Counted from the stretch's first letter, positions 1 through 64,000 are shown. The stretch is 64,000 bases of DNA from Pelagomonas calceolata (GCA_918797485.1 CAKKNE010000005.1:1240001-1304000); one strand, 5' to 3'. Notes: generated by a model from the letters alone, not told the origin. Translations and numbers: made by a program.

Positions 1-1158
1 ACCATCCAGTTCACGTTCCCGCGGATCGTGTTGATCTCGCCGTTGTGCGCGATCTGCCGGAAGGGCTGCGCGAGCGACCAGCGCGGCATCGTGTTCGTGG
101 AGAAGCGACGGTGGTAGATGGCGAACTGAGACACGTACCTGCGTTGATTGATACCGTCGCGAAACCGCCGCGGCGCCCGCGCGCGACGCGTAGGCTCTCA
201 TGTGATCATGAAGATATCCGCAGGCTCGCCGTCGCGACACGGCCGGGGCTCCCTCACGAGACGTGTAGGCTCTCGTGCGACCGCGTCGACGGCGTCGCGG
301 CGGCGTAGTCTCATGAAGACGCCGTCGACGCGACTTGAAGTTCGGAAACGTTCGGAAACGGACGCTGAGTCAGCACAGTTCGTTCGCGAGATCAAGGTAA
401 AACTTCCTGAGCGCCGACGACTGGACCATGCCCTTGTAGACGACGGTCTTGTGCGAGCACGAGGCGATGTAGAACTCCTCTTCTCGGTCCCACAATCCGC
501 TCAGAGTCCTTCTGTACAAGTAGAGAGCTCTCTCTAACGATCTAGGATCTCTTTCGGGAACATCAGCAGCCGTCGCTAAAATAACGTGAGCGAAGTCCGG
601 CCGTCCCGCAGCGGCCGCCTCGCCGCAGATCGACGGATCAATCGGCAGGTCGCGCCAGGCGACCACTTCGAAGCCAGTCAATGAAGCGGCCTCATAGGCT
701 AATTCCGAAGCTCTGGCCGCCGCTTCAGGATCTCTGGGAACAAATAAGGTAGCCACACCTAATTTCTCGTCCGGGTTCTGTTCCCTCCTCGCCTTCAATG
801 CGGGCGTGTCCGATTCGTAGACGGCCCACGGGATCTGGGTCATGATACCAGCACCATCTCCCGAGACGCAGTCGGACGAGCAGCCGCCGCGGTGCTCGTT
901 TGCGTCGCAGGCCGCCGTGGCGGCGATGATGACCCTACGAGAGGGACCCGCGGCGCTCTCCGCCACAAAACCGACGCCGCACGCGTCGCGCTCGGTCGCT
1001 AGGGTTCTCTCGATCGTAGAGAGGTCATAAGTGTTCTTCGTGCGCTGCGTGGCGCCGGGGACCTTGGCCGCGCTCAGCGACGACGCCGCGCGCGGCGGGC
1101 GAGCTGGTAGCAGTGCGCTTACGCATGAGAGCGCGAGCGCGAGCGCGACAGCCTTCAT
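1..1158 (-). CDS. gltB: Glutamate synthase (GOGAT) large subunit, likely plastid-targeted; 5' part only, runs off the window. Intron 139-376
   Basis: Signal peptide [15 protein letters not shown], Ntn-amidotransferase start [27 protein letters not shown]. Removing the GT..AG intron at 376-139 restores [42 protein letters not shown]. Confidence 0.95.
139..376 (-). other. Spliceosomal intron (238 bp) in gltB with internal repeats
   Basis: GTGCTG donor and CGCAG acceptor; removal restores the conserved GOGAT frame. Contains three GYGTAG(G)CTCTC-like repeats and a tandem GTTCGGAAAC. Confidence 0.9.
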
Positions 1159-1627
1159 CGTGCGTGCAAGGCTGGGTTGGCTTCGCAGCGATGCTTGTGA
1201 GCTGTGCTGGTCGCGGAGAGCGCTTATGACTTGTTTACACAGCACTGACGCCGGGCTAAAGTCCTTCACTCGTGATTGCTGTGGGCAGTCGCTAGTACCA
1301 AGCCACTAGCATTCGATTTTTGTGAGCCCTCAGTCGCGGTCATTTGCCTCCGCGGACTCGGTTTGGGGCAGGGCCCGCCATTGGGCGGCTTCTAGGCCGA
1401 TTGCCAAACCCGCGTGGTACCGTGACGGGCCCGACGCACCTCCAAGCCCGCCTCGGAGGGCCGAGACGCCGCCAGGGCGTCGGCGATGGTACCTTGGCCC
1501 CGGCCTCACGCCATCGCCGCGACGCGGCTCTGTGAATTTAAACGCCGCGTCTCTACGTTCAAACGACGCCGGAGTTATCTTTCAGAAAACAGGTTATTAC
1601 AGGAGGGGGGTCTTGGAGAGGTCCTAG

Positions 1628-2912
1628 CTAGGTGTCGCCGAACAGGCACTCGTCGGGCCCGTCGACCGTATCACTGGAACAGACCGGTAATTTGGGCGCG
1701 AGCATTTCAATGTCCGCGCTAGACCCGCCGAGCTTCCGCATCAGCGAGTGCCAGAGCGACGCGTCTCTTTCGTTCCCGAGGACCTGGGCCGACGAGCAGG
1801 CCGCGGGTTGATACAATCCACAGTCGACCGCGGTTCGTAATTCGCCCGGTGCGAACTCGTAGCGCCCCACAAAAAAGGCGAACTCCGCCGCATCGGCCTC
1901 GCCGTTGCATACTAATCTCGCGGCGTGCGCGGCGCCGCCTCGATAGATGCCGCAGCCCGGCGCGAGTTCCGTGCTCCCTTCGAGGTCCCGCGTATGCAGC
2001 ATGAGCGCCTCTCCGGACCAGGCCACGCCCTCCCAGTCCTCCACCTCCCTCGATCCCGTATAGACCGTGACCTCGTCGCCGAACGCGGCCTGGAAGTCGT
2101 GGAAGTCCGGGAAGACGCCGTCGAACCTGTGTGGGTCGATCGTGAGACTCCACGCCATCGACCAGCGTCGCGTCGATGGCGTGAAACCTCCACGCCGTCG
2201 AGCAGCCGAAGGAATGGGATCATCATCGGGTCGATGGCGTGGGGCGCCCGGCATGTGATTTCCGCTCCGCGTCTCACTCCAATGCCGCAAACAAAGCCGC
2301 GCTTCTTCTCCGACTCCCCCAGGGCGCGCCGCGGTCCTGCCTGCCCAGTCGTATACACGCGCCCTCATCATCGAGGACCAATACGACGTCCCTCGCTCTT
2401 CTGATCGCCTCATCTCTCATGTTCAGGAATTTGCGATCTTTTAATGTTCGAGCATGCACCGGCGTCTCGGCCACTCTTCTTAATTCTATCGTAGCAAATT
2501 GCCTTGCGAGAGTCCGGTGCCGGCGGTCGCCGTCCGCGTAGTTTCTTTTTTTCATAGGCACGCCTAATGCGCGCGCCGCGGCGAAGCGTTTCTTGGACGC
2601 GAAGCGTCGCACGTCCCGGAACCACGGCGATTTCGCATGGCAGAGCGTCGCCGAGAAGGGCAGCGCGAGCAGCAAGCCGCCGGCCTCGGGTCTCGGTAAC
2701 GCGTGGGCCCAGGCGTCGTCGGCCCACTGCTCGCGCGCTTTGGAATCGAGGCCCGTGGCTTCCAGCTTGGCGCGGAAGCTGCGCCAGTCGACGTCGATGC
2801 TGGTTTCTTGATCTGTAATCGGGGACGCCGGCCGCGGCACGGGCCGGCTCGTCGGCCGCGGGGCGATGTAGGCTTGCGTTACGGCGAGGAAGGCGACGAG
2901 GAGGGCCCGCAT
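1628..2912 (-). CDS. DUF179/YqgE-AlgH-like protein with bipartite plastid-type presequence; intron 2127-2277
   Basis: MRALLVAFLAVTQAY presequence, DWRSFRAKL, WAHALPRPEAGGLLLA, LAPGCGIYRGG, FAFFVGRYEFAPGEL, LWHSLMRKLGG. Two ORFs are joined in frame by a GTGAGA..CACAG intron. Confidence 0.8.
2127..2277 (-). mobile_element. Degenerate introner-type intron (151 bp)
   Basis: Flanks GTGAGACG vs GTTCGACG (6/8 TSD); GGAAATCA near the 5' end, CCACACAG 3' end, repeated CACGCCATCGA motif shared with other introns. Confidence 0.75.
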
Positions 2913-3330
2913 GGTGCTGCGCTTCTTTGCCGAGCTTGTCGCGCCGCGTTCCAGTGGCTCCTGGTGGGCGCCTTGGCTCCAACTCAGAGAAAACGGCTAA
3001 GAGTTTGCTGAAATTTGCAGAGATGCCAGCTCGTGGAAAACTACAGCAGCGACCGCGTTCGCTCGTAGCAATACCGCGAGCGGGCCAAGATCCTGCGCAC
3101 GCTTCTTGCGCGTGCCAATATAATCAGCTAGCGGCATGTAACACACTAGGTGCAGCTAGTCCAGCCGGACGGGTGGGCCCGGGGGGACATGAAATTTACA
3201 TCACTGTCATGATCATCTGATCATCATCAGGCTGGATAGGAACCCGACACCAGGTCGCCGCGTGCCGCCGGGTCGAGGGATATGTTACACCACAAGGGTC
3301 ACCGTGCTATTATATTACACTGCTATAGAG

Positions 3331-3840
3331 ATGGGCGAACGCGTACGCGTACGGGTCAAACGCATCTTGGGGCCACCCGCGCACTGCACCGTGGTTGGAC
3401 ATGTGGTGGGCATTGAAGGTGATGATTATTCTATCGAGATCGATCACGGCGAGGACTTTCACCTCATAACTTGCCGTGTGAAAAAAGGCGGCGTGATCTC
3501 CCGTGTGAACAAAGGCGACGTGATCTCCTTCACCCGCGAGGAGATCACCCTGTGGGAACCGCAGAAAGCGTCCAAGACCGTCGGGCGCAAGCAGGCCAAA
3601 AAGAAGCCCGCGGCGAAGCCCCCGGCGAAAAAGCGGCCCGCGTGCAAGCCGTGGGCGAAGGCGCCGGCGTCCGCGCCGCCGCCGCCGCCGCCGGCCGAAG
3701 ACGACGACTTCGAGCTGGTCGGCGTGCAGACGCCGGCTGAGCGCGCCGCCGAGTCGCGCCGCCGCGCCGAGGCCGAGGGCAACGTGCTCGAGATCGACGA
3801 CGACGACGACGAGTTCGCCGCGGCGCCGGTCGATGCGTGA
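3331..3840 (+). CDS. Hypothetical protein (beta-rich N-terminus, Lys/Pro-rich and acidic C-terminus)
   Basis: ATG at 3331, coding-like codon bias in the 3' half, 27-bp tandem duplication at 3474-3527. Confidence 0.6.
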   Translation: MGERVRVRVKRILGPPAHCTVVGHVVGIEGDDYSIEIDHGEDFHLITCRVKKGGVISRVNKGDVISFTREEITLWEPQKASKTVGRKQAKKKPAAKPPAKKRPACKPWAKAPASAPPPPPPAEDDDFELVGVQTPAERAAESRRRAEAEGNVLEIDDDDDEFAAAPVDA

Positions 3841-3955
3841 AAGAAGAGAAGGTAGTAACTGAATTAAGCGCCCCAGCAATGGTCAGACGCGTCCGAGGGG
3901 CGACGCCCCCTCGTTGTGTCTGGCCCACGCCATCGCTCAAAAATCATTACCAGAA

Positions 3956-4852
3956 TTACCCGTCCCCCTCCCGCAGGTTCTCCGGCAGCCGCGCCGACAC
4001 CTCCGGCCCGAGCTCGCGCCGCAGCTGCGCCTTCCAGTCCGACCCGCGCAGCAGCATGAACCGCCCGGCCACGCGCCGCGGCAGGATCAAGGTCGCCACG
4101 GCCCAGATGCCGTAGAAGACGTAATTCACGGGACCGACGTAAGCTCTGTGTAAAGACGCGGGATAGTGGCGAATGAGTGGAGGCAACAGGAACCGCAGCA
4201 ACCTAGGGTCCTGGTTCCGCACGCCCGAGCAGGTCCGATCTACAATAATTGCGACGGCCCCGTGGCCCGGTTTATCCGTATCATTATCGGAGGGCCACTC
4301 GGACGTCGCCCTAGCTCCATGCCAGGCAATCAGCCGTAACCAGTCCTCCTTCGCGACCGTCCCGAGCTTGTAGCGCGCCGGCCTCAATAGTAACAGTGAC
4401 GCGCCTTCTTTGGACGTACACGGCGGGTCCGACTCCCCGCCGAGCCACTCCATCATCTCGCCCTCGAGCTCGATGTCCCGGTAGAAGGCGTCTTTTCTGG
4501 AAGTGAAGAAGGTGTCGAAGCTCCAGTCTTCCTCGGTCCGCGCCCACTCTCTCCGCCACGCCGCGGTGTCGCGCAGTCGCGTAGCAAGTTGATCAGCGGT
4601 GCTACAAGCGCGCGCGAAGGGCAATAACTCCCTATCGCTCCTTTGAGCAACCCAGGCGTCGTCGATCCTCGATCGTGCCGTCTGTATTCGTTCCAACTCG
4701 AGTGGAGTGGCGCTTCTACCGTGCGACGCGGCCTCGGAGCCGGCGGCGGCGGGCGCTGGCCTTACGGGCGGGGTCTTGGGCCCCTTCCAGAAGCGGACGC
4801 GCCGCGCGAAGCGCAGGCCCGCGACCGGCGCGAGCAGTATGCAGAGCCGCAT
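3956..4852 (-). CDS. CRAL-TRIO/Sec14-like lipid-binding protein with signal peptide
   Basis: MRLCILLAPVAG, RELLPFARAC..LRDTAAWRRE, IIVDRT, HYPASLHRAYVGPVNYVFYGIWAVATLILP. Confidence 0.8.
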   Translation of the reverse strand: MRLCILLAPVAGLRFARRVRFWKGPKTPPVRPAPAAAGSEAASHGRSATPLELERIQTARSRIDDAWVAQRSDRELLPFARACSTADQLATRLRDTAAWRREWARTEEDWSFDTFFTSRKDAFYRDIELEGEMMEWLGGESDPPCTSKEGASLLLLRPARYKLGTVAKEDWLRLIAWHGARATSEWPSDNDTDKPGHGAVAIIVDRTCSGVRNQDPRLLRFLLPPLIRHYPASLHRAYVGPVNYVFYGIWAVATLILPRRVAGRFMLLRGSDWKAQLRRELGPEVSARLPENLREGDG

Positions 4853-5647
4853 TTGTGCAGGAGCGCGGCGGCGGCGTTGCAGCAACGCAATCAACGCAGG
4901 ACCGCGGCGGCGGGGTTGCAGCAACCAATCAACGAGCGGTGCAGGAGCACGGGCGGCGTACTGCAACGCAACCACAAGTTTGCAGCAAAGTGCTATGAGC
5001 GGCTGCTCGCAGCTTTTCAGCAGCAGTTTTGCAAAAATACGACAAGCCGCTAAGCTGAAACGCAGCAGGCAATGCTGCAGGGCCGCAGAGCTAGCAGCTA
5101 GCCTGTGCTGCCGCCGCAAAGGTGGCCGCCTCAGCTTGCTAGTGTGTTACATTCCGCTAGGCCGAAACCCCAATCTTTTACTCGTCATGCTAGGCATTTG
5201 GACGGGTGCGTTGCCTTGCGCGAGGCCTCGATCCACTTCTAGGCTCAGCCCGGCCGGGCTGCCTCAAGGAGTCTTGTGAAACGCGCGGATCACGCTACGT
5301 CAGACGGAAATTGGCCTTGGCAACGGCTGCATGGCTCACTGCTCTTGATTTGGCTGCGCGCCGCTGGAGCTCAAGCGTCCGCATTGCATCTCTCTGACAG
5401 GGTGACCGAGGGCCGACCTGGCTGGTCGCTCGGAGGTCGCGCCGTCAAAGGATCGATCGCGCGTCGCTGGCCCCGCCACGGTCCCTGATTACTGCGGCGG
5501 AGCCCGCCGTCGACACCCCGGTCACAGCAGCGCCAGCTGCGGAGCCGTCACCGGGGGCGACGACGACAGCTCTCGCTTGATTGCCGCTGAGCGACGGCAG
5601 CGATGTCGACGAAACCAACCGCGAGATCGCGAGCCCACGCGCAGCGC

Positions 5648-6594
5648 ATGGCCGCCTTGGCAAAGACGGGCAGCGCCGGCAGCTATCAGCCGCAAGCCCC
5701 GATCCCTCTCTACCCGACGCCGGTTTTCCCGCCGCCGGCGCTCTCCGCGCCGCCGCCGTGCGTATTCTTAGGAATGGGACCAAAACCGAAGTCGAAGAAG
5801 GACAAGGCGCGCCGGGAGCCGAACGTCCTCCACAAGTGTGCGCGCAAGCCCTGGGCCCATTGGACCGCACGGGAACAATCCGAGCTGACCCTGGCGTCGA
5901 ACCACCAGTTCTGGCTCGTGACCGAGGCGTGGATGGCCGACTTACGAAAGGACCTGCTGCCCGTTCTCCCCAAGAACGTGGAGAGGATTGGACTCAAACC
6001 GTTCCACGTCGCGGTCCTTGCCGGCCACCTGGAGGTCGTGCGGGCGTTCATCGAGCACAGACCCGCGGCGCGGCGCGACGGGAGCTACCGCGAGTTCCTC
6101 GTGGAGACGACGAAAAATGCGAGCACGCCCTTTACGGCAATCGAGCTCGCTGCGCTCGCGGGCCGCCCGGACGTCTACCGATTCCTCGCGGGGCTCCAGA
6201 ATGGCTTGGGAGGCCACGTGCGCGGAAAGAAGCGCCCCCTCTGGAGCACGAAGTGCGAGCGTGTGGTTCAGCGTCGGCGATGGCGTTCCGGCCGACGCGA
6301 CTCCGTCAGAGACCCGCGCCGTCGACGCGACGTTCTCTACGCACAGGCCACGCGAATGCGGGCTACGAATGTGCAATGGCGCGTCTGGCAGAGGTCGAGC
6401 TCGACCCGCGCATCCCCCTCGACGACGAGGCGGGCCCGCGCTTGAGAGTAGCGCACTACGCCCAGATCCTCGCCTACTTCGGCATGAAGCCTCCCGTGCC
6501 GGAGCCGCCGCCCGTCGATATGAGGAGAAGGAACATGCTGCGGGTCCTCGCGGAGGCGATTCACGACGAAGCCACGACTCCGCCGCCGGCGTAG
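5648..6594 (+). CDS. Protein with two degenerate ankyrin-like repeats; probable intron 6213-6346
   Basis: PFHVAVLAGHLEVVRAFI and TAIELAALAGRPDVYRFL; the frame change between the two overlapping ORFs is resolved by a phase-1 intron. Start codon uncertain (5648 or 5773). Confidence 0.6.
6213..6346 (+). mobile_element. Probable introner-type GC-AG intron (134 bp)
   Basis: TSD GCCACGTG (6213-6220) vs GCCACGCG (6347-6354), 3' end GCACAG, internal CGATGGCGT and CGCCGTCGACGCG motifs; splicing restores the frame. Confidence 0.6.
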
Positions 6595-6627
6595 TGTAGA
6601 ATATTTAACGTAACTGTGTGTGTCTAC

Positions 6628-7464
6628 TTATGAGTCGCTCTCGAAGTGGAACGCCGCCGTCGCGCCGCCGCTCCCCTCTAAAGCAGCAGGAGACGTGTCG
6701 TGGAGCCAGTTGATGCCCGCCAATTTCGCGCCCGCTCCCCTAAAAATCGCCGCCTCCCCCACCTCGGCGCGGTCCGCGAACCCGAGCGCCAGCGTCGTCC
6801 AGGCCTCCTTCGCGGCCTCGAAGGTCCCTTTCCCCAGCACGGAGTGGCCGGGCCGCGGCGTGTTCGTGGCGATGGCCTCGACGGCGCTCCGTTCCGGCTC
6901 CTCGAAGCGCTCCCAGGCCTTGGTCTCGCGCACCCAGGCACAGAGGCCGTGCCTGCCGCAGTGGGAACGCGACCCGTCGAGGCGCGCGACGCCGGCGATC
7001 TTGTCGCAGGACGCCAAATTCTCGACCTCGGTCTTGGCCGTCGATACTACTCTAGAAAGGACCTCCTGGGGCACGGCCGTCGACGCGGCCGCCGTCTGGA
7101 AGATCATGGCGTTGCCGTCGTCTCGCCAGACGGCGACGCGCGCCGTCGCGAGCACCGCCGGGTCCTCGTGCGTGAAGAGGTGGGCCGCGTACGTCCAGAT
7201 CTCTGGGTCATTACCTTCGGGCGTGCCGAGCCTCGATATTTCCACGGTTTGCTGGTCCATGCGTCTCACGAACGCTTCTGCCAGTTCGTCTGAATCCTCA
7301 ACCGCTGCGAGGAAGTCGGCGTCGCTCAGTAATTTGCGCCACGCGGCGTCGTCGCCTTGCTCCACTTGCGTGACGGTGTAGGTGCTGAAGCAGCTCCGCG
7401 CCGCGACGGGCGCCTTTGCAATCGCGTGTCGAGCGGCTAGCGCGGCACGACGAACGACGAGCAT
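6628..7464 (-). CDS. Hypothetical protein with mitochondrial-type presequence
   Basis: 278-aa ORF, Arg/Ala-rich acid-free N-terminus ending ARSCFST, coding-like codon usage. Confidence 0.7.
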   Translation of the reverse strand: MLVVRRAALAARHAIAKAPVAARSCFSTYTVTQVEQGDDAAWRKLLSDADFLAAVEDSDELAEAFVRRMDQQTVEISRLGTPEGNDPEIWTYAAHLFTHEDPAVLATARVAVWRDDGNAMIFQTAAASTAVPQEVLSRVVSTAKTEVENLASCDKIAGVARLDGSRSHCGRHGLCAWVRETKAWERFEEPERSAVEAIATNTPRPGHSVLGKGTFEAAKEAWTTLALGFADRAEVGEAAIFRGAGAKLAGINWLHDTSPAALEGSGGATAAFHFESDS

Positions 7465-7797
7465 GGTGTCCTTACTGATTGCCTGACTTGTGCAAAGCAG
7501 CAGTGATAGTCCTTGTGAGGTCCTCGGCAGTAGCAGTCGGCGCAGCGACGACTATATGCAACAAAACGACCACTTATGCTCTCCTGGCCCACTATAGGCT
7601 TGAGACTGTGCCAAAAAGCGATATGTGCGCGATGCGTGCTAGCGGCATACCGACACTAGCATTCTACAGCTGCAACCAGGCGCGTTTGCGATACCTGCTG
7701 CATAGAAACTTGCCAACGGAGCGCTGCGCAAGCCTTTGCTAGCATACATCGCCGCGCGAGCACAACAGCCACGCAGCGATAGCACCACACAAAAAAA

Positions 7798-8619
7798 ATG
7801 GCGAGGCGAGCCGCGAGCTGCCTGCTCCTGTTAGCCGCCGCAACCGCGCGACGGCCGACGCCGATCAAATTGAACGCCCTGCGCGGCGGCGCCGACGACT
7901 TCGACGAGAGGGTCGGCGCCGCCTTCGTCGCCGCCGCGCAAGCGTCCGAGGCCGAAACGAGCAAGGCATCCCAACAAATCGACGAGGGCAAGGCCGTCGA
8001 GGGCCTCGGTGATATTCTGGGAAGCGCCTACGACAAGGCCCTGGCGGCCTTTGACGCCCAGGCCCCCGCCAATTCCGGCGAGGACCGCGCGCGGCTCGAG
8101 GAGGCCATTGATTCTTCACTGGAGCTACTGTTCGTGAAGCAGCTCGCTCTCGTAAGGGCGAAGCTCCTGAAGGACGATCTCGGGGATGTCGAAAGAGTCG
8201 TATCGACACTAGATGATGCCGCGGAAGCGGCCAGAAGACCAGGCGCCGACTGGGAGTCGTCGTCAGAAACCGCCGCCGCCGCAGCAATCTCGAGGGAAGT
8301 CCGCAGCAGACAGGCAAAAGTTGCGGACGTCGCCGCCAAGGCCCAGAAGCAGCAGCAGGCCTACCTGCAGGTCTTTCAGCTCTACCAGGCGCAAATCGCG
8401 CAACTTAAGCAGGCCGTCGGCGAGCAGCCCGCGACGCTGCAGATGTCGTATCGCGTCCCGGACACGGACTTGGCTCTTTCCGCGTCTAGGTCGGACGACC
8501 GCACAACTTTATCGCTGACGTGCGTGCCCGACGACTCCGCGCCCTTGCTGGGGCCGCAGGGATTTGTTAGGGGTGTCACGCCCTTGGACCTGGGGCTGAC
8601 GCTGAACCTGAATATCTGA
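7798..8619 (+). CDS. Hypothetical helical/coiled-coil protein with signal peptide and LRGG motif
   Basis: MARRAASCLLLLAAATA..LNALRGG, 273-aa ORF. Confidence 0.7.
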   Translation: MARRAASCLLLLAAATARRPTPIKLNALRGGADDFDERVGAAFVAAAQASEAETSKASQQIDEGKAVEGLGDILGSAYDKALAAFDAQAPANSGEDRARLEEAIDSSLELLFVKQLALVRAKLLKDDLGDVERVVSTLDDAAEAARRPGADWESSSETAAAAAISREVRSRQAKVADVAAKAQKQQQAYLQVFQLYQAQIAQLKQAVGEQPATLQMSYRVPDTDLALSASRSDDRTTLSLTCVPDDSAPLLGPQGFVRGVTPLDLGLTLNLNI

Positions 8620-8753
8620 GTAAGTATCGACACGCGAGGAAACTAAGCACCACGACGAGTCATTACTGGCTCTAGGGACTGGGTGGTTCCGGAGGGGGTA
8701 TGTATGTTCGGCCTTGTTGCCGCCGCGCCTTGAGCCGGACGCGGCCTTGATGT

Positions 8754-9416
8754 CTACGAGTCGGTGTCCGCGGGCGCGGCGGCGTCGAGGCGGCGCTTGG
8801 GGTAACCACTCGCGAGGTTCGAGCACCCGTTGCCGCTGCAGGTCGCGACGCCGCTCCCTTTGACCTCGACCTTCGCGTTCTCGCAGGTCTTTTTCGACGC
8901 CGGCCCCCCGCATTTCACGTGGAGCGAGTGTCCCGCCTTGACCTCGAACTTCGCGTCCGTGCACGCGTTCTTCTCTTTGCAGTGGGCGTACGCGGCCACG
9001 CCCGTCGCCCAGTCCTTCACCTCGAACTTGTAGTTGCTGCCCTTGCACGCGTCCTCGCCGCAGCAAAGGACGACGACGGGCACCACCTTCCCGGCGTCCA
9101 TTTTGTGCTTCACGTTGCCCGAGCAGGCGGCTTTCCCGTCGCAAATGACCAGCACGCCGATCTTGGAGCTGCTCGTCGCGACGTCGAGGCTTTTGTCCTC
9201 ATCTTTGCAGGCGTCCTCGCCGATGCAGGAGATGACCTTCAGGTTCGGGTCCGTCTCGTACGTAGCGTAATTACTACACGTCACGGCCGCCGGGTCGAAC
9301 GTGGGCGCCTCGGGAGTGGGCTGCGGCGTGACCGTCGGCTCCGGCGTGGCGCCGCACCACTCGTAGTTGTCGCCCTTCTCTTCGCACTTCTCCTGCGTGT
9401 CGTGGCTTTTGCCGGT
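8754..9416 (-). CDS. Cys-rich extracellular-type protein with Pro/Thr linker; no start codon visible (5'-truncated or terminal exon)
   Basis: Open frame from 9416: HDTQEKCEEKGDNYEWCGATPEPTVTPQPTPEAPT, then repeated CxGxxAC units; bounded upstream by TAG at 9417-9419. Confidence 0.6.
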   Translation of the reverse strand, partial: TGKSHDTQEKCEEKGDNYEWCGATPEPTVTPQPTPEAPTFDPAAVTCSNYATYETDPNLKVISCIGEDACKDEDKSLDVATSSSKIGVLVICDGKAACSGNVKHKMDAGKVVPVVVLCCGEDACKGSNYKFEVKDWATGVAAYAHCKEKNACTDAKFEVKAGHSLHVKCGGPASKKTCENAKVEVKGSGVATCSGNGCSNLASGYPKRRLDAAAPADTDS

Positions 9417-9433
9417 CTAACCCTTCCGTGCAG

Positions 9434-9922
9434 CTGATGATCAATCCAACAAACCAACACGACAAGGACGACGGCCTGGCCACGTGTCTCACGTTGGTGC
9501 CCGACCAACTCAAGGAGATGCGTCTGCAAGACTATAAAGGAAGAATTATACCGGAATTGCATCGCTGCTACGATAAATCCGCGGCCAAGAACGGCCAGAT
9601 TTTTAATATTGGTGGACACCCTGATCGTTTACTTTTCAATCTGGACGCATTCACTACTTTATGTCTTACTGCCGACTCTGATTCTTTATGGTTTGAGAAG
9701 TGTGAGGATGAAGGTTGGGAGAAGGACTTTACGTTTAACAAGGAGCCCACGGCGCCGTCCCATGGAGCCGGCATCTTAGGTCAAGTGAAAAGCAAGGACG
9801 GGAGGTGCTTCGGAGCGGACGGCTGGGTGAAGCCGGTCATGACTTCTTGTGATGACTCTGAAACCACAGGCGAGACTGGGTTACCCGTCGAAAATTCCTG
9901 GTATCTTATTGAGCACGACTAA
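9434..9922 (+). CDS. Ricin-B-lectin-like (beta-trefoil-like) ORF or terminal exon, lower GC
   Basis: Three subrepeats TCLT..RCY, LCLTA..EKC, RCFGA..TSCD..NSW; preceded by CTAAC-pyrimidines-CAG acceptor; in-frame ATG at 9437. Confidence 0.5.
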   Translation: MMINPTNQHDKDDGLATCLTLVPDQLKEMRLQDYKGRIIPELHRCYDKSAAKNGQIFNIGGHPDRLLFNLDAFTTLCLTADSDSLWFEKCEDEGWEKDFTFNKEPTAPSHGAGILGQVKSKDGRCFGADGWVKPVMTSCDDSETTGETGLPVENSWYLIEHD

Positions 9923-10198
9923 GAGCGCCTCACGACGAGGTCCCGGCGCGGCTCGTCCTCTCCCCTTCCCGATCCCTTCCCCCGACACTAAAAAAAGTAC
10001 CGTGACTAAAAGCGTCGTCGCCTCCGAGCCAACACTCGGGGCGACGGCGTACGTGGGCGGGGGCGGGGCGGGCGTTCGGTCACGCAGCCCCGCGGCGGCC
10101 GGGTAGCTAGGCGGCCTAGCTCTAATCAAAGCAAAAGTCTTAACTGGCGGTCGCGCGACGTCGAGGCTGTCCACAGAAAAATCAACAACAACAAGTCC

Positions 10199-11080
10199 CT
10201 ACTCGACGGCCGACGAGTCCGAGTCGCTCGCGTAGGCCTCGGGGCGCCCGCCCGTCGCGTTGAAGCGCCCGTGGAGGAAGTCCTCGTAGGCCCGCGCGAT
10301 TTCAGTCGCGGACGTCATGACGAAGGGCCCGCCGACGACGACGGGGTCCGTCGTCGGAAGGGCGAGGGCCACGACGAGCTTTGTGGACGCCGCCAGCGTT
10401 ACTTGCATAGAGGCCTCGCCGGGCGGCGCGTAGAAGGCCCGGTTCGCGCCGAAAACGACGCCATCGACGGTGCACGTCCCCCTTACTATTAACATGAGCG
10501 CCGTCGCCTCGCCATCCAGAGGCAGGTCGACTTGACCACTTCCGTCCACCACGTACAACTGCGTGCCGTCGACCTCGGGCTCGACCGGCCCGACGACGCC
10601 GCAAACGTCGCCGGCGTAGACTCGTAACATGCAATCACCAAGGGCGACAACGGGCGCGTCCCGCGCTTCAAACCGCTGCAATCTAGGCGGGCTCATTTTG
10701 AGGTCCCGCGGCACGTTGACCCGCAACCTATACAACGCCGGATCCATGTGAGCTCGCGCCGGGCTCCCTAATCCTTCAACGAGCGCGCCCTGGCCAGCAG
10801 TCAGCCACCGCACGTCGCCCTCCTTTATCGGCCCGCCGGCGTCGCGCGCCTCGCCTTCCAAGCAGAGCGTCACGACCTCGAAGCCGCGCACGGGGTGCGT
10901 GTCGACGCCGTACGATCGGCGTGGACCTTCTCGTTTGCGCGCGGGCGCGTAGTCGAGCGCGAGGAACGGACTCGCGGCGCCGCCCGTGGCCAGCGCCTCG
11001 GTGACGTGGGGCGTGACCTCGACGGCGCCGCCGAGCCAGTACGGCGCCTCGGGCTCGAGGGCGATGGCTTCTCTGCTCAT
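10199..11080 (-). CDS. Pirin-like cupin protein
   Basis: SPFLALDY, THPVRGFEVVT, GDVRWLTAGQG, RVNVPRDLKM, PVVVGGPFVMTSATEIARAYEDF. Confidence 0.9.
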   Translation of the reverse strand: MSREAIALEPEAPYWLGGAVEVTPHVTEALATGGAASPFLALDYAPARKREGPRRSYGVDTHPVRGFEVVTLCLEGEARDAGGPIKEGDVRWLTAGQGALVEGLGSPARAHMDPALYRLRVNVPRDLKMSPPRLQRFEARDAPVVALGDCMLRVYAGDVCGVVGPVEPEVDGTQLYVVDGSGQVDLPLDGEATALMLIVRGTCTVDGVVFGANRAFYAPPGEASMQVTLAASTKLVVALALPTTDPVVVGGPFVMTSATEIARAYEDFLHGRFNATGGRPEAYASDSDSSAVE

Positions 11081-11446
11081 GAGCTGCGCAACACGATCCA
11101 GGTATACGATTCAGAGAACGCGGCGGCGGCGCGTGGCGGTCGTTTCTCGCGCCGCAGCGTTTTTTTCTGGTGCCTGAGGCGGAGCCCTCGGTTCACAGCG
11201 CGCGCGGCGCAGGCGCAATTGCAATTCTCTGAGGAGGTGTCGCTGTGACGGTGCAGTGCCGCGAGCCGCGTATTTCAATCCGTACGCCGCGTGCGCGCTC
11301 GCAAAATGCGGAGAGCAGATGTGGGCAGCAGAGCAGAGTGCCAAACAGCTGCCTTAGCCCCCGAGGAGCAGCCTCAAAAAGGTTACACCGTTTAGCGCGG
11401 CTCCCACGGACCTGACACGACGAGCGCTAAGAGCAACAATGCCTCG

Positions 11447-12544
11447 ATGCGGCTGTGCCTGCTCTCCCTGCTCTCTCTCGCGATGAGTGCGCTGCACCGC
11501 GTCGACGACGCCGCGAGCGGTGGCGCAGTAATCGCCCTCAACAGCACCGCGGACGACCGACCCGTCTGGGCCGACGGCCGCCTCGCGGTCGCCGTCGCGG
11601 CTGCCGACGGGAGCTTGATCGAGTTAGCACGACCACCGGACACGACGACGCTCGCGCTCACGACGGCACGTGACGGCCAACCGTTCGTCGACGTTGCCGT
11701 CGTGGCGGCCGCGCGCCCGACGACGCGAGACGCCGCCGTCCTCGCCGTGGTGCGCGTCTCGGTGCCGGCGGCGCCGCGCGGCTCGGTGCTCGTCGTCGCG
11801 TCTGTACGATTTCGCGGCACCAAAGTCATCGTTCGCGCGTACGACGCGGCCGACGGCGGGACCCGCGCTACGGCAATCAGCCGAACGGGCCTCGCGCTGC
11901 CAGATGACTTACCGCGCCCCTGGCGCGCGGACGTCGGCGGCCCGCATGCGCGCGTTCTGGTGGGAGAGACCGTGCTTACGCTCGACCAGCGCGCGCCGGG
12001 GGCCGAGGACGCGCCGACATCTGTGACCGGGGACGTCGTGCCCGCGTACACGGCGTCGCGGGTCTGGCCGGCGTCGGCCGAGCTCGCGCTGCACGTGGCC
12101 GACGTCGTCCGCGGCCGGAGCGTCGTCGAGCTCGGCGCTGGCGCCGGGCTAGCGGGCCTTGCGTGTGCCGTCAATGGCGCGGTGCGCGTCGTGTTGACGG
12201 ATCTGCCGGAAAACCTCCCTCTCCTCCAACGAAACGCGGCGCGCAACGGGCTGGACGTCTCCGTCGCGGCGTTCGACTGGATGGCGCCGAATACGCTCGG
12301 CGAACGGTTCGACGTCGTTCTAGCCGCGGATTGCGTCTTCTGGCCCGAGCTCTTCGAGCCCCTCTTGGACGCCATCGAGGCGGTCGCCCGGCCGGACGGC
12401 ACGGTGCTGGTCGCGGTCACGCACCGGCTCGGGCGCACGGAAGCGTTCTTCGAACAGCTCCGTCAGCGGGGCTGGACGGCGTCGGCGCGCCCTCGCCGGC
12501 GCGACGCGCCGCAGAACACGGACGTGTACGAGGTTAAGTTGTAG
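11447..12544 (+). CDS. SAM-dependent methyltransferase (METTL21/Methyltransf_16-like) with signal peptide and N-terminal extension
   Basis: ASRVWPAS, VVELGAGAGLAG, VVLTDL, FDW, FDVVLAADCVF. Confidence 0.85.
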   Translation: MRLCLLSLLSLAMSALHRVDDAASGGAVIALNSTADDRPVWADGRLAVAVAAADGSLIELARPPDTTTLALTTARDGQPFVDVAVVAAARPTTRDAAVLAVVRVSVPAAPRGSVLVVASVRFRGTKVIVRAYDAADGGTRATAISRTGLALPDDLPRPWRADVGGPHARVLVGETVLTLDQRAPGAEDAPTSVTGDVVPAYTASRVWPASAELALHVADVVRGRSVVELGAGAGLAGLACAVNGAVRVVLTDLPENLPLLQRNAARNGLDVSVAAFDWMAPNTLGERFDVVLAADCVFWPELFEPLLDAIEAVARPDGTVLVAVTHRLGRTEAFFEQLRQRGWTASARPRRRDAPQNTDVYEVKL

Positions 12545-12720
12545 TGTGTATCATTCCAATTGAGTCCCCCCCGGCTCGGACCGATCTTCCCGCCGCCGCA
12601 GCATACGAGCAAAAAGTTATATCGAAATCGTACGTAACGATCACGGCGCGTCTCTACGGCGCGTCGACGAGGCGTGAGATAGGGATTGGGGCGGCGTTCG
12701 GGAATTCCTTTCGTTCGTGA

Positions 12721-13371
12721 CTAGACGCCCTCCGACGCCATCTGCCGCAACACGACGCCCGGCGGCGCCTCGGGACGCTTCTGCAGCCCCGGCAGCGCGA
12801 CGAGCAGCGCGAACAGGTAGCACCCCATGACGATGAGCTCGGCGATTATCGCCCCCGCCTTGGGCAGCGGCCCCGCGAGGTAGACGACGAACATGATAAG
12901 GTACACCACGACCAACATAGGCGGCCCGCGCCGGCACCGCTGCTTCCAGTCGTCGGGAGCGAGCCACTGCATCTGGAACGGGCCGAAGAGTAGTAATGCA
13001 GCGGAGACGGCGTAATGAAAAAAACGCCAGAAATTGTGCGACGACAGCTTTTCCACATGGGCGTGCTTGTCGACGACGGCGACGACGATCTGGAGCTCCC
13101 ACAAGATCAGCATGACGAGCCAAATTATAGGACCGTGCTTTCGTCGGAACTTGCGCCAGAGGAACAACGGCAACACGAGAAAATACAGCATCCAGACGGC
13201 GATGCCCGGCGCAAATGACTTATAGTTGCCGAACGAGCCACAGATGAAGTCGAACCTATCCGCGGCCCAGGCGATGTACGAGGCGTAGATCAGAACGGGA
13301 ATAATTAGTAGCGCGGCGCGGAGCGCGACGTCGTGGCGGTCGCAGAACTGGTCGAGGCGGTCCCGGCACAT
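12721..13371 (-). CDS. Multi-pass membrane protein of unknown function
   Basis: About six hydrophobic segments in a ~216-aa ORF. Confidence 0.7.
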   Translation of the reverse strand: MCRDRLDQFCDRHDVALRAALLIIPVLIYASYIAWAADRFDFICGSFGNYKSFAPGIAVWMLYFLVLPLFLWRKFRRKHGPIIWLVMLILWELQIVVAVVDKHAHVEKLSSHNFWRFFHYAVSAALLLFGPFQMQWLAPDDWKQRCRRGPPMLVVVYLIMFVVYLAGPLPKAGAIIAELIVMGCYLFALLVALPGLQKRPEAPPGVVLRQMASEGV

Positions 13372-13637
13372 CACTACGGGTGCGCTTCGGCACGTTTATC
13401 CCCGGTGCTCCACGGTGTGGTAGGAAGCAATACACTGCACAAGACCCCGGAGCGATGCGGCGCAGCTCAAATCCGACGCAGGCGGGTCCGAACGGCTGCA
13501 GGGCACGGCCGGGGCAGCCTTTTACGCAGCTCCCAGCGGCTGGCGTCAAAAATGCGAGCAGCCTGGCATCAAAATCTGATCAAACCCCGCACGCCATCGA
13601 CGCGAAAGATAACATAGACCACCTTACGCGGCCCGCA

Positions 13638-15011
13638 CTAGTGCGTATATAAGTCGGACACGTCGGTGGACAGGACGGGCTTCCCGCCCACCAACGCCGC
13701 GGTGTGCCGGAACTGTTCCGGGATGGGAGCTTCCACCATCTCATCCTTCTCATTAGGAAAGCTCACTTGCATGTCGCTAGATTTGGACGTGAGGAAGGAC
13801 GTGACAGGTAACGTCTCCTTCGATAAATAAGTCAAGATGCCGTCGGTCTTGTCTATCGCTATAGAAGGGCAGGTACCTTTGCATTGCACTTTGACGCTCT
13901 TGCAGTTCACGACCTCGAAGGACGCGATACACGTGTCGAAGACGACCTGGCACTTCTGGGACGCGTCCAGGACGACACCGTTGCACTTTCCATTTATCAC
14001 GAGTGTGGCCTCGTAGCAGCACGCGATATAGACAGTGAACTTGGGTTCTACCTCGATCGTAACGACGCCATCCGCCTTCGAGTAGTTCTCGACCATCCAC
14101 TTCTTGCCTAGTAACTTCTTGGAGGGCGGGCCCCTGGTCACCGTTTGTTTTTTTACGGGAGCGGCCTTCTTCGCGACGACGGCCGGCTTGTCACCAGAGA
14201 ACTCCTTGCGCCAGGTCTGCTGGTCCTTCGTGACCTTGCGCAGGCCCTTGGACTGGAGGTCGTTGGCGTTCTGGAGGCCTGCTAAAGCCGACGCGAGGCC
14301 GGCCTTCGCCGTCGGCTGCGCGGGCGGAGGCGTGTTCTCCTTGGCGACGACCGGTGCTGAGCCAATGTCCCCACCTCGCGGATTAAACGTAACCCCGGTC
14401 AAATGGTACTCCTTGACGTAGGCCATGAGGTCCGTCATCAACTTCTTGAACGTGTCGCAAAAAACGATCTGTTTTTGATCGGTTTTCTTGTACTTGACCC
14501 GAATCTTGTTGGCGTGGAAGTCCGTACCGCCAATATAAGATTCGACGACGTCCTTCGGGCCCGGGGACGTGATCAACCATGAGAGGCACTGGACGCCCTC
14601 ACTCACTGTCTTCTGATGTAGTTCCCAATCACCTCTGGAAATAGCTTTGGAGGCGCCCTGCATGGCCTCCTGGCAGGGTTTTATTAACGCCATACAATCT
14701 CCGGGAAAATTGGCCGGCTTCTTGCTTACAGAGGCGGCCACGATAAATCCTCGCATGGCGCTCCAGGCCTGCTTGACGTGGTCCGCACATTGCGTGGCCT
14801 CCGGGGCATTTAAGGCAGCACAAGCTTGGACGAAGGGTTCTAACGATTTAGTGCAGTACCTGTCGAAGGCGGCGACCTGGGCCGCGTCTTGTCCACCGGT
14901 GCTGGCGGGCGGCGGCGGCGGGGGTCCGGCGACGCCTACTTTGGATTCCACGGCGGCGATGCGCTGCTCGAAGAGGTCGAGGACCTTCTGGAGCTCTTGC
15001 GTGCCCGACAT
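13638..15011 (-). CDS. CAP: Adenylyl cyclase-associated protein (CAP/Srv2)
   Basis: N-terminal coiled coil, H.KTVSEGVQCLSW, WH2-like GLRKVTKDQQT, C-terminal CARP domain KWMVEN..PSIAIDKTDG..TSKSSDM..EAPIPEQF. Confidence 0.95.
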   Translation of the reverse strand: MSGTQELQKVLDLFEQRIAAVESKVGVAGPPPPPPASTGGQDAAQVAAFDRYCTKSLEPFVQACAALNAPEATQCADHVKQAWSAMRGFIVAASVSKKPANFPGDCMALIKPCQEAMQGASKAISRGDWELHQKTVSEGVQCLSWLITSPGPKDVVESYIGGTDFHANKIRVKYKKTDQKQIVFCDTFKKLMTDLMAYVKEYHLTGVTFNPRGGDIGSAPVVAKENTPPPAQPTAKAGLASALAGLQNANDLQSKGLRKVTKDQQTWRKEFSGDKPAVVAKKAAPVKKQTVTRGPPSKKLLGKKWMVENYSKADGVVTIEVEPKFTVYIACCYEATLVINGKCNGVVLDASQKCQVVFDTCIASFEVVNCKSVKVQCKGTCPSIAIDKTDGILTYLSKETLPVTSFLTSKSSDMQVSFPNEKDEMVEAPIPEQFRHTAALVGGKPVLSTDVSDLYTH

Positions 15012-15492
15012 TTTGTATCGGTTGTTTGTGTGGCTTGTGGCTTTGCTCGTTCGCGGTTGCACGCGACGGGTTGACTCCAAGCGTGTCTGCTAGAACAGCG
15101 TTGCAGCGACAACTAGCGCTGCGACGCGAGTGAAATAGGTAAGGATAACCTGGCTTGGCAGGCCGCGCCGCAAAGTTTTTGGGCATCTAGTGTCTTTGGA
15201 CGCTAGCTAGCCCGCGCTAGGCTTCCTCTCAGGGGTCCAACGCAACAATGTATACGACTCTGGCGACGGGTCGGAGCGACAAAAGCACGACGCGTGAGCC
15301 GCATTTGGCAGATTTTTGCGCGGCGCAAAGTCTTTAGTAGCCGCAAAGTCGTCGCACGCTATCATCATTGGTTCAAGCCTTAGCTGCAGCCTCCACGCCA
15401 TCGCTGCGACGGGCTGACGAAAGAGGAGCAACGCGCTCACAGACCAGATCTCCAGAGAGAGCATCTCTGCCTGCCTGAAAAAAAGCACACGC

Positions 15493-16647
15493 ATGCGAGA
15501 ACGCATCAAGAAGCCCTGCGAGGAAATAGCAATCAATATGGGCGCATCACTCAAACCGAGCAAAGGCCCGCTCTCGCCGAAGCAGAAGCTGGTCGGGCGC
15601 GTGGCGCTCGGTCTCATAGCCTGCTACCTCGTCACCGCGGCGACGGCGGCGTCGAGCCCGCGTGGCAATAGGTTGGTCTACCAAGAAGGCGATATGCGAT
15701 CATTTGCTCGGTCAAGCCGAGGCGCGCCGGCCATGGCCGCCGCGCCAGAAATGATGATGATGGCGGAAGACGCGGCCATGGACGAGCCTCAGATGATGCG
15801 TACTAGTATGAAGTCCGCGCGCTACTCGCGCGGCGCGCCCGGGAGTTCGTTGGGCGGCGAGATACTGGATGTGGAGACAAAGCCCTTCGACGCGTCCTCC
15901 GTGAAGACGATGCTCGTGCGGACCGGGACTTTGAGGATCGAGACGGACGCCGATGTGGATAAGGTCGCCAATGCCGCCACGTCACAAGTAGAAGCTGCTG
16001 GAGGCTTCGTCGAAAGTAGGCAGGACAATGGTGGGTATCTCGACGGAGATATACGGCGGGGCCAGAACGTGCGCTTGACGTTGCGGATACCCGTCGAGAA
16101 GTACGCTTCCTTGCTCCAAGACTTCCGGAAGTCCATAGGAGGCCTCACTTCTGCCAAAGACGTGGAAGAAACCACAGATAGGGTCAGAGACGTCACGGGC
16201 GAGTACGTTGATAATGCGGCGCGCGCCTCGACGTTGGAAGCGACGCGGGCGCAGCTGCAAGCATTGATGTCGAGAGCGGACCTGGTGAAAGACGTCCTGC
16301 AGGTGCAGCGCGAACTGTCGTCTGTCGTGCAACAACTGGAGGCGCGGAAGGCGACGATGCAGCGCTTGTCGGCGCAAGCGTCTCTCTCCACGCTGCAGCT
16401 CACGCTCTCGAAACGCGATTCCTCAAGGCCGCCTCCTCCTTTTGAACGGGTCTGGTCTCCGTCAAAAACGGTGCGACGCGCGTTCAAGAAACTCATCCGG
16501 CGGACGCAGCGCCTCGCGGACGGCGTCATATACCTCTTCGTCTTCGCGGCGCCGCTCGCGCTCGTCGCTCTGCTGGTCGTCGTCTTCTGTGGAGTGCCCC
16601 TGAGGGCGCGGCTCGCGGACCTGGCGGACTTCTCGGCCGGGAAGTAG
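15493..16647 (+). CDS. DUF4349-like membrane-anchored protein
   Basis: MLVRTGTLRIET, AAGGFVES, LTLRIP, DVTGEYVD..AR, DVLQVQREL, STLQLTL, C-terminal TM helix. Confidence 0.8.
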   Translation: MRERIKKPCEEIAINMGASLKPSKGPLSPKQKLVGRVALGLIACYLVTAATAASSPRGNRLVYQEGDMRSFARSSRGAPAMAAAPEMMMMAEDAAMDEPQMMRTSMKSARYSRGAPGSSLGGEILDVETKPFDASSVKTMLVRTGTLRIETDADVDKVANAATSQVEAAGGFVESRQDNGGYLDGDIRRGQNVRLTLRIPVEKYASLLQDFRKSIGGLTSAKDVEETTDRVRDVTGEYVDNAARASTLEATRAQLQALMSRADLVKDVLQVQRELSSVVQQLEARKATMQRLSAQASLSTLQLTLSKRDSSRPPPPFERVWSPSKTVRRAFKKLIRRTQRLADGVIYLFVFAAPLALVALLVVVFCGVPLRARLADLADFSAGK

Positions 16648-16932
16648 TGTGTGTAATTCCCTTGCTCTCGTCGCGTCGGTGGCGTGTGAATGGACGAGTG
16701 ATCCGCCTGCCCAGAAAAAGCTAGTGCCTCTTGGCTAGGTCGGGCAGCTTCAATGCCAGCTTGCCGATTGCCCTTTTGCCTTGGCATTTGCGCTCCGGTA
16801 CGCTCAGTGGACTCGCACCTTCGCATCGCTGCGTTCTCGACCGCAGCGATCCAGCCAGCGCGATCCGTGGGTCCATCATCGCTTGCCTGCACAAGTGCAG
16901 CCTTGCAGGCTCGGCGACGGTCCCAGCGCGCG

Positions 16933-17027
16933 CACCGTGGGTCTCACGAATTGGCGAAAAAGCACCGGCTCGGCGAGGGCAATCACCGTGGGTCTCACGA
17001 ATTGGCAAAAAGCACCGGCTCGGCGAG
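16933..17027 (+). repeat. Tandem direct repeat, 2 x ~45 bp (period 51 bp), just upstream of the rhodanese gene ATG
   Basis: CACCGTGGGTCTCACGAATTGGC(G)AAAAAGCACCGGCTCGGCGAG at 16933-16977 and 16984-17027. Confidence 0.9.
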
Positions 17028-17037
17028 AGCAAGCGCG

Positions 17038-18618
17038 ATGCGCCCGAGCGAGGCCCAGTCCACCGCATTCAAGGCGCTGCCGCCCGCGCGCGGAAATCCT
17101 AGACAACCGTCATTAGTGCTCTTCTACGCCTACCGCGAACCGGCGTGGTCGGCGGCGGAGCATTCAAGAGCCCTGAAGACCTTTATTAAGTTGTGCGAAG
17201 CGCACGACCTCAAGGGCCGCGGGCGGTGCGCGCCCGAGGGCGTGAATTGCACACTAACAGGAGGCCAGCAGCAGATCCGCGCCTTCTGCGCGGCCCTGCG
17301 CGAGTGGGACTCGCAACTCTTCGGCCCCGTCGATTTCAAGATCACGGACGGCTTGCAGAAGAAGGAGGCGTTCAAACGACTCACAATACGAAAAACGGAG
17401 GAATTGGTGGGCTATGGGTTGGGGCAGAGTCAGCCGCAGTTGGCCACGTCCAAGGCGACGCATCTCGACGCTGTTGAGTACCATAAAGCCCTCGAGGACC
17501 CCGACGCGATCGTCGTCGACGTGCGCAACCAGTACGAGACTGTGTGGAAATCAACCAGTGCGTCGGGTGCGCTCGACGGCGAGGAACCGGCATCGCCACG
17601 CCATCGAGCAGGCGGCGCGTCGATGAACGCGCCGTAAAATTTTGATTTCCACAGGTACGAGACCGAAATTGGGCGCATGCGGCCGCCCGCCAACGGCGCC
17701 AAATTCCTAGATCCGAAGGTCCGCAACTCGCACGAGATCCCGCGCTGGCTCAACGCCCCGGAGACGCGCGAGCGGCTCGCGGGGAAGCGGGTGCTCATGT
17801 ATTGTACTGGTGGTATCAGGTGTGAAAGGGCCTCGGCGCTGCTCTCTGAGTTATCGTCGTCGTGTGCCGGTGGAGCCTGCCCGGCGCAAGCGACGCAGGA
17901 CGCCGTCGCGTCAGCGGGCCCCAAGGAAATTGTGATGGTCAGAGGAGGCGTCGAGCGCTACCTGCGGACGTTTCCGGACGGCGGCTATTGGGCGGGTGCG
18001 AACTACCTGTTCGATCGGAGGTTCGAGCAGCGGCCGCTCAAGCGCCAGGCGCCGTTAGGGTCCTGCGCTCTATGTGGCGTGCCCTGCGACCTGTATAGGG
18101 GTAGGGTCGTCTGCGCGGTGAGCACCTGTAAAGTGCCCGTGCTCGTCTGTCAGCCCTGCCGCAACCGCGTCTCACCGGAGGAGGTCGCGTCGAAGGCGAA
18201 GTGCCGCCTGTGCCGCGACAACTTCGCCGGTTCCAAGCGCGTCGAGAAACCCGAAATTGCGGTGAAGGCGGCGCCGGTCGCGGAGAAGACGAGGCCGCCG
18301 GCGCCGCGCCTCTTCGTGGGCAACCTGCCGTTCACGGTCGAACGGGAGGAGGTCCTCTCTACGCTAGACATTGATGGGCGGCTGACGTGGCTCGTGGACC
18401 GCGAGACCTCTCTTTTCTACGGGTCGTGTGTGATCGAGTGCGGTGTTGACGCGGCGACGAAGGTCGTATCGCGCGCGAAGCTCTACCCAACCAAGCTGCG
18501 CGGCCGCAAGTTAAGGCTGGGCTTCGGGCCGGCGGCGCCTGTCGACGGCGCCGAGGGAGTGCGGCCGCCGTGTGCGCGACCGGCGTCCGTGTTCACGTAC
18601 CTTCGAATTCCGAGATGA
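17038..18618 (+). CDS. TrhO/UPF0176 (TSTD2-like) rhodanese-domain protein with C-terminal RRM; intron 17532-17654
   Basis: LFYAY, LKGRGRCAPEGVNCTLTG, spliced VVDVRNQYETEIG, LMYCTGGIRCERAS, GGVERY, GANYLFDRR, Cys cluster, RRM RNP2 LFVGNLPF. Confidence 0.9.
17532..17662 (+). mobile_element. Introner element: element 17540-17654, perfect 8-bp TSD, spliced as intron 17532-17654
   Basis: TSD GTACGAGA at 17532-17539 and 17655-17662; TIRs CTGTGTGGAAATCAA / TTGATTTCCACAG; contains an in-frame stop, and removal restores the conserved DVRNxYE motif. Confidence 0.95.
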
Positions 18619-18895
18619 CGACCCTTGGGCCGGGGCTTAGCCGCCCGCTTACACGCCGACCGCCATTTCCCTGGCCGGAGTCAAATACCAGGGTGATGGG
18701 TGATTCCACCGCGCATGACGCTAGAGGTCCGTATCCGATCGGAAGAAGTCCTCTCGACGCCACTCAGCTTTTGTATATAAGCGCGCTCGACTGGTCACTC
18801 CGCGCAGGTCCTGCCGGGGCGGTGCCGGCGCCGAAGCGGCGGCGGCGGCGCTAGTTTTGTAGTAGTTAATGTGATTCATGTAATAACACAACTTA

Positions 18896-19239
18896 TCACA
18901 CAACAGAGGCGAGCGTCATCTTCACCGAAACGAAGTAGAGCACGGTCACGTCCACGTGGATCGCGTCCGCCGAGGAATTATAAAAGATGGATTCGATGGA
19001 GCCTCCGTGGGCCGTTAGCGCGTCGTGGACGCAATCTCCGGCCGTGCCGGCGGTGGGGAGCGTGACCGCGCCAGTACTTGAGAGCGTGTACGGCTCACCC
19101 GGGCACTTGATATGTGCGGGATGACCGACGTCCAAATTCATGTGCGTCCCGTTAATAATGGAGACCGTTCCCGAGACCGCCTGGCCGAGGACGCTGGCGC
19201 GCCCCGTGTAGTTTCCCGACGGCGACGTACCACCAGAAG
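18896..19239 (-). CDS. Small beta-rich extracellular-type domain; probable last exon of the O-fucosyltransferase gene
   Basis: Open frame SGGTSPSGNYTGRASVLGQAVSGTVSI..IKCPGEPY..GDCVHDAL; preceded by GCGCAG acceptor and in frame with the upstream gene. Confidence 0.55.
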
Positions 19240-19279
19240 CTGCGCGGGCCGCACGCGTCCATATGAGACGATGCGAAGG

Positions 19280-21046
19280 CTACGCACCCCAGCGCGAGAT
19301 GAGCTCTCCATGATCATCATCAGTCCAGCCCGCGCGCCAGTCGCGCGTCCAGCCGGGGCCCGACCGACGTGGTTGTCGCAAATCCATGAGCTTGCCCGGC
19401 GTGTGGTAATAACTTTCTTCGCCTAAGCCGTGGTAGCCCCGCAGTCGATGGATGAAGGCCGAAAACGTGCTCCAAAAGGCCCCGGCCCACTTCTCCGCTC
19501 GCGAACAGACGATCTGGTCGACCATCCCATAATAATTCGGGTTCAGGTCGCCCAACTCTCGCTTGAAATCTTGCAGCATCACTACCTTCCACCCATACTC
19601 CGTAAACGCATTCCACGACGGGTCATCAGGACAACCCATCTTCTTGTCTCGAGGTATCGGGTAGGTGTGGCAGGGCTTTCTCTCGTAGAGGCAGCCTCGG
19701 CACTCGCCTGTTGGATCATCCGTAGCCAGAAACACCAACGACCCTTTCGGGATATCTATCGGCTTCAAATTTTCAATAATATCTTTCGCGGAAATCTTCG
19801 CGAGGCGATACTGGAAGTCGTTTCTCCTGGCGTGTATTGCATAGAAGGTCGAATTCATGGACCGAATCTTCTGCAATACGCGATGCGCGGCACATTGGAT
19901 CGTATCCTGGTAGCGCATGTAGTCTCGGACAAATCTTTTATAGAACTTGTTCTGTTCCTTGTCCTGGAAGTAGAGGAAGGAGTAGAAGTTTTTGAGTAAT
20001 CTATGACTACCGGTTCCTGGCGAATGGAGGTGCCTCGCACTGTACAGTTCATCTAGCTTGATAACTTTCTGGCCGGGCGGAAAGTTCGTGTTCTTCCATG
20101 ACACGGGAGCATCTCTCCCTTGAGCAGAGAAGGTGGCGAAGCGCGGCCCGACGGGTGGCAGCGTGGCGTCCGACGCCTGAGTCACGGCCTTCCAGATCGA
20201 GCGGCCCTTGGCTGTGATAGGTGCGCCCTTGACCTTGGTAGCTAAAAACTGGTCCATCGTCAGCGTGCGCCAGCCACCATGCGATCCGAGCAGCGTCACG
20301 TTCAGAAAGTCGGCGAAGCCAAAATCGCGCCGCGCGTGGTAGTTGTTCGCGATTAAGTAGAGAGGTTGCGGCGGGGGCAATACTACAGTCCTTCGCAAGA
20401 CATGGCCCAGCACCACGAGACACTCCAGGCCCATGCGGATGTTATTCCAGCCGCCCGCGTCATATTCAAAGGTCAGGTACTTGTCTTGCCTCGGCGGTGG
20501 GAGCGTAGCGGGCGTTTCTAGGGTATTGGACCAGTAGACGACCTCCGATGCCGTCGGCACGTTGTCGCACACGAGCTTGGGCTTTTGACTTTGTGTCTTG
20601 GCGGCCGGTTCCCGCTTCTTGACCTCGTGCCAGACGAGCTGCGGCTTGGGGCGCGCCCCGGCGGCCGGTGGCGCCGCGGCGCGCGCCGGCGGTGGCCTCC
20701 GCGTATGTACTTCCCGCGCGACGGCCTCGCGCGCGGCCGCGACCTCGGCCTCGGCGCGGCGCTCGGCCTCGAGGCGCTCGGCCTCGCGGCGCTCTTGCGC
20801 GGACGGCGCGGCGCCCGTCGGCGGCGGCGAGGCGCGCATCGCCGCCGGTAGCTCGGCGCGTAATTTCCCAAGCAGGCCGGCGCGCGGCGCCACCGGCGGC
20901 GGCTGCGGCTTCGCGCGCAGGTGGTGCGGGCTATGCGTCCCGTCTAGATGCAGCGCTCCTAGCGCGGGCACGCGGTGCTGCACGACCACGACTGTGGCGG
21001 CGAAACCGCACAAAAAGGCTAATACGGCTGGCAGCGAGATGCGCAT
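19280..21046 (-). CDS. GDP-fucose protein O-fucosyltransferase-like type II membrane protein (may extend to 18896 via a 48-bp intron)
   Basis: N-terminal TM anchor, KYLTFEYDAGGWNNIRMGLE, LRRTVVLPP, FYAIHARRNDFQY, VFLATD, GMVDQIVCSRA..GAFWSTFSAFIHRLRGY. Confidence 0.9.
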   Translation of the reverse strand: MRISLPAVLAFLCGFAATVVVVQHRVPALGALHLDGTHSPHHLRAKPQPPPVAPRAGLLGKLRAELPAAMRASPPPTGAAPSAQERREAERLEAERRAEAEVAAAREAVAREVHTRRPPPARAAAPPAAGARPKPQLVWHEVKKREPAAKTQSQKPKLVCDNVPTASEVVYWSNTLETPATLPPPRQDKYLTFEYDAGGWNNIRMGLECLVVLGHVLRRTVVLPPPQPLYLIANNYHARRDFGFADFLNVTLLGSHGGWRTLTMDQFLATKVKGAPITAKGRSIWKAVTQASDATLPPVGPRFATFSAQGRDAPVSWKNTNFPPGQKVIKLDELYSARHLHSPGTGSHRLLKNFYSFLYFQDKEQNKFYKRFVRDYMRYQDTIQCAAHRVLQKIRSMNSTFYAIHARRNDFQYRLAKISAKDIIENLKPIDIPKGSLVFLATDDPTGECRGCLYERKPCHTYPIPRDKKMGCPDDPSWNAFTEYGWKVVMLQDFKRELGDLNPNYYGMVDQIVCSRAEKWAGAFWSTFSAFIHRLRGYHGLGEESYYHTPGKLMDLRQPRRSGPGWTRDWRAGWTDDDHGELISRWGA

Positions 21047-21207
21047 TTTTTTTGGTGGCAGTGTGTAGGCGTGCTTAGGTGTGCCAACGCAGCGCGCAGC
21101 CCAAGCTGCTGTCAGCGAGGGACTGTATACCACTGGCGATAACCAGCACTCGCCAGCACTCGCCTGTAGGCACAAATGCCAGCGTTTTTGTCGGCACAAA
21201 TTATTAG

Positions 21208-21229
21208 CTAGCGGCTTGTAAGACACTAG
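21208..21229 (-). promoter_or_regulatory. Representative copy of the recurrent CTAG-bounded intergenic motif (other copies listed in findings)
   Basis: CTAGCGGCTTGTAAGACACTAG; near-identical copies at 23040, 31901, 61321 and 3128, reverse copies at 5139 and 63064. Confidence 0.65.
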
Positions 21230-21251
21230 CAAATGGATACATATCACAAGC

Positions 21252-22820
21252 TTACTCGAAGACGCGCTCGTACATGACGTCCGTGCGGATGACGTGCTTG
21301 ACGCCCTCGCGCAGCGTCGGCACCGCATGCCTCACGAGGTGGTCGTGGACGAGTGCCATGCCGGTCCGGGGCGCGACGGGGAGCGGGCGGCCCGTCTCGT
21401 CGTAGATGGTCGTGCACGCGCCGCGGTAGCCCTCGTTGAGGTAGAGGAGGACGGTCACGAAGGAGCGCTCGACGCCCACCTCTCGGACGAAGCAACCGTC
21501 CCAGTGGGGGTAGAAGAAGTCGCCCGGTTGCGAGTACTTGAGGAACCGCAGGCGCTCGTTCAGCCCCTTCAGGCGCCAGAGGCCCCCCGACCGCGACCGC
21601 CACGTCGCCGGCAGCCCCGCGCTCAGCCGCGCGAAGATCTGACGCGCTAAATCCGGCGCGTCGACCATGACGCGGTCGCTCTGGCGCTTGTCGCGCTGCA
21701 TGCGCCCGTCCAAATCCGCCCATCGGTATCCGTGTTCCCCCGTTAAGGCGTCCCGGGCCCCCGCAGCGAGCTCGATCAGCCGCGCGGCGTCGGCCGCAGT
21801 GATGACGCTGTCGACGATCTTTGCGTGCAGAGGCTCGTCCACATCGTAGCCGGGGACGTCGCGCGGCAACGGGTCCGCGGGCGCGAGCGCGAAGGCCCGG
21901 ATGGCGGCGGTCGTGTCCGGCAGCGACGGCGCCGCGACGGGCTCGACCATGGGCGCCGGCGTGCGGCCGAGCAGCTCGTCCACAAGGGCCAAATTGGCCG
22001 CGTTGTCGTCCTCGTAGACGTCACAAACGCGGTCGAAGCCTTCTTCCTCGCCAATAGGTTCCGCTTCGCTCCTATGCTTTAGGATGACGCGGGCGAAATC
22101 ACTTTTGAGCGTGCTGTCGTGCTCGCCCTGCGCGGCTCGGGCCTTGGCGCGCTGGATGCACGTAGACGCGTCCGCCGTGAACCGCAACGCGACGACCTCG
22201 ACGTTGCAGCGCTTCGCTATTTCCACCCAGGGCGCGCGCTGCTCCGGATACCCATCACACCGATCGACATACGCACACTTGCCCGCGCGCACGGTCTCCT
22301 CGACGAGCGCGAGACATCTCGATCGTTCTAGGAGGTCCTGGCAGCAGCGGACGACGTCGCGCCCGGCCAGGTACTCCTTGTGGAACCGCGACTTGCCCGC
22401 GCCCGGCAGGCCGACGGCGACGATGACGAGGCCCTTCGTCTCCGGTGCGTTCGACGCGTCGCTCTCGTCGTCCGGCGACGGCGCGGCGTCCTCGAGCGCG
22501 CCGCCCCAGGCGTGGGCCGCGGCGGACTGGCGCTCGTTGCGCGCGATCGAGTCCGTGATCCAGCGCTCGACGACGAGCTGCGCGGTGCCCGCCTTCGCGC
22601 GCACGGTCGCGGGATCCACATTATCCACAACAATCACGACGAAGTCGTTGCCTTCCTTGAGTGATGCTGCTTGAGACGGTTTGAGGAACGAGGTGCCGGC
22701 GCCGATCTTCGCCTCCCAGAGCTTCCGCTGGAACGGATTGGCGCCGATGACGGTGATTTTCGCACCCGCGAAACAGGCCATCGGCGGCGCGGCGGTCTTG
22801 GCTTTCTTCTTGGGGGCCAT
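21252..22820 (-). CDS. BRCT-like + polynucleotide-kinase-like P-loop (AAA_33) + 2OG-Fe(II) oxygenase fusion
   Basis: CFAGAKI..LVVERWITDSI (BRCT); VGLPGAGKS, YVDRCD, CIQRAKAR, EEEGF (PNK-like); LNERLRFLKY, FYPHWDG, TVLLYLN, RHAV, KHVIRTD (2OG). Confidence 0.85.
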   Translation of the reverse strand: MAPKKKAKTAAPPMACFAGAKITVIGANPFQRKLWEAKIGAGTSFLKPSQAASLKEGNDFVVIVVDNVDPATVRAKAGTAQLVVERWITDSIARNERQSAAAHAWGGALEDAAPSPDDESDASNAPETKGLVIVAVGLPGAGKSRFHKEYLAGRDVVRCCQDLLERSRCLALVEETVRAGKCAYVDRCDGYPEQRAPWVEIAKRCNVEVVALRFTADASTCIQRAKARAAQGEHDSTLKSDFARVILKHRSEAEPIGEEEGFDRVCDVYEDDNAANLALVDELLGRTPAPMVEPVAAPSLPDTTAAIRAFALAPADPLPRDVPGYDVDEPLHAKIVDSVITAADAARLIELAAGARDALTGEHGYRWADLDGRMQRDKRQSDRVMVDAPDLARQIFARLSAGLPATWRSRSGGLWRLKGLNERLRFLKYSQPGDFFYPHWDGCFVREVGVERSFVTVLLYLNEGYRGACTTIYDETGRPLPVAPRTGMALVHDHLVRHAVPTLREGVKHVIRTDVMYERVFE

Positions 22821-23149
22821 TCTTGCGAGATCTGGACGCGTCGGCGCCGTGCGCTTGCGGTTTGTACCGTGAGCGCCGGGCGGCAGATCGTCCTATCTGC
22901 TGCGGGTGGGCCGCACAGCTCGAAATTCGTCTCGAATCGCTGTCCCGCAGCCCCAGGTGAGCGCTTGGCGAGCTATGACGTCACAGGAACCCAGTTATGG
23001 CGCCTCCCGAGTCGTTCTCGATTCGACGCCAGACTAATGCTAGCGGTCTGTAAGACACTAGCAAGGCGCGGACGCCATCGCCGCGTTCATGCACTCCGGA
23101 AAGACACGGATATAACAGAGAATAAGCCGTTACTTAACAGAAGAACGAA

Positions 23150-23596
23150 CTAGGTCGCCCCGAGCGAGCCATAGCCCGGGATTCTTTCTATCTTCGCGAA
23201 CTCCCACTCCTTGTTGCATAAAGGGCACACAGACCTTGTCTTCAGCCAGCGCTGGATGCAGTCCAAATGGAAGACGTGGCCGCAGCAGCCGAAGGCGATG
23301 CTCAGGCCGTTCTCGTTGTTGGGGCTCGGGTTCGCCTGGTACTCGATGCTCGGCTCGTTGAGCGAGTTCCTACAGATGGCGCAGGTGTCGGCGCAGATGT
23401 CCCAAGACCACATGCAGACCTGTGTGAATAGGCGTCGATGGGGCGGGTCTTCCGTCCGACGGCGTCGCGAGCGCGCGGCTATTGGTGGACGCTGAGACGA
23501 TACCGCGTTCCACTTCTTGATCTCGAAGCGCGGCGGCGGCGGGTCGTCCTTCTTTTCCTCGGCCGCCGGCCCATCAGAGGTGTCCATGGCAGACAT
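23150..23596 (-). CDS. RBX1: RING-box protein 1; intron 23420-23503
   Basis: RFEIKKWNA|VCMWSWDICADTCAICRN..FGCCGHVFHLDCIQRWLKTRSVCPLCNKEWE after removing an in-frame 84-bp GTATCG..CACACAG intron. Confidence 0.95.
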   Translation of the reverse strand: MSAMDTSDGPAAEEKKDDPPPPRFEIKKWNAVSSQRPPIAARSRRRRTEDPPHRRLFTQVCMWSWDICADTCAICRNSLNEPSIEYQANPSPNNENGLSIAFGCCGHVFHLDCIQRWLKTRSVCPLCNKEWEFAKIERIPGYGSLGAT

Positions 23597-23946
23597 GGGT
23601 CTACCAGAGGTGCGCGCCAAGCTACCAGCGACAGCGCGGTGCGGCGATGCGACGGCCGACAGCGCAGTGCAGCGATGCGACGGCCCAAGCAAGCTTTAGT
23701 GCCAGCGCGGCCTAGCTAGACGCGCGCGCGGCGACCCGGAGTTGGAGGCCTTAAAGCAGCCTAAAGTCTCGTCCAAAAGCATGCATCGCACACTCGCTTC
23801 CAGGCCTCGCAATTGGAGCCGTAGATGGGCTTGTCATGATGAATATTCGAATTTGAAAAACCAACTGAATATCGGGTTTTGCGTGCGTCAAATTTGCGCT
23901 CCGAAGCGAATTACGCGCTAACCGCGGCCTTTGGCAGCCTCAAATC

Positions 23947-24954
23947 ATGGCTTCGTGGCTCACACGCATGCTGCAAGAGACTGGGTTCGAAAGCGAGAGC
24001 CAGGACGGTACCAGTATCGCACACACAGAGTTGCCGAATGCCACTGCAGCGGTGGCAGAGCCCGCCAGACCCGTAGCGGTGGCTGAATTCACGCCCGCAC
24101 CAGTCCACGACCGCCGCCGCCGCCGACGAAGACGCGATGAGCAGGGAACGAGACGCCGCGACGAGACGGGCCGGCGCCGCGACCGCGACCGCCGCCGCCA
24201 GGAAGAGGACGACGCCGCGCTCGCACGGCGCCTCGCGGCCGAGGACGCGCAAGCACCACTGCCTACTGAGGACGCGCAAACGGAGCCGGTCGTGGACGAC
24301 GCCGACCGCGACACCGTCGCCTGCCGCGCCTGCGGTCAAAGGCTCGCGGCCTCGGTGGACGCGATCGAGGCTCATAGCCTCCACTGTGCGGCGGAGACGT
24401 CGGAGGCCTGGGCCCACGCGGCGAGTCGGTGCAGGGACGACCCGGAAGGCTTGGTCGGTGCTGCGGTCGAGGTGCGCGGTCGAGGTAAAGGCGTCGTCGC
24501 CGCGGTCGTCCGCAAGCCCGGCTCGAAGTTAGCGATAAAGCTGGCCAAGGACGCGCCACCGCCCTGGGCGCTCCCGAAATTCGACGTGCGCTTCGCGACG
24601 GGGACCCAACAGTTGGATCTCGCGCGGACGCCCTTCCGCCTCCTCGACGCTACGGAAGCCGAGGCGCTCTCGTCGGCGCGCGCGGACAGGCTTGAGCGCG
24701 AGCTAGTCGAGGCGCGACGCCAAGCTGAACAGCACGCCCGCCAGGCGGCGCGCGCCGAGGCGGCGCTCGCACGCGCGCGCATTAATGAAGACGACGCGCG
24801 CCTCTGCGCTGTGTGCTTGGACGCGCCCAAGGACGCCGCGTTGGTCCCGTGCGGTCACCGTACTTGTAGGTCCTGCGCAAAAACGCTCCGGCGGCGCAAG
24901 CTCCCGTGCCCGAGCTGCCGCCAGCCCATCGACGGGACCATAAAAGTGTACTAG
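23947..24954 (+). CDS. C3HC4 RING-finger protein with C2HC zinc finger and coiled coil
   Basis: CRACG..HSLHC and CAVCLDAPKDAALVPCGHRTCRSCA..CPSCRQPI. Confidence 0.85.
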   Translation: MASWLTRMLQETGFESESQDGTSIAHTELPNATAAVAEPARPVAVAEFTPAPVHDRRRRRRRRDEQGTRRRDETGRRRDRDRRRQEEDDAALARRLAAEDAQAPLPTEDAQTEPVVDDADRDTVACRACGQRLAASVDAIEAHSLHCAAETSEAWAHAASRCRDDPEGLVGAAVEVRGRGKGVVAAVVRKPGSKLAIKLAKDAPPPWALPKFDVRFATGTQQLDLARTPFRLLDATEAEALSSARADRLERELVEARRQAEQHARQAARAEAALARARINEDDARLCAVCLDAPKDAALVPCGHRTCRSCAKTLRRRKLPCPSCRQPIDGTIKVY

Positions 24955-24970
24955 TTTGTGTGGTTTAGTA

Positions 24971-25996
24971 CTACTTACCCGCCGGGAACGCCCGATCATA
25001 TAAAAGCGACACGACGCGCGCCGTCCACTCGAGCTTCGCGACGACTGAATCCTTCTTCTCATCCACATCAGCCAGGTCGCACTCCGCCCTTTCCTCATCC
25101 ACCGCATCTTTCACATCTATCAACCGGTCCCGCACCAAGTTCTGCAATAAAGCCGCCTCGCGCGCGTGGTCGGCCGCCTCGCGCCGTCGATTCATCAACA
25201 GTCGTTGCCTATGATCTAGACCGGCCTCGAGCTTCCGCAGCTCCTTCGTCCGGAGCTCGCGCGCGTCAGTAGCCATCGGGCCGCTCGACTTGATGTCCTC
25301 TTCTTTTTGTGGAAGAGGTGGCCGCGGCTTTGAGAAGTCCCTCAACGCCTGCCTACATTTCGCATTGTCCCGCTGCACGGCGGATAATTGGGAAATGAGG
25401 AACTGCCTATCTGCATCGCCCGCAGACTTCCTCTGTCGAAGATCCTCGTTCTGGGCCTCGAGACCGGCATTCAATTCCTCCAACTCACCACAGACCCCAA
25501 GCGCCCACTGCTTCTCCTTCTGGAAGTGCTCTGCTTTTAATCTCCAAGCTCGATCCCGCTTCTCCCGCGCGTCGCGCATCGTATCTCGCTCAGCACGTGG
25601 TTTGGACAGTCTTTCTCGCTCCGCCGCTTCCACGTCCTTCCGTCGTTCAGCGACGACGCGCCTTCTCCTAGCATCGATCTGGTCCAACGAAGCGAGGAGG
25701 TCGCGATGCTCGTCGGCCACGCTCAACAGAGGGTCCGGATCAACCGGTCGAGCGGGGTCGAGGATGTCGTGCTGGGCCACTACTTCATCTTCCAACCGTC
25801 TGATCTGGGACTGGTAGTCGGCCTCCCGCTCCTCATAGCGCTTTAATCGCCGGTCGTAGTCCGCGCGCAGCCGCTCGAGGTGCTGCCGCGCGGCCTGCTC
25901 CGGCGGGAGCTCGCTCCACTCCTTGCGGAGGGCTTCGGTCTTAGTTCGTAGCCGCGCCCGCTGGGGGTCCTCGGGTCCCCGGCGGGTGGCCAGCAT
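24971..25996 (-). CDS. Coiled-coil protein of unknown function
   Basis: Long E/R/K/L heptad-rich ORF; ATG at 25996 chosen as likely start. Confidence 0.65.
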   Translation of the reverse strand: MLATRRGPEDPQRARLRTKTEALRKEWSELPPEQAARQHLERLRADYDRRLKRYEEREADYQSQIRRLEDEVVAQHDILDPARPVDPDPLLSVADEHRDLLASLDQIDARRRRVVAERRKDVEAAERERLSKPRAERDTMRDAREKRDRAWRLKAEHFQKEKQWALGVCGELEELNAGLEAQNEDLRQRKSAGDADRQFLISQLSAVQRDNAKCRQALRDFSKPRPPLPQKEEDIKSSGPMATDARELRTKELRKLEAGLDHRQRLLMNRRREAADHAREAALLQNLVRDRLIDVKDAVDEERAECDLADVDEKKDSVVAKLEWTARVVSLLYDRAFPAGK

Positions 25997-26391
25997 GGTG
26001 TGCACTCGACGGGAGTGGCGGGGCAGCCCGGCTCGGTCCGCTCGTGTAGCACCGGTGCTGCCTTTGTTTGTTTCACGCGTAATCCAGTCGTGAGAGCGAC
26101 TCCTGGCGCCTCGACGGCGTCCTGCTGCGGCTGCGCGCTGTGCCCAGCCTGGGCTGGCTGCTGGGCTAGTGGGCCCGGGTCCTCGACGCGTACTAAGCTG
26201 CGAGGAGCAGGTCCAGGAGCCCTCGCGGGGCGGCCTGACGCCTTCCCGCGCGAAACACCGGCGCGTCAACCAGTCGAGGCTTACTCTTTTCAGCCTGCTG
26301 GATGTGAGAGAACGACAGCCAATTCAGGCGGCACAGGCCCCCGCGCGCAGGCGCGGCTGCCCCAAAGCGACAACTGACTCAAGGCGCAGCC

Positions 26392-27480
26392 ATGGCGCCA
26401 ACGCAGGCCACCCCGCGCCCCCTGGTTGAATCAAACACTCGAGAGAGGAACAATGATGCATGTTTCGAATCCGGCCCGGCCCCCGAGCGCCGCCGGCCCG
26501 GCGCCGAGCGCGGGCTCGCCGCCGCCGCCGCGCTGGACCACGGCGACCGCGCGAACTACAACCTATGGTACGAGAGCGCGGTGCGCCGCCACGACGCCCC
26601 CAGGCCGATGAAACAAGCCCCACCACCGCCACCGAGGAAGGCCCACCTCCTCGCGTTACCAGCGGAGCTCCAGCGCGAGATCACGGCCTACTACTGCGGG
26701 TTAGAATGCCCTCTACCAGAAGCTCTGGAAAGACAGGCGGCCTACCAGGCGTGGCTCGCGGAACTGGACGACATAAGGCACAACGTGAAGATCGGCGACC
26801 AGGAAGTCATCGTGCGCACGTTGCGACAGTGGGCCGAGAGCGGCGTCGTGTCGATCCACCCGCGGCCGCCGGTGCGCCGGAGCCCGCACCCGGAATTGTG
26901 GCACCGGTCGGCCGAGGAGATCGCCATGTATAGAAGGCAGGCGTTCGGGTCTGTGTGTAAATCAACCAGTGCGTCGCGTGCACCCGACAATTCTTCACTA
27001 AGTCATTTCTCGGCGATGACGCGGCCGTCCTGGCGCGGTCGAGCGGTGAGGAACCGGCATCGTCACGCCATCGAGCAGGCGTCGCGTCGATGGCGTGGAG
27101 GACGACGCGTTGATTCAGCACGAACGCGCCGTAAATTCTGGTTTCCACACAGGTTCGGGTTGTTTCGCTGGCGGCTGCACTACTATCGAACGTGGGAGAA
27201 GGTCGCGAAGGTGTTTAGGAGGGTGACGGAGCAGCTCCGGCGGCTTCTCCGGCCGGCGGAGGAGCCTGCGGCTTCTCCGGCCGCGGAGCCGGCAGAGGAG
27301 CCGACCGAGGAGCCTCCCCAGGAGCCGACGACCGAACCGACCGCGGAAGAGACGGCGGAGCCGACCGAGGAGCCGGCCGAGGAGCCGCGGGTCCTCGGTC
27401 AGCCGCGGCTCCTCGGCCAGCGCGAGTTCGTCCCCTACGACGGGCCGCGTTATGCCCCCTACGACCCCGAGCTGGAGTAA
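26392..27480 (+). CDS. Hypothetical protein with F-box-like motif and EEPT repeats; introner intron 26943-27152
   Basis: HLLALPAELQREI and C-terminal (E)EP(T/A) repeats; the ORF reads through the 210-bp insert. Confidence 0.6.
   Translation: MAPTQATPRPLVESNTRERNNDACFESGPAPERRRPGAERGLAAAAALDHGDRANYNLWYESAVRRHDAPRPMKQAPPPPPRKAHLLALPAELQREITAYYCGLECPLPEALERQAAYQAWLAELDDIRHNVKIGDQEVIVRTLRQWAESGVVSIHPRPPVRRSPHPELWHRSAEEIAMYRRQAFGSVCKSTSASRAPDNSSLSHFSAMTRPSWRGRAVRNRHRHAIEQASRRWRGGRRVDSARTRRKFWFPHRFGLFRWRLHYYRTWEKVAKVFRRVTEQLRRLLRPAEEPAASPAAEPAEEPTEEPPQEPTTEPTAEETAEPTEEPAEEPRVLGQPRLLGQREFVPYDGPRYAPYDPELE
26943..27160 (+). mobile_element. Introner element (longest copy): element 26951-27152, perfect 8-bp TSD
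   Basis: TSD GTTCGGGT at 26943-26950 and 27153-27160; termini CTGTGTGTAAATC / GGTTTCCACACAG; extensive identity with the 17540 copy. Confidence 0.95.
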
Positions 27481-27554
27481 GCTTTGTATGATGATCGTAT
27501 GCCTCGAATGCGCTCGTCGACGGCTTCAAAACACAGTACCACTAAGTTATATAG

Positions 27555-28265
27555 CTAGCGCCCCGCGTTCTGGGCGAAGTAGTCGGGGTGCGTCTTCGCC
27601 GTGATCTCGGGCGCGGCCCAGCCCCGCGCGCGCAGGTCCGCCGCCAGTCTATTGAGACGCTTCTGATTGACGTTAAAGTCGAGGAATCCGACCCGTGAAG
27701 AAGACCGCACGCGCAGGACGTAAGGCGCGTTATCAGAGAGCGCGAGCTCGACGTCATCGATGTAGCCGTTCTTCAGCGACTCGTAGCGGACGAGGAAGTA
27801 GCCGTCCTTGGAGGCTTTGTCGACCTCGAAACCGCCTCCATCTATACCGTTCTGCCCCGGCTGGTAGCCTTTTACGACGGCGTCGACGTCGGATACGAGG
27901 GCCGCCCTATCTTTGCCGCTCGGCGCCTTCCACGGAGCAATGGTCCGCTCGGCTGAGAAGGAGTCGGGCGTCGTCGAGAAGCAGTTCGGTGCGGCGCCAC
28001 ACAACCGCAGCTCCGGCGTCTCCACGTCCGCGCCGTCGGCCTCGCGGTTCTTCAGCCCTAAATTCTGCGGTGCCGGGCCCCGTCGCTTTTTTCTGTCTGC
28101 ATACTTCGCCGCCTCGGGCACGGCGTTGGCGAAGGCCGACGCCGGCGCGTGCGGCAGCACCACCGACGCGACCGCGGCTGACGCGGCATTAATGGCGCGT
28201 CGACGCGTCGCCTGCAGTGCTGCAGTGCTTGAGAGTGTTGCGAGGAGCAATAGGTGACTTCGCAT
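27555..28265 (-). CDS. DUF1499-like protein, probably plastid/thylakoid-targeted
   Basis: Signal peptide plus twin-Arg TRRRA..ASA, LRLCGAAPNCFST, GYIDDVEL, VRSSSRVGFLDFNVNQKRLN. Confidence 0.85.
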   Translation of the reverse strand: MRSHLLLLATLSSTAALQATRRRAINAASAAVASVVLPHAPASAFANAVPEAAKYADRKKRRGPAPQNLGLKNREADGADVETPELRLCGAAPNCFSTTPDSFSAERTIAPWKAPSGKDRAALVSDVDAVVKGYQPGQNGIDGGGFEVDKASKDGYFLVRYESLKNGYIDDVELALSDNAPYVLRVRSSSRVGFLDFNVNQKRLNRLAADLRARGWAAPEITAKTHPDYFAQNAGR

Positions 28266-28544
28266 CTTCACAGCTGGTGCTGACTGTGCTTGCTGCCAGC
28301 AGTGTGCGTGCAATTCGCTGATCAACGCAAGAATATGCAAGAGAGTTGCAACACCGGCGTCGCAGCGGTTCAAACGGATGCTACAACGACGCACTGTGCA
28401 AGGCAACGCGTCAGCGGTGTGTAAACCGCTGACACAGACCTCGAAAAACCCGAACCCGAACCCTACACGACTCCCAAAACGCCACCGCCGCGACGCATGT
28501 AAAGAGAGAGGTGCTTACCCACCAGCACCGAAAACGCCAGCAAC

Positions 28545-29162
28545 CTAGCGGTAGCGGCGCAGCGACAGGTTGTTGCGGCGCTTCCAGGCGCCGCGGCGCG
28601 ACGACCCAATCAAATTGTTGGCGCGGTGGCCCTTCTTGCGCAGGCCCCGCGACTTGCGGCCCGCCGACGTGAGGCCGCGGCACTCGCGGTGCTTGTGCGT
28701 CGCGCCGCAGATCCAGTTGATGCGCGGGTCGTTGCGGATCACCTGGTGCGACGGGTCGACGCAGATGACCTCGTAGTACTTGTACGTCGCGTCCTGGTTG
28801 ACCCAGTAGGAGTTGAGGACCCTCAGGTTCGCGGCCTTCTTGCCGACGCGCTCCTCGGCGACGGCCTGCAGGTTCCGCGCGAACTTGATCTGGTTGATGC
28901 CCTGGTGCTTGGGCTTGCCGTAGACGACGCCGCGGTGCGTCGGGCGCTTGCGCGAGCCGCGGCGCACGGCAGATCTAAAAATGGCGTAGCCCTCCTTGGC
29001 CTTGTACCCCAATTTATGGGCTTTGTCGTGGCGCGTCGGCCGCGTCACCCTGCAGACCTTCGTCTGCTGGCGGTACTCCCACGCCCGGATGCGCATGAGG
29101 TAGCGCAGGACGTCGCACTGCTTCTTCTTCCAGAGCTCCTCGAGGTACTTGTAGGCGCCCAT
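28545..29162 (-). CDS. RPL15: 60S ribosomal protein L15 (eL15)
   Basis: [44 protein letters not shown]. Confidence 0.99.
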
Positions 29163-29703
29163 GGTGGCGACCTACTTTACAGCCGGCGTGAGCGAGCGGC
29201 GCTTGGCTGCTGCTGCGCTGGCGGCGGCGGTCTCTTGGGCGCTCGCTGAGGCCTCGGGACGTGCGTCGACGTCCTACGGTGCCCGGTAGCAGGCAAATAC
29301 CAGCGACAATCGCAACTTTGTCGAATCGCTGAGCCCGGGTTTTACGGCGAGCCCCGGACCCAGCAAAATCGACGCTCGCGGGCTTCCCGAGCCTCCGGGG
29401 CACGCTTGCGACCGATCGACGCGTGCAAAAAATGCAGATTTAGCGGCGCACAATATTTAGCATTTTTAAGCTCCCGTTGTCTCCGCTATTTTGACCACTC
29501 TACCGCGCGCCCACCGTGTCCTGAGGCGAGCGCAACACGCGCAAGGCGCAGCGCTGCGCTGCACCTTCAGCCCCGCGAAAGCTCCGCCGCGCGGAAGAGC
29601 CGCCGCCCACGCTTTAGCGTTTGGAAGATTATGACAGGGCCGCCGGTTTTGGCGCACTAACGCGTCCCTCCCCCGCGCAGCGCTCGAGAAATCAACGACA
29701 GCC

Positions 29704-30351
29704 ATGGACATTGAAAGTGAGCCCCGGCGTTTTACGAAAGAAGGTCCCTTCCAGCCGATCGGGCGCCGCGCGCGGAATCCGCCGAAAAAAAGCAGGGACC
29801 GAGCCGCCGTCGCGCGAGACCCGCCCGACGGCGAGAGTGCGACCCGCCCGAGAGACCGCACGCACACGCGCGCCAACACACACCCAAACGCAGCCATCAA
29901 GGGCAAGATCGACGAGGTCCTCGTCAAGCTCCCCGAGCCCGCGCGCAAGAAGCTCGAGGAGATCGAGAAGACGACGGGCCAGCCGAAATCGCTGCTCGCC
30001 GGCGGCGGCGCCTTGTTCGGCCTCTTCCTCGTCTTCTTCCTCTGCCCGCCGCAGCTCGTCTTTTCGGCGGTGGGCGTGGGCTACCCGACCTACGCGTCGC
30101 TCAAGATGCTCGCCGAGGACAAGACGGAAGACGCGGCCATGTGGATCACGTACTGGTGCCTCTTCTCGCTGCTGAAGGTCGTGATGAATCCCCTGGACTT
30201 CATCCTCGGCTTCCTGCCCTTCTACTTCTACCTCAAGCTCGTCCTGCTGGTCTGGCTCTTCTCGCCGACGACGAAGGGCGCGGGCGTCGTCTACGAGAAG
30301 GTCGTGAAGCCCTTCGTCTTCCCGCTGTTGGTGGGGTCGAAGTCCGACTAG
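29704..30351 (+). CDS. REEP/DP1/Yop1 (TB2_DP1_HVA22) ER-shaping protein; probable intron 29717-29893
   Basis: VGVGYPTYASLK, WITYW, FLPFYFYLKLVLLVWLFSPTTKGAGVVYE; an in-frame GTGAGC..CGCAG intron gives MDIETIKGKIDE. Confidence 0.9.
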   Translation: MDIESEPRRFTKEGPFQPIGRRARNPPKKSRDRAAVARDPPDGESATRPRDRTHTRANTHPNAAIKGKIDEVLVKLPEPARKKLEEIEKTTGQPKSLLAGGGALFGLFLVFFLCPPQLVFSAVGVGYPTYASLKMLAEDKTEDAAMWITYWCLFSLLKVVMNPLDFILGFLPFYFYLKLVLLVWLFSPTTKGAGVVYEKVVKPFVFPLLVGSKSD

Positions 30352-30392
30352 ATTGATTGCAGCCCTCTTGTGTAACACCTCCGTACAGACAG

Positions 30393-31640
30393 TCACATTA
30401 GATTAGATGCGTCGATGGCGTGGAGGCGGACCACGAACGCGGCCGCGGCGGCGACGCGTGGGTCCTCGTCGTCGAGCGCCCGCCGCAAGTCAAGCAGCGC
30501 GTCTTGCGCGAGGCCGAAGGCCGCCGCCGTATCCCTCTTCGCCAAAGCCTTCGCCGCGAGCAGGCGCAGGTCCGCCCTTAATAAAGGTGTGGCCGCGCCG
30601 AGGCAGTCGTCGGCGAGGACCGCGAGCGCCCTGCCGAGCCGGTCGTCGACCAGACCTTTCGCCAGCGCCTCGGCGGCGGCGTCGACGGCGGGCGCGTCCA
30701 AGACTTTATTAGATGTACAGCGCACACAACCGCAGCGGAAGAGGAAGCCCGTATACAGCGCCGCGCGCCGCGCTTTGGCCGGCGCGAGCAGCGCGCGCGG
30801 TGACAAATAGGAGATGCGCACCTCATCACCCTCCTTCAAATCGCGGCCCAGGACGACGGACAACTGCCCTTGGCAAAACGACAACGACGCGTTCGGCGCG
30901 CAGTCGTGATTTAAGGCAGACGCGTCTTTGAATAGAGCCAAACCACCATCAATAGGAAACGCGTTGAAGCGGAGTCTCAGGTACAAGCGCTGCAGACGTT
31001 CAATATCTGACATACCACAAGCTCGAGAGCATACGGACGCAGCCACGTGGCTCCTGCGCCGTTCGTCCTCGTCGATGTCATGGAGGTGGTCTTCCAGTTG
31101 TCCAAGGTCGAGAGCGAGGCTCCTCACGCAAAGGCGGCAGACGTCCCAGTCCACGTCCTTCGCTATCGCCGCCGCCTCCCGGACGGCCGCGTCTCGCTCA
31201 TTGTCGGCCGGCAGCTCGGCTTGAGAAGCTAAAGCGACCTCGTCGATGGTGCGCCTCGCGTCGCTCTCGTCGCCGAGCGTCGTCGCGGCGGCGCTTTCCC
31301 GCAGCACGACGCAGCCGGCCGCCGCCGCCGCTCTTAGTATTACTTTGCGCTGGCCTTTTGCTCCCGTGATTTTTGCGACGTCGTCATCGGAGAGTTTCCA
31401 GGCCGTGCCTTTCTCGGTTTGCTGCAGCCAGGCGCCCGGGAGAGTCCGAAGGACCACGGGCATCGCTGCGGCGCGGCACGTGCAGCACTTGTAATACCTC
31501 TCGCAAACGTCGCAGCCGTCGTAGCCGTCGCACCGGCAGCAGTTATTTTCGGTGCACGTGCCCTGCGAGCCGTGCGTGTCTCGGACGCTGTATCTTTTGC
31601 CGCAGTACTGATGGCCGCACGCAGCGCACGGTGGCGGCAT
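30393..31640 (-). CDS. SET-domain (SMYD-like) methyltransferase with Cys-rich N-terminus
   Basis: FNAF..GLALF..ASALNHDCAPNA, GDEVRISYL, post-SET FLFRCGCVRC. Confidence 0.9.
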   Translation of the reverse strand: MPPPCAACGHQYCGKRYSVRDTHGSQGTCTENNCCRCDGYDGCDVCERYYKCCTCRAAAMPVVLRTLPGAWLQQTEKGTAWKLSDDDVAKITGAKGQRKVILRAAAAAGCVVLRESAAATTLGDESDARRTIDEVALASQAELPADNERDAAVREAAAIAKDVDWDVCRLCVRSLALDLGQLEDHLHDIDEDERRRSHVAASVCSRACGMSDIERLQRLYLRLRFNAFPIDGGLALFKDASALNHDCAPNASLSFCQGQLSVVLGRDLKEGDEVRISYLSPRALLAPAKARRAALYTGFLFRCGCVRCTSNKVLDAPAVDAAAEALAKGLVDDRLGRALAVLADDCLGAATPLLRADLRLLAAKALAKRDTAAAFGLAQDALLDLRRALDDEDPRVAAAAAFVVRLHAIDASNLM

Positions 31641-32163
31641 CCACGGCTGCAGTCCTCCTCTTCAGAGAGCAAGTGTGGGTAGCGCTGGTTTCGTCCGCTT
31701 CCCGCCCTGCAGCGATCAATGGCGCATCGATGGCGTGCGCTGCGGGCACAATACGATGGTCAGCGGCTCAGTGGGCACGCAGACGCTGTCGACGTAGAAA
31801 CCCGCGAGCTCAGAGGCTCGGGGCTTAATCGCTAGTGATTTAGCTTTAGCTTTGTCTTAGACTCTACAGCCTTAGTGGGCACGCAAGCCGCCGCAGGCAG
31901 CTAGCGTTGTAAGACACTAGAAACGAAAAGGCGCTGCCGCGCTGGGTAGAGACCACGCTTAAAATTCCGTTCCGGCAGCCTTTCAGAGCCGTTTCGGACC
32001 GCAGCAACACGTGCGAGCAGTCCCGACCCCTGCGAGCTCCCAGCACACAGTAGCACACTGCTTGGCTCTGCTCAGCGGTGCTGCGGCGCGCCGTACGCCA
32101 TCGACGCGAAGAGTTCAGAGACATCGAGGCTCCGAAAAGGACGCCACCGACGCGCCTGGGCGA

Positions 32164-33153
32164 ATGACGCGCCGCCAGAGCCGCCTCCTCGCCACGACGA
32201 CCCTCGCCGCGACGCTCCTCTGGTTGTTGATCGCGCCGGCACAGACATCGATGGAGCTCGCCGGCATTCGGGCTCTGGTCGACAACGAGATCGAGGTCGT
32301 CTACCAGGCACCCGCATCGACGCCGCGCGGCGTCCTGTTGATCCTGCACGGCTGCAGCCACCGCGCGACGGACGCCTGGCCGAAATCAGAAAAATGCCCG
32401 GAATGCACGGGTCTGCCGATCGAAACCAGAGTCGTCGCCGCAGCTCTCACTAGAAACTGGGCCGTCGCCGCCGTCACGTCCCACAACCGCCGGAGCGGCT
32501 GCTGGTCGCAGCGCGACGTCGATAGGATCGCCAAGGCCACGGGTTATGTACGACGAGTCACGAACGCGGGCCCGGCCACCGTCTCGCTCGGCGCGTCGTC
32601 GGGCGGGTCCATCGCCGTGCTCGTTCCTAATGCTGTTGCGTGCGTCGCCCAGATTATGGCAAGTCCATTGGAACTGGACGCGCGGCACCCTCCTGTGAGA
32701 TTCGTGCACATGGCCCGCGATACGCATCGCGCGGCGATGATCCACCATCAAGTCTCAACGCTGCGCGACCGCGGCGTCGACGCGGCCGAGTTGATTGTCG
32801 AGCCGGAGCCCCTGAGCGCCGATGCTTTATTTCGCCGCGGGGCCGGGCCCGGCGGCGCGGTGCTGCCCTCGCGCGAGATGGCGGAGCGGGCGTTCCAGGC
32901 GCTCCGCGACGGCGGCTTCGTCGACGCGGGTGGCATGCTCGTGGACGACCCGCGGCGCACGAACTGGCGCGACGCCGTGCGGCCCGTGGTCCCGGAGGCC
33001 GTCGACTCGCTCGTCGCCGACGCGTCGCCGGTCTCCGAAATTCTGAACGTGGCCTGGGCGCGGCACGAGTTCACGGACGCGCGCCTCGAGGAGAGCCTCG
33101 ATTGGCTCGGTGCGAAGGCTTCGTCGGCGGCGTCGCGGGGGGAGCTGGCGTAG
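32164..33153 (+). CDS. Secreted or membrane-anchored alpha/beta-hydrolase-fold protein
   Basis: GVLLILHGCSH..CPECTGLP.E, nucleophile LGASSGG, FVHMARD, LNVAWARHE. Confidence 0.8.
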   Translation: MTRRQSRLLATTTLAATLLWLLIAPAQTSMELAGIRALVDNEIEVVYQAPASTPRGVLLILHGCSHRATDAWPKSEKCPECTGLPIETRVVAAALTRNWAVAAVTSHNRRSGCWSQRDVDRIAKATGYVRRVTNAGPATVSLGASSGGSIAVLVPNAVACVAQIMASPLELDARHPPVRFVHMARDTHRAAMIHHQVSTLRDRGVDAAELIVEPEPLSADALFRRGAGPGGAVLPSREMAERAFQALRDGGFVDAGGMLVDDPRRTNWRDAVRPVVPEAVDSLVADASPVSEILNVAWARHEFTDARLEESLDWLGAKASSAASRGELA

Positions 33154-33275
33154 GTGTTTTGTATGAATCCTTATTTTTGCTAGTGTGTTACTGGAAGCTA
33201 GCCCGCTTTTTTTCGCGTGTTTTTTTGGCAGCTTTTTGGCCAGGATCGAGCATTGATAAGGCTCGATTGATAAGC

Positions 33276-34292
33276 ATGCGTGCGTTACTGCAGCGCACGC
33301 GACGCGCGCAGACAGTCGCGCATCGCTGTCGCAGCGTAACCGGCCCGTCGAGAGCCTTGGCAGCCACACAACGCAGAACAACGCTGCGCAGCGCAATACT
33401 GCGCCGCACAGCAGCGCTCCGCAGAACCAGCACCGATGCCACGCCGAAGAAAGAGAAGCCGCCGTCGTTCCACAGTGAAAAAGGGGGCGTCGTCGAAAAC
33501 ATGAAAACAAGCGCGACGCGCAACGCAGAAACTCTGCCGGCCCTCAACGACCTCGTGGGCCTCGCGGGCTTCGGGCTGATCACGGTGCAATGGTTGATGG
33601 ATGATGTATTGGTACTACGAAGCTTCGGCCTGGCGTCCTGTGCGTCGATGATTATCTTCAATCTCTGCCGCAAGCCGCCGGTGATGCTCCCGGTGTATTT
33701 CAACGTGCTTTTCATTGCGGTCAACGGGTACTTCGTCGCGCGAATCATGGATGAAAGAAGGGACATCGAGTTATGTGGCGACGCCGCCGCCCTGTGGGAT
33801 ACGGCACTCTCGGACTCGGGCTTACCGCGCAAAGGCGTGCAATTGCTGGTGGAGGCGGGTGACCTAGTATTGCTGCAGCCGGGCGAGATCCGCTCGCGGG
33901 AAGGCGCGCCGCGGCGGAATCGAGTCGCGATAATTCTCGAAGGTTCGGTGTCGGTGGATCTCTCCGGAGAGCACCTCGCAGACATACCCGTCGGCGACTG
34001 CGTCGGCGAGTTCGGCTACGTCAATAAGCGGGGCATCGACGACCCCGTCGAGCATGTGAGTACGTCGTGTGGCGGCAGCGCGGCCTGCCGTCTGATCTCG
34101 TGGGACTACGAAGAGCTCGACGCGCACGTCGCATCGCGACCGGATGCTAAACGCGCCCTCGAGCACTTTTTCGCCAAGAAGCTGCTGGAGAAGCTGGAGC
34201 ACATGAATGAGATGCACGTCCACGACCAGCAGCTCCTCCACCCAGGAGGACAAGGTCGCCTCTCCCGCTGGCGGCGATCGCTCCTCGGGTGA
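33276..34292 (+). CDS. Popeye-like membrane protein with cyclic-nucleotide-binding domain
   Basis: DDVLVLRSF..VYFNVLFIAVN TM helices followed by IILEGSVSV..GDCVGEFGY..LISWD; basic presequence. Confidence 0.75.
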   Translation: MRALLQRTRRAQTVAHRCRSVTGPSRALAATQRRTTLRSAILRRTAALRRTSTDATPKKEKPPSFHSEKGGVVENMKTSATRNAETLPALNDLVGLAGFGLITVQWLMDDVLVLRSFGLASCASMIIFNLCRKPPVMLPVYFNVLFIAVNGYFVARIMDERRDIELCGDAAALWDTALSDSGLPRKGVQLLVEAGDLVLLQPGEIRSREGAPRRNRVAIILEGSVSVDLSGEHLADIPVGDCVGEFGYVNKRGIDDPVEHVSTSCGGSAACRLISWDYEELDAHVASRPDAKRALEHFFAKKLLEKLEHMNEMHVHDQQLLHPGGQGRLSRWRRSLLG

Positions 34293-34326
34293 GTGTAAAT
34301 AGTGTGTGATTGTAGGACAACAACAT

Positions 34327-35919
34327 TTACTCGGAAAACTTGACGCGCTTGTTCGACGACGTGCGGCGCTTTTTCGCCGCCGCCGGCCGGAGCTCGAAGG
34401 GCGTCGGAGCCGGCGGCAGGTCCGACGGCCCGGAATCCTCCTCGTTCAATTCGACGCCAAAGGCTGCCGGGCGAACGAACGCGACACCTCCGGGCCGCGG
34501 CGCCGACGCTGTGGGTCCGCGGTCGTAGCGATGCCGCGCGAGCGCCATCTCGGCCGCGCGCCGGCCCGGCATGCGATACGAAGTAGGCCCGGTCGGCACG
34601 GCGACGTGGCCGAGGCCGACCGTGTCGTGTTTGGGCGCCACGAGCTCCCAGACGCGCACGTGGCCGTCGTCTGCCGGGGCGGGCGCGGCCGCCGGCCGTT
34701 CGTGGGCGAGGCGCTGTCGCAGGCGCCAGCGCTCCGCGTCGGAGGCGCCTGGAGGCGCGGTCGCAGCCGGCTCTTCGGGCGCGGCGGCCGCCGCCAGGCG
34801 CTGGCGCAGCCGCTCGCGCTCCGCGTCGATGTCGCGGCCCGCGCGCTCGATTAGCGCCCGCGCGTAGGCATCCGATGTGGTCGGCCGCGCGGAGACGACC
34901 GTGGCAACCGCGGGGGCCGGCGGCGCTGGAGGCGGCGGCGGCGGCGCGGGCGCGGGCGCCGTTCGCGCGCGGAGCTGAAACGTCGTCTTTCCGACGCGGA
35001 GCGTCGTCCCCACCTCAAGACGCGCCCCGCAGCCCCGCGGCACCGCCCGGTCCCCGACGGCGACGGCCTGACGTCTGGACGGTTCGGCCCAGGAGTTCTT
35101 CTGCCGCGTCCCCTCGCGCCGCACGTGCACCGTATGCAAATCCCCCGGCGCTGGCACGACCGCCGGCGCCACGACGCGGACGACGCAGGACGTGTCGCGC
35201 AGCTCGAGGTCGCCGCCGCGGCCGATGGTGCAGGGCAGCGCGACCACGTCGCCTCTTTTGGCGCCAGAAGAAGGCGTCGTCGTCGCCACGACGAGCTCGT
35301 ACGCCTCGGCCGCGTCCACCGCGCCGCCGGCCGCCGGAGTGACGCCTGCCAAGAGCGGCGGCGCCGGCCGACGGTGTGTGATGCGTCGATCAGTCACATT
35401 GCGGTTCCGCGCGGCGGCGCAGTACCCAGCGAGCGCGTAGCCGTCGCCCCGTCTCGAGGCGTAGGCCCGCAAGGTGGCGCCATTCGTGAGTTGGGCGTCG
35501 AGGCCCGCGTCGAGAGCCGTTGCGAGGTGAACGTGGCCGCAGCGCCTTGCTACATGAGCAGCACCGGTCGCGTCGGCCCCGCACACGAGCAGCGTCGCGG
35601 CCGCTTTCCAGGCGTTCGATTCACAGGCTTCGCGCAGCGCCTCCGGTGTTGCACCACCCACCCGGCACAACACGGCCACCGCGTCGCCGTCGTCGGCCCG
35701 CGCGGCATGCGCAACGAGACTTTGCGCAGCGCCGCGCGGCCAGCGCAGCAGCTCGTCCTCAAGCGCCTCGGCACCGCGCGCCAACGCTGCACGGCAGGCC
35801 GAAGCGGCCGCGGCAGCCGTGCTCCCATTCGACAGCGCTCCCATCTGTGCGGCATCCAGCGCTGCGGCGTCTCTCGCGCCACAGAAGGCATTGATGAGGG
35901 TCTCTTCGACCCAGGACAT
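34327..35919 (-). CDS. Protein with degenerate ankyrin repeats and FHA-like domain; possible intron 35068-35163
   Basis: LLVCGADA..AAHVARRCGHVHLA; LPCTIGRGG..ARLEVGTTLRVGKTTFQL. Confidence 0.6.
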   Translation of the reverse strand: MSWVEETLINAFCGARDAAALDAAQMGALSNGSTAAAAASACRAALARGAEALEDELLRWPRGAAQSLVAHAARADDGDAVAVLCRVGGATPEALREACESNAWKAAATLLVCGADATGAAHVARRCGHVHLATALDAGLDAQLTNGATLRAYASRRGDGYALAGYCAAARNRNVTDRRITHRRPAPPLLAGVTPAAGGAVDAAEAYELVVATTTPSSGAKRGDVVALPCTIGRGGDLELRDTSCVVRVVAPAVVPAPGDLHTVHVRREGTRQKNSWAEPSRRQAVAVGDRAVPRGCGARLEVGTTLRVGKTTFQLRARTAPAPAPPPPPPAPPAPAVATVVSARPTTSDAYARALIERAGRDIDAERERLRQRLAAAAAPEEPAATAPPGASDAERWRLRQRLAHERPAAAPAPADDGHVRVWELVAPKHDTVGLGHVAVPTGPTSYRMPGRRAAEMALARHRYDRGPTASAPRPGGVAFVRPAAFGVELNEEDSGPSDLPPAPTPFELRPAAAKKRRTSSNKRVKFSE

Positions 35920-36201
35920 GTTTCAGTTAGTCATCTTTTGCATTCATGCGCATGTGGCTATATCATTTAGCCACTTGTGCGGCCATTTCACGGCCTTTTG
36001 CCTGTGCTGCTTTGTTTCTAGTGCCTTTACAGCACGCTAGCTTGTGCGGGCGGCCGCTTTGTTTTGACCACATAGCTGCTCGAAATTGGCTTAGAGCAGT
36101 CAGCCCGAACGCTGCGTGCAAGCGTGCGCCAGTGCTGGCGCGAACGCAAGCCAGCAAACCAAGTTTGGTCACTCCTCTCACTGCCCCCAGCTGGCTCACA
36201 C

Positions 36202-37551
36202 ATGGCAACACGCCCAGCCGCTCTCGCAGCCGCGGCCGGCGTAGCGGTCGGCGTAGTGGTCGGAGCAGCGCTGTCGGCGCTGTGGCGAAGGCGTAAACGC
36301 GCCGCCGAGCAAGTGAACGAGAGCACAATCAGGCTGATGACGCGTGTGGCCATCGAGAGCGGCGCCGTCAATCTCAGCCAGGGGTTTCCGAACGAGCCGC
36401 CACCGCGCGAGATGGCGTGCGCGGCGGCCGGGGCACTCCTGTGCGGAGCGTCGGCTGATAGCGCCGCCGCTGCTGCCGCAACCCTCGAGGCGACGGGCCC
36501 GCGGGCTGAAGAAACCGACGCGCTCAACCAGTACTCGTTCCCTTACGGCGCACCTGAGCTTCGGCGAGCGGTGGCCAAGTACTACGCCCAGCGCTTCCCC
36601 GGGGCGTTCGCTTACGACGCTGACGAGAACATCACGATCGTCGCGGGCGCGACCGAGGGTTTTGCGGCGTGCATTCGCGCGCTGGCGGAGCCCGGCGACG
36701 TCATCGCGTTCTTTGAGCCCTGCCACGAGCTTTATCCCAGCCAGCTCGCGCTCTTCGGCATGCTGCCGCGAGCCGTAACGCTGACGGCTCACGAAACCGA
36801 CTGGTCGTTCGACGCCGCCGAGCTCGAAGCGGCGCTGCGAGGCGCGAGACTGTTCCTCTTCAACGACCCGCACAACCCAACGGGACATCGCTTCTCGTCG
36901 GCTGAGCGCCGCCTCATCGTGAAACTTTGCCGCAAGCACGGCGTCCTTATCGTCACCGATGAGATATACGAATGGATACTCTACGGTAGTGACATCGACG
37001 TCCACGAACCGCTCGCGGTGCTCGACCCCGAGAACGTGGTGATTGTGTCCTCTATCTCGAAGACGGCACGCGCGACGGGCTGGCGAATAGGGTGGGTCGT
37101 TGCGTCGGCGCCGAGAACCCAGCGCATACGAGCCGTACACGACCAGCTCGTCGCGTGTGTGGCCACACCGCTGCAGATAGGCGTCGCGCGCCTCCTGGAG
37201 ATGGACAAGGCACGGTTCGCGGATCTTCGGGGCGAGTACCAAACAAAGCGCGACGTGCTCGGGGCGGCGCTGTCGAAGGCCGGCTTCGACCTCGGCCCTG
37301 AACCAAAAGGGGCCTACTATTGGTTCGTCGGTTACAAAGGAGTGCCTCAGCTGCAGTCGTTGGACCCGCTGGCGGCCGCGATGATCATGACGCGAGAGTA
37401 CGGCGTCGCATGCGTGCCGGGGGACAATTTCTACGTGTCCGCGCGGCGGACTGATGCGGCGCACGGCCAGCGGTACCTGCGCTTCGCGTTCTGCCGGTCG
37501 CTCGGCGTGCTGCAAGCCGCGGGCGAGCGCCTGGCGGCGATGTCTGTTTAA
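36202..37551 (+). CDS. PLP-dependent class I/II aminotransferase (kynurenine/glutamine transaminase-like)
   Basis: AVNLSQGFPN, NQYS..GAPELR, GATEG, NDPHNPTG, TDEIYE, SISKT..TGWRIGW, LRFAFCR. Confidence 0.95.
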   Translation: MATRPAALAAAAGVAVGVVVGAALSALWRRRKRAAEQVNESTIRLMTRVAIESGAVNLSQGFPNEPPPREMACAAAGALLCGASADSAAAAAATLEATGPRAEETDALNQYSFPYGAPELRRAVAKYYAQRFPGAFAYDADENITIVAGATEGFAACIRALAEPGDVIAFFEPCHELYPSQLALFGMLPRAVTLTAHETDWSFDAAELEAALRGARLFLFNDPHNPTGHRFSSAERRLIVKLCRKHGVLIVTDEIYEWILYGSDIDVHEPLAVLDPENVVIVSSISKTARATGWRIGWVVASAPRTQRIRAVHDQLVACVATPLQIGVARLLEMDKARFADLRGEYQTKRDVLGAALSKAGFDLGPEPKGAYYWFVGYKGVPQLQSLDPLAAAMIMTREYGVACVPGDNFYVSARRTDAAHGQRYLRFAFCRSLGVLQAAGERLAAMSV

Positions 37552-37582
37552 GTACTGATGTAAGATACACACTAAAGTTAGA

Positions 37583-40500
37583 TTAACAGGCGTCCGCGTA
37601 CTCCGCTTCAGGAAACGCGCAGCGCACGAGCGGGTTCCCGGCCCAGGCCTGGTGCGCCTCGCCGCAGAGCCCGGCGAGGTGCGTCGCGCGGCCGGGCGCT
37701 TGAATCACAGTCCCGGCCGGTAACTGGGAGCCGGGCAGGACCTGGCCGTGGCGCGAGAGTCCCAAGTCGCAACCTCGACCGATGGACGTCGGCTTCATCG
37801 CCAGGTGCAGCATGGAGAAGTCGTGCGCGTACGTGGCTGCCGACGTCACCGTGCCATCGCCAATTTCGACCAGATCGGCCTCCGCCGCCCCTGCTAATAA
37901 AAGTGAAGGGTAGGGGTAGAACCGCACTCTTGATCCGAGCTTGAACCCTACACACGACGCATAGATCGAAGCGTACTCGTAGACGTGGCGCCACGCCCCG
38001 TCGACGGCCGGGCACCGGGCTAATTTTTGGACGCACGCCCATCTTAAATGCTGTCCGGAGCGTAGCGGCACTTTCGAGGTCTCCGTCGCTTTCCCAACCA
38101 CCAACCACTTGAACACGACATGCGTCAAGGGCTTGAGGGGGTCGGCCATCACTAGACACGCCACAAGTAATAAAACGAGGGCGGCGTTCCGCGACGCGAC
38201 CGTACTCAAAGTGAGCCACACCCGTAACAATGGCGTCGTGTGGGCCTCGTGGATCAAGGAAGCGACGCGCACTTCGTGGAGCGGTGGCGACCACGGGTAC
38301 CGCCCCACAAAACCAAGGGCCACCCATAACAGTATTCTAGGAGCCTGGACGGCGACGACATGACCTAATCTTTCGGTGGCGAACATGGCCAATGATGACG
38401 TGAAAGCCCAGCCCCACTCCGTCGACGCGTCCAATCGTTGGGGGCGCCACGCTAAGGTACACGGCTTTTGGGCGTCGCCGATGGCGACCCTGCCATCGGG
38501 TACTATTTCATGTGAACTGATGATGCTGTTCGCGCCCGTCGCGCCCTTTATCATGGAACCGGGCTGGAGCAAGGTGTTGGGCCCGACGAAGCAGCCGTCT
38601 CCTATCGTAACGCCGACTGCAGTAACGGTGGACCCTTCCACTTTGAGAGGCCGCAACGTCACGTGCGCCCCGAGGTAGCTATCCGAGCCGATCTCAATTA
38701 ACTCCGGCGCGTCGACGGCGCCGTGCAGTTCCGACAGGACGACGCCTTTCTGACCGACGGTCGCGCCGGCCCACCGCCACGCCACATTACATAAAGGCGT
38801 AAAGGAGAACGGCGCTTCGCAGGACGCGATGAACAATTTGCGCCAGAAGACGCGCGTCTCGTGCGTCGAGACGAAGAACCTCGACAGCGTATACGTCTTG
38901 CCCCTCTCCAGTTTTCTTTGTAGCATTCTCACAATCAATCCAAGCGCGCAGGGCTCTAAGATGCCTCTTAACAAAGCTGCCCCTAATACAGATAACCCAA
39001 AGACCACGGGTCGCCGTCGTAAGATAAGAGGCGCCCTCAGTAACAAACTGACGGCCGGCAGCGCACATATAAAGTGGACCAGCGGCATCAGCACCAAGAA
39101 TGTCAATAGAGGTAGGGGATACGCGTCCTTCCCGTCCGTACAACGGACTACCGTGTCCACGGCGACTCGATTCTCAGGAAAAGTAGCCGAGCGGGCCACG
39201 TAAGTCTGGCAGCCCGCACCAGCACAAACTTTTGCATCTTCAGAGATGTGGGCCCCGTGCCTCACCTCGGCACCGTCGCCTATTTTCACGTTGCTTTCAA
39301 TGCGGACGTGGCCCAACGTTATTACAGTAGTCGAGGTCAACGACGTCGTATCTACTGTAGCGTTCGGGGACATGACCACGCCGTCGCCGATCGTTAATAA
39401 GTCTCCGGGTGGGGCGTCCCAGGCGATGGGTCCTCGCAGGCAACATCTCGACCCGACGGAGCAGCCCATCGCGCGTAAAAACCAGATTTGTATGCAAGGC
39501 GGGAGCCACGGCGCATGCCACCAGAAGGCACTGAAGGATAAAGGTACCGCGCTTTGCCACAGGGCGTTCCTATAACCAATCGACGACTCCCAGATCGGGA
39601 ACCGACCCGCCCGTTGCCTTCCTACTACTATCCACTTTCCGACCGCGCACGCGAGGTGACACCCGAGACACCACAATACATAGTAGACCACGCCGGTGAT
39701 GCACAGCTCTATCGTAAACCTTGCGATAAATACATAGGAAGGAGTCCAGGCATGTAAACCTGTCGTAATGAACTCCAACCTTTGATCGCGAAGAAACGCG
39801 TTCCGCGGCAACCCAGGATAAGGTCGCGACGGCCTCGGGAGCTGCGCCTCGACCCATAAAGCGACCCTAGCACCAACTCGAGCCTCCAACACCCACATCT
39901 TCGGCGCGAGGCGCCACCTTGTAGGTAAGTAGTTTTCAAGCACGAACGCCGGCATGGCTCCGCAAACAGCGATCTGGGCTCCGACGATGCGAGCCAATAA
40001 AGTGAACCACAGCCGCCTCAGTAGACAGGGTTCCTCGAGGTCCTTGACGGGGATCTTATCTTCTGCCTTTGGCTCGTTAGCTTTCCCGACAGAAATTGCT
40101 CTTCTAGAAGCCGCCTTGAGCGTGATGTCTCCCAAGGTCTCCGCTCCTAAAACATCGGACACGGACCAGGCCTTGCCCGTCGCGTCCGACAGGTCCTTGA
40201 CGACGGCCATGGCGTCCAGCGAGTCCAAGCCTAGGGACGCTAGTCTTGTCTGGGGTTCGACCGTCGAAGCACAGTGCCGCTGCAACACGTCCAGGACGTC
40301 CGTAGAGCAGTCGGATTCTACGGAGGTGGGCACCAAAGACGCGACCTCGCCCAGCGTTTTGGCCCCGAGGACGTCGATCACAGAAAGACAAGCCCCAGTA
40401 ACGGCGTTGAGCTCCCGCACGCAGGCCATGGCGTCGAGCGAGTCCAAGCCTAACGTTTGTAGCGGTGTCGCTGCGGTCAACGACGAAACAGTAGTGTGCT

Positions 40501-43500
40501 TGGCGACGATGCGGGCGACGGCTTTTAGTGGATCGACGACGACTGTCGAGGGCTCCTCCTTCGTAGAGGACACGCCGAGGAACCGCCCCAAGATTGGCTC
40601 CCTCGACGCCGCCAGGGCCACCGCTTCGCAATCGAAGCGCGCCACGCAAATGTTCCCCGACTTGCTGAGGGCCCCGTCCAGCGCTGACAAAGCGTCCTCC
40701 TCGGCCAAAGCGTCGTAGGGCGCGTTCGGCGTGCCACTACCATGATGCTTCGCCAATGACGCCATGCCGCAGCGCCAGGGCCCCCAGTTTATGGCGAGGC
40801 ACGTGCGCGGCCGCCGGCCTTTCACAGTAGATAAATACCGTGCCCGCGCGTCGAGGCCGCCATTACTGCAGGCGTAGTCCGTCTGGCCCGCGTTGCCCAG
40901 TAACGAAGATATGGATGAGAAGGCCACATCCATCTGAACCGGGGGCTTATGACAGGCTTGGCGCGCGGCGTCGACCGCCGCGCTCAGCAGCAAAGCCCCT
41001 TCCAATTTAGGCTTGAGGGCCTTCCGCAACGACTCCAGGTCGCGCGATGGTAACGCACCGTCGCCACAGAGGCCCGCCGCGTGTATCAAACCGTCTATCG
41101 AAGAACCATGTTCGACAGCGAACCTCGAGACACTTTCAGGAGAGGACACGTCGACTCTGTAGACCTCGCACCCGTCGACAGTTGTCGTGTTTCGAGCCAG
41201 CAAGAGTATGCGGGCGGCGCCCCGTTTTAATAAATGCTTGGCCGTACGCTGGCCGAGCGCTCCCGTGCCTCCGGAAATTGCAATGGTCAGACCGTTCACC
41301 GACACCGGCATGGATTCATCCACTGGTTGTAACCTCCTCACACTTATAGTATTCTTCTCGAGAAGGGCGTCATCTTCTCTATCGCTCAAGAGCTCCTCCG
41401 CGACGTCCTCGTGAGACGCGTCGTCCACGGCGAGCGTCCTTAAGACCAAAGCACTGCCCGCGAGGCCCGCTTCACGTCGAGCTGCTCTCATGAGCCCCTC
41501 GACGCACCCCGCGGCGATGGACGATGCCTCGCTCGCATCCGACGTGCACGCGACTAACCGACGGGGACCCCGCTGGTTGAGCGCGCACTTGAGCGCGGCC
41601 TGCAAGGCACCGGCCGTCGACGAGGCCATGGAGGCGACGCGCGATGCCCTTCTACAAGCGTCGTCGATCATGACCGTAGCATCTTGTGATGAAGGGATGA
41701 GGGGCGTCGCTTCTGAGGCCGGTCGCTCCTCCTCGGGAACGGCGACTTCCTGAACACATGTAGGCGCTAAGAACACGACGCAGTCCCAGGTCTGGGCCGT
41801 GGCCGCCGCCGCGAGGAGCGGCAGTTCGACGCAGCGCCCGCGTCTCTCTCGAACGTTCTCCCGGATGGCGACAGATAGTGGAGACTCTTCGTCTCGGAGG
41901 ACGAGCACCTGCAGCGCCGTCGCTCGTAATAACGAAGCGGGCACCCATTGTGATGAGAAGGTCCGTCCCGTCAAGTTTCTTTGTGGAGTCGTCGCCTCGC
42001 GTCGTTCCTCGAACCAGCATCGTTCGCCGACAAACACTGTGGGAGGCGCTTTCAGAGAGGATTCGGCTTCAGTGAGGTCCACGCCCTTTGTGAATAATTT
42101 TGATACGGCCTCCGCGAGGAGCGTGGGCTCGCTTCCCAAGCGTTTCGGCCCTCGCAGCGTGCAAACGACCTCACCGTCGACGTGGGGACTCAGATGCGGC
42201 GCGCAGCCCACTTCCACTATTATCAGACGCTTGGAAGACGACGCGCGTAAGGCGTTCAGGGCTTCCCTAAACCGCACTTTACTACGCAGCTGCCTTTTCC
42301 AATAGTCGTCGCCTTCGTCACTTAACCGGGCGCCGGTCACCGTCGAGTAGACGGCTACATTACTGGGTTGAAAGGTCACGGTGGGAAGGTCCTGCAAACA
42401 TCCGTCGACGCAGCGCGAGTGGTAGCCCGTGGCCGCTCGCAACCGCTTCGTCTTGAAGCCCTGCTCCGTTAACGCCTCAATAGCGACATCGACGGCCTCG
42501 ACCTCCCCAGCGATGGCGCAGCCATGCATCGAGTTGTCCGCCGCGACCTCGACATTAACAAGCGCTTCCACAGCTTCGGCCGAGGCGTTCACCGCGACCG
42601 TCGCACCTTCACTTGCTCTCGTAGCTACAGCTCGGCCCCTCAACACCACTAAGCGAGCCGCGTCATGCAAGGACAACACCCCAGCGACGCAGCAGGCCGC
42701 AATTTCACCTAGCGAGTGGCCTATGACAGCCTCAAGTTTTGTGGTTGTTTTCGCGAGGATTGATTTTGATAAAGCATAAGCAATACAGAAGCCGTAGGGC
42801 TGCGCTAGACTCGCGTCGTCCAATAATTCGTCGGCTGCGGCGTCTTTCCCCAATCTGTTCAAGTTTGAGACGTCCATATGTGTACTACAAGCGTGGACCG
42901 CGTCCTCGTACGCCGCGCGGAAGGCCTCGTCTCCCAACAACGACGTGACAGCCCCGGCGTAGGCCGCGCCCTGGCCCGTGAACACAAAAGCTAATGCGAC
43001 GTCTCCCTCATGCTCATTGATAGCGACTGTCTCGAGCGCCGCCGCGAGCGCCGCGCGACCACCCTTTGCAGGTACGACGGCCGCAGTTCTGTATCTACGT
43101 TTATTCAAAGAAGAGCGCTTCACTAAACACTTCGCCACGTCATCGACATTCTCCTTTTGAGACCATACTTTGATGCGCTTGCAGGTCGCTCGCAACGAAG
43201 CTGAGGAATGGGCCTCGAGCGGCACTACCAATGCTTCACTGTTGACGACCTCCTCCCGTCTCGTTACTTTACGGCCCGTGACCACGACATGCCCGAGAGC
43301 CCCGCCAAAGCCGAACGACGACACCCCGACCGCGCCTCCGCCGAGGTCCTCGTTTTTAGTAACAATAGTAATAGAAGACCAGTCGACGGCCGTGTTCGGC
43401 GTCTTGAAGTGTAAGGACCGCGGCACGACACCTTCACGAAGAGCGTGGCAGGCCTTGGCCAGACCGACTAATCCAGAACACCCCTCGAGGTGACCGATAT

Positions 43501-46500
43501 TCGTCTTGACCGAACCAGTTCGTACCATACCAGGGAAGTGCTTCCCCAGGGCGCCTAGTTCTATCGGATCACCGAGTTTCGTGCCCGTGCCGTGGGCTTC
43601 GATCAGTGCTACGGCTCCGTCATACGTAGAATAGGCCGCCCTTAATACGGCCTGTTGCGCTTTTGGATTGGGCGCCGTCAGGCCGTTGCTTCTACCGTCC
43701 TGGCCGATCCCGATGCCTACTATACCTTCAGTACCCCTTTCTAGTAAAAAAGCACCAACACCCTCGCCTCGGACGTAGCCGTCCGCGGCGTTATCACCAA
43801 ATTTGCATCGGTAGGACGGGCTTAGCATGCCCGCGGCCGCAAAACAGTCGGACCACTGCGGTCTCAGCTGTAGGTTCGCACCGCCGACTAGTACTGCAGA
43901 ACATTCGTTCCCATCCAATGAACGTTTCGCTACTGACAAACAAGTCAGGGACGAGGAGCAGGCCGTGTTTAGCGCTACGGACGGGCCCCTTAAATCAAAA
44001 GTGTAACTCACGCGATTCGGCGCCACGGCCGTGTGAGAGCCCGTCCCCGTGTAAGGTGATGGTTTATGCTGTTGCAGGTACGCGTAGTCCGACGTCTCGA
44101 TGGCGCAGAAGACGCCTATTTGGAGACCGTTGTCACTGTTCAAAGCCGGCGTGGCCCGGTAGCCCGCCGTTTCCAGGCTTTCCGCGCAGCACGCTAAGAA
44201 GAGTCTTTGCTGCGGGTCCGTGGCCGCCGCTTCCGCTCTCGACATCCCAAAAGCTTGAGCATCGAACATTGATACTGTAGAAGCCTTCAGGTAGGCTCCT
44301 GGCCTCCCCGTGTGCGGGCGGTCCGCCGGGACGCCTGTCACGCAATCTCTGCCGTCAAGTAAAGCCTTCCACAACTCTTGGGCGTCGCCGGCCGCCGTTC
44401 TTAGGGACATGGATGTGATCCGTAGAGCTTCACTAAGCGTTTGTTTTTTAAGTGGTAACGCCCGCTCGATTGCCACCACAGGAAATAATTTGGACAGGAC
44501 GTGGTCCCGGATGCCTCGCAGCGACACGCACTCGTAGGCCAGTGTGGGAGGTAACTTGAGAGAGAGGGCCTCGCTCAGCGACGCCGCCAAGGCGGTCGCT
44601 CCCAGCGACGTCACGCCTAGGGACGTCACGGCCGCGTCTAGCTCGAAGCGCGGCACGAGCGTCTTCATAAAGTCGTCCAATTGACGGATGCGGTTGCCCT
44701 CGTCCAAGGACTCGAGCGTCGCCCGCAGTGAGGATGCCGTTTCCGTGGGTGTACACATCGTAGCGGCGAGCGGGTGCGGTTCTGATCGACAAGCGGCGTA
44801 GCGCGCCCAGTTCATCGGCAGGACCGCCGCGGAGGATAATGAGGAGGTAGCTAACGCTGTAAGTGCCGAAAATCCCTCATCGAGCGAGAGCATGCCCAGG
44901 CCCGAGGCCTCTTGCATTTGAGCGAACTCCGAACCCAGGCGATGCGCCATGCCCGCTCCCGCCCACGTGCCCCAGGCGATGCTCAACGCCGGCAGTCCTT
45001 CACTACGTCGTTGGGCACACAAGGCGTCCTGGAAGGCGTTTGCGGCCGCGTACGCGCCGAGGCGCTCGTGGCCGAGCAAGCCATAGACCGACGTGAAGAC
45101 CACGAAGCGGTCCACTTCGTACTGTCGCGTCGCTGCATCCAAATTGCGGGAGCCTTGTACCTTCGGCGCCAGTACTTTAGCTAAATGTGTTTGATCAATC
45201 TCGGCGATAGATGCACTATCGAGCACGCCGGCGAGGTGCCACACGCTTATTGGTTTCTGGTAGGCCTTGGCCCTCTTTATTAATGAAAGAACGTCTTGTT
45301 CGTCGGTGATGTCGCATTGCACGTAGTGATCGCATTTTAACGTCTCGGGCTTCGTCGCCCGCCGGCCGGCGACGAGGACCGTGCCCGTGAGGCGCGCCGC
45401 CCAGGCCGCGCCGAGGCCGCCGGCGCCTCCCACAATCACGTGGACGCCTCCACCAACGTCGTCGCTGGCGTCGACCTCTACTTTTTGTAAACTGGGCACG
45501 AGGCGACTTCCTCTTCGCCACGCGGCCTCCGGCGTATTACATGAGAGCTCCTTCGGGATACTGTCTTCGTCATCAACGTCGACGACGCGCACGTCGACGC
45601 CTTCGGCTCTTGCTGCGCGACAGAGCCCCCACACCGCGCCCGCAGCTGGCCTTACGACGTCGTCATCATTGATGAAGAGACCGCGCGTCACGATAAGTAC
45701 GGAGTGGCCGCTGGTCGCTTGGAGCGCCGCGAGCACTTGCTTTATACAATATTCGGCTTCGCCGTCGACGACGACCACGAGCGCGCTCTCTGGTCTTAAC
45801 GCTTCGGCGATGCGTGTTCGCTCCTCGGTTAAAGTCCCGGTCATGGCCTCTAAACGCGTGTCGCCGAAGCTCGCCTCACCAATAACGACGACGTGGTTCG
45901 GCCTATTCAACGATTGCGCTGCAGCAGCGACCCACGATACATCATAGACGTGCTCGACGGGCTTTGACAAGTCCCGCTTCCGAAGTAAGGCCTTTGCGAC
46001 CTTGCCCGAGCCCGTGAGAGGGAGCGATTCCACTAGATCTATATGTGAAGGCACTTTGTAGTCCGCCAGGAATTTCGAGCAGTGACGACGCAGCGCCTCC
46101 GCTGTACAAGAACCGACAACCTTGGCGACCACGCGCTCGCCCATGGACTCGCAGGGCAACCCATAGACGCACGCCGTCTTCACGTGAGGATGGTCGTGCA
46201 GCACCCGTTCCACCTCACAGCAATAGACGTTCTCGGAACCGACCAGTATCATATCTTTCGCTCGGTCCACGATCGTGATGTAACCGTAACTATTGATAGT
46301 AGCTAAGTCGCCGGTCCGGAACCACTCTTTGTTGTAAAAGGCTTTTGAGGTGGCTTCGTCATTATTATCGTACCCTTGGAACACCGTAGGACCCCGGATC
46401 CAGACCTCCCCAACTTCTGATGCAGTGACGTCCACCGGTTGTTCAGTAGAGTCCCAGTTCCGCACCACCCTTAAATCAATCAACCCAAAGGCCTTGCCTG

Positions 46501-47665
46501 AGGTAGTGATGAGCTCGACGGGGTCGCCCTCGTTTATTATCGATGTTGAAATCTTCCCGCAACATTCGGTCATGCCGTAGGACAGGAAGAACTCGCACCC
46601 AAAAATGCGTTGGGCTTGCCGCACCGTTTCCGTTGATAGAGGAGCGCCGCCGCAGGACAGGAGTTCCAGGGACGTTGTGAGTGGTCGGGCGCAGCGCGGA
46701 TCTTTCAACAGTAGCGACACCATCGTCGACGCCATGTTCGTCACCGTGACGCCATGGTGACAGAGGGCGTCCAATGTCTTCGTCGCATCGAAGCTCGGTA
46801 ATATGAGATGCCTTCCTTGTACAAATGTGAGCGCGAAAATAGCATAAGCATCCACTAGATGGAACATCGGCGCCACGTGGAGCCAGACGTCTTTTGATGA
46901 GATGCGGTGCTCCACGATACATTGCAGAGCGTGGAGGAGCACGTTTCTTCTCGTGAGTACGACTCCTTTCGGTCGTCCTGACGTTCCAGACGTGTAGTAC
47001 ATCTCGGCGCTGGCTACGCTTAAAGCGTCGTCCGGTCGCTCGGGGACGGGTCCTTTCGACGCTACGTCTTCATACGTCGAAGCGTCCAGCGTTATTTGAT
47101 CACTCCGCGCTGCCGCCACGAGATCGCGATACATCCCATCCACAATTAACACCTTGCAGCCGGCGTGTTCTAAACACCATTTCAGTTCCGAAGGGGCCAA
47201 TCTTGGATTGCAGTTCAGCAGCGTGAGGCCGCCGAAGGCGCAGGCGTAGTGGGCCTCGAACGCGAGTAGCGAATTGGGCGCGACGAGACCGACGCGGTCG
47301 CCGGCTTTTAAGTGAAGCCGGAGCCAGCCGCCAATACGCGCGCATCTAGATCGTGTCTCGGCGTAGGACCGTCGCACGCCCGTGGCCAAATCGCGCAGCG
47401 CGTCGGCCCGGTCCGCGTCCGCGAGAAGCTGCCAGAGGTCGCAGGCCGCGCCGCGCAGGTGCGCCGCGAGCGCCGCTTGCGCTGCCGACGTGTCGGCCGT
47501 GCGCCGCTCGTCTTTGATCTCGAGGACGATGTTGCGCGGCGAGGCCGGTTTAGGTGGTGGTGGCGGGGGCTGCCCAATATTATTTTGCAGCGCATCGGCC
47601 GGCGGGTTCGCGCGGCTGCGCGCCTGCCGCGCCCAGCGGGCGGCCTGGCGCTCGGCCCGCGACAT
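37583..47665 (-). CDS. Hybrid megasynthase (~3360 aa): adenylation (acyl-CoA-ligase-like)-KR-ACP-KS-AT-KR-ACP-ACP-membrane/hexapeptide-repeat terminal domain
   Basis: A: YTSGTSGRPKG, SYGMTE, FRTGD, PLTGSGK. KR1: GGAGGLG, YAAAN. ACP1: LGVTSL. KS: TACSSS, HGTGT, NIGHLE. AT: FTGQG, GHSLG. KR2: GGTGALG, YACSN. ACP2/3: LGLDSL x2. Terminal: KWIVVGR..GRFPIW, three beta-helix blocks separated by hydrophobic helices, WAGNP. Confidence 0.93.
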   Translation of the reverse strand: MSRAERQAARWARQARSRANPPADALQNNIGQPPPPPPKPASPRNIVLEIKDERRTADTSAAQAALAAHLRGAACDLWQLLADADRADALRDLATGVRRSYAETRSRCARIGGWLRLHLKAGDRVGLVAPNSLLAFEAHYACAFGGLTLLNCNPRLAPSELKWCLEHAGCKVLIVDGMYRDLVAAARSDQITLDASTYEDVASKGPVPERPDDALSVASAEMYYTSGTSGRPKGVVLTRRNVLLHALQCIVEHRISSKDVWLHVAPMFHLVDAYAIFALTFVQGRHLILPSFDATKTLDALCHHGVTVTNMASTMVSLLLKDPRCARPLTTSLELLSCGGAPLSTETVRQAQRIFGCEFFLSYGMTECCGKISTSIINEGDPVELITTSGKAFGLIDLRVVRNWDSTEQPVDVTASEVGEVWIRGPTVFQGYDNNDEATSKAFYNKEWFRTGDLATINSYGYITIVDRAKDMILVGSENVYCCEVERVLHDHPHVKTACVYGLPCESMGERVVAKVVGSCTAEALRRHCSKFLADYKVPSHIDLVESLPLTGSGKVAKALLRKRDLSKPVEHVYDVSWVAAAAQSLNRPNHVVVIGEASFGDTRLEAMTGTLTEERTRIAEALRPESALVVVVDGEAEYCIKQVLAALQATSGHSVLIVTRGLFINDDDVVRPAAGAVWGLCRAARAEGVDVRVVDVDDEDSIPKELSCNTPEAAWRRGSRLVPSLQKVEVDASDDVGGGVHVIVGGAGGLGAAWAARLTGTVLVAGRRATKPETLKCDHYVQCDITDEQDVLSLIKRAKAYQKPISVWHLAGVLDSASIAEIDQTHLAKVLAPKVQGSRNLDAATRQYEVDRFVVFTSVYGLLGHERLGAYAAANAFQDALCAQRRSEGLPALSIAWGTWAGAGMAHRLGSEFAQMQEASGLGMLSLDEGFSALTALATSSLSSAAVLPMNWARYAACRSEPHPLAATMCTPTETASSLRATLESLDEGNRIRQLDDFMKTLVPRFELDAAVTSLGVTSLGATALAASLSEALSLKLPPTLAYECVSLRGIRDHVLSKLFPVVAIERALPLKKQTLSEALRITSMSLRTAAGDAQELWKALLDGRDCVTGVPADRPHTGRPGAYLKASTVSMFDAQAFGMSRAEAAATDPQQRLFLACCAESLETAGYRATPALNSDNGLQIGVFCAIETSDYAYLQQHKPSPYTGTGSHTAVAPNRVSYTFDLRGPSVALNTACSSSLTCLSVAKRSLDGNECSAVLVGGANLQLRPQWSDCFAAAGMLSPSYRCKFGDNAADGYVRGEGVGAFLLERGTEGIVGIGIGQDGRSNGLTAPNPKAQQAVLRAAYSTYDGAVALIEAHGTGTKLGDPIELGALGKHFPGMVRTGSVKTNIGHLEGCSGLVGLAKACHALREGVVPRSLHFKTPNTAVDWSSITIVTKNEDLGGGAVGVSSFGFGGALGHVVVTGRKVTRREEVVNSEALVVPLEAHSSASLRATCKRIKVWSQKENVDDVAKCLVKRSSLNKRRYRTAAVVPAKGGRAALAAALETVAINEHEGDVALAFVFTGQGAAYAGAVTSLLGDEAFRAAYEDAVHACSTHMDVSNLNRLGKDAAADELLDDASLAQPYGFCIAYALSKSILAKTTTKLEAVIGHSLGEIAACCVAGVLSLHDAARLVVLRGRAVATRASEGATVAVNASAEAVEALVNVEVAADNSMHGCAIAGEVEAVDVAIEALTEQGFKTKRLRAATGYHSRCVDGCLQDLPTVTFQPSNVAVYSTVTGARLSDEGDDYWKRQLRSKVRFREALNALRASSSKRLIIVEVGCAPHLSPHVDGEVVCTLRGPKRLGSEPTLLAEAVSKLFTKGVDLTEAESSLKAPPTVFVGERCWFEERREATTPQRNLTGRTFSSQWVPASLLRATALQVLVLRDEESPLSVAIRENVRERRGRCVELPLLAAAATAQTWDCVVFLAPTCVQEVAVPEEERPASEATPLIPSSQDATVMIDDACRRASRVASMASSTAGALQAALKCALNQRGPRRLVACTSDASEASSIAAGCVEGLMRAARREAGLAGSALVLRTLAVDDASHEDVAEELLSDREDDALLEKNTISVRRLQPVDESMPVSVNGLTIAISGGTGALGQRTAKHLLKRGAARILLLARNTTTVDGCEVYRVDVSSPESVSRFAVEHGSSIDGLIHAAGLCGDGALPSRDLESLRKALKPKLEGALLLSAAVDAARQACHKPPVQMDVAFSSISSLLGNAGQTDYACSNGGLDARARYLSTVKGRRPRTCLAINWGPWRCGMASLAKHHGSGTPNAPYDALAEEDALSALDGALSKSGNICVARFDCEAVALAASREPILGRFLGVSSTKEEPSTVVVDPLKAVARIVAKHTTVSSLTAATPLQTLGLDSLDAMACVRELNAVTGACLSVIDVLGAKTLGEVASLVPTSVESDCSTDVLDVLQRHCASTVEPQTRLASLGLDSLDAMAVVKDLSDATGKAWSVSDVLGAETLGDITLKAASRRAISVGKANEPKAEDKIPVKDLEEPCLLRRLWFTLLARIVGAQIAVCGAMPAFVLENYLPTRWRLAPKMWVLEARVGARVALWVEAQLPRPSRPYPGLPRNAFLRDQRLEFITTGLHAWTPSYVFIARFTIELCITGVVYYVLWCLGCHLACAVGKWIVVGRQRAGRFPIWESSIGYRNALWQSAVPLSFSAFWWHAPWLPPCIQIWFLRAMGCSVGSRCCLRGPIAWDAPPGDLLTIGDGVVMSPNATVDTTSLTSTTVITLGHVRIESNVKIGDGAEVRHGAHISEDAKVCAGAGCQTYVARSATFPENRVAVDTVVRCTDGKDAYPLPLLTFLVLMPLVHFICALPAVSLLLRAPLILRRRPVVFGLSVLGAALLRGILEPCALGLIVRMLQRKLERGKTYTLSRFFVSTHETRVFWRKLFIASCEAPFSFTPLCNVAWRWAGATVGQKGVVLSELHGAVDAPELIEIGSDSYLGAHVTLRPLKVEGSTVTAVGVTIGDGCFVGPNTLLQPGSMIKGATGANSIISSHEIVPDGRVAIGDAQKPCTLAWRPQRLDASTEWGWAFTSSLAMFATERLGHVVAVQAPRILLWVALGFVGRYPWSPPLHEVRVASLIHEAHTTPLLRVWLTLSTVASRNAALVLLLVACLVMADPLKPLTHVVFKWLVVGKATETSKVPLRSGQHLRWACVQKLARCPAVDGAWRHVYEYASIYASCVGFKLGSRVRFYPYPSLLLAGAAEADLVEIGDGTVTSAATYAHDFSMLHLAMKPTSIGRGCDLGLSRHGQVLPGSQLPAGTVIQAPGRATHLAGLCGEAHQAWAGNPLVRCAFPEAEYADAC

Positions 47666-48020
47666 GGCCCTTTGGCAGTGCTGTCGGCACAGCCTTATTT
47701 TGCTCGCACAAACTTGTTTCCTCTGAGCTAGGGTCCTCACCTAAGTGGTGATGCGAGGTCGACGCGCCGCTTGGGTCGCGGCACGGCTACTCGGCCGTCG
47801 AGCGATTTTTGCGGGCGAGGAGTGCTTAGGAGGAGTGTTCAGGAGCCTAGTGGCGTGGCTGCCAGGCTGAGCCCGCAGAGCCGCGCGGGGAGACAACATT
47901 TAGCTTGCCCGGCAAGCGCCACATAACTCCTCCCCGTGGAGCCGGGCAGCCTTCCCGAGTGCGCGGCAAGCAGCACCGGCAGCCACACGAAGGCAGCCAG
48001 CGCGGAAAAATCTGGGGAGC

Positions 48021-50132
48021 ATGGCGGCAGCGGCCGGCAACATCGAGGCGGTCGACGAGGTCAATCGGGCGGATGAGCACGGCCGGACGCAGCTATGGAT
48101 CGCCTGCTGCGACGGCCACGTCGATGCGACACGGTCGTTGCTGGAGAAAGGCGCGGCGATCGACCGGGCAACCGAGTGGGGCGCGACGCCGCTGCACATC
48201 GCCTGCCGGAACGGGCACGTCGACGCTGTGCGGCTATTACTGGACAAAGGCGCGGAGGTCGACCGGGCGACAGAGGAAGGTCAGACGCCGCTATGGATAG
48301 CCTGCCAGAAGGGCCACGTCGCCGTGGCGCGGCTGTTGCTGGCACAAGGCGCGGACGTCAATCGGGCGAATAAGTACGATGAGACGCCGCTATTCATCGC
48401 CTGCGAGAACGGCCACGTCGACATGGAGCGTCTGTTGCTGGACAACGGCGCGGAGGTCGACCGGGCGGTTGGGGACGTGACGCCGCTGCTCGTCGCCTGT
48501 TCTGAGGGCCACGTCGACGTGGCACGGCTGTTGCTAGATAAAGGCGCGGAGGTCGATCGGGCGGACACGGAGGGCTGGACGCCGTTGCTCACCGCCTGCT
48601 CGCAAGGCCACGTCGCCGTGGTGCGGCTGCTGCTGGACCACGGCGCAGACGTCAATAGGGCGGACGAGGACGGTTCGACGCCGCTGTCAATCGCAAAAGA
48701 AGAGCGCCACTCGTCCATCGTCGAGCTGCTCGAGGAACACTTGGATTCGAAGTTCCCACTTCACGCTGCGGCAAGGACCGGCGACGTCGAGGCGATGAGT
48801 CAACTCCTGGACGACGGCGCAGAGGTAGACGCGAAGAAGGACGGCGCGACTCCACTATTCGTAGCTTGCGAGAAGGGCCACGTCGACTTGGCGCGGCTGC
48901 TGTTAGATAAAGGCGCGGACGTTAATCAGGCGAATAAGAAGGGTAGGACGCCGCTATTCATCGCCTGCCAGAAGGGCCACGTCGACGCGGCGAGGCTGCT
49001 GCTGGACAACGGCGCGGAGGTCGATCGGGCGAATAAGTTAGGCGGAACGCCGCTGTTCGTCGCCTGCCAGTACGACCGTGTCGACGCGGCGCGGCTGTTG
49101 CTGGAAAAAGGCGCGGCGGTCGATCGGGCGATGGAGGACGGTGCGACGCCGCTGTACATCGCCTGCGCGGCAGGCCACGTCGAAACGGCGCGGCTGGTGC
49201 TGGAGAAAGGCGCGGAGGTCGACCTGGCGGCGAATAACGGTGCGACGCCGCTGTACGTCGCCTGCCAGTTTGGCCACGTCGACGCGGCGCGGCTGCTGCT
49301 GGAGAAAGGCGCAGCGGTCGATCGGGCGACGGAGAGCGGTGCGACGCCGCTGTATATAGCCTGCAAGAACGGCCACGTCGACGTGGTGCGGCTGGTGCTG
49401 GACAAAGGCGCGGACGTTAATCGGGCGGACAAGTACGACCAGACGCCGCTGCACGTCGCCTGTCAGAAGGGTCACGTCGATGCGGCGCGGCTGTTGCTGG
49501 AGAACGGCGCGGAGGTCGACCGGGCGGACAAGGACGGCCGGACGCCGCTGTGGATCGCCTGCCAGCAGGGCCACGTCGACGCGGTGCGGCTGCTGCTGGA
49601 GAAAGGCGCGGCGGTCGATCGGGCGGATACACAGGGCAGGACGCCGCTGGACGCAGCAAAGCATCGCCGTCGTGACGCAGTCGTCGCGCTCATCGAGGAC
49701 CACCGTTACAAGGCAGACATCGACGCGACTGCGCCGGTGGCGACCCAGTGGCACGGCAAAAATCTGGCGAACATGTATGCCAGCAAAAAGAGGGCGCTCC
49801 AGGAACGCGACGAGGCGCTCGAGCAGGCCAATAAGCGCGCCGCCAGGGTTGAGCAAGAGCGAGATGACCACGAGAGCCGCGAGAAGCTCCTAGACTCGAT
49901 GGTCCTTCCTCTCGAAGAACAGCGCCGGCAGCTCCAGGAGATCGTGGGCGACGCGGCGAAAGCGCTGATTAATCGAGGCGTGCCGACGCGCGTGCTGCCC
50001 GATGCCGATACACCGTTCTACTACGCCCGAAACTCCTGGGACACGGAGCAAAGGGTCCCGTGGAACGCCGAGGCGGATCGCCCGATGAGCCTCGCCGAGG
50101 GCATCGCGTGGCTCCACGACCACGGATCGTAA
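48021..50132 (+). CDS. Ankyrin-repeat protein (~17 repeats) with C-terminal coiled coil
   Basis: GxTPLxxACxxGHVDxARLLLxxGAxVDRA consensus; ~99-bp near-tandem DNA repeats. Confidence 0.95.
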   Translation: MAAAAGNIEAVDEVNRADEHGRTQLWIACCDGHVDATRSLLEKGAAIDRATEWGATPLHIACRNGHVDAVRLLLDKGAEVDRATEEGQTPLWIACQKGHVAVARLLLAQGADVNRANKYDETPLFIACENGHVDMERLLLDNGAEVDRAVGDVTPLLVACSEGHVDVARLLLDKGAEVDRADTEGWTPLLTACSQGHVAVVRLLLDHGADVNRADEDGSTPLSIAKEERHSSIVELLEEHLDSKFPLHAAARTGDVEAMSQLLDDGAEVDAKKDGATPLFVACEKGHVDLARLLLDKGADVNQANKKGRTPLFIACQKGHVDAARLLLDNGAEVDRANKLGGTPLFVACQYDRVDAARLLLEKGAAVDRAMEDGATPLYIACAAGHVETARLVLEKGAEVDLAANNGATPLYVACQFGHVDAARLLLEKGAAVDRATESGATPLYIACKNGHVDVVRLVLDKGADVNRADKYDQTPLHVACQKGHVDAARLLLENGAEVDRADKDGRTPLWIACQQGHVDAVRLLLEKGAAVDRADTQGRTPLDAAKHRRRDAVVALIEDHRYKADIDATAPVATQWHGKNLANMYASKKRALQERDEALEQANKRAARVEQERDDHESREKLLDSMVLPLEEQRRQLQEIVGDAAKALINRGVPTRVLPDADTPFYYARNSWDTEQRVPWNAEADRPMSLAEGIAWLHDHGS

Positions 50133-50484
50133 TGTGCGTAAAGATGGTAGTTTCCTTAGGGCAGCGGGGGAGATGCACGAAAAGCGCCTCAGGCGAGCTC
50201 GATGTACGCCGACGCGACCTTGGGCCCGCCCTTGCCGTCGTGCGGGTAGCACACGATCTTGATCCGCTCCCGGCCGAGCTCCACGCGATTGGCGCTCCGC
50301 GCCCGCGAATACGGGGGGCCCTTGGTTGTTGCCGCCATCGCGATCATCGCCTGGCTTTGGCGGTACTTCACTAACGATTAAGAACTAATATGTACACACG
50401 TCACAATTACTACTCGGGCACGCCACCCACTAGCAGCAAGATCCACTAGCAGAGCAATAGTAACTAAATTCACAAAGATAAGTC

Positions 50485-52392
50485 TTAGGGCACGATGCCG
50501 TTCGTCCGCCACTGGTACCAGTCGTACTGCTTCGCGCGTTCCGAGTTGTGCGACTGGCGGATCATCTCCGTTGCGACCGCGACCGTCCGCCGCGGGTCGC
50601 CATCCAAATCCGCAAACCGGTCCCCGAGCTTCCGCGCGGCGTCGGCGCCGAAGGGCGCGTCGCCGAAGAATAAAGCTAGCGTCGTCTGCAATTCGTGTAA
50701 ATCCGCGGCTAAGGCGTGCAGGCCACCCGCCAACGCTGTACTAAAAGCCACCCAAGCATCACTCCCGACACCCCCCAACACGCGCACGTACTCGTCCGGC
50801 AGCTTGAAGGGCGCGTCCTCGAAATTCAGGCCGCCGGGGGTCCTCCCTAACATGTAGCCGAAGTCAATGTGCACCAACCGGCCCGCCCTATCCAACATGA
50901 TGTTGCCGTTGTGCCGGTCTTTCACATCCAACGCGTAGCACAACAACGAAGCACCGGCTAAAGAACGAGCGAAGTTCAAGGACGCCTCCTTCCGCGACGT
51001 ACCACCAACTGGTTGCCGATCGTCGTAAGGACCATACACAATATCAAAATACGTCGCGAGGTCCGGCTCGAGATCCAGGCCCGTCATGGCCTGCTTTATA
51101 TGATCGATCGAATGGCAGTCGGACATGGTTTCTACTAGTCCAGCACGAGCGCCACAGCACGTGATACCGTACGGCCGCAGCCACGCGTCGACCCCATGCT
51201 TGTCGAAAGTCCTTCGTAAGTTATCCACGATTTGCATCGCGAGGCCTTCCCTCCTCAGTTCGTCGTCCGCTTTCACCAGAAACGAGGCTAATCTCCACCC
51301 AGGAGTCCTTCCATAGGGAGATTGAGCTTTGCACCGTTCCTCGAACGTTTCCCAGGCGCCGTCGGGGAAGACTCGCCGCAAAAGTTCTGCTCGACGCGCC
51401 GCTTCGAAGGCTGAACGAGAGGGCGTGTTGCCGAAGCTCTCGACGACGTCGAACGGAGGCGTGGACGGTGGCGCTACGACGTTAGCCCAGCGCCGCGCTT
51501 CCGCGTCGAGGTTGAGCGACGCCTCGTCGTCGTCACATAGAGCCTCGCAGTATAGCAGTGTCGGTGCTCTCGCGCGTGACGGCATGACGCGACACCGCTC
51601 GACGTCGAGCCGTAAAACTCGCAGTGAGGCTTTCGACGACGCCGGTAGCAATGGGACGGCGACGCCGCCTTGCAACGCTCGCGGCGCCAGCCAGTCGTTC
51701 AGCGCGTGTAATAACGGCCACAGCCGCTCCGGCTGCCGCCGTTTTGTACGTTCTACCTTTGCTAAGCGTTCCGATAACCTAACTAAAGCGCCAACGAACG
51801 CCGCCGTCTCGCCGCACGACTCGCTTTGTTGCGACGCGGCCCAGGCTGCTCTAAATAAACCGTCGCCAAACGCACTCGTTTGTGCTTTTTCGTCCAAGAG
51901 GGCATCTTGCAAGAGCCAGCAGCATCTCAAACCAAGCTCCGGGTTCCGCGCGATGCGTTTCAGTAGAGCATCCCGCAAGGCATAAGTTAATAACTGCTGG
52001 TGTGCTGAACTAATTTTAGGCGCATGATCTAACAAAGCAGTCGTGATCTGGGGCAGCGCGCGCTCCCACTCGTCGGCTTCCGTTAATTCGTCGCTGTGCA
52101 AGGCGTCCGCCAGCAATCGAGCTTCTCGTCTGGCGTGCTCCGCGAGGTGCTGGCTTTCAGGCGTGTGGTAGCGGTAGACGCGTCTGCCAAACAAGCCGCT
52201 CCCGCCGACGATTTGTAAAGCGCCGCCCTCGCCTCCTCTCAATTGGCGCTGGCAGGCGAACCACCTCGCCAAGACTTGCAGGAGGTTCGCGGTGGCGCCG
52301 CCTCTCTTCGGTCGCTTCCAAGTTGTTGTGCGTATTGCGGGCGGCCTCCGCCGCGCGGCGACTAGCGCGGCGAGCAGGAGGATGCGCCGCAT
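50485..52392 (-). CDS. Phosphatidylinositol 4-kinase (type III-like catalytic domain)
   Basis: SRARAPTLL, SPYG..PGWRL..FLVKADDELRRE, FARSLAG.SL..YALDVKDRHNGNIM, HIDFGYMLG..FEDAPFKL. Confidence 0.93.
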   Translation of the reverse strand: MRRILLLAALVAARRRPPAIRTTTWKRPKRGGATANLLQVLARWFACQRQLRGGEGGALQIVGGSGLFGRRVYRYHTPESQHLAEHARREARLLADALHSDELTEADEWERALPQITTALLDHAPKISSAHQQLLTYALRDALLKRIARNPELGLRCCWLLQDALLDEKAQTSAFGDGLFRAAWAASQQSESCGETAAFVGALVRLSERLAKVERTKRRQPERLWPLLHALNDWLAPRALQGGVAVPLLPASSKASLRVLRLDVERCRVMPSRARAPTLLYCEALCDDDEASLNLDAEARRWANVVAPPSTPPFDVVESFGNTPSRSAFEAARRAELLRRVFPDGAWETFEERCKAQSPYGRTPGWRLASFLVKADDELRREGLAMQIVDNLRRTFDKHGVDAWLRPYGITCCGARAGLVETMSDCHSIDHIKQAMTGLDLEPDLATYFDIVYGPYDDRQPVGGTSRKEASLNFARSLAGASLLCYALDVKDRHNGNIMLDRAGRLVHIDFGYMLGRTPGGLNFEDAPFKLPDEYVRVLGGVGSDAWVAFSTALAGGLHALAADLHELQTTLALFFGDAPFGADAARKLGDRFADLDGDPRRTVAVATEMIRQSHNSERAKQYDWYQWRTNGIVP

Positions 52393-52829
52393 GGGTATGC
52401 ACTATCGCCGCGGCGGCGTCTCGTCGATAGCGTCAGTTCTCTCGCTCCCGCGGACGCCTACGGGCGGCTGCAACGCCTGCAGGGCTGTGGCCTCCCACTT
52501 GCTGAGGGGCCACTGGGCGCAGCGTTGCAGTCGTCCTCGCTACGAAGCGAGGCCGCGCTAGCGCTTGCAACAATGACGCTCGCTGTCGATTGCAGCGGTC
52601 GGAGCACAGCGATGCTACGCGTAGCCGATTGGCAAAACATGCAAGTGCGATGCGAGATGGCAAAATGGTCTTGACCGCGTTGCACGACTCCTTCGTTCGC
52701 TTTTAGGACTTGCCGAAGAGCGATCCAAGCGAAACGGGCCGGCTGGCTGCGTGCGGGTTTCGCGCCCATTTTAGCAAAAGCATAAAAAAGGAAGTATTAC
52801 ACACAAAAAAGAAACAAGGCGTCGTCAGC

Positions 52830-53384
52830 TCAGCTCCGCTTGCGCTTCGTCAGGCACCGCGCCACGCGCAGCGCCTCCCGGAACAGCACGGCGAGCGTCA
52901 CGACCGCCACGCCCCAGGCCGGCGCGGCCCCGCCCGGCGGCAGCACCACAAACGCCGCGAGCGGCGCCGCGTCCGCCGGCCGCCCGTACGCGCGGCCGTC
53001 GACCCGCAGCACGAAATCATCCAACGGAATGCGGCGCCGCCCGCCCAACAAAAGCGAGGCGTCGGGCGTCGGCGCCCGTAGGTGCACCGGGATGCTTAAT
53101 GACAGCGCGTCGCACGCGTCGAGCGTCCAGCGGAGGCCCACGCTGTGCGCAGCGGCGTCGTACTCCGGCGCCTCGACGTCGCTGGCACCCGTGAACTGGG
53201 CGGCGCGGACGCAGGCGGGCCAGCCCGCGCGCGTCTCGACCTCGTCGCGGTCCACGTAGGCGGCGGCCGGCAGCGCCCAGCTTAGAGTTATGTCCTTCGC
53301 ATCCGTGCCTATCGGAATCTCCAGCTCCATGGCGTAATGTTGACCGCTGCCGCTCAAGGACGCGGTGGCTGGCTGAGTAGGCAT
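52830..53384 (-). CDS. PIG-X/Pbn1-like GPI-mannosyltransferase I subunit
   Basis: GSGQH, LPAAAYVDRDE, DVEAPE, IPVHLR, C-terminal TM helix. Confidence 0.65.
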   Translation of the reverse strand: MPTQPATASLSGSGQHYAMELEIPIGTDAKDITLSWALPAAAYVDRDEVETRAGWPACVRAAQFTGASDVEAPEYDAAAHSVGLRWTLDACDALSLSIPVHLRAPTPDASLLLGGRRRIPLDDFVLRVDGRAYGRPADAAPLAAFVVLPPGGAAPAWGVAVVTLAVLFREALRVARCLTKRKRS

Positions 53385-53648
53385 GCTGTCAGCTGGAGCT
53401 GGAGCGCGTCGGCGTGCCGAAATGGTCAGCACAAGCGTTGCAGCCGTGCACAGGCTGCTCTTCGACATGCTGTAGCGCCCATTTCCTCTCCTGGAGGCTA
53501 AATGCTAGTGCCTTACGGCCGCTAGCTCGACTTCACGCGCAGACCTCAGCGGTGCTGTTTCGTCATCGCATAAGTTGTTCTGCACATCGTAGCGACAGCG
53601 TGCACAAGCCGAGCATCGATTCTCGCGCAACAGTTCGCCAGCACTCAA

Positions 53649-55028
53649 ATGCAGACTCTCCTCCTCGCGCTGTGTGCGGTCGCACACGCCGCGCCCACTG
53701 CAGACCTAGTCACCTCACTGCCTGGCTGGGCCGGCGCGCTCAAGTCCCCGATGTACAGCGGCTACGTGGACGTCGAAGGAATGAAGGTCCACTACCTCTT
53801 CGTCGAGTGCGAGAGCAAGGCGCCGCAGGACGCGCCGGTTCTCGTCTGGTCCAACGGCGGCCCTGGAGCGTCATCTATGTTTGGGTTGTTTGTCGAGCTC
53901 GGCCCGTACATCATGAACCAAAACTCTCTAGAAGCCCAAGGCCCGCCGACGCTCTTCGACAACCCTTATGCATGGACGAAGTCCGGCTCCGTGCTGATGT
54001 TCGACTGGCCGCCTCCAGTTGGTTTCTCGTACTGCGACGACGACCCGACGGGCAAGGGCACGTCCTGCGGCGACTGGGACGACGACCGCTTCTCTACCGT
54101 AGCATATGGCGCCCTGGCGGCATGGTACGGGAAGTTTCCCGAGTTCGGCACTAATGACCTCTACCTGACGGGCGAGAGCTACGCGGGCATCTACATCCCG
54201 CGCCTCGCGAAGTCGATCCTGGAAGGCGGCGACGCCTCATTAAAGGCGCGTTTGCGAGGTTTTGCCGTCGGTGATGCGTGCGCCGGGAACAAAGTGAATT
54301 GTGGTGGTGAGTCGCCATGGTTCAATTTGTTATTCCTCTATGGTCACGGGCAGCTCTCGACGAAGCTCTTCGACAAGGTCACTTCTACTTGTGGCCAGAA
54401 GTACCTCAAGCAGGGCGGCACGGCACCGCCGGGCTGTCGCGCGGTGCTGGAGCGCATGAACACCGCCGCGGCGGGTTACTTCGAGTACAACCTCTACGAC
54501 GAGTGCACGTACGACGACCTACTAAGCAATGGCGCCGTCAACGACTATGTCTGTGGCGGCGGCTCCGCGCTCAACAAGTGGATTCTGCGGGACGATGTGA
54601 GAGAAGCGTTACACGTCCCGACCGACAGTTTATTTTTTGATGGAGATAACGGCGAAGGCATGACGTATAAGCAGACGGAACCGGACCTCATGCCCTTCTA
54701 CCGCAAGGTGGCCCAGAAGACGGACCTGAGGGTACTCGTGTACAACGGCGACGCCGATCCCTCCATCAATTCATTTGTGGCCGAGAACTGGACCGTGGCT
54801 CTAGGGTATGATGAAGTGGAACCGTGGCGCGCCTGGACCCTGGACGGGTGCCGGAAGGTCGGAGGGTATGTGACGCGCTACAGGCAGAACTTCGACTACC
54901 TCACGATCCGGGGGTCGGGCCACATGGTCCCGCAGTTCAAGCCGGCCGCGGCGGCGGCGTTCCTGGAGAACTGGTTGACTGGAGAGGACTATCCGGTTTA
55001 TGTGGCGAACTGCTCTTCGCCTGTGTAA
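53649..55028 (+). CDS. Serine carboxypeptidase (family S10), secreted
   Basis: WSNGGPGASS, ELGP, PVGFSY, TGESYAGIYIP, YNGDAD, GSGHMVP. Confidence 0.97.
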   Translation: MQTLLLALCAVAHAAPTADLVTSLPGWAGALKSPMYSGYVDVEGMKVHYLFVECESKAPQDAPVLVWSNGGPGASSMFGLFVELGPYIMNQNSLEAQGPPTLFDNPYAWTKSGSVLMFDWPPPVGFSYCDDDPTGKGTSCGDWDDDRFSTVAYGALAAWYGKFPEFGTNDLYLTGESYAGIYIPRLAKSILEGGDASLKARLRGFAVGDACAGNKVNCGGESPWFNLLFLYGHGQLSTKLFDKVTSTCGQKYLKQGGTAPPGCRAVLERMNTAAAGYFEYNLYDECTYDDLLSNGAVNDYVCGGGSALNKWILRDDVREALHVPTDSLFFDGDNGEGMTYKQTEPDLMPFYRKVAQKTDLRVLVYNGDADPSINSFVAENWTVALGYDEVEPWRAWTLDGCRKVGGYVTRYRQNFDYLTIRGSGHMVPQFKPAAAAAFLENWLTGEDYPVYVANCSSPV

Positions 55029-55205
55029 GTGTGTACATACGTACTTCCTTGCGAGAGAAAACCCGTGCCCTGCGCAGGATTTTGGACAATCGGGCTGCCC
55101 CAGCGCGCATGCATCGCTGTCCGACGTAGGCAAGGCCCCAGTCGCACTGCCCCGCGCGCACGAATCGCAGCCGCAACGTTTGCACGCATTCCTTCGGCCG
55201 GACAC

Positions 55206-55841
55206 ATGCGAGAAGCGTCACCCCAGTCACCTCAACAGGAGCAGCGCTACCTGCGCGACGTCTTCCGGGAGCGCGGCGACTTATTAGGAGACGGCTGGGC
55301 CGCGGCCCCGCTGCCCGCGCGCGCCGTGCCGCCGTCACCAATGGACGGGAGTCCGGACTCGCCGGCGCGCGTGCCGCCGCCGCTGGAGGCAGAGGAGGAG
55401 CGGGACACGCGCCAGCCCGAGGACACGACGGCGCCGCGCAAATCAGCGGCCGCTTTGCGCGCGACGCTGGCCGACGGCTGGGCCGTGCCGGCGCTGAGTT
55501 CGAAGCGCCGCGACGCGCCCCATAGGGCCGCTTCTACTCCTCAACCATCAGAGCCGAGCGCCCTGGACACCATTGCAGCAAGTGTAGCCTCTATGTTCAC
55601 GTCGCCAGCGTCGGACTCGAGCCGTGGCCAGTCGTACGACCAGTATATGCAAAGCCACGAGAGTCCAAAGCGCGCGCCCCTGATGGACTACGAGACGACG
55701 GCCTCGACGGAGGAGCGGGGGCCCGTGCTCGGCCGCGACGGCTACGACCCGGGGCAGCGGGTCGTGCCCGCGCTCGACGCGTGCGGCTGCGCGTTCGAGA
55801 TGTTCTCGCCGGCGAAGCCGCGGTCGCCGCGGCTTTCATAA
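55206..55841 (+). CDS. Hypothetical low-complexity protein
   Basis: ATG at 55206, Pro/Ser-rich ORF, no recognised motif. Confidence 0.5.
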   Translation: MREASPQSPQQEQRYLRDVFRERGDLLGDGWAAAPLPARAVPPSPMDGSPDSPARVPPPLEAEEERDTRQPEDTTAPRKSAAALRATLADGWAVPALSSKRRDAPHRAASTPQPSEPSALDTIAASVASMFTSPASDSSRGQSYDQYMQSHESPKRAPLMDYETTASTEERGPVLGRDGYDPGQRVVPALDACGCAFEMFSPAKPRSPRLS

Positions 55842-55995
55842 CTGGCATACTAGAAATCCATACTTCCGTTTTTTGTCAGCACCCGCACCATGCTAAAAAA
55901 CTATTCTCCGAGGGGTCAATGCTGAGAGGCCGCTTCCGAACTGCGCGCGCAGCCCCAAGCTTCAAAAACCGCTGTAAGCGCAGCCCATAGCAACC

Positions 55996-56418
55996 ATGAG
56001 CATCATGTCCTGCATCAGCGGTCTGGAATCCATGACCCTCAGCGGCGCGTCGCAGATGGAGGGTAGGGTCACATCTCTGGACGACGGCTACTGCATCACC
56101 GAACGCTACGCGGCCGCCGGTGCGATCCAGCAGGTCGGCGGGCTCGACGGGCTACGCGTGACGATGAACTTTTTATTCATGAACCTGGACATATATCTAC
56201 CTCCCGTCCCGCTCGACCTCCTCGAGATAATGACGCGCGGCCTCGTGGAGATGGTGTGCGACGGCCGCCTCGACGAGGGCAAGGCCGCTGATCTCGCGGT
56301 CGGCCGCGCCGCGATTCTGCTGAATCATGGCGTCTATCTCCCGCTGACGCCCGCCGCCGCGGACTGCCTCTACGCGCTGATCCACGAGCAGGAGAAGTGC
56401 GTCTACTACGGCGAATGA
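55996..56418 (+). CDS. Hypothetical protein (140 aa)
   Basis: CAACCATG start context and strong third-position GC bias; no recognised motif. Confidence 0.65.
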   Translation: MSIMSCISGLESMTLSGASQMEGRVTSLDDGYCITERYAAAGAIQQVGGLDGLRVTMNFLFMNLDIYLPPVPLDLLEIMTRGLVEMVCDGRLDEGKAADLAVGRAAILLNHGVYLPLTPAAADCLYALIHEQEKCVYYGE

Positions 56419-56460
56419 ACCCCCCACCCTGTGTCAAGAAGTAAGAACAAGTTTTGTTAG

Positions 56461-57807
56461 TCAGGGATTCTTCAACCGGTACAGCAGCACGCGCCCGCGG
56501 TCGTTGCCCACGGCTAATAAATCGCCGCCGGAGTTGAAGCCCGCCGCCGTCACGTAGCGCAGCGGCGTCCGCGCCGTCGGCCAGTTCGGCACGACCCTAA
56601 GGTCGCTCCCGAGGCGCACGACCCGCATCGCGTCGCGGGCCCACTTCGACGCCAGCAGACATAGCGTCTCGGAGCACGCCAATGTGGACACGGGCGTCGT
56701 CAGCGACGAGACGGCTTTCTCTGGTGAAGGCGCTTGTTCAGTGGAGAAGGAGGCCGTTCGCGGTACTGTTGTACTGTAAGCGTTGACGACGCCGCTCTCA
56801 CTACCAACGAATAGCCTCGAGCCGCAACACAACAATGCAGAAGTGGGAGACGACCCCTCGTCGGCCCACGTCGCCAGGCAGCGAGAACTCCTCAAATCCC
56901 AGACGTGGACGCGCGCGTCGCCTCCTGAGGCGTAGAGCTTCGTACTATCGTGAGAAAAACACACGGCTCGCGTCGTACCACTCGCCTTCAATTCCGAAGA
57001 ACGCCACTGGCCTCGCGACGCGTCGGCCAACAAGATGCGGCCGTCGTGGGCCGTGAAGGCTAGGGATGCACCGTCACCCGACAGCGCGAAGCGCTCGAGG
57101 GACTTGTCCTTCGACTTTGGAGGCAGCCGCACCTTCGTCGCTTTTTCAGACGCGACGTCATACGCGTAGTAGAAGGGCCGCCTTCCACTCACAATACATA
57201 TATCGGTTTGCGCCCGCCAGGCTAGAGACCTTATAGGTAGGTCGGCCAAGTGACAAGCACCGGCCGTGCCATTCACCTCACCATCAATACGGAAGAACCG
57301 CAAAGTTTTGTCTAAGCCACCGGTAACCAAAAGATCCGTCGACGCATGAAACGCAACACCACTAATCGCCGACTTCGACGGCGCTCGCACGTTCGCGTCC
57401 GTCTCTCTTGCTACTCTGAGATCGCCGTCGTCGTCATCCGACTCGTCGTCCTGGGCCGCCTGGGCCAGGGCGTTCGGCTTTTTCGATGAAGTGGCCCAGT
57501 CTTGTGGGCCCTTCGTTGCTTTGAATCTCGCTCGTAAGCGCTCCTCGAGAGCCGCACCTTTGAGCACGCGGTCCGTCGGCGCCTGGCGTAATTTCTTCAG
57601 TCTCGATGCGCTGCGCAGGTCGACCCTTATATCTTCATCGTCGTCGTCTTGCCAGGCAGGCGCGTCTTCATTTGAGATGTTGTTGCTCTCGGCGTCGCTC
57701 TCGTCCGCGCCGAAGACCTCCCTTTCTAAAACAGCTTCGTCGACGTGGGGCTTCTTCCTGCGAGGTTCGTCGTCGTCGGAGTCGTTCCAGGCTGCTAGGT
57801 CGGCCAT
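56461..57807 (-). CDS. UTP18: U3 snoRNA-associated WD40 protein Utp18
   Basis: PAWQDDDDE..RLKKLR..LEERLRARF, DAN, GGLDKTLRFFRIDG, SGRRPFYYAYD, NWPTARTPL, LAVGNDRGRVLLYRL. Confidence 0.92.
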   Translation of the reverse strand: MADLAAWNDSDDDEPRRKKPHVDEAVLEREVFGADESDAESNNISNEDAPAWQDDDDEDIRVDLRSASRLKKLRQAPTDRVLKGAALEERLRARFKATKGPQDWATSSKKPNALAQAAQDDESDDDDGDLRVARETDANVRAPSKSAISGVAFHASTDLLVTGGLDKTLRFFRIDGEVNGTAGACHLADLPIRSLAWRAQTDICIVSGRRPFYYAYDVASEKATKVRLPPKSKDKSLERFALSGDGASLAFTAHDGRILLADASRGQWRSSELKASGTTRAVCFSHDSTKLYASGGDARVHVWDLRSSRCLATWADEGSSPTSALLCCGSRLFVGSESGVVNAYSTTVPRTASFSTEQAPSPEKAVSSLTTPVSTLACSETLCLLASKWARDAMRVVRLGSDLRVVPNWPTARTPLRYVTAAGFNSGGDLLAVGNDRGRVLLYRLKNP

Positions 57808-58478
57808 CGTCCCGTGCTCGGCTGAAACTGCTTGTGCGTCGCTGGACTGCGACAGCGACTCGAGCGATGATCAATGCGTGTCAGCTACGACTGCTGAGGG
57901 ATCTCCCGCGCGCACCGTCGAGCGTCGGGCTCAGCTGCACTCCGCAGCACTTTTGGAGATGGCTTTGTTATATGCTGCTCGTGCGTCGCTGGCCCCGCAG
58001 CGTCGGCAGCGATCAATTTATGATCAATGCGTGTATCAAACGCTGCGAATGCTAGCGGTAGGTGCTCGCGCGTCCCGCTGTCGAGCGCTCGCCTCTCACA
58101 CTGCGCACTCACTTTGGCCTTCGAGGAGTCGAGTGCAGGCCCGAGCCGTGGACCCGTCCGAGTCATCCTTCCTGAATGCACACAGGTCGAAGCCGGCCCT
58201 CCTGTGGTACTAGACTGGTACTAGCTTCGATCATTTCCACGAGCGCCCGGGCCTCGCGTTGTCTCGCGCTCGTCACACAGACCTGCGCGAACGGCCACAC
58301 GCTCGTCGGAGGCAGCCCTCACGCTCAGAGCTCAGAGGCTGCCGACTGCACGCTCCGCGGTGGAGTCAGAGGCAGCCCTCCCACACACCAGCTGCCCTCT
58401 CAGCCGCTGCTGGCACCGCGGCTGGCACGCACGCCCGTCGCTGCGTAGCCGCTCGCACGTCAGCCCTCAGCCGCAACC

Positions 58479-59222
58479 ATGGGCAAGGGCGGCATGCTCA
58501 GCGCCCAGAAAAAGCTCCTCGAGGCGACGGTCGCCGAGACCGGCGCCCAATTACAACAACAAGAACTGACGTACTACACAGCCAACTTCGGCAACATGAT
58601 GACGATGGCGTCCGTGATTGGTGGGTTCGCCTTCTCGGGCATCCTGATCTCGACGACGTACACGGGCGCCGGCGACGACGACGCGGGCTCCGGTTATATT
58701 GACGGTTCCGACCTGTGGATCTCGTGCACTTTTTATGGGCTGGCATCCGTGTCTGTGGGCGCCTGCATGAGCTGCGCTTTGATCTGCCTCGCGGTCAATG
58801 TAAGGGGGCCCGGCCTGGCGTTGCGGGGGAAGGATGGCTCTCTAAAAAAATCGGTGGATAGCATGCGGCGGTGGCAGAAGATTGCGTTCTACTTCTTGGG
58901 TGCTGGGGTCATTAGTTTCCATTTGGAAGGGCTGGCCTACGCGTGGCTCATGCTGCACCAGGACGGGGCGCAGCTCACAGTTACCATAGCGCTCGGAGCC
59001 TTCCTCGTCTCGATGATCACGGTGCTGGTGGTCATTTGGCGGGCCTTGAGGATAGAGGGCGCCATGGTGCAGGGCATGCTTTCCGAGAACCAGTTCTCCG
59101 AGGCCTATCGACGGCTCGCCGGTCAACAGGACTACGGCGCGACCGAGGCGGCCGAGGAGAAGGAGGAGCCGTCGATGACGGACTCGCTGCTCGCGAGCGT
59201 CGGCCTCGCTGGGGCTGTGTAA
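58479..59222 (+). CDS. Four-TM membrane protein, Orai/PGG-like
   Basis: ELTYYTANFGNMMTMASVIGGFAF, four hydrophobic helices, GPGLALRG..GSLKKSVDSM loop. Confidence 0.65.
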   Translation: MGKGGMLSAQKKLLEATVAETGAQLQQQELTYYTANFGNMMTMASVIGGFAFSGILISTTYTGAGDDDAGSGYIDGSDLWISCTFYGLASVSVGACMSCALICLAVNVRGPGLALRGKDGSLKKSVDSMRRWQKIAFYFLGAGVISFHLEGLAYAWLMLHQDGAQLTVTIALGAFLVSMITVLVVIWRALRIEGAMVQGMLSENQFSEAYRRLAGQQDYGATEAAEEKEEPSMTDSLLASVGLAGAV

Positions 59223-59241
59223 TTTTTTGTGTTACTACTTA

Positions 59242-60083
59242 TTAGTAGGGCTCCGCGCCGCGCGCCATCTCTGGCGACGCCGGCGCCGCGGCGTCCGGCG
59301 ACGCGAGCTCTGGCTTCTCTGGTGATGCGGGCGGGGTGTGGTCGTTATTCATCATCTTCCGGATGTCCGCGTCCGTTAAAATCTTGCCTTCGAAGGCGTC
59401 GCTGACTTTGATACAACAACCCTTCTTTGGCATGCACATGAATCCTAAGAAAGTGCACGCCATCGGCACGTACTCGCCTGTGTGGAGTTAGGGTCGCGCT
59501 GACGGCGTGGGGCGCCGGAAATCTGATTTCCACACGAATACTCGCTGCAGTTGGGCAATACGCAGCCGTCGCCGTCCCCCGCGATGTTCAGTCCTAAATC
59601 GTGCGCGAGGCAGCAGCACCGCAGCTCGACGAATAAAAATGTTGCCGGCGGCCGGCAGTAGATCGCTTGACTCCACAGCGTCTTTTCGCCCACGCCGACG
59701 CAGCCCGCGCATAACACAGTATTGTTCTGCTTCAGGACGATCTCGGGCCTTTCGGGGTAGAGCGCCTTCAACGTTATGCAGCAGCCCTTCGCCGGATACA
59801 GGGTATAGCCCAGCACGCCGCAGACCCGCGGCGCGTCGGCCGGCGCGGCCAGGCAGGCGAAGTCCTCCTGGAAGCAACACACCTCGACGTCGCCTGTGTG
59901 AAAGTCAAATGTGACGCGCCCACGCCATCGAGCAGGTCTCGCACTGGTTGCCTTCCACACAGGATCGGGGCCGTCTAAGCAGCCGTCGGGGACCGGGTCG
60001 AAGTAACAGTTCGAACAGCAACACGACTGCAGAATGTAAAATTCGCGCTTGGCCGGCATGAGCAGAGTCTGGGGCAGACACAT
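59242..60083 (-). CDS. Cys-rich protein with internal duplication; two introner introns (59478-59545, 59894-59971)
   Basis: PRVCGVLGYTLYPAKGCCI is repeated as PMACTFLGFMCMPKKGCCI across the spliced junction. Confidence 0.75.
59470..59545 (-). mobile_element. Short introner GC-AG intron (59478-59545, 68 bp)
   Basis: TSD GCGAGTAT/GCGAGTAC (7/8); termini GTGTGGAAATC / CTCCACACAG; splicing joins the two ORFs in frame. Confidence 0.85.
59894..59971 (-). mobile_element. Short introner (element 59894-59962); probable GC donor at 59971
   Basis: Termini CTGTGTGGAAGGCAACCAGTGCG / TTGACTTTCACACAG; TSD not clearly preserved; insert is in frame. Confidence 0.75.
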
Positions 60084-60441
60084 GGCTGTGTGGGGGGCTC
60101 TGTGCGCGGGCTGCCTACGCAATGCTGCTCTCTCCGAGGCAGGGGCAACCCGAGGCTGCCCGGAGACGCCCAGATCTATCTATGAGTCTGCCCGTCTGTT
60201 TAGCAAAGCGCTCTGCCAGATTTGCAATGTCATGCTCAGATCATGAGTGATCGGCGCGGTCGAGCCCGCGAGTCCTCGTCGACTCCTCGGCGGCAAGCAT
60301 ACGAGAGCTACATGGAGCAAGGCACCTTTGCGGTTTTCCCTAGAGCCCGTGTTGCGCTAGATTTTGGGCACCAAGCAGCGTCGCGGTGTAGCCAGCACAA
60401 GCCGCTCAGCACTGCAAAATCTCTCCAAAAAGCTGCCAGCC

Positions 60442-61242
60442 ATGCAGCGCGCCGCCGCCGCGGCGCTCCTCATAGCGATAACGCAGGCCGCCTGGGGCCC
60501 GAGGGAGGCCCTGAAACGCCACGAGGCGGAGCACGACGCGGCGCACGCCAAGGAAGCAGCCGGTGACGTCGCTCATCTAGCGGAAGCTGTGGAAACGAGA
60601 CGAGGCACCGTCGCGGCCATCAAGAAGACCGGTGTGGACATGTACGGGGATAAAAAAGCCATCGACGCCGTCAAGGACCTCCAGGCGGCCACTCGAAGGT
60701 ATCTTGCGGCGAAGTACGGGCAGGCGGATTCCTACACTCTAGATCTTCAAATAAAATTCCCGGAGAGCATGGGCGGAGATAGGGACGTTGTGACCATAGA
60801 AACGGCACCTATCTCATTGATGCCGCACGCCGTGCACGTCTTTCTGGACGCTGCTATTTCGAGGAAAGGCGAGACGTGGCGGTGTGCGTTCCACCGGAAC
60901 GCGGGACATGTTTTACAAGCTTTTCTGAGGGCTCCCGGTGCGAGAGGCCTCGCGTTCCAGGAATATGATGCACAATTCCCTCATGAACGACTGACGCTGG
61001 GTTTCGCGGGGCGACCCGGCGGCCCCGAGTTTTATATTAGCACGGTCGACAACGTGCGCAACCACGGACCGGGCTCTCAGGGCTCGAAGACTGAGGCCGA
61101 CTCGTGCTTCGCGAAAGTTGTCAGTGGCGCGGACGTCGTAGAAAGGATGCGCAAACAACCAGCACCAAAAGGCTTAGGTTTCGTGAACAACAAGGCCGAT
61201 TATATAGTTGTGGAGGACGTTCAGTTGAGGCCGCCCGCGTAA
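60442..61242 (+). CDS. Cyclophilin-fold (PPIase-like) secreted protein
   Basis: IETAPISLMPHAVHVFL, FHRNAGHVLQA, LAFQEY..FPHERLTLGFAGRPGGPEFYISTVDN..HGPG, ADSCFAKVVSG. Confidence 0.85.
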   Translation: MQRAAAAALLIAITQAAWGPREALKRHEAEHDAAHAKEAAGDVAHLAEAVETRRGTVAAIKKTGVDMYGDKKAIDAVKDLQAATRRYLAAKYGQADSYTLDLQIKFPESMGGDRDVVTIETAPISLMPHAVHVFLDAAISRKGETWRCAFHRNAGHVLQAFLRAPGARGLAFQEYDAQFPHERLTLGFAGRPGGPEFYISTVDNVRNHGPGSQGSKTEADSCFAKVVSGADVVERMRKQPAPKGLGFVNNKADYIVVEDVQLRPPA

Positions 61243-61528
61243 TGATGCTATTAATGTATGCTCCGAATACTCGATAGAGGCCCACGCGCACGCCAATACC
61301 GTACGTAAACCCGCGCGCGGCTAGCGGCCTGTAAGACACTAGGCTGAGGCTAGGCATAGGAAGCTAGCTAGCCGGGGCGCGGTGCCGGTGCAGCGCACAC
61401 AACTGGGTGCCTGGGTCGCTTAGCTGCTTCGCATCCGTCATTATTCGTCGCATCCCACGCGCAAAAAGGCTGCCTCCGACCAAGTTAGCACACGCCATTC
61501 CAAGGCAGGGCAGAGGCAGCGGGCAGCC

Positions 61529-62911
61529 ATGCGCGCGCGGCTGCCCTTGCTCGTCGCCGCCGCCGCGGCAGCCTGTGACTACTATCTGGACGACGGCACG
61601 TGCTGCAACGCCGGCAACTCCGAGGGTCCGCAGACGCTCCTCAAAGCGCCGGCGACGTTAATTGCCAGTGATGGCCTGAAGGCCGATCTACGGCTCGATC
61701 TCCAGTATCGACGGCATCCGAACGAGGCCTGGCAGCCCATCGGCAAGGATGCTGTAGTACCAACCCATAGCCGCGACGCGCACGTTTTTGTCGTGCGCGA
61801 CGACTTTGGCTCCGTAGCACACGTGCACGGGGCTTGGGAGGGCTCGGACTTTATACTGCGGGACGTGCCCTTCGTGAGCGGAGGAAATCACCGCATCCTG
61901 GCGTCCTTCGCCGTCGACGCGAACGTTCTCAACATCTGCGTCGACGAGTCGAGCGTGCACGCGCATCCGACGGCCGGCGTCCCGGGCCACATCTGGGTCC
62001 ACGCCGCGACGGAGTCCTCTGTTTCATTACCCGGTACGGAGACGACCACGCAAGACCCCTGGGACCTTTCAAAGACGCAGAACGCCACCTTGACGACTTT
62101 GGTGGACGGCGAGCTCCCGACGGCCTTCTCCACCCCACGCTTGCAATGCCCCGGCGGTCCCGAAGCGATCACACTGGACCTGGAGACGCCTTCCCTAGAG
62201 CTGGCGCATGCCCAATGCTCGCGACTTACTTGGCAAGCGTCGGCGCCCCTCACACCGTACTTGGGCGCCGCGGCCCATATACTGATAGCCCGGTTCAATG
62301 GTGATCTAATGCACACGCACGCGACAATACCAGAACGAGTGCTAGGCGACCCCTGCGCGGCGAGTTTCGTGGGTCATTTCGACGACCTGACGCCGTTGCC
62401 TACAAAACTGAATCACACGGTCGTCGGCGCCGTCGACTTTGATGAGCCTGGCATCTATCTGGTCGCGGCCTTCGTCGCGACCGGTGATGATGCTCTTGCG
62501 GCGTTCCACACCGTTCTGGTCGGCGAGGCTTGTGTCGCTGCGGAGGTGGTCCCTCACTGTGCGGGCGAATGGCGGCTTCCATCAACGGCCTGCGAGGCGG
62601 GCTTCCCGCGCGAGCCGTCGCCACGACCGACGCTTGCGCCGACGACGACGCCCGCGCCGATGTCCGGGTCGCGGGGAGCCCGAACGTCTAGTGGAGGCGA
62701 CGGAGGCGGACCCAAGGGGAACTTCAAGGTCGTCTTCGGCATGATCGTCTTCTTCGTGCCGCTCGGCCTGGCGCTGCTCTACTGCCTCCGGGGGCGCATC
62801 GTCATGTTTGCGCGGAAGGCGCGGCGCCGCGTTACGGCCGCGGTCTGTGCCACTAGTGGTACCACAGACTGTACGTGCGTCGAGATGCCTCCCCAGCGGG
62901 AATTCGCTTGA
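61529..62911 (+). CDS. Type I membrane protein with two His-rich putative metal-binding beta-sandwich domains
   Basis: Signal peptide, THSRDAHVFVVRDDFGSVAHVHG, LTPYLGAAAHILI..LMHTHA, FDEPGIYLV, Pro/Thr stalk, TM helix. Confidence 0.75.
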   Translation: MRARLPLLVAAAAAACDYYLDDGTCCNAGNSEGPQTLLKAPATLIASDGLKADLRLDLQYRRHPNEAWQPIGKDAVVPTHSRDAHVFVVRDDFGSVAHVHGAWEGSDFILRDVPFVSGGNHRILASFAVDANVLNICVDESSVHAHPTAGVPGHIWVHAATESSVSLPGTETTTQDPWDLSKTQNATLTTLVDGELPTAFSTPRLQCPGGPEAITLDLETPSLELAHAQCSRLTWQASAPLTPYLGAAAHILIARFNGDLMHTHATIPERVLGDPCAASFVGHFDDLTPLPTKLNHTVVGAVDFDEPGIYLVAAFVATGDDALAAFHTVLVGEACVAAEVVPHCAGEWRLPSTACEAGFPREPSPRPTLAPTTTPAPMSGSRGARTSSGGDGGGPKGNFKVVFGMIVFFVPLGLALLYCLRGRIVMFARKARRRVTAAVCATSGTTDCTCVEMPPQREFA

Positions 62912-63317
62912 CGTGCTCTTTTTCGCGCGTTCTCTCTTCTAATTTTCTGTTTCGTTATACTATTTTTCGGTGCTATGACTAGTGGGCGGAGCCCCTGGGG
63001 GGAGACACCGCGCGTCGCCGATTCATCGGCGGCGGGCGCGAGCCGCTGCAGGCAGTCCAATTTCTAGTGTCTTACAAAAACGCTAGCTCGCGCATACGAC
63101 ACCTCATCGGCCGAAAGCTCTCCGTCAACGCGATTCGATCGGTGGGCGAGCGAGCTGCAATACCTGCGACACCTACGCTCGCGGCTACGGATACTTTTGG
63201 CTGCTGCGAGAGCAGTATCACTACAAACCTCCCAAGGCCTCTCAAGGCGCAGCAGCGTTGCCAGGCGCGCACGCGGCCAGCGCGAGCCCCCAGAGCGAAA
63301 TATAGTCAGCAGCAGCA

Positions 63318-64000
63318 ATGCAGGCCCTGCGCCGCACGCTGGGCTTCGCCTCGCAAGCCACGGCGCGCAAACCGCGCGTCGTCGTGCTCGGCAGCGGCTG
63401 GGGCGGCAATAAAGTGGCGCGCTACCTCGACAAGACCAAGTTTGATGTGAGGGTCGTGTCGCCGGCGAACCATTTTCTGTTTACTCCTCTGTTACCCTCG
63501 ACGGCGGTGGGAACCTTAGAATTCCGAGCCGTCCAAGAACCAGTTCGAACGATCAAGGGCCTGGGCAAGTACCACCAAGCGAAAGCACAAAAACTAGACG
63601 TCGAGAACCGCATCGTGAATTGCAGAGATATATTTAGCGGAGATACCTTTGACATAAACTACGACTTCCTCGTCATAAGTGCGGGCTGCAAGACGAACAC
63701 GTTCGCTGTTCCTGGTGTGACGCAAGAACAGCAATCGACCGTATTCTTCCTGAAGCACCTCTATCATGCAAGACGCATCCGGGACCGCATCCTCGAGTGT
63801 TTTGAGAGGGCCGCGTCGCCCGTCGCGTCCGAGGAGGAGCGGCGGGACTTATTGCATTTCGTCGTCGTGGGCGGCGGCGCGACGTCGTGCGAGTTTGCCA
63901 CTGAATTGTCGGAGTTCCTCGAGAAGGATGTGAGGAAGTGGTATCCTGACCTTGCTGATTTAGTTTCTTTGTCCATAGTGGAGGCCGGTCCAAATTTGTT
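63318..64000 (+). CDS. Type II (alternative) NADH:ubiquinone oxidoreductase, mitochondrial; runs off the window (absent from the ORF track)
   Basis: [75 protein letters not shown]. Confidence 0.95.

What the first reader, a model, noticed from the sequence alone, without database searches (positions are those of the whole stretch)
37583..47665. PKS megasynthase ending in a poly-amino-acid-synthetase-type membrane domain: candidate eukaryotic polyester/polymer synthase
Seen: one uninterrupted ORF ordered A (~45980-47440), KR (~44830-45450), ACP (~44600), KS (~43280-44425, Cys/His/His intact), AT (~42170-42990, GHSLG), KR (~40680-41290), two ACPs (~40440, ~40220), then ~820 aa of hydrophobic helices alternating with three hexapeptide beta-helix blocks (FLRAMGCSVG..DLLTIGDG; WRWAGATVG..ELIEIGSD; CVGFKLG..DLVEIGDG..WAGNP) and KWxVVG motifs. 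No TE, terminal reductase, C, DH or ER motif was recognised. Known: this terminal arrangement resembles the NRPS terminal domain (TIGR02353) of Streptomyces epsilon-poly-L-lysine synthetase Pls, where it polymerises carrier-bound monomers at the membrane. Inference: the monomer here is a once-extended, ketoreduced hydroxy-acyl unit, so the enzyme could build and export a polyester or acylate a surface polymer. I know of no characterised product for this architecture in an alga.
Basis: partly seen in the sequence, partly recalled or inferred. Interest (0 to 1): 0.93.

Follow-up and report, generated by a model that had tools for sequence, protein, structure and literature searches.

The report
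Algal polyketide-fed membrane polyester synthase
This algal gene encodes one 3,360-residue protein that joins a small polyketide assembly line to a distant relative of the membrane domain bacteria use to polymerise lysine; the same layout occurs in several unrelated groups of marine protists, and it likely builds a hydroxy-acid unit and would link it into an undescribed polyester or onto a membrane-bound acceptor.

Summary
Observation confirmed. One stop-free 3,360-aa ORF reads A-KR-ACP-KS-AT-KR-ACP-ACP, then an 815-aa domain that matches TIGR02353 (E 2e-26, three stretches; 93 bits against a cut-off of 423). It models confidently (pLDDT 86) as three helix-pair plus beta-helix repeats, as published for PosA. 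His3281 is invariant in 15 of 15 PKS-fused and 43 of 43 Pls-type domains, but the acidic motif that follows it in amino-acid polymerases is absent.

New here: the same line occurs in 16 other sequences: pelagophytes, Emiliania, three diplonemids, Cymbomonas, one Effrenium-like contig and one unnamed protein. The seven non-pelagophyte ones carry an N-terminal acetolactate-synthase-like ThDP region. The A domain is acyl-CoA-ligase type, and both KRs keep their catalytic Tyr, so the unit likely has two or more hydroxyls.

Best reading (0.5): a membrane polyester synthase fed by a PKS. Rival (0.3): an acyltransferase onto a lipid or glycan. The reported fungal polymalate synthetase (A-T, six TM) is a probable ester-forming precedent. 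Pieces of the layout are in print as unexplained 'LbH' PKSs; my searches found no Pls link. Earlier scan notes cover only stand-alone Pls-like domains elsewhere. Substrate and product are untested.

The parts
37583..47665 (-). Single-ORF megasynthase, 3,360 aa (P0001)
   Evidence: no indels and no well-supported joints in the RNA lays
45980..47404 (-). Adenylation domain of acyl-CoA-ligase type (FHLVDAY with His269, no amino-acid-binding FDxS; YGMTECCGK; Lys of TGSGK intact)
44960..45448 (-). Loading-module ketoreductase core (Tyr872); its structural subdomain lies upstream, to about 45970
44486..44683 (-). Loading ACP (GVTS motif, Ser1020)
43256..44422 (-). Ketosynthase, Cys1236/His1358/His1392 intact
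42056..42988 (-). cis-acyltransferase (GHSLG; GYHS here, GFHS in most homologues)
40748..41284 (-). Extension-module ketoreductase (Tyr2264)
40331..40534 (-). ACP 2 (GLDS, Ser2409)
40112..40312 (-). ACP 3 (GLDS, Ser2482)
37586..40030 (-). Pls-like terminal domain: three repeats of a TM-helix pair, two helices and a left-handed beta-helix
37823..37825 (-). His3281 (YAHDF, repeat 3): invariant, putative catalytic base; not matched by a His at the equivalent place of repeats 1 and 2

Best explanation
The protein is a single-chain assembly line of acid-loading, ketoreductase, chain-extension and carrier domains ending in a Pls-like membrane beta-helix domain, and it likely makes a short polyhydroxy-acyl unit that this domain would join into a polyester.

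Steps:
(1) Shown: A is of acyl-CoA-ligase type. Inferred: it loads a non-amino oxo-acid on ACP1.
(2) Inferred: KR1 reduces the oxo group. The acid is likely a ThDP carboligation product (an acetolactate-type 2-hydroxy-3-oxo acid), because homologues outside pelagophytes carry an acetolactate-synthase-like region fused in front of A. Here the acid would come from elsewhere in the cell.
(3) Shown: intact KS, AT and KR motifs, no DH or ER. Inferred: one malonyl extension and reduction on ACP2/3.
(4) Predicted: the three beta-helices form one cytosol-facing pseudo-trimer over six TM helices. His3281 would activate a hydroxyl of the growing chain to attack the ACP thioester, and the chain would be released at or through the membrane.

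If the starter is acetolactate (about 0.15), the unit would be 3,4,5-trihydroxy-4-methylhexanoate (residue C7H12O4, 160.07 Da).
For: Domain: TIGR02353 hit. The model matches the published PosA model of six TM helices under three packed beta-helices (PMC10522769, passages). His3281 is invariant in 15 of 15 PKS-fused and 43 of 43 Pls-type rows.

Residues after the His track the A-domain type: 32 of 43 rows have H-x-x-E-[DE], and those with a recognisable A4 motif have the amino-acid FDxS type; 10 of 43 have H-x-N-[ST] with CoA-ligase-type A domains; 1 is neither. The PKS-fused set has Y-x-H-[DNS]-F.

Precedent: the characterised carriers of this domain named in PMC10522769 are homopolymerases. 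The fungal polymalate synthetase (A-T, six TM, no TE, 5,049 bp) forms esters (review passages). An acid-type row, P0104, is nearest a 1,693-aa eukaryotic (Ascomycota) A-T-hexapeptide cluster.

No other release domain. The whole line is conserved in 16 other sequences. KR1 is closer to modular-PKS KRs (E 1e-37 to 1e-17) than to the A-KR entry 6ULW (E 8e-08).
Against: No product is known and no biochemistry exists for any member. The domain scores far below the family cut-off and forms its own clade, so function may have shifted.

The same ThDP-A-(KR)-ACP cassette is fused to an LpxA-like domain in P0202 and to a PapA_C domain in P0229/P0233. Both are acyltransferases to external acceptors. All fold matches are small-molecule acyltransferases or other LbH proteins.

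I could not fetch the polymalate synthetase sequence, so its Pls-type nature is inferred. The window's protein has no ThDP region, the ThDP region looks degenerate in diplonemid, Picozoa and one Cymbomonas copy, and the ThDP region fits no named family above cut-off. KR1 here departs from the family consensus (VLDSA for VVDDG, GAY for THY). A single KS could iterate.
Confidence: 0.5

Rival explanations
1. Same assembly line, but the terminal domain is a one-step membrane acyltransferase that places the polyhydroxy-acyl unit on an external acceptor (a glycolipid, lipid-linked glycan or wall polysaccharide).
For: The sister cassette ends in an LpxA-like domain (P0202; TIGR01852 E 1e-49, below cut-off) or a PapA_C domain (P0229/P0233). 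Nearest folds are LbH acyltransferases, including acyl-ACP-dependent LpxD/LpxA. The acidic motif after the His is lost and a family-specific R3202/H3206/W3209/Y3279 set is gained. Earlier scan notes describe carrier-less Pls-like domains beside glycosyltransferases (unchecked).
Against: The carrier-fused members with a known product in the papers read are homopolymerases. No glycosyltransferase was recognisable among the 36 window ORFs I translated and read by eye.
Confidence: 0.3
2. The terminal domain releases a small molecule (lactone, cyclic dimer, short oligomer, or amide with a small amine), acting as the missing thioesterase or condensation domain for an osmolyte or signal compound.
For: There is no TE or reductase, and polyhydroxy acyl chains lactonise readily (own knowledge). 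Wide conservation suggests a housekeeping metabolite.
Against: A six-TM pseudo-trimer is retained in all full-length homologues, which simple release would not need.
Confidence: 0.12
3. The starter carries an amine or onium group (an amino-acid-derived 2-oxo acid supplied by the adjacent aminotransferase), and the product is a Pls-like cationic polyamide or polyester.
For: A methionine-aminotransferase-like gene lies tail-to-tail at 36124-37551. Asp272 is invariant in the A-domain alignment. The ThDP region scores about equally with 5-guanidino-2-oxopentanoate decarboxylase and acetolactate synthase.
Against: No FDxS motif in A and no E-D motif after the His. The aminotransferase is a separate convergent transcription unit. 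None of nine metagenome loci showed one, though their flanks are short.
Confidence: 0.08

Closest known systems
Pls / PosA homopoly(amino acid) synthetases (A-T-terminal domain; TIGR02353)
   Same: Carrier domain followed by three TM-pair plus beta-helix repeats; KW..G, R..GA..G, E-x-D and invariant His motifs; no TE (PMC10522769).
   Different: 93 bits against a cut-off of 423; separate clade; no QTHLFEDR; acid-type A domain; KR-ACP-KS-AT-KR inserted, so the unit is built on the enzyme.
Polymalate (PMA) synthetase of Aureobasidium melanogenum
   Same: Eukaryotic; A-like, T and 'C-like' domains, six TM, no TE; forms ester bonds between hydroxy acids (review passages).
   Different: Loads a ready-made monomer and has no PKS module. 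Homology of its terminal domain to this one is inferred, not tested; the primary paper was not seen.
Karenia brevis contigs 54805 (KS-AT-KR with PP and three LbH) and 34829 (tpp-A-KR-PP-KS...); Chrysophaeum taylorii cis-AT PKSs with LbH
   Same: The same building blocks were noted in print (PMC5725682 Table 3; PMC10366177). Chrysophaeum CTAYLR_005181 and _005198 have this exact layout.
   Different: In the passages read they are 'unusual domains', with no membrane domain, Pls link or product proposed.
A-KR-T loading modules of depsipeptide synthetases (cereulide, valinomycin, StsA type; names recalled)
   Same: A-KR-carrier order that gives a hydroxy-acyl starter.
   Different: A is CoA-ligase-like and KR1 is closer to modular-PKS KRs than to 6ULW; followed by a KS rather than a C domain.
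Fungal PKS2/PBG13 3,5-dihydroxyhexanoate polyester system (bioRxiv 10.1101/2024.08.07.606736)
   Same: A PKS-made dihydroxy acid is polymerised to a polyester that alters wall permeability (passages).
   Different: Two separate cytosolic enzymes; functional analogue only, no homology tested.

Membership tests
Pls/PosA synthetases (TIGR02353) | Score above the curated cut-off of 423.1 bits | tested here: not met
   92.6 bits; relatives 113 and 167; control P0036 602
Pls/PosA synthetases (TIGR02353) | Terminal domain of six TM helices in three pairs with three beta-helix repeats | tested here: met
Pls/PosA synthetases (TIGR02353) | Three-domain A-T-terminal architecture | tested here: not met
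   KR-ACP-KS-AT-KR lies between A and the last carriers
Pls/PosA synthetases (TIGR02353) | Amino-acid-activating A domain with the alpha-amine-binding Asp | tested here: not met
   FHLVDAY; nearest profiles and structures are CoA ligases
Pls/PosA synthetases (TIGR02353) | Invariant His in repeat 3 (conservation found here; catalytic role inferred) | tested here: met
   His3281: 15 of 15 and 43 of 43
Pls/PosA synthetases (TIGR02353) | Makes a homopolymer | not testable with these tools
   needs biochemistry
Polymalate-synthetase type (fungal A-T-six-TM) | Terminal domain in the acid-type H-x-N-[ST] clade | tested here: inconclusive
   The PKS-fused set (14 rows) and the acid-type set (9 rows) fall on separate branches, but the PMA synthetase itself was not in the set
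cis-AT type I PKS module | KS (C/H/H), AT (GHSxG), KR (catalytic Tyr) and ACP (Ser) in one chain | tested here: met
Depsipeptide A-KR-T alpha-keto-acid module | A and KR of that clade | tested here: inconclusive
   6ULW ranks low for both KR1 and A; no tree built; identity of 6ULW as StsA is recalled
LbH acyltransferases | Left-handed beta-helix fold | tested here: met
   WlbB 3mqg Z 12.2, rmsd 1.5, 80 aligned; PglB 4m98 Z 11.7, rmsd 2.0, 87 aligned; single-repeat matches only

The most novel reading that the evidence does not exclude
A megasynthase family shared by pelagophytes, haptophytes, dinoflagellates, diplonemids, a prasinophyte and probably Picozoa makes its own branched polyhydroxy-acid monomer from a ThDP carboligation product and extrudes it through a Pls-type membrane domain as an undescribed marine biopolyester: a third branch of the Pls superfamily and the first fed by a PKS.
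Probability: 0.35. Interest if true: 0.9.

Novelty: new variant of a known kind. Interest (0 to 1): 0.74.

Why it matters
It turns the unexplained 'LbH' tails and 'TPP' heads noted on algal PKSs into one testable pathway. The family occurs in abundant and bloom-forming plankton (Aureococcus, Aureoumbra, Emiliania, diplonemids), and this gene's sequence is covered in polyA seawater metatranscriptome contigs. An unknown polyester or acylated surface polymer could therefore be a real part of marine organic matter or of algal coats. The three-clade comparison gives a candidate catalytic His and neighbouring acceptor-determining residues for the Pls domain, which had no match among solved structures in my searches. 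A single-chain enzyme that both builds and polymerises its monomer would be a new route to engineered biopolyesters.

Tried and rejected
Genome: no whole genome is held for the window, so paralogues and a stand-alone ThDP partner could not be sought. The 'shorter' search with the ThDP region listed 46 proteins, none named as a pelagophyte; this is not evidence of absence.

Bacterial context: 80 loci matched by A-domain patterns held no Pls-like, KS, AT or ACP gene by my profiles. The closest bacterial A domains (PMFHLADAW; 11 loci) are stand-alone ligases with no shared neighbours evident in the ORF lists I saw (output partly cut). Three loci (L043, L063, L064) had a ThDP enzyme, a dehydrogenase-like ORF, an aminotransferase and a ligase in a row. 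I rejected them as unrelated: that ThDP enzyme is closer to PRK05858 and 2-hydroxyacyl-CoA lyase, and the ligase is of another type.

Structures: the PDB sequence search with the terminal domain gave nothing under E 0.08. The fold searches gave only single-repeat LbH matches and no Pls-like structure.

RNA: raw reads (four runs, one sample, 6-12% of each read) gave only scattered depth of 2.6 or less, and X24 had none inside most of the ORF. No contig spans the whole ORF. Two low-support, non-GT-AG joints in metatranscriptomes were not taken as introns.

Other: the maximum-likelihood tree timed out, so FastTree was used. My regex for the ThDP GDG motif was too strict; motif status was read from alignments instead. 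DMSP/gonyol-type chemistry (recalled BurA analogy) was considered and found no support. The Chrysophaeum supplement search had no hit for the locus tags. The second structure job and the complex job were not used.

Full report
OBSERVATION. The window is gene-dense eukaryotic DNA of about 63% GC. The nearest named relatives of the protein are pelagophyte algae, so the source is likely a pelagophyte (inference). 37583-47665 (-) is one ORF of 3,360 aa; 200 shuffles gave at most 353 stop-free residues. Pfam and NCBIfam give A (88-555), KR, ACP, KS, AT, KR, ACP, ACP and hexapeptide repeats, and no C, TE, DH or ER family. Catalytic motifs are present: KS C1236/H1358/H1392, AT S1651, KR Y872 and Y2264, carrier S1020/S2409/S2482.

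TERMINAL DOMAIN. Residues 2546-3360 match TIGR02353 at E 1.9e-26 in three stretches, but at 92.6 bits against a cut-off of 423; a Pls-type control scores 602. Six hydropathy peaks lie in three pairs. AlphaFold on an 89-row alignment gives pLDDT 85.9 and pTM 0.88, with three repeats of helix pair, two helices and beta-helix. This matches the PosA model described in PMC10522769 (passages). Fold searches return only single-repeat LbH proteins, for example WlbB (Z 12.2, rmsd 1.5, 80 aligned), and no Pls-like structure.

THE INVARIANT HISTIDINE. In an alignment of 15 PKS-fused and 43 Pls-type domains, His3281 is present in all 58. The 15 include near-copies (P0193/P0166, P0185/P0186). The equivalent place in repeats 1 and 2 is not His, which suggests one active site (inference). 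The residues after it split the set: 32 of 43 Pls-type rows have H-x-x-E-[DE], and those with a recognisable A4 motif have amino-acid A domains; 10 have H-x-N-[ST] with CoA-ligase-type A domains; 1 is neither. The PKS-fused rows have Y-x-H-[DNS]-F. A FastTree of 57 rows (P0193 and P0153 dropped, P0145 added) puts the 14 PKS-fused rows and the 9 acid-type rows each on their own branch (SH 99-100; midpoint root, long branches, no bootstrap).

FAMILY. Searches and local domain mapping found the whole line in 16 other sequences. Nine are pelagophyte or pelagophyte-like: Aureoumbra P0164; Chrysophaeum P0183, P0226, P0185; Aureococcus P0193; unnamed P0002, P0003, P0186, L081. P0185 and P0186 add a second AT after the membrane domain, and the P0193 model is damaged. 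Seven are from other groups: Emiliania-cluster P0220; diplonemids P0004, P0189, P0210; Cymbomonas P0188 (terminal domain partial); unnamed P0027; and L087, a 4,800-aa ORF 60% identical to an Effrenium protein, in which no AT was detected. Two Picozoa proteins stop after the ACPs, and a Bigelowiella fragment has the YGHNF end. The A-domain motifs FHLVDAY and YGMTECCGKIS are nearly invariant across these, which implies one conserved substrate.

THE ThDP REGION. All seven non-pelagophyte full-length members carry an N-terminal acetolactate-synthase-like ThDP region, in most as two tandem copies. In P0027 and L084 the first copy keeps the GIPGVQN and NEE segment and the second keeps GDG...DG, which suggests a single-chain pseudo-dimer with one site (inference). 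It looks degenerate in the diplonemids, Picozoa and P0188 and is absent from the nine pelagophyte-type members and from the window. It scores best, though far below cut-off, with acetolactate synthase, PRK08199 and 5-guanidino-2-oxopentanoate decarboxylase. The same ThDP-A-(KR)-ACP cassette ends in an LpxA-like domain in P0202 and a PapA_C domain in P0229/P0233.

EXPRESSION. Raw polyA reads from one culture sample cover the ORF sparsely (depth 2.6 or less), with mate orientation opposite to that of the two + strand neighbours, consistent with sense transcription; X24 had almost none. Contigs cover 28, 18, 29 and 29 of 30 bins in X1, X4, X6 and X7, with no indels. An X4 contig (39617-40409) bridges ACP3 and the membrane domain. 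Contigs of this gene and of the convergent aminotransferase stop at their shared boundary near 37550-37570. X1 and X4 are only guessed to be RNA, and no contig spans the gene.

MECHANISM. Shown: domain order, motifs, homology and conservation. Inferred: A is CoA-ligase-like and lacks the amino-acid Asp, so it loads a non-amino acid. KR1 is nearer modular-PKS KRs than the A-KR entry 6ULW, which fits a 3-oxo starter such as an acetolactate-type ThDP product (weak evidence). KS-AT-KR adds one unit, likely malonyl (GFHS/GYHS; the fingerprint is recalled), and there is no DH or ER, so hydroxyls are kept. With an even number of TM helices before each beta-helix, all three would face the ACP side. 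His3281 would act as the base for acyl transfer. Acceptor: the product's own hydroxyl (polyester, 0.5), an external lipid or glycan (0.3), intramolecular or small-molecule release (0.12), or an amine-bearing unit (0.08).

LITERATURE. PMC5725682 (passages including Table 3) lists Karenia contigs tpp-A-KR-PP-KS... and KS-AT-KR with PP and three LbH as unusual domains. PMC10366177 (part 2 of 5, passages, one supplement searched without hits) notes LbH in Chrysophaeum cis-AT PKSs; its domain figure could not be seen. Neither links them to Pls in what I read. PMC10522769 (abstract, passages, sections 10 and 14) surveyed homologues of 1,100-1,800 aa only, which excludes this family; its supplementary table was not opened. 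PMC11905612, PMC9210645 and PMC11286673 (passages) describe the fungal polymalate synthetase; the primary paper was not seen. bioRxiv 2024.08.07.606736 (passages) shows a PKS-derived wall polyester. PMC8506220, PMC11350588 and PMC4057078 (passages) gave background only. Searches returned 0 papers; the listings of 22, 28, 57, 67, 70, 85 and 95 showed no title or abstract on a PKS-Pls fusion. The library lacks most subscription journals.

EARLIER SCAN NOTES. They cover only stand-alone Pls-like domains in other genomes. Nothing was found for this fusion by sequence or by words.

VERDICT. Real, conserved and uncharacterised. It is not a member of TIGR02353, but it likely works like one with a PKS-made hydroxy-acid unit. 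New variant of a known kind; interest 0.74.

Noticed in passing
window 36124-37551 (+): PLP aminotransferase resembling PRK07777 / methionine aminotransferase (below cut-offs), convergent with the megasynthase, stops about 30 bp apart, better covered in culture RNA. It could supply 2-oxo acids; linkage not shown.
   Followed up: partly
P0202 (unnamed ENA protein, 2,343 aa): ThDP-ThDP-A-KR-ACP fused to an LpxA-like acyl-ACP:UDP-GlcNAc acyltransferase domain; may build and transfer an unusual hydroxy-acyl group to a sugar nucleotide.
   Followed up: partly
P0229, P0233 (unnamed, about 2,010 aa): ThDP-ThDP-A-ACP-PapA_C fusion without KR; a second use of the same loading cassette.
   Followed up: partly
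L087:122-14521, L088, P0227: Effrenium-like homologues have a long N-terminal extension with hydrophobic stretches (possible targeting peptide), and no AT was detected in L087/L088.
   Followed up: no
P0185, P0186: Divergent paralogues with an extra AT-like domain after the Pls-like domain.
   Followed up: no
P0145 (unnamed, 1,902 aa) and P0098 (2,000 aa): Other Pls-like fusions: KS...ACP-Pls-like-alpha/beta hydrolase, outside this family's clade; and FAAL-like A-ACP with a Pls-like domain split by an unidentified insert.
   Followed up: partly
P0039 (Mesostigma), P0043, P0045, P0047, P0066, P0067, P0084, P0088, P0104, P0153: Clade of A(CoA-ligase type)-T-Pls-like proteins with H-x-N-[ST] after the His; candidate polymalate-synthetase relatives, one of them in a green alga.
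   Followed up: partly
window 48021-50132 (+): Ankyrin-repeat protein, head-to-head with the megasynthase; reads from many paralogues map on it.
   Followed up: no
L043, L063, L064: Sphingomonad-type run of genes: ThDP enzyme (PRK05858 / 2-hydroxyacyl-CoA-lyase-like), dehydrogenase-like ORF, aminotransferase, CoA ligase; judged unrelated.
   Followed up: yes
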